The translations under genes were made by a program, and so were the position numbers. Positions 1-10,222 of a DNA stretch of 10,222 nucleotides are shown here, in pieces. Source of the DNA: a virus (lineage: Duplodnaviria; Heunggongvirae; Uroviricota; Caudoviricetes); IMG/VR virus record IMGVR_UViG_3300032007_004072, positions 1 to 10,222 of that record; one strand, 5' to 3'. Below the pieces are notes generated by a model. The model was given only the letters and a program-made list of their open reading frames with translations. It searched no databases and was not told the origin of the DNA. How positions within the stretch are numbered: the stretch's first letter is position 1; each line of letters starts with the position of its first letter.

Positions 1-810
1 AATGGTAATAGCGGGCTAACACCTGTATATAATGTAGGTAATGATGGTGATGACTTTTTTGGTCATGGTAGTGGATGGATCGTATTTTTCCTTTTCTTCC
101 TTATGGCATGGGGTGGTTTTGGTAATGGTGGCTATGGCCCTTGGGGTAATGGCAATAATCAGGCTCTTGCAAATTATGCAACACAGGCTGACATCAATAA
201 TGGCTTCCAATATCAAAACCTAAATGCCAAACTTGGTGATATTGGCAATGATATTAACACACTCGGTTATAATCAATTACAAGGTTTAAACACAATTAAT
301 ACTACTATTATGGGTGGTATGGCTAATATCAATAATAGCATGTTGCAGAATACAAATGCTACTAATATGGCAATTATGCAAAATGCAAATAATTTAGCTA
401 TGGGTATTGCAGAACAGACTAATGCACTAAACATGAACATGGTACAGACTGGTAATGCAATTACTAATGGTATGGCAAATCTTGGCTATGTAACTCAGAA
501 TCAGATTTGTGGTGTAAATAATAATATCGAAGCTGTTAAATATCAGTTAGCTACTGAAGCATGTGCTACAAGAGCAGAGTCTGATGCAAATACTCAGAAA
601 ATTCTTGACAGATTAACTACTATGCAGATGAATGATAAAGATAATCAGATTTATGCTCTTCAGTCAGATCTTCAAGCAGCAAGAAATCAGATTGATAATG
701 CTGCACAGACACAGGCTTTAGTTAGTGCATTAAAACCTTATCCTGTTCCTGCATACACTGTAGGTTCTCCTTACGCTTCTGCTAATGGTTGTGGTTGTAC
801 GTTGTCCTAA
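1..810 (+). CDS. 5'-truncated Asn/Gly/Met-rich phage protein with an N-terminal hydrophobic segment, 11-aa repeats and a Cys-containing tail (conserved hypothetical of gut Firmicutes phages/prophages)
   Basis: Frame 1 is open from base 1 (NGNSGLTPVYNVGNDGDDFFGHGSGWIVFFLFFLMAWGGFG...), so the true start lies upstream of the window and Met103 is internal. WIVFFLFFLMAW is a likely TM helix. ATQADINNGF, the C-terminal LKPYPVPAY...SPY and GCGC match a family I recognise from clostridial prophages. Confidence 0.85.
   Translation, partial: NGNSGLTPVYNVGNDGDDFFGHGSGWIVFFLFFLMAWGGFGNGGYGPWGNGNNQALANYATQADINNGFQYQNLNAKLGDIGNDINTLGYNQLQGLNTINTTIMGGMANINNSMLQNTNATNMAIMQNANNLAMGIAEQTNALNMNMVQTGNAITNGMANLGYVTQNQICGVNNNIEAVKYQLATEACATRAESDANTQKILDRLTTMQMNDKDNQIYALQSDLQAARNQIDNAAQTQALVSALKPYPVPAYTVGSPYASANGCGCTLS
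223..486 (+). repeat. Eight imperfect in-frame 33-nt (11-aa, hendecad) repeats
   Basis: NAKLGDIGNDI / NTLGYNQLQGL / NTINTTIMGGM / ANINNSMLQNT / NATNMAIMQNA / NNLAMGIAEQT / NALNMNMVQTG / NAITNGMANLG. Asn is at position 1 in 7 of 8 units, with hydrophobics mostly at positions 3, 7 and 8. Confidence 0.75.
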
Positions 811-832
811 TAGCAGATTTTAATATAGATTT

Positions 833-865
833 GGGGAAGATTTAATTCTTCCCCTTTATATTTTT
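833..865 (+). terminator. Probable intrinsic terminator/attenuating hairpin after gene 1
   Basis: GGGGAAGA (833-840), 6-nt loop, TCTTCCCC (847-854): a perfect 8-bp stem followed by TTTATATTTTT. Confidence 0.7.
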
Positions 866-867
866 GT

Positions 868-875
868 AAGGAGGT
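868..875 (+). promoter_or_regulatory. Ribosome-binding site for the 885 gene
   Basis: AAGGAGGT, 9 nt upstream of ATG 885. Confidence 0.9.
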
Positions 876-884
876 AATAAAGTA

Positions 885-1325
885 ATGTTAGAAACATATA
901 CTATAAGTGATTTAGGTGTTTCTCTAAACACTGGAGATAGTGTTGTATTTAATACAAATAATGTAGATTCTTGTTGTAAAATAACTCATGTAGCTGGAAC
1001 ACCAGTAGTAAGCATAACAAGACCAGGATATTATGTAGTAGAATTTAATGCTACTGGTTATAATACTGGTGCAGCATCTACTGTTGATTCAAGTGATGGC
1101 ACATTCTCCTTTCAATTGTATAATAATGGCATTGCTATACCTAATGCCCAAGCAAGAGCAACTTCTATTGCGGATACAGCAATTGCAAATATAAGTTTTC
1201 AAACTATAGTACAGGTTAAACCTTCTTGTCCTATGGTAAATAATAATGCGTCATTAGAAGTTAAATTTTTGGGGCAAGCAGGTACATTGTTAGCAGGTAC
1301 GTTAACAATATTTAGGGTAAGTTAA
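885..1325 (+). CDS. 146-aa beta-rich protein, BclA C-terminal/C1q-TNF-like fold (putative)
   Basis: Strong SD. The pattern ITRPGYYVVEFNATG...FQLYNNGIAIPNAQA...NISFQTIVQV resembles BclA-C-like jelly-roll domains and is typically found directly after the gene-1 family. Confidence 0.7.
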   Translation: MLETYTISDLGVSLNTGDSVVFNTNNVDSCCKITHVAGTPVVSITRPGYYVVEFNATGYNTGAASTVDSSDGTFSFQLYNNGIAIPNAQARATSIADTAIANISFQTIVQVKPSCPMVNNNASLEVKFLGQAGTLLAGTLTIFRVS

Positions 1326-1327
1326 TC

Positions 1328-1774
1328 ATGGAAGAAAAGGAATATTGGAAAGCAATTGAGGGTAATCCAACTTTGCAGAAGAAGTTTTACGATGCAGTAA
1401 TGAAAAGCATAGGGGAAATGAGATATGTTAATCAAGATGCATACGTAAAAGCAATGTTAACAGTACATGAAGCAATATTTGGAAAGCATTTTAGTGAAAA
1501 TTTATCAAAATACGCTGTTGCAGAGATGGATAATGTAGACGGAACAAAAGGTGAGCATTGGGATTTAGCTCAAACAACTCAATTATTAAATTCTCAAAAC
1601 TTAAAGTATAATAAGTTTGATTGGTACTATTTACTTAATATGTTACATTCAGATTTCAGTAAAATATTAGGTGAAGATACTAAAACATATTTAAATATGG
1701 CTAAAGCTTATATTGATGACCCAGATGCAAAAGATACGAAAGTATACTGTATTTGGAAGTCAAGATACATGTGA
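1328..1774 (+). CDS. 148-aa conserved phage hypothetical protein (helical)
   Basis: Starts 2 nt after the previous stop. Motifs HW..., FDWYYLLNMLHSDF and AKAYIDDPDA are typical of a gut-phage family of unknown function. Confidence 0.8.
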   Translation: MEEKEYWKAIEGNPTLQKKFYDAVMKSIGEMRYVNQDAYVKAMLTVHEAIFGKHFSENLSKYAVAEMDNVDGTKGEHWDLAQTTQLLNSQNLKYNKFDWYYLLNMLHSDFSKILGEDTKTYLNMAKAYIDDPDAKDTKVYCIWKSRYM

Positions 1775-1783
1775 TTGTATTAG

Positions 1784-1825
1784 AAATAGGGGAGGTTTCT
1801 CTTCGGAGTTATCTCCCCTATTTTT
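1784..1825 (+). terminator. Strong intrinsic terminator with cUUCGg tetraloop
   Basis: AAATAGGGGAG (1784-1794) pairs with CTCCCCTATTT (1813-1823). The inner stem CTC/GAG closes C(TTCG)G at 1801-1806. A T-run follows, and the A-rich 5' side suggests it may act bidirectionally. Confidence 0.9.
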
Positions 1826-1848
1826 GTATTTATTTTTAGTGAAGGGGC

Positions 1849-1877
1849 TTGACAAATTCCTTAAAATATGCTATAAT
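1849..1877 (+). promoter_or_regulatory. Consensus sigmaA/sigma70 promoter with extended -10
   Basis: TTGACA (1849-1854), 17-bp spacer, TG at 1869-1870, TATAAT (1872-1877). An AT-rich tract lies upstream (1821-1840). It sits just after a terminator and about 30 nt before an SD/start. Confidence 0.92.
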
Positions 1878-1891
1878 AAAATTAAATTGTT

Positions 1892-1898
1892 AAGGAGG
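1892..1898 (+). promoter_or_regulatory. Ribosome-binding site for the GTG 1907 gene
   Basis: AAGGAGG, 8 nt before GTG 1907. The ORF-track start at 1898 falls inside this SD. Confidence 0.85.
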
Positions 1899-1906
1899 TG
1901 TGGTTA

Positions 1907-2809
1907 GTGTTTATTTCAGGACAAGGAAATAATATTTTAGATTTATTCACTGCCATTCATGATACTCTTGTTGCTGTTGGTTGGACAGTTTACCCCATGA
2001 CTACCACATCTGGCGGTATAACAGATGGGGCAATATTCATGGGTACTGGTGATGGTACAGATAATATATACATATATTTGAGTTGTCATGAGGTTAGTGA
2101 TAGACTTATTTTGGATAGTAGCGTTGGCTATGACCAGCATTTAGGTGTATTTGAACAACCAGGAAGTTTACAACAATGGATGAAGCATGATGGTATTACA
2201 ATGACAGATACACCAGAGTTTGTTATATCTAATAATGAGCGTTATTTTTATTGGATTTTTGTAGATACTTATAGAATAATTGTAGTTGCACGTATGTCTA
2301 TTGTATATGAGTCTATGTATTTAGGATTTTTGAATCCGATAGCAGATGAAAGACAGTATCCTTATCCAATGTATGTATGCGGTAATACACATCAAAGAGG
2401 TCAAGCTTGGCCTAATAATACAAATGGTTCTTTTGTTTTCCCTCAGAATAATCAAGGGTGGCTTAGAAGAGCAGATGGTGTTTGGAGAGCATTTAATGCT
2501 AGTAAGCCAAACCCAAGTCCATCTACTGTAGGTACAGTATTTCCATATAATTCACACAACGAAAGATTAATTCCTAACTATAAAGAAACAGATGCTATAA
2601 ATCAAGATAACTTTTTGTTAATTCCAATAATAATGCAGACTAATGACCCAGTAGATATGAACGGTTTACTTAGAGGTTGTTATTGGGTATCTGGTACTCG
2701 TGATATTGACGCAGAAAGAGTTTTGGTATATGGCAATGAGCAGTATATAGTATTCGACACAAAACAAGATAGGGGGCCGAATACTTATTTCTGTATAAAG
2801 ATGGCGTGA
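1907..2809 (+). CDS. Putative virion structural/tail protein (300 aa), similar to D3112/MP22/YuA-type virion structural proteins
   Basis: Start corrected to GTG 1907 using the SD. Motifs LVAVGWT, GTGDGTDNIYI, YWIFVDTYRIIVVARMSIVYESMYLGFL...QYPYPMYVCG, LRRADGVW and GLLRGCYWV...YIVFDT...YFCIK match that family as I recall it. Confidence 0.75.
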   Translation: MFISGQGNNILDLFTAIHDTLVAVGWTVYPMTTTSGGITDGAIFMGTGDGTDNIYIYLSCHEVSDRLILDSSVGYDQHLGVFEQPGSLQQWMKHDGITMTDTPEFVISNNERYFYWIFVDTYRIIVVARMSIVYESMYLGFLNPIADERQYPYPMYVCGNTHQRGQAWPNNTNGSFVFPQNNQGWLRRADGVWRAFNASKPNPSPSTVGTVFPYNSHNERLIPNYKETDAINQDNFLLIPIIMQTNDPVDMNGLLRGCYWVSGTRDIDAERVLVYGNEQYIVFDTKQDRGPNTYFCIKMA

Positions 2810-2815
2810 TGAACC

Positions 2816-4603
2816 ATGTTTAGTTATAGATATGATATTAAAAGTTTTAATGATGTAGTCCCATCTTTTTTAGATTTTTGTGCTTTTTTTGATTATAATC
2901 AGGATAATATTATTGTTAATTATGGTTATGATAATTGGCATGGAGCTACAGTAGCTATACCAATTTCTGATTATAAAGTTGAAGCTGAATTTACAGATAG
3001 TATTTATTTACTTGGAGATCCAACTTTCTATTCTTTATTTTTTATTTGTTATAAAAATTATTCTAGATATGCTAATAAATGGTATTTAGGTAATACATTA
3101 AAAAGGATATATCCAAATAGCAATATATTGGTAGAAAATCAATTAAGTACTTCTGAATACTTAACAATGTTAAGTGGATTATCTGATAGTAAGGTTGTTT
3201 ATGTTTTTGGTAATAATATAACAAATCGTTATGGTAGTATTTCTGGGTTGTTTGATTATTTAGATACTATGAACGATGTATGTTTGAGTAATAACTTAGA
3301 CTTATATTTAGTATATGCACCTACAGAAGAACATAGTGATGAATTATATGACGCTATTGAAAGTTATGCTTATCAAGCTAAACCAAGAAAAATATTAAAT
3401 TTTTATAGTGAGTTAGCTGATACTAGACTAGATATGCAAGTTGCTCTTGATTATAATACCTATCAATTAACAGATTATAGGTCAATATATGGAGTTCAAA
3501 CTTATGTAGGCATACCAACATACTCAAGAAATATTGCAGCATTATTTACTAGATTTATATTATCTAATGTTTTTCATAAAGATAGAGAAGAATATTATGT
3601 TTCTTTAATGTATAGTAACAATCCAAAAACTTGGTATTCACAGTTATTTACTACTTATGATGAGTATATGATTGAGGAGTTTAATTATGACCAATATATT
3701 CATGGTGGTTGGAGTATACAAAGTAAATATGGTTCTAATCCACCAAATATATTTAAAAATACTGGAGAGTTAGTTTCTGTTGGTGTACATACTTCTTATG
3801 ATCCTTTTTTGTGGATGTGTGAGCAAGGTGGGATAACCTGTAAAAAAGAGGAAGATGAACAAATAGAAGATCTAGACTTAATGGGATTTTATGCATTTTT
3901 AAACGGAAGTCCAAATAAAAAAGTCAAGCCTCCTGTATTTCCTACTACTGGTTGTCCTTGGTTTACTATTTCAAGTAAAAATATTGCTGATTATGGTATT
4001 GCAAATTGTCCTGCTAAATTATATATTACTAGGGTAGGAAGTTCATTTATTTTAACTATAAGAGTTATTGACGCTAATGGACAAAAACCAGATTTATGGC
4101 AATCAATTACTTTTGGAGAATTTGTTGGTAGAATAGATGGCTATAATATAGATCAATTTTACTGTGCAGGAGGTAATCAAGCTTTATCTCCAGATTCATG
4201 GACATATTTTGCTACTTCTCATATAATTGGATTGCAGATGGATTTAGACATGAAAAATTCTTCTATTGTAAATTCTAATATATTACATCCTTCAAAGTTT
4301 GAGAAAACTAATTTATCTAATTTTAGAATTATGAATGGCGAAGGTACTTGGGAAGATATATATTCTGCCACACAGGGATACAAGGAATATCAATATTTGG
4401 ATGGTAATGGTAATGCCACAATTTATACTTGGGGAGTGCCATTAACTAAACCAAACTTTAATATTAGCAATAATCTAAATACTGCATATCCATATTTAGA
4501 TTGGCAACATAAGATAGACTCTTACACCATAAATAAGTATGATTTAAAGAAGAACGATATGTCTGGGAAGATAGATCCATTGACTGTATATTTAGCAAAG
4601 TAG
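2816..4603 (+). CDS. Putative virion structural/tail protein (595 aa), paralog of the 1907 gene, with an SGNH-like insert and an apparently missing C-terminal subdomain
   Basis: SD-like GTGAT overlaps the upstream TGA. TSYDPFLWMCEQGG parallels VGYDQHLGVFEQPG of the 1907 protein, and WQSITFGEF parallels YESMYLGFL. It ends at DPLTVYLAK, where the paralogs continue for another 45-100 aa. Confidence 0.7.
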   Translation: MFSYRYDIKSFNDVVPSFLDFCAFFDYNQDNIIVNYGYDNWHGATVAIPISDYKVEAEFTDSIYLLGDPTFYSLFFICYKNYSRYANKWYLGNTLKRIYPNSNILVENQLSTSEYLTMLSGLSDSKVVYVFGNNITNRYGSISGLFDYLDTMNDVCLSNNLDLYLVYAPTEEHSDELYDAIESYAYQAKPRKILNFYSELADTRLDMQVALDYNTYQLTDYRSIYGVQTYVGIPTYSRNIAALFTRFILSNVFHKDREEYYVSLMYSNNPKTWYSQLFTTYDEYMIEEFNYDQYIHGGWSIQSKYGSNPPNIFKNTGELVSVGVHTSYDPFLWMCEQGGITCKKEEDEQIEDLDLMGFYAFLNGSPNKKVKPPVFPTTGCPWFTISSKNIADYGIANCPAKLYITRVGSSFILTIRVIDANGQKPDLWQSITFGEFVGRIDGYNIDQFYCAGGNQALSPDSWTYFATSHIIGLQMDLDMKNSSIVNSNILHPSKFEKTNLSNFRIMNGEGTWEDIYSATQGYKEYQYLDGNGNATIYTWGVPLTKPNFNISNNLNTAYPYLDWQHKIDSYTINKYDLKKNDMSGKIDPLTVYLAK

Positions 4604-4614
4604 GTGATATAGCG

Positions 4615-6558
4615 ATGTCTGAATTTTTAAAGAAATTTATTAAGCCTGCTCAGGATTTAATTGATAATCCTCCTCCTATACCACCTAATAACAATGATTT
4701 TTTAGATCTATGTATAAGAAGTGTTTCTGATGGTCAATTTAATACTTACAGTGATGCTGTGTCCGAGTTTGTTTACTCTTTTAATTCTTATGCAGATAAA
4801 AATGAATTTTTATTAAAAGAGTGCGGAATTGTTCTCGATAATGAAGATAGCGGTAGCATTATTGGTAAGGATGCTAGAGGTGACTATGTAATAGGTAAGC
4901 ATTTTTGTCCAATTAAAGAAGTTCCAGAAGATTTACCTCCTAAACATGCTAATATTAATGGGATACTTATAGATTTTCGTGATTTATCTAACATAGAATC
5001 AGATAGTGACAAAACATCTTTATTTTTTAGGCATGCATATTATAATTGGATACCGTTTATTATAGATAAGATATATGAATCTTTTGGTTTAACTGTTAAT
5101 GATAAAATAGAGGTTAATTCAATACCACCAGTTGATTTTGTTTCAGCCCATACTAATATTGATTACTCAGTGCCTTTTTACGATTGTTTATTTTATCCTC
5201 GTGGTGATGCTACTGATGATGATGACGATGTTATTGATGAATCGTTCAATTATTGGGCAATAATTACTGGCACTGAATTTATAAATAATATGGATATTGT
5301 TGATGTTGGTAGAGTAGTGTTAGTTTCTGGTGGTGAGGAGAGAACTTATTATTTGGATACTGAACTTGCTCGTGTGTTTGTGGATGTTGTATTTGAGAGA
5401 TTAATTCCTTGGGCAGAGCTATTACCTGCATTATTTATGGATGGGTTGGCAGATGTTTTTGCTGGTGGTGATTTTAGACCTATAAATCATGGAACTGACT
5501 ATATTGAATTATTAACTAATAATATTGGTGTGTTATATGATGTGCTTGTTGAAAGAGGGCCACTAACTGATGATGGGGCATATATTGTTGCAGATACTTT
5601 TTTAAGGTGGTTAAAGGAAAGATTTCAGCCTAAAGTTTATACGCCTTTTCTCAATAAACTTATATATGGTGTAAATTTATATGATAAATTTTATGCTGAT
5701 GTAACAATGATAATAAATTTAGCTATACAATATGCTACAAAATTAACGGGAATAAAAACTTCATATGTACAATTTATACAAGAATATGTTAATAAATTAG
5801 ATATTGATGACATAGATAGCTCATTATATATATTATCTAAATTAGACTTTACTAATGAAGATGGTGGAGCATATGGAGGAAAAGATAGTAAATTTGTTGA
5901 CTATGCTATAAAAAGGCAAGACAGATTTCGTATATTAAATATATTCAGTTATCTTAATCAGGCAGATACTCTTTATTATAGTTTTAGCTACTACGCTAAA
6001 TATGAAAATAATGAATATAAGGTTAGGGATTTAACTATAAAATTTACAGAAATAACATCAAGCACAATAAACGCATACTATAAAAAATCAATAATATCAA
6101 GGCTCATTAGAGGGATATTTAAACCTGTGTTACAATGTTTGGATTACTATTTAAATTTGAGATTTGATTCATTTAGTTTTTGTAAAGTTATTCATATAGA
6201 TTTTGATGATGACCCAACTCCTATACGTCCTTGTAGTTATCAAGTTGGTTTTGATGAGAGTGGAAAGGTAAACAGCATGTTAATTACATTTTATACTCAT
6301 GCTTATATTCCTATAGATGATAGAGATACAATGCCTGCAATGGGTTATTATACAGGTAATTATCTTTTATATATATTTTGTATATTTATTATTTTATCTA
6401 AATTAAATAATGCTCAAGCATTTTATAGGCATCCTATAATAGTAGCAATAGCTATAACATTGGTTGGTTATGATGAGTTGGGCGAAACAGATATTAAAGA
6501 TACAGCTGTTAATGGAGATACAGAGCAATATGCGGTAGGTGGTATTATTGGGGACTGA
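4615..6558 (+). CDS. 647-aa protein with two tandem degenerate gluzincin/flagellinolysin-like folds (no HExxH)
   Basis: SD AGGTGAT at 4602-4608. FLDLCIRSVS..FNTYSDAVSEFV..FLLKECGIVLDNEDSGSIIGKDA, YLDTELARVFVD, DGLAD and AYIVADTFLRWL follow the order of motifs I recall from Selenomonas-type flagellin/surface metallopeptidase domains (CGIILDNxDTGAITGxDAGG, YLDRTxAHExTH, EGxAE, AYAxGYxFLRYL). Confidence 0.65.
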   Translation: MSEFLKKFIKPAQDLIDNPPPIPPNNNDFLDLCIRSVSDGQFNTYSDAVSEFVYSFNSYADKNEFLLKECGIVLDNEDSGSIIGKDARGDYVIGKHFCPIKEVPEDLPPKHANINGILIDFRDLSNIESDSDKTSLFFRHAYYNWIPFIIDKIYESFGLTVNDKIEVNSIPPVDFVSAHTNIDYSVPFYDCLFYPRGDATDDDDDVIDESFNYWAIITGTEFINNMDIVDVGRVVLVSGGEERTYYLDTELARVFVDVVFERLIPWAELLPALFMDGLADVFAGGDFRPINHGTDYIELLTNNIGVLYDVLVERGPLTDDGAYIVADTFLRWLKERFQPKVYTPFLNKLIYGVNLYDKFYADVTMIINLAIQYATKLTGIKTSYVQFIQEYVNKLDIDDIDSSLYILSKLDFTNEDGGAYGGKDSKFVDYAIKRQDRFRILNIFSYLNQADTLYYSFSYYAKYENNEYKVRDLTIKFTEITSSTINAYYKKSIISRLIRGIFKPVLQCLDYYLNLRFDSFSFCKVIHIDFDDDPTPIRPCSYQVGFDESGKVNSMLITFYTHAYIPIDDRDTMPAMGYYTGNYLLYIFCIFIILSKLNNAQAFYRHPIIVAIAITLVGYDELGETDIKDTAVNGDTEQYAVGGIIGD

Positions 6559-6610
6559 GGCACAAGCATTATCAGCTGGCTATCCCTTAATGAGATACGG
6601 CCTTGCTGAA
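4615..6610 (+). repeat. Internal protein-level tandem duplication, period about 338 aa (copy 1 about 4615-5625, copy 2 about 5700-6610)
   Basis: NEDSGSIIGKDAR (4840) and NEDGGAYGGKDSK (5854) are 1014 nt apart. FLDLCIRSVS matches IINLAIQYAT. The YL...zinc-helix positions (5371 and 6382) are 1011 nt apart. Confidence 0.65.
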
Positions 6611-7849
6611 TATAATGCTGTTATAGATTATCAACCAAAAACAGAAAATGCAAAAAGTGTTCCAGAAACATATAGATTTATAGCTTCTAATATAAAGGGT
6701 TGCTATGTTTCTTGGTCAAGGTCTTTACCTTCTGGAGAAGTAAGAATAGGTAGTGATATTTATTTATCTATTCCTAACGGTTGGGATGAAAGACTTTGTT
6801 ATTATCCTTGGTATACAGGACATAGATATTGGCAATATAATCAGTGGGATTATCCAGAACAAAATTATGAAAATTCAAGTACTACTCCAAAAGGAGCAAG
6901 AAACAATGAAAGTGTATACAGATATTATCATGGAAATGAAACAAATTTAGATGTTTATGTAAATAGAAATAGATTTACAGATAAGTTACTTATTTGGTAT
7001 AAGCAAGTTGAGAGAAAAGTGGCTTTAATTGATGATTTGTCACCTACGTTAGAAAACCCTACTAAGCCAACAAAAAATACAACTATTATTAGAATGAAGG
7101 TATTTGTACAAAATTCTAATGAGACTGTAAATTTTTATATTAAGCCTCTTAGTAACTGCATAACATATGTATATGATTTTGGCGATGGTAGTAAGAATGT
7201 ATATACTCAAGAAGATTATAGTACAGTTATAAGTCATAAGTATTCTTCACCTGGTTATTATGTTGTAGATGTAGACATTGTTTCAGGTATTAACTCGGCT
7301 GTTCATGTTAGGTTGCTTGATAGGGTTATTGTTAATTCAGATTTTAATACGTCTAGTGTACTTAAGACATTGTACGTTAATTGTAGTGGTGAATTTGAAA
7401 CTACAGAAGTATCTTTTGAGTGTGGTGGTACATTAGAGTATGTATATATATCAGCTGTACAAGATCATTATTCTATAAATTTTTGGGATGGTACTCGTAT
7501 TGATGATTTATATATAGTACCTAAAGATACAGAAGAAGACCAATTTCAGGGAAACGTAGTATTATCCAGTGGCTATGGTAATTATTATAATATGGTTAGT
7601 AATTTACATTTAAGTAGTAAGGTCAAGCAGTTAGACGTTTCATATTTTAATTATTTTAATACTGGGACAGTTAATGTTTATTCTTATTCGCTTGACCCGT
7701 TGAGAGTAATTTGTTATCCAGTATATGATAGTGTTAATGATATATATGATTTTTCATTATTAGCTTTTGATATGTTGTTATTTATAAGAGCTTCAATTAT
7801 AACTGAGGTTCAAGAATTAAATTATAATTTACCTATTTCAGTGTTTTAA
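6548..7849 (+). CDS. Putative tail-associated protein (433 aa from TTG 6548, or the frameshifted continuation of the 4615 gene): tail-domain C-terminal fragment, PKD-like domain, degenerate LRR-like region
   Basis: The frame is open from 6539. AGGTGGT (6537-6543) could be an SD for TTG 6548. NIKGCYVSW...GEVRIGSDIYLSIP matches the C-terminal part of the virion family. YDFGDG...SHKYSSPGYYVV is a PKD signature. The start position is uncertain. Confidence 0.65.
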   Translation: MGTEAQALSAGYPLMRYGLAEYNAVIDYQPKTENAKSVPETYRFIASNIKGCYVSWSRSLPSGEVRIGSDIYLSIPNGWDERLCYYPWYTGHRYWQYNQWDYPEQNYENSSTTPKGARNNESVYRYYHGNETNLDVYVNRNRFTDKLLIWYKQVERKVALIDDLSPTLENPTKPTKNTTIIRMKVFVQNSNETVNFYIKPLSNCITYVYDFGDGSKNVYTQEDYSTVISHKYSSPGYYVVDVDIVSGINSAVHVRLLDRVIVNSDFNTSSVLKTLYVNCSGEFETTEVSFECGGTLEYVYISAVQDHYSINFWDGTRIDDLYIVPKDTEEDQFQGNVVLSSGYGNYYNMVSNLHLSSKVKQLDVSYFNYFNTGTVNVYSYSLDPLRVICYPVYDSVNDIYDFSLLAFDMLLFIRASIITEVQELNYNLPISVF

Positions 7850-7863
7850 GGTGGTGATAATAA

Positions 7864-9432
7864 TTGTTTTCACATTATAAAGTTACTAGTACTTCGGAAA
7901 TGAAAGAAAAAATAATAAATTTTGTTTGTATAGTGTGTGGACTTGAATTATCACCATCAAGTAATATACAAGTACTTACTAAAGATAATAATCATAAATT
8001 ATGGTTTATGCAGGAATCTTATGGTATATCTGTATGGATTACTGATTTTGATGACGTTAACGTAGATGGTTCTACAGTAGAAACATCTCCATATTATGCT
8101 ACCTCTACTGTAGGTCTTGCTGGAAGATATGTAACAGATGAGCAAGTAACAGTTATAGATGAAGAAGCAACAGCAGAAGCAAAGGCAGAAGCTATGGAAG
8201 AATTAGAGGAGTGGAAAAAGGAACAAGGTGGAGAAGATCCAGAATCAACTTTTAAGGAAGTAAGGAAGAAAGTAATATATGAACAAGAATTAGCGAAGAA
8301 GTTAAAAGAGATAGACGAAATAAAGAAAACAAAAAAAGAGTGGCATAGATTATATGATACTAATGTATTTCATATAGGTGGAGTACTTAGATTTTCTGAT
8401 GTAACTCAAGATGCTACTTTAGGAAGATATAAATATTTGGATTGTCACTATAATGATGGTGTATTTGCTTTTTTCTTATATTCACATGGAGATAGAAAGA
8501 ATACTAACACCTTAGTGATTGGAGAATATACACCTACGCATAAAAATAATACAGATAGAACATTTATTTTATCTAATACTTTTCGTATTGTTAGCGAAAA
8601 TAAAAATGCTGGCTATGATGATTCATTTGTTTTTGAAGGTGCAAATGGTATTGAAACTTTTCCCCTACATAGTGAGGATAGAATAATACATTATAATAAT
8701 GAATTGTTTAGATTAGTTCAGTATGATATAGATGCTGAGCCAGAACCAAAAAAATATTCTGTAAATGGGGTAAAAGTTGGATTTAGACAAAATATAGCTC
8801 CAGTATGGATACAAAAGTGGAATTTAGCGAAAGAAAAAAGTGATTCAGAATCTAAATATAATGGTAATATAAAGGTATTAGAATGGCAGTACAGAGAATT
8901 ACATTGCACATATGAATGTGAAGAGTCTACGGTGGGCGTAAATTATTTTCCTTTATTAGATACACAAAAAAGGTCTTATAGACAATATGACCCATATATT
9001 CCAGGGCCAGACCCTTACGATGATTTTACAGGATTTAGACGTAGCGGAACAGGAGGAAATTCTGTAAATACTAATAATAATATTAGTGAATGTATGCCTC
9101 TTATATTTTATGTATTAAGAGATCCAGATGATTTAGATAGTTGGTCTTGTGTTGGTATGACTGATATTGTTGGGTATATAAATATGTATAACATGTCAAG
9201 CGGAAGAGTTTTGCAATCAAGATTTAGAGATAATTATCAAAAACATGCTTGTTATGATTTATATAAAAGACGTTGTAAATATACTCCATGGAGTCCAGAT
9301 GAAAATGAGCCGAATCCTGGACATAAATATAATATGTCTTGGGGTTTTGGTGGATATCCAGGAATACATTTTAAATTAGATGATGAGACTACAGAAAATG
9401 CATTAGCAATAGGGAGGGGTAGAGTTGTATAA
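7864..9432 (+). CDS. Putative virion structural/tail protein (522 aa), third paralog, with a charged helical insertion
   Basis: TTG start with SD GGTGAT (7853-7858). The N-terminus MFSHYKVTSTSEMKEKIINFV parallels the other paralogs. The C-terminal PLIFYVLRD...WSCVGMTDIVGYINM...SSG...YPGIHFKL fits the family C-terminus. Confidence 0.65.
   Translation: MFSHYKVTSTSEMKEKIINFVCIVCGLELSPSSNIQVLTKDNNHKLWFMQESYGISVWITDFDDVNVDGSTVETSPYYATSTVGLAGRYVTDEQVTVIDEEATAEAKAEAMEELEEWKKEQGGEDPESTFKEVRKKVIYEQELAKKLKEIDEIKKTKKEWHRLYDTNVFHIGGVLRFSDVTQDATLGRYKYLDCHYNDGVFAFFLYSHGDRKNTNTLVIGEYTPTHKNNTDRTFILSNTFRIVSENKNAGYDDSFVFEGANGIETFPLHSEDRIIHYNNELFRLVQYDIDAEPEPKKYSVNGVKVGFRQNIAPVWIQKWNLAKEKSDSESKYNGNIKVLEWQYRELHCTYECEESTVGVNYFPLLDTQKRSYRQYDPYIPGPDPYDDFTGFRRSGTGGNSVNTNNNISECMPLIFYVLRDPDDLDSWSCVGMTDIVGYINMYNMSSGRVLQSRFRDNYQKHACYDLYKRRCKYTPWSPDENEPNPGHKYNMSWGFGGYPGIHFKLDDETTENALAIGRGRVV
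9413..9417 (+). promoter_or_regulatory. Ribosome-binding site for the TTG 9425 gene (inside the previous CDS)
   Basis: GGAGG, 7 nt upstream of TTG 9425. Confidence 0.75.
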
Positions 9433-10222
9433 TTTAAGATTTTCAGCATATGATAATTTTGATGCTATTGATTCTGCTTTCTATTATGCAACATGCTATG
9501 TGCCTAATGCATTTCCTTATTCTAGTGCGTGGGAGAGTGGGATTTCTATATTTGAAGACGGTGGTTTTGTATTAAATGTTGCAAGAAACACTGATGGTAG
9601 GTGTTGGAGAAGATTAGACAATAGATTAAATACTTTTTATGGTTCTACATATGAATGTCCGTTAAGTGACTATGAAGTTCATTCTGAAGCATATAGATTT
9701 GTTATTTGTGGTAACTTACATATAATGTCAGACTATTCTCGTATTTTTGTTGATTATGTAGTTAGTCCTAAAGATGAACCAGAATCATATGCTGATATGG
9801 GGTGGGGAGATGATATTGCAAATTCTTGGCATCACGAAGTTGATGGCATAAGATTTGATAGTTTAGAGAATATAGTTTCAGTATCTTATCCTAATGCGAC
9901 TATAACTAAATTTGGTGATTTTACTACACCTACATTTGATTACACACTTTCTTCATCAAATATATCTCAGGTATTTAATATACTTAGTAATATTGTTGGT
10001 GGTGTAGATTATGATAGTGTAGATGTGAATATATATAGATCACAGTTACCAACACATATACTTATAGGAGGCATAGAGAAGGAAATATCTGATTTAGATA
10101 ACTTTAATGACGCAATAAGTACTGTTATTGATATAATGAATATATGTAGAGTTTGGGGTATTAGGCTTGTAATTGTTACTGACCCAAGTTACAAAGAAAG
10201 CTCATTTTATTTAGATTATAGA
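9425..10222 (+). CDS. 3'-truncated protein (at least 266 aa; absent from the ORF track), probable tail-cluster protein with an SGNH-like fold
   Basis: I translated frame 2 from TTG 9425 to the window end with no stop: MYNLRFSAYDNFDAIDSAFYYATCYVP...YRFVICGNLHIMSDY...RSQLPTHILIGGIEKE...CRVWGIRLVIVTDPSY... It overlaps the previous stop by 8 nt and has a good SD. Confidence 0.8.
   Translation, partial: MYNLRFSAYDNFDAIDSAFYYATCYVPNAFPYSSAWESGISIFEDGGFVLNVARNTDGRCWRRLDNRLNTFYGSTYECPLSDYEVHSEAYRFVICGNLHIMSDYSRIFVDYVVSPKDEPESYADMGWGDDIANSWHHEVDGIRFDSLENIVSVSYPNATITKFGDFTTPTFDYTLSSSNISQVFNILSNIVGGVDYDSVDVNIYRSQLPTHILIGGIEKEISDLDNFNDAISTVIDIMNICRVWGIRLVIVTDPSYKESSFYLDYR

Follow-up and report, generated by a model that had tools for sequence, protein, structure and literature searches.

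Apparent natural fission inside the core domain of a JBD30 gp47/gp48-like baseplate side-fibre protein, with a peptidase-like gene between the halves

Genes in phage tail modules are commonly split or fused, and split DNA polymerase and other split genes occur in archaea and phages. The large subunit of the phage T4 topoisomerase is reportedly split into genes 39 and 60, with products that reassemble. To our knowledge, few cuts within a compact, beta-rich virion domain have been documented, and fewer still in which the two pieces remain conserved neighbors throughout a clade. The closest structurally described proteins to those considered here are the tail-fibre-forming gp47 and gp48 of JBD30, a D3112-like Casadabanvirus (PDB 8RK3/8RK5; Valentova et al., EMBO J 2024, PMC11445458), which form heterodimers that build the lateral arms (PMC11445458).

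We analyzed a 10,222-nucleotide stretch of viral DNA (IMGVR_UViG_3300032007_004072:1-10222; the window), in which a protein with the gp47/gp48 core fold is encoded in two pieces. As in JBD30, the genes are located in a tail/baseplate block, and several paralogs are adjacent to one another, like gp47 and gp48. The JBD30 proteins are, however, uncut single chains of about 305 to 318 aa, whereas the domain in the window is embedded in an ~1000-aa architecture and is shared by two genes that flank a peptidase-like one. The arrangement resembles T4 genes 39/60-type fissions in that one ancestral protein comes from two genes, with contiguous versions in relatives. It is unlike known fissions in that the cut is inside a beta-rich virion domain and is accompanied by an inserted enzyme-like module, which in relatives is fused, free, duplicated, inactivated, or deleted. 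The reading that we favor, with a probability of roughly 0.8, is a fission inside the folded domain of a baseplate side-fibre, JBD30 gp47/gp48-like protein, the two halves of which fold together noncovalently; such reassembly being the most likely outcome, we regard the locus as a natural gene fission rather than a case of recoding or splicing.

The divided gene and its junctions

The features of the locus are as follows.

1898..2809, + strand: homolog of the JBD30 'virion structural protein' (gp47/gp48 family), 300-303 aa (phrog_687, 1.2e-29; PDB 8rk3_c, E 1.3e-7)
2816..4603, + strand: first-fragment gene, 595 aa; N-terminal region and, at residues ~253-595, JBD30 gp47/gp48-like core domain
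4601..4617, + strand: fission junction; TAG stop, overlapping SD-like AGGTGAT (4602-4608), ATG at 4615
4615..6558, + strand: intervening gene, 647 aa; two tandem MA-clan (gluzincin-like) peptidase modules, about residues 1-340 and 344-647
6537..6550, + strand: start region of the second-fragment gene; SD-like AGGTGG (6537-6542), TTG start at 6548
6548..6655, + strand: second-fragment leader, 36 residues (LGTEAQALSAGYPLMRYGLAEYNAVIDYQPKTENAK); dN/dS 0.10; homolog in P0107
6656..7000, + strand: second fragment, rest of the core fold, collinear with contiguous homologs
6671-6718 (YRFIASNIKGCYVSWS), 6764-6811 (LSIPNGWDERLCYYPW), and 6974-7000 (FTDKLLIWY), + strand: the three post-cut strands, from the AF2 model of P0011 and the predicted complex
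7001..7849, + strand: second fragment, distal part; PKD domain (about 7115-7279) and C-terminal domain
9425..10222, continuing to 11878 of the genome record, + strand: contiguous paralog, 817 aa, the in-genome reference for the unsplit fold

The first-fragment ORF is terminated by the TAG at 4601-4603, and its product ends in ...DPLTVYLAK, stopping after the strand ...IDPLTVYLAK and lacking the final strands of the core fold. A frame-2 ORF (6539-7849) reads ...ENAK followed, from 6656 on, by SVPETYRFIASNIKGCYVSW, and deletion of 4601-6655 in silico (2055 nt, 685 codons) yields a 992-aa ORF. The sequence-only reading had described these coordinates and ORF ends, the in-frame removal, and a GCAAAG at 4595 matched by a GCAAAA at 6650, and all are as stated when read again from the sequence. 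The significance attached to the exact removal and to the repeat does not survive comparison with L007, a relative that lacks the insert: the real difference is a 1984-nt indel (about 4641-6624) between TTAT microhomologies, inside the leader of the downstream gene, and the second site of L007 is without Ala-Lys. That the halves are in frame and that both sides end in Ala-Lys is thus coincidental. The 5-nt GCAAA repeat was also considered as a target-site duplication and rejected; it encodes Ala-Lys, is imperfect in L011, is absent in L007, and lies off the real L007 indel. The identical three-gene layout is present in two independent assemblies with 100% identical DNA and is therefore no assembly artefact.

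Pfam and PHROGs give no match for the 2816 or 4615 proteins. For the 6539 protein the PKD domain (1.7e-7) is the sole Pfam match and PHROGs gives none; the same order of PKD and C-terminal domains is present in the contiguous P0016 and P0011, and this distal part of the second fragment is probably an outward-facing adhesion region.

Each half carries its own conserved translation signals, TAG, GGTGAT, and ATG at the first junction and AGGTGG and TTG at the second. At the first, TAGGTGAT is kept in the window, L011, L007, and L003, to about 52% protein identity. At the second, the start of the second fragment overlaps the tail of gene 4615-6558 in the +1 frame; an upstream TAG in L011 and L012 makes the TTG the earliest possible start, and in L013, which is more distant, the counterpart begins at the matching protein position with the ATG of a TAATG overlap. 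The leader aligns to the stretch that follows the peptidase-like module of L005 and may be the last helix of such a module; judging by its substitutions in the second-fragment frame (the dN/dS of 0.10 is against L011, with dS 0.63), it appears to be translated and constrained. Both fragments are under purifying selection, with dN/dS values against L011 of 0.13 for the first half and 0.16 for the second; that of the intervening gene is 0.36.

Uninterrupted relatives and the position of the cut

Because the 817-aa paralog aligns gaplessly across the joint of the in silico fusion (E 2e-34, compared with 1.5e-28 for the first half alone), natural uninterrupted homologs of 996 to 1050 aa exist, and the 6548 protein matches residues 594-930 of one of these, P0011 (E 2e-26), the match of the fused halves to intact relatives is far beyond chance. 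Identity to P0011 is 49% for the first half and 40% for the second. P0011 and P0012 (997 and 996 aa), P0014-16, and P0022-26 run on as ...YLY-SDENDIRLAYGCIKNCYSAWSKTLPAG..., collinear with ...YLAK and SVPETYRFIASNIKGCYVSWSRSLPSG... in the window; these orthologs and the 9425-11878 paralog have the same domain order over the cut and are without a stop, an SD, or an inserted gene at the loop. The proposed search for relatives with an intact gene has thus returned P0011 and five or more full-length clusters. An exhaustive profile search returned 362 hits; more than 50 clusters run unbroken through the cut, to core position ~395-410, while split first halves end at core HMM positions 338-341 (P0002-P0010 included) and the second halves of seven clusters begin there. 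Splitting at this site is confined to one clade. The window had no megablast match among GenBank phages, no relatives emerged when viral contigs were scanned with a single sequence, and a PDB sequence search with the split-family core profile returned nothing meaningful.

The sequence-only reading had compared the 2816 protein with the 1907 (1898) and 7864 proteins as paralogs, and only the former could be linked, by profile and by PDB sequence hit. BLASTP among the window's proteins does not support paralogy of either to the 2816 protein; against the split-family core profile, the 1898/1907 protein gives an hhalign probability of 79% (E 1.7e-5) in an alignment that spans the split site, and it appears from this to be a remote relative in a common fold family. 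No relation of the 7864 protein is detectable, even with a profile of five syntenic orthologs, and the best in-genome paralog is the 9425 gene.

The sequence-only reading had aligned the C-terminus with the D3112 type, and this is borne out by the match to the D3112-like JBD30. The AF2 model of a contiguous core (P0011:250-700; pLDDT 85.4, pTM 0.87) matches 8rk3_K with a Foldseek E of 2e-6 and a VIA Z of 18.6 (rmsd 3.3 Å over 239 residues), the next best entry having a Z of 2.7; this match was computed for the P0011 core rather than for the window's own fragments. The aligned span, residues 3-446 of the model and 63-318 of the 8rk3_K chain, runs across the cut, and since the solved chain aligns to both sides, one solved domain spans it. 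As had been proposed, the cut is in a loop of one fold shared by two genes: it lies in the variable surface loop 337-347 of the core domain, about 110 residues short of the domain's end and between strands 331-336 and 348-358. Three strands, one helix, and one last strand of the core fold are encoded by the downstream gene; the post-cut strands in the model are 348-358, 365-377, and 439-447, mostly with pLDDT >90. Because the domain ends 55 to 110 residues past the cut in the wide family, the JBD30 chain aligns across it, and the flanking strands share one compact model, the break lies inside one structural domain rather than at a domain boundary. Split and contiguous forms conserve the post-cut strands equally well, with G63, L73, P76, W79, R82, and Y86 nearly invariant (A4).

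The peptidase-like gene and the layouts of relatives

The foreign module suspected at the cut is gene 4615-6558, which is MA-peptidase-like by homology. Residues 30-290 of its product match the N-terminal domain of the 758-aa protein of L005 (E 2e-9), and the 288-aa gene product of L013 matches residues 344-647 (E 5e-48) as well as the L005 module (E 9e-13). As in MA-clan zinc metallopeptidases (Peptidase_MA_2, M9-like), relatives of the gene have HExxH and a downstream Glu in the expected helices, and these are intact in P0021, L005, P0070, and P0097. They are replaced in the window and in P0020, the window reading ...LARVFVDVV... and ...MDGLADV... where relatives have HE(F/I)(V/T)H and EG(L/T)AE. 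Since relatives keep the motif and the window copy lacks it in both modules, the 4615 product is probably a catalytically dead derivative. The family differs from MA-clan metallopeptidases in having no hit past a curated threshold (Peptidase_MA_2 of Pfam scores 20.6 bits on P0097, below the cut-off of 32.4), and the Atlas feature (language-model) similarity to 'Peptidase MA-like' is 0.91. A PDB sequence search with the peptidase alignment returned nothing meaningful, and the AF2 model of the 4615 protein is poor (pLDDT 44.6).

In relatives, the genes are located in a block downstream of a 2000- to 2850-aa lysozyme-domain protein, among paralogs, and the first half is in every case beside the second. 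The layouts are as follows.

L007: 605 aa, 9 nt, 415 aa; split without insert
L003: 596 and 421 aa, genes 9 nt apart; split without insert
L011: 595, 652, and 433 aa; two tandem modules between the halves
L012: 603, 642, and 428 aa; two tandem modules between the halves
L013: 588, 288, and 440 aa; one free module between the halves
L005: 814 and 758 aa; module fused to the second half, HExxH intact

Module and second half are on one chain in P0070 and P0097 as well as in L005. The split was earlier tied to the insert, and this tie is broken by L007 and L003, which keep the halves apart without it; in L007 the module is deleted save its first and last few codons. All split forms (11/11) group in a single clade of 12 rows, which is nested among outgroups and contiguous forms. 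Since the contiguous P0013 lies within this clade, two changes are required on the tree, which could reflect a re-fusion or else two fissions, the latter with the module spreading by recombination.

We infer the following order of events. The ancestor would have been one chain of ~1000 residues comprising the N-terminal region, core, PKD, and C-terminal domain, and its gene would have been cut, in a single clade of large rumen phages, in the variable surface loop of the core. Most economically, a peptidase module bringing its own translation start would have entered the loop and broken the gene in a single event, the module then being duplicated, separated, inactivated, or deleted according to lineage. 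The resulting natural series (contiguous, split bare, one free module, two tandem modules, a module fused with HExxH, and the contiguous P0013 in the split clade) makes fold complementation, baseplate assembly with chain breaks, and the grafting of enzymes onto fibres testable.

Reassembly in trans and the alternatives

We propose that the two genes give separate products, each with its own stop, SD, and start, that would rebuild the fold in the virion by fold complementation. The 2816 product would provide the bulk of the core domain, and the product of TTG 6548 would contribute the leader, then the remaining three strands, helix, and final strand of the core, and beyond these the PKD and C-terminal domains. 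The predicted complex of p2816 (250-595) and p6548 (1-160) has an ipSAE of 0.82 (best of three controls, 0.58), a score to be read as likeness to the intact fold rather than as independent proof of binding, because the alignments include contiguous homologs cut at the site and the JBD30 structure is solved. Among solved complexes, 58 of 80 attain the docking mark, as do 2 of 110 mismatched pairs. The runs share at least 52% of their contacts, with a low partner pLDDT (48 to 56), and the contact residues of p6548 are exactly the post-cut strands, which complete the domain in the predicted complex. Rebuilding from separate polypeptides, one of the two mechanisms suggested in the sequence-only reading, is thus the better supported by prediction.

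It is unlikely that the fragments no longer reassemble, with the 2816 protein working with a truncated domain and the 6548 strands being vestigial or binding another partner. The extreme C-terminus of the first fragment does tolerate change, as shown by L012, in which a TAA three codons early leaves ...PLTV at the end, and the contiguous P0013 is without the PKD and C-terminal part, so the two regions need not share one fate. However, the equal conservation of the post-cut strands in split and contiguous forms, the low dN/dS, and the constant neighboring of the split halves argue for continued assembly, and the post-cut strands touch interior strands (WQSITFG and NSNILH) in the intact fold, with the same contacts predicted in trans.

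The alternatives to two separate products concern how the frames might be joined. A +1 slip on GGG-G (6550-6553), ahead of the TGA at 6556, would fuse the 4615 product to the 6548 frame, besides or instead of the TTG start. One base fewer gives an ORF of ~1077 aa, module and second half are on a single chain in three relatives, as noted above, and the leader may represent the module's final helix. The sequence GTAGGTGGTAT..TTGGGGACTGA and the +1 offset at GGGG recur in the window, L011, and L012, but with almost the same junction DNA in all three, this conservation weighs little. The L013 junction, about 50% diverged, is a canonical stop/start overlap with a frame offset of -1 at the same protein boundary; moreover, the SD-like AGGTGG is 5 nt before the TTG, and TTG starts are common in the gene block. 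The distance from SD to slip site, 7 nt, is unlike the established spacing of prfB-type +1 stimulators, and we consider the slip rather improbable. There is a similarly slim prospect that the loop is a 'docking port', at which the break is kept for displaying, swapping, duplicating, or dropping the enzyme while the fibre itself need not be rebuilt, and the same slip gives free and tethered isoforms; if so, a recoding event at GGG-G would set the fibre composition, between free and dead-peptidase-tethered second fragments.

A single protein of ~992 aa, made by intron splicing, DNA excision, an intein, readthrough, or paired -1 (near 4543-4600) and +1 (near 6550) shifts, is exceedingly improbable. 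It would account for the exactly in-frame 2055 nt and the flanking GCAAA repeat, but 55 stops interrupt the 2816 frame within 4601-6655, and the interval encodes a conserved protein that is under selection and has homologs elsewhere, either fused or free. The region 4300-7000 has no Rfam match at E ≤1, and the 4615 protein matches no Pfam family at E ≤0.1 and hence has no Hint or endonuclease domain. The frames of the two halves differ in L012 and L007, so that their relation is not conserved, and L007 and L003 stay split with 9 nt between the genes. Within 4570-4600, L011 differs by four substitutions, every one of them synonymous in the 2816 frame and nonsynonymous in the -1 frame, and the A_AAG site is GCGAAG in L011; a -1 frameshift was rejected on this substitution pattern and the nonconserved site. 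According to Aragorn, the 148-kb record lacks any tRNA and hence a suppressor, and TAG ends 13 ORFs. An intron, intein, readthrough, or frameshift polyprotein that restores one ORF is thus unsupported, and of the 'fission or recoding' suggested earlier, fission stands, with its separate conserved signals, whereas the recoded polyprotein lacks support in view of the in-frame stops, the variable frame relation, and the conserved stop, SD, and start at the boundaries.

For the preferred reading of fission with reassembly, the layouts suggest an annotation rule: proteins of ~400 to 440 aa with a PKD domain and proteins of ~590 aa in these phages would be halves of one side-fibre subunit.

A fibre-type domain divided between two genes

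Within the first 10,222 nt of the 147,994-nt record, which has a G+C content of 30%, all of the genes of interest are on the + strand, and two independent assemblies show this gene layout with 100% identity. The phage is present in rumen samples, among them SRR7971122 and JGI 3300028886.

1898-2809, +: 303-aa gene
2816-4603, +: first-half gene, 595 aa
4615-6558, +: intervening gene, 647 aa
6539/6548-7849, +: second-half gene, 436/433 aa, with a PKD domain
7864-9432, +: 522-aa gene
9425 to 11878 of the record, +: 817-aa paralog gene

The sequence-only reading had the first half ending abruptly (its stop, TAG, is at 4601) and the protein resuming in the same frame from 6656 (SVPETYRF), and both statements are correct, as are the spacing of 2055 nt (685 codons) between the halves, the 992-aa length of the in silico fusion made by taking out 4601-6655, and the presence of GCAAAG at 4595 and GCAAAA at 6650. 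Three lines of evidence from sequence comparison show that the part missing from the 2816 protein is encoded downstream. The 2816 protein and the 817-aa 9425 protein are clear paralogs (E 1.5e-28); the in silico fusion aligns with the latter without gaps and continuously over the joint, reaching paralog residue 783 (E 2e-34), and the 6539 protein by itself matches residues 726-783. Homologs among 5.8 billion proteins form two groups: short proteins ending at the cut position (P0002, 595 aa, 85%; P0003, 605 aa, 75%; P0004, P0005, and P0006-10) and long proteins of 996 to 1040 aa with a PKD domain. The stretch ...LDPVVAYLY-SDENDIRLAYGCIKNCYSAWSKTLPAG... in the homolog P0011 corresponds column for column with ...IDPLTVYLAK/SVPETYRFIASNIKGCYVSWSRSLPSG... 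in the window (slash at the joint), and the 6548 protein aligns with residues 594-930 of P0011 (E 2e-26). The uninterrupted relatives that the sequence-only reading suggested looking for were found by an exhaustive profile search of the core, the JBD30 gp47/gp48-like domain (1.84 billion representatives, 362 hits), with the core contiguous up to core position ∼395-410 in >50 clusters; split first halves end at core 338-341, and second halves start there in seven clusters. Two further window proteins had been named as paralogs, of which the 1898 protein can be aligned over the split site to the core profile (79% by hhalign), whereas the 7864 protein has no detectable alignment to that profile, and its naming as a paralog is not supported.

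Fold of the core and predicted docking of the halves

An AlphaFold2 model of P0011 residues 250-700 (alignment of 76 rows; pLDDT 85.4, pTM 0.87) places the cut site in loop 337-347, flanked by strands 331-336 and 348-358, and this loop is variable in length across the family. The elements after the cut are strands 348-358, 365-369, and 372-377, mostly with pLDDT above 90, followed by a helix (419-428) and a last strand (439-447). Foldseek against the PDB matched the JBD30 baseplate chains 8rk3_K (E 2e-6) and 8rk3_G (E 2.5e-5) and nothing else, and VIA-align superposed 239 residues on the JBD30 chain (model 3-446 versus chain 63-318; Z 18.6, rmsd 3.3 Å), with the runner-up entry at Z 2.7. These chains are the tail-fibre-forming proteins gp47 and gp48, heterodimers of which form the three lateral arms with which JBD30 grips the type IV pilus (PMC11445458). 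Because JBD30 belongs to the D3112-like phages, the "D3112-type C-terminus" named from sequence alone was a good lead. Sequence homology links the 1898 protein directly to the JBD30 "virion structural protein" (E 1.3e-7), and BFVD matches add "virion structural proteins" from KL1-, FoX4-, and AchV4-type siphophages. One family member, P0033 (1256 aa), has a GDSL/SGNH lipase domain at residues 523-707 (Pfam, 2.2e-10), shortly before the core.

Purifying selection acts on both halves (dN/dS 0.13 for the first and 0.16 for the second), and the post-cut strands are equally conserved in split and contiguous forms. The prediction of a complex between p2816 residues 250-595 and p6548 residues 1-160, run with three controls, passed with an ipSAE of 0.82 versus 0.58 for the best control; among solved complexes 58 of 80 reach that mark, and among mismatched pairs 2 of 110 do; at least 52% of contacts agreed between runs, and partner pLDDT was at least 48. 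The halves are predicted to dock, as the sequence-only reading had envisaged, through the strands that follow the cut: p6548 contact residues 42-57, 73-88, and 143-151 are the strands absent from the first fragment, and they pack on p2816 residues 403-416, 425-438, 479-491, and 584-595. We note that the alignments include contiguous homologs that were cut at this position and that the JBD30 fold is solved, so the predicted docking shows likeness to the intact fold and is not independent proof of binding. The central proposal is right: a fold is cut in a loop, a module lies at the cut, and the separate chains probably complement each other.

Layouts in relatives and translation of the pieces

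Layouts at the syntenic loci of relatives (protein lengths in gene order)
L007: 605 aa, TAG, GGTGAT, 9 nt, 415-aa PKD protein; insert absent
L003: 596 and 421 aa, adjacent genes
L011: 595, 652, and 433 aa, as in the window
L012: 603, 642, and 428 aa, as in the window
L013: 588, 288, and 440 aa
L005: 814 and 758 aa, the latter a peptidase-like domain fused to the second half
L014: contiguous 743-aa protein P0013, 937-3168

Judged from these layouts, the split is independent of the insert, since the halves are adjacent without it in L007 and L003 and the stop and SD at the cut (TAGGTGAT) are conserved to about 52% identity. The L007 first half is 75% identical to that of the window over residues 250-595 and 62% across the full protein. 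The window, L011, and L003 share one frame relation between the halves, and L012 and L007 have a different one, so the exact in-frame removal of 2055 nt, once thought meaningful, is a one-in-three coincidence; the Ala-Lys repeat at the two edges, given similar weight, is not conserved among relatives. The true difference from L007 is 1984 nt (about 4641-6624) bounded by TTAT microhomologies, and taking it out joins ATG 4615 to the second half in a single frame to give MSEFLKKFI/DYQPKT..., which matches MQSEVIKKFIDYKPST... in L007. The L012 first fragment stops three codons early (1960-1975; TAT to TAA, ...PLTV then stop), and the former LAK-TAG codons are still legible behind the new TAA stop.

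Recoding into a polyprotein, the other proposed route to a rebuilt fold, was not borne out: there are 55 stops in the 2816 frame within the insert, 4300-7000 matches no Rfam family at E<=1, and TAG is an ordinary stop in this phage, with no tRNA genes in the 148-kb record (aragorn). A -1 shift near the cut was likewise rejected, as each of the four differences from L011 in 4570-4600 is silent in the 2816 frame but changes an amino acid when read in the -1 frame, and the A_AAG site lacks conservation. Translation of the second fragment most likely begins at TTG 6548, 5 nt past AGGTGG; a TAG close upstream in L011 and L012 makes the equivalent TTG the first possible start, the L013 counterpart starts at an ATG at the same protein position with another frame offset, and the leader at 6551-6655 has a dN/dS of 0.10. 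A +1 slip on GGGG, where the 4615 and 6548 genes overlap, is possible though improbable, and it is not needed. L011 and L012 retain this +1 overlap, but the L013 boundary has a TAATG overlap in its place. TTG starts are frequent across the side-fibre gene block (7864, 9425, and 6548, and orthologs in L003 and L005).

The peptidase-like gene and proposed history of the fission

The intervening 4615 gene is, by its homologies, a tandem duplication of one module, since residues 30-290 of its protein correspond to the N-terminal domain of the 758-aa protein in L005 (E 2e-9) and the L013 288-aa gene matches not only residues 344-647 (E 5e-48) but also the domain from L005 (E 9e-13); internal hhalign between the modules is weak (E 7e-4). 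HExxH and a downstream EGxAE are carried by P0021, L005, P0070, and P0097, and both are lost in the window and P0020. P0021 (L012 2002-3930), 52% identical to the window's protein, keeps HExxH and the Glu ligand in its first module, so motif presence indicates that active and dead versions coexist among close relatives. The first module is under relaxed selection (dN/dS 0.54) and the second under tighter selection (0.20). A sub-threshold Peptidase_MA_2 match and neighbours in a language model that bear the name Peptidase MA-like (0.91) are leads to the gluzincin clan, not demonstrated membership; the AF2 model of the 4615 protein is too poor for use. The leader (AQALSAGYPLMRYGLAEY) aligns with the module's terminal stretch in L005 (GYALYYAFWRYFAKQ) and also with AYIVADTFLRWL, the stretch after the first module, and the junction at 6530-6660, where the peptidase-like gene gives way to the second fragment, may itself cut a domain.

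The event is most likely a gene fission. The fold of this family was not solved until 2024, and the set of natural intermediates accompanying the fission is unusually complete. In a tree built from the region before the cut, with 9425-type paralogs as the root, all 11 split forms fall within one 12-row clade (SH-aLRT 87) nested among contiguous forms. The contiguous P0013 is also inside this clade, so two changes are needed; its long linker (WSTSGG...QLLASGTVPHAYSTW) is similar to the stretch after the peptidase module in L005, which fits a re-fusion by module deletion. Independent fission, or spread of the module via recombination, is conceivable. The module is present at the same loop in both sub-clades and its first and last codons are retained in L007, and a single ancestral event is thus favoured. 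A module with its own start would have inserted in the loop and broken the gene, and would afterwards have been duplicated, separated, inactivated, or deleted lineage by lineage. P0013 is a complete contiguous protein that stops right after the core, lacking the PKD and C-terminal domains, and its linker at the split site is 24 residues longer.

Upstream of these genes, an Asn/Gln-rich 235-aa protein (phrog_16490; window 103-810) precedes a 146-aa protein (885-1325) with a weak BclA C-terminal (C1q/TNF-like) match below the cut-off (E 1e-4) and a match, also weak, to the PHROG "collagen-like minor tail"; the two together may form a small fibre or a decoration.

Follow-up and report, generated by a model that had tools for sequence, protein, structure and literature searches.

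In this study, a 647-residue protein of a bovine gut phage (ORF A) was found to carry two tandem domains of apparent flagellinolysin-like gluzincin ancestry, both predicted to be catalytically dead, and the second of them (copy 2) is split over two genes, its last helix being encoded at the start of the next gene (ORF B). This split points to a structural docking role. We infer both the docking and the virion location, and hold with moderate confidence that copy 2 clips onto the ORF B helix and tethers the first domain (copy 1) to a side fibre like that of phage JBD30. The window (the whole stretch of 10,222 nucleotides that was analysed) is the start of a 148-kb virus contig with 30% GC, and sequence of the phage is present in bovine gut sequencing runs. 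Here W denotes this phage, L numbers are loci or genomes of relatives, P numbers are homologous proteins, and X numbers are sequencing runs. ORF A sits in a run of structural genes, with a very large lysozyme/NlpC-bearing gene on one side and BR0599 and tail-tip genes on the other. The genes of the cluster that matter here, with the domains of ORF B, are:

1907-2809, plus strand: 300-aa gp47-like gene (PHROG 687; match to the 318-aa JBD30 baseplate chain 8rk3_c at E 1e-7, and at 4e-10 with a profile)
2816-4603, plus strand: upstream 595-aa gene with the N-terminal three quarters of a split tail domain at aa 247-585 (profile E 6e-83)
4615-6558, plus strand: ORF A, 647 aa, two tandem flagellinolysin-like gluzincin domains, predicted pseudo-peptidases (HMM and profile matches; full-length orthologues P0002 at 59% and P0003 at 52%)
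6548-7849, plus strand: ORF B, 433 aa, with the orphan peptidase helix, the C-terminal tail-domain piece and a PKD domain
6674-6886, plus strand: C-terminal piece of the split tail domain (profile columns 363-432), in ORF B (E 4e-16)
7115-7279, plus strand: PKD domain of ORF B (Pfam PF00801, E 1.7e-7)

A first-pass annotation, made from the letters alone, had recognized two flagellinolysin-related gluzincin domains in ORF A, and the searches bore this out. The NCBIfam flagellinolysin model NF033876 was the sole model to match ORF A; it did so twice and weakly (E 1.2e-6), and its 28.2 bits lie below the curated cut-off of 205 bits. A Pfam search of ORF A gave no match, neither to HemolysinCabind (RTX repeats) nor to flagellin N- or C-terminal domains, and the flanks are tail genes. 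Among the 1.84 billion representatives searched, 104 relatives of ORF A were found. A family HMM built from 75 intact homologous domains matched copy 1 over nearly its whole length (E 7e-33), copy 2 at E 7e-6 and the orthologous copy 2 of P0005 at E 1e-15. Profile-profile comparison of the copy-1 family with copy 2 gave a probability of 97% (E 1.6e-11) over 250 columns. The two copies are:

4615-5634, plus strand: copy 1 (aa 1-340), helical then catalytic subdomain, complete fold, predicted dead site (HMM match as above; model pLDDT 82)
5641-6555, plus strand: copy 2 (aa 343-647), predicted dead, without the family's last helix, proposed docking clip (HMM, models, selection)

The structural models of the two copies show the same run of secondary-structure elements. 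The top structural neighbours of both are M9 collagenases and M1 aminopeptidases of the gluzincin clan with middling Z; unlike these enzymes, to which identity is about 10%, ORF A lacks the zinc ligands. The copy 1 model matched the M9 collagenases 7wss (Z 7.4, rmsd 4.5, 181 aligned residues) and 4ar8 (Z 7.2), and the best Z for copy 2 was 6.7. The top VIA rows are nearly all gluzincins, with Z of only 6-7.4 and with models that came from alignments including intact homologues. In the Atlas, the copy-2 model was nearest to flagellin/Peptidase_M9 clusters (TM 0.43-0.46). Foldseek searches of the PDB and BFVD returned nothing at E <= 0.001, a PDB profile search found no solved relative of the domain, scans of IMG/VR found no relatives, and ESM Atlas searches by feature came back empty. 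Of the agreement that had been expected between profiles, structures and the two halves of the protein, the sequence-profile match and the alignment of the copies, made by profile comparison in place of a superposition of the models, were obtained and the Foldseek match was not; the sequence profiles are stronger support for gluzincin kinship than the structure models. By its defining features, ORF A is neither a flagellinolysin nor an active gluzincin, yet it is descended from a flagellinolysin-like domain.

All four catalytic residues are kept in 93 of the 102 scored homologous domains, and ORF A keeps none. The corresponding positions are:

5368-5385, plus strand: copy 1 HExxH position, ARVFVD, with His replaced by Arg253, Glu by Val254 and His by Asp257 (family HMM/PSSM alignment)
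5440-5454, plus strand: copy 1 third-ligand motif, DGLAD, with Glu replaced by Asp276
6370-6384, plus strand: copy 2 HExxH position, YIFCI
6442-6456, plus strand: copy 2 third-ligand position, VAIAI (Val610)

The two motifs named earlier for copy 1 fall exactly on the HExxH and third-ligand positions. For copy 2, VAIAI was likewise placed correctly, whereas CIFIIL is off by about one helical turn and the true register is YIFCI; His and Glu are absent from both registers. The claim that the zinc ligands and the catalytic Glu are gone is right in that neither copy has an HExxH or the third Glu, but copy 1, which has lost the first His and the catalytic Glu, retains Asp at two ligand positions (D257 and D276). 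Hydrophobic residues occupy the copy 2 site, which shows hardly any variation. Judging from these residues, both copies in this genome are predicted to be catalytically dead. In copy 1 of P0003 (52% identity), HExxH and the Glu are intact; in copy 1 of L008, the third Glu is present and HExxH is hidden by gaps. In a quick tree, the dead copies 1 of W and P0002 form one clade within a group that includes P0003 and L008, which suggests that the copy 1 site was lost once, in the common ancestor of W and P0002.

The family domain ends in a conserved helix. Copy 1 has this helix at about aa 322-337, and copy 2 stops before it; both copies had been described as full length in a single frame, which fails for copy 2 because its last helix lies in the next gene, in the +1 frame:

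6537-6558, plus strand: gene junction, with an SD-like AGGTGG at 6537-6542, the ORF B TTG start at 6548 and the ORF A stop at 6556-6558 (11-nt overlap)
6569-6610, plus strand: orphan last helix of copy 2 (ORF B aa 8-21), +1 frame (PSSM, dN/dS, P0034 alignment)

The orphan helix begins 11 nt past the ORF A stop. It ranked 2 of 35,327 genome ORF windows with a PSSM of the family's last helix, outranking copy 1's own helix, and adding it extends the copy 2 HMM alignment to the domain end. It also aligns with the last helix of P0034, a single 740-aa ORF in the same slot of L101 that joins an active-type peptidase, the last helix, the tail piece and a homologue of the PKD region. A complex prediction for copy 2 with ORF B residues 1-36 scored 0.00, with the fold of the partner uncertain, a result that by the rule of the tool counts neither for nor against binding. 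The copy 2 split is common to five genomes (W, L001, L004, L008 and L007), and the junction is identical in the first four; homologues at 52-87% identity end at the same codon as ORF A. L007, which has copy 2 only (37% identity), is split at the same point, with TAATG coupling and a different relative frame. A sequencing error at the G run (break at 6550-6558) was rejected, as it is bridged without an indel by contigs of three runs (X4, X5 and X7) that are not flagged as a possible source of this DNA.

A programmed +1 frameshift at the GGGG run before the stop would yield a fused protein of about 1,080 aa in which copy 2 is complete and docking in trans is not needed. Removal of one base does fuse the frames, and the junction letters, comprising the G run, the stop codon and the upstream SD-like motif, are conserved in four genomes. 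However, this conservation is explained by dual coding, and the stop is preceded by GAC (ACT in +1), a codon that fails the prfB-type re-pairing test. In the prfB +1 frameshift, the SD motif lies about 3 nt upstream of the P-site codon; here the SD-like motif is 7-10 nt from the candidate P-site codons. L007 reaches the same split with an ATG in its other frame, and its helix Tyr is residue 12 from that ATG, as it is from TTG 6548, so that the two starts are codon-for-codon equivalent. The AGGTG motif is also found, at the same distance, before TTG starts at 7864, 9425 and 16191 in the cluster, and no conserved RNA structure was found at the junction (z -1.85, -0.51 and +0.70). Given the equivalent ATG, the shared TTG and motif usage and the RNA result, a separate, coupled start of ORF B is more likely than a programmed frameshift, which we regard as the least probable of the readings considered. 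GTG 6539 was discarded as the ORF B start, because it is followed by a stop in L001, L004 and L008.

The 300-aa gene upstream is homologous to JBD30 chain 8rk3_c, which places the gene cluster as a side-fibre module. Going by its length, we take this 318-aa baseplate chain to be tail fibre gp47. The arrangement agrees with a JBD30-type module in that the gp47-like gene is present, between the tape-measure-like and BR0599 genes. The side fibres of JBD30 are gp47/gp48 heterodimers that bind pili (PMC11445458). The JBD30 lateral tail fibre (PDB 8RK3; PMC11445458) shares with this phage a homologous neighbouring gene (E 4e-10) and a similar cluster position; in this phage, by contrast, the module is expanded and fragmented and carries hydrolase-fold and PKD domains as decorations, and the link through the split tail domain is weak. 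The split domain was defined with a 451-column profile, the seed of which left out the upstream 595-aa gene and ORF B: columns 4-348 lie in the upstream gene and columns 363-432 in ORF B. The whole domain is found in an 817-aa paralogue and in L014-L017, where the C-terminal piece is fused to the upstream gene. Its hhalign match to gp47/gp48 is weak (55%, E 1e-4), and comparing it with the gp47-like family by shallow profiles gave no match.

Several further features of the module were observed. Window positions 2990-3560 are a variable insert in the 595-aa gene, with dN/dS of about 0.8 against L004 and 0.16 against L001, and in the relatives P0059 and P0113, GDSL/lipase-like domains precede the same tail domain. 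The part of ORF B that bears the PKD domain (window 7000-7849) is 93% identical to L001 and 36-38% to L004, unlike the N-terminal part, which is 82-87% identical throughout; ORF B is a mosaic in this respect, and its C-terminal part may be a swapped, host-facing module. In L012 (890-915), only a TAG stop and one codon lie between the upstream tail gene and the homologue of ORF B, which share a reading frame; this could be simple fission or readthrough. Window positions 1-1774 encode an Asn/Gln-rich protein of about 275 aa, a BclA_C-like protein and DUF7841, in an order conserved in most relatives; these three genes, absent from L010 and L014-L017, lie between the tape-measure-like gene and the fibre module. 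Fusion of the upstream gene with ORF A by a -1 frameshift was considered and rejected as not conserved, the frame across the junction being open only in W and L001 and the offset differing in L004.

Selection was assessed with Nei-Gojobori estimates of dN/dS, leaving out the saturated L007 comparisons. Purifying selection acts on copy 2 from end to end (dN/dS 0.17-0.32), and the first 28 codons of ORF B, which include the orphan helix, show 0.07-0.10, with synonymous changes in the +1 frame; the flanking tail domains show 0.12-0.23. Copy 2 and the orphan helix are maintained by selection. When dead copies 1 are compared with each other, dN/dS is 0.27 for the helical subdomain and 0.79 for the catalytic half, where pN/pS is 0.86 (bootstrap 0.70-1.08) and indistinguishable from neutral. 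The catalytic half of copy 1 is relaxed or diversifying and not clearly under purifying selection. Selection for a non-catalytic role, as proposed at first for both copies, is supported for copy 2 and not clearly for the catalytic half of copy 1. The argument from a long open frame does not carry over to copy 1 either: its frame must stay open for copy 2, the dN/dS of its catalytic half is high and the protease is intact in a close relative, so that the open frame is no proof of selection on copy 1.

These data also bear on the view that both dead domains are selected host-recognition modules, binding a receptor or peptides or acting as decoys or inhibitors of host proteases, with docking incidental. 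The purifying selection over full-length copy 2 would fit such a role, as would the conservation of copy 1, in which 43-44 of 90 family-conserved columns are retained, compared with 46-55 in active sisters. The rapid change of copy 1 is similar to that of the variable decorations on fibre genes nearby (dN/dS about 0.8), dead copies also occur in non-phage homologues (about 7 of the 102 domains), and the locus is a side-fibre module of a kind that binds pili in JBD30 (PMC11445458). Against this, the copy 2 site is hydrophobic and near-invariant, unlike a host-range determinant, and the near-neutral pN/pS of the copy 1 catalytic half does not indicate a selected module. Evidence for a decoy, mimic or inhibitor role, which the annotation had offered as options, was not found, and the conserved orphan helix would be left unexplained. 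We consider this view unlikely, though the strongest of the alternatives.

The docking reading gains from comparison of the gene slot among relatives. Five states of the slot are seen: fused and active (L101), split-dead only (L007), active plus split-dead (L004), dead plus split-dead (W and L001), and deleted (L010); the pattern rests on about seven independent loci. The loci that lack ORF A (L010/L011 and L012) also lack the orphan helix, which supports the clip. The joint loss in L010 goes back to a single deletion, and the helix could have been removed as a by-product of it. L010 is nested in the W clade (support 99), and nine initial codons of a copy-1-like gene remain there, attached to ORF B, so the absence of ORF A is a deletion; that the cassette is dispensable in so close a relative speaks against the clip. 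The conservation of the whole of copy 2 could also reflect a second binding job beyond docking. On the number of captures, the quick tree requires two changes and has long branches, but is compatible with one origin. In L009, L019, L020 and L102, catalytically intact copies are fused to the N-terminus of a neighbouring tail paralogue, and L102 also carries a GDSL domain. Intact versions fused to tail proteins in several related phages are the best candidates for a virion-borne protease; their loci are:

L009:10001-13678; L019:8001-12305; L020:8001-10907; L101:10001-12223; L102:1953-5609; L004:2002-3930

The deletion in L010, together with the existence of ORF B without the helix, would also suit a reading of ORF A as a non-virion protein (for example, a released assembly chaperone shielding the ORF B helix) or as a slowly decaying relic, the helix being merely a leader of ORF B. 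However, selection is purifying on both copy 2 and the helix, the split state persists down to 37% identity (P0005), and the fused orthologue P0034 puts the domain on a tail protein. This reading is improbable.

Taken with the docking reading, the data suggest the following mechanism. The phage family would hang a flagellinolysin-like zinc protease, captured from secreted RTX proteins of Selenomonadales, on side-fibre subunits of the JBD30 type. In the W lineage, the protease-tail gene would have been cut inside the protease, just before the last helix, and copy 2 would have lost its active site. The two halves would be translated separately but coupled, through the TTG start that overlaps the stop, and copy 2 would fold around the N-terminal helix of ORF B, holding ORF A on the fibre as a non-covalent clip. 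ORF B in turn carries the final part of a tail domain that lies mostly in the upstream gene. Copy 1 would be the payload, presumably a working protease in relatives and dead since the common ancestor of W and P0002; now fast-evolving, it may be either a surface domain that binds peptides or a passenger on which selection has relaxed. Flagellinolysins are promiscuous and able to cut flagellins (PMC7643111); because they do so, a protease that clears or grips host surface proteins is a reasonable inference by analogy. More tentatively, and with rather less confidence than in the clip itself, we suggest that rumen phages arm their side fibres with a host-derived protease against the protein coat, pili or flagella of the host, and that in one lineage the dead copy became a split-domain connector for swapping, silencing or dropping payloads.

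The enzymes known from phage tails are mostly glycan or peptidoglycan hydrolases. In the literature searched, itself incomplete, nothing was found that describes an M9/flagellinolysin-like protease on a tail fibre, and the domain of ORF A had no match in 50,697 annotated phage records. A conserved split pseudoenzyme within enzyme-decorated tail fibres is unusual. The five slot states give an unusually full view of the passage from enzyme to pseudoenzyme and of a gene fission that leaves a protein-protein interface, and the system would offer a handle on phage contact with the surface of Selenomonas-like rumen bacteria.

In a GTDB scan, the 25 best hits were all from Selenomonadales/Selenomonadaceae, mostly secreted proteins with RTX repeats, and genomes carried up to eight matches each. 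A Selenomonas-type source in flagellins or surface peptidases had been proposed at the outset; the Selenomonadales part stands, and the source proteins appear to be of the secreted RTX kind, not flagellins. The subdomain order agrees with this: in flagellins the catalytic subdomain precedes the helical one, whereas in the Selenomonadales RTX proteins and the phage copies the helical subdomain comes first. Against the Selenomonadales RTX-associated domain, ORF A gave a full-length profile match with the helical subdomain first, copy 2 being complete only with the ORF B helix. Capture directly from a flagellin is disfavoured by the opposite order; the shared helical-first order indicates that the donor was probably an RTX-type secreted Selenomonadales protein. 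A host in the Selenomonadales (Negativicutes) is plausible from the ancestry of the domain alone.

Compared with flagellinolysins (NF033876; Eckhard et al. 2017, PMC5595980, and 2020, PMC7643111), ORF A shares by homology the M9-like gluzincin domain with its accessory helical subdomain, and display on a filament surface is an analogous use. Unlike them, it has no flagellin domains, a permuted order and no catalytic residues, is phage-encoded, and has copy 2 split over two genes. The RTX "calcium-binding proteins" of rumen Selenomonadaceae (e.g., MBQ9479517.1, P0006) are the closest cellular homologues, with the same subdomain order, sometimes in tandem and occasionally dead; ORF A differs in lacking RTX repeats and catalytic residues and in being attached to tail proteins. 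The zincins of phage polyvalent proteins (PMC5512222) are also phage-borne zincin domains near virion genes. The description given of them is of domains that are injected or process themselves and that fall into clades apart from other zincins (PMC5512222); by that description, the ORF A domain differs in its probable derivation from a host surface protease and in its place on a fibre module.

The circular permutation separates flagellin-type loci (L036, L037, L039, L046-L048 and L050) from those of the RTX type (L021-L035), and L036 and L039 have the catalytic-first order without a detected flagellin motif. A tandem such as ORF A contains one unit of each subdomain order. The dead versions among the non-phage homologues are P0014, P0035, P0036, P0042, P0068, P0099 and P0102, most with RTX-like motifs; P0014, for example, which has the same domain as L033 (Selenomonadaceae), carries an active and a dead copy in tandem.
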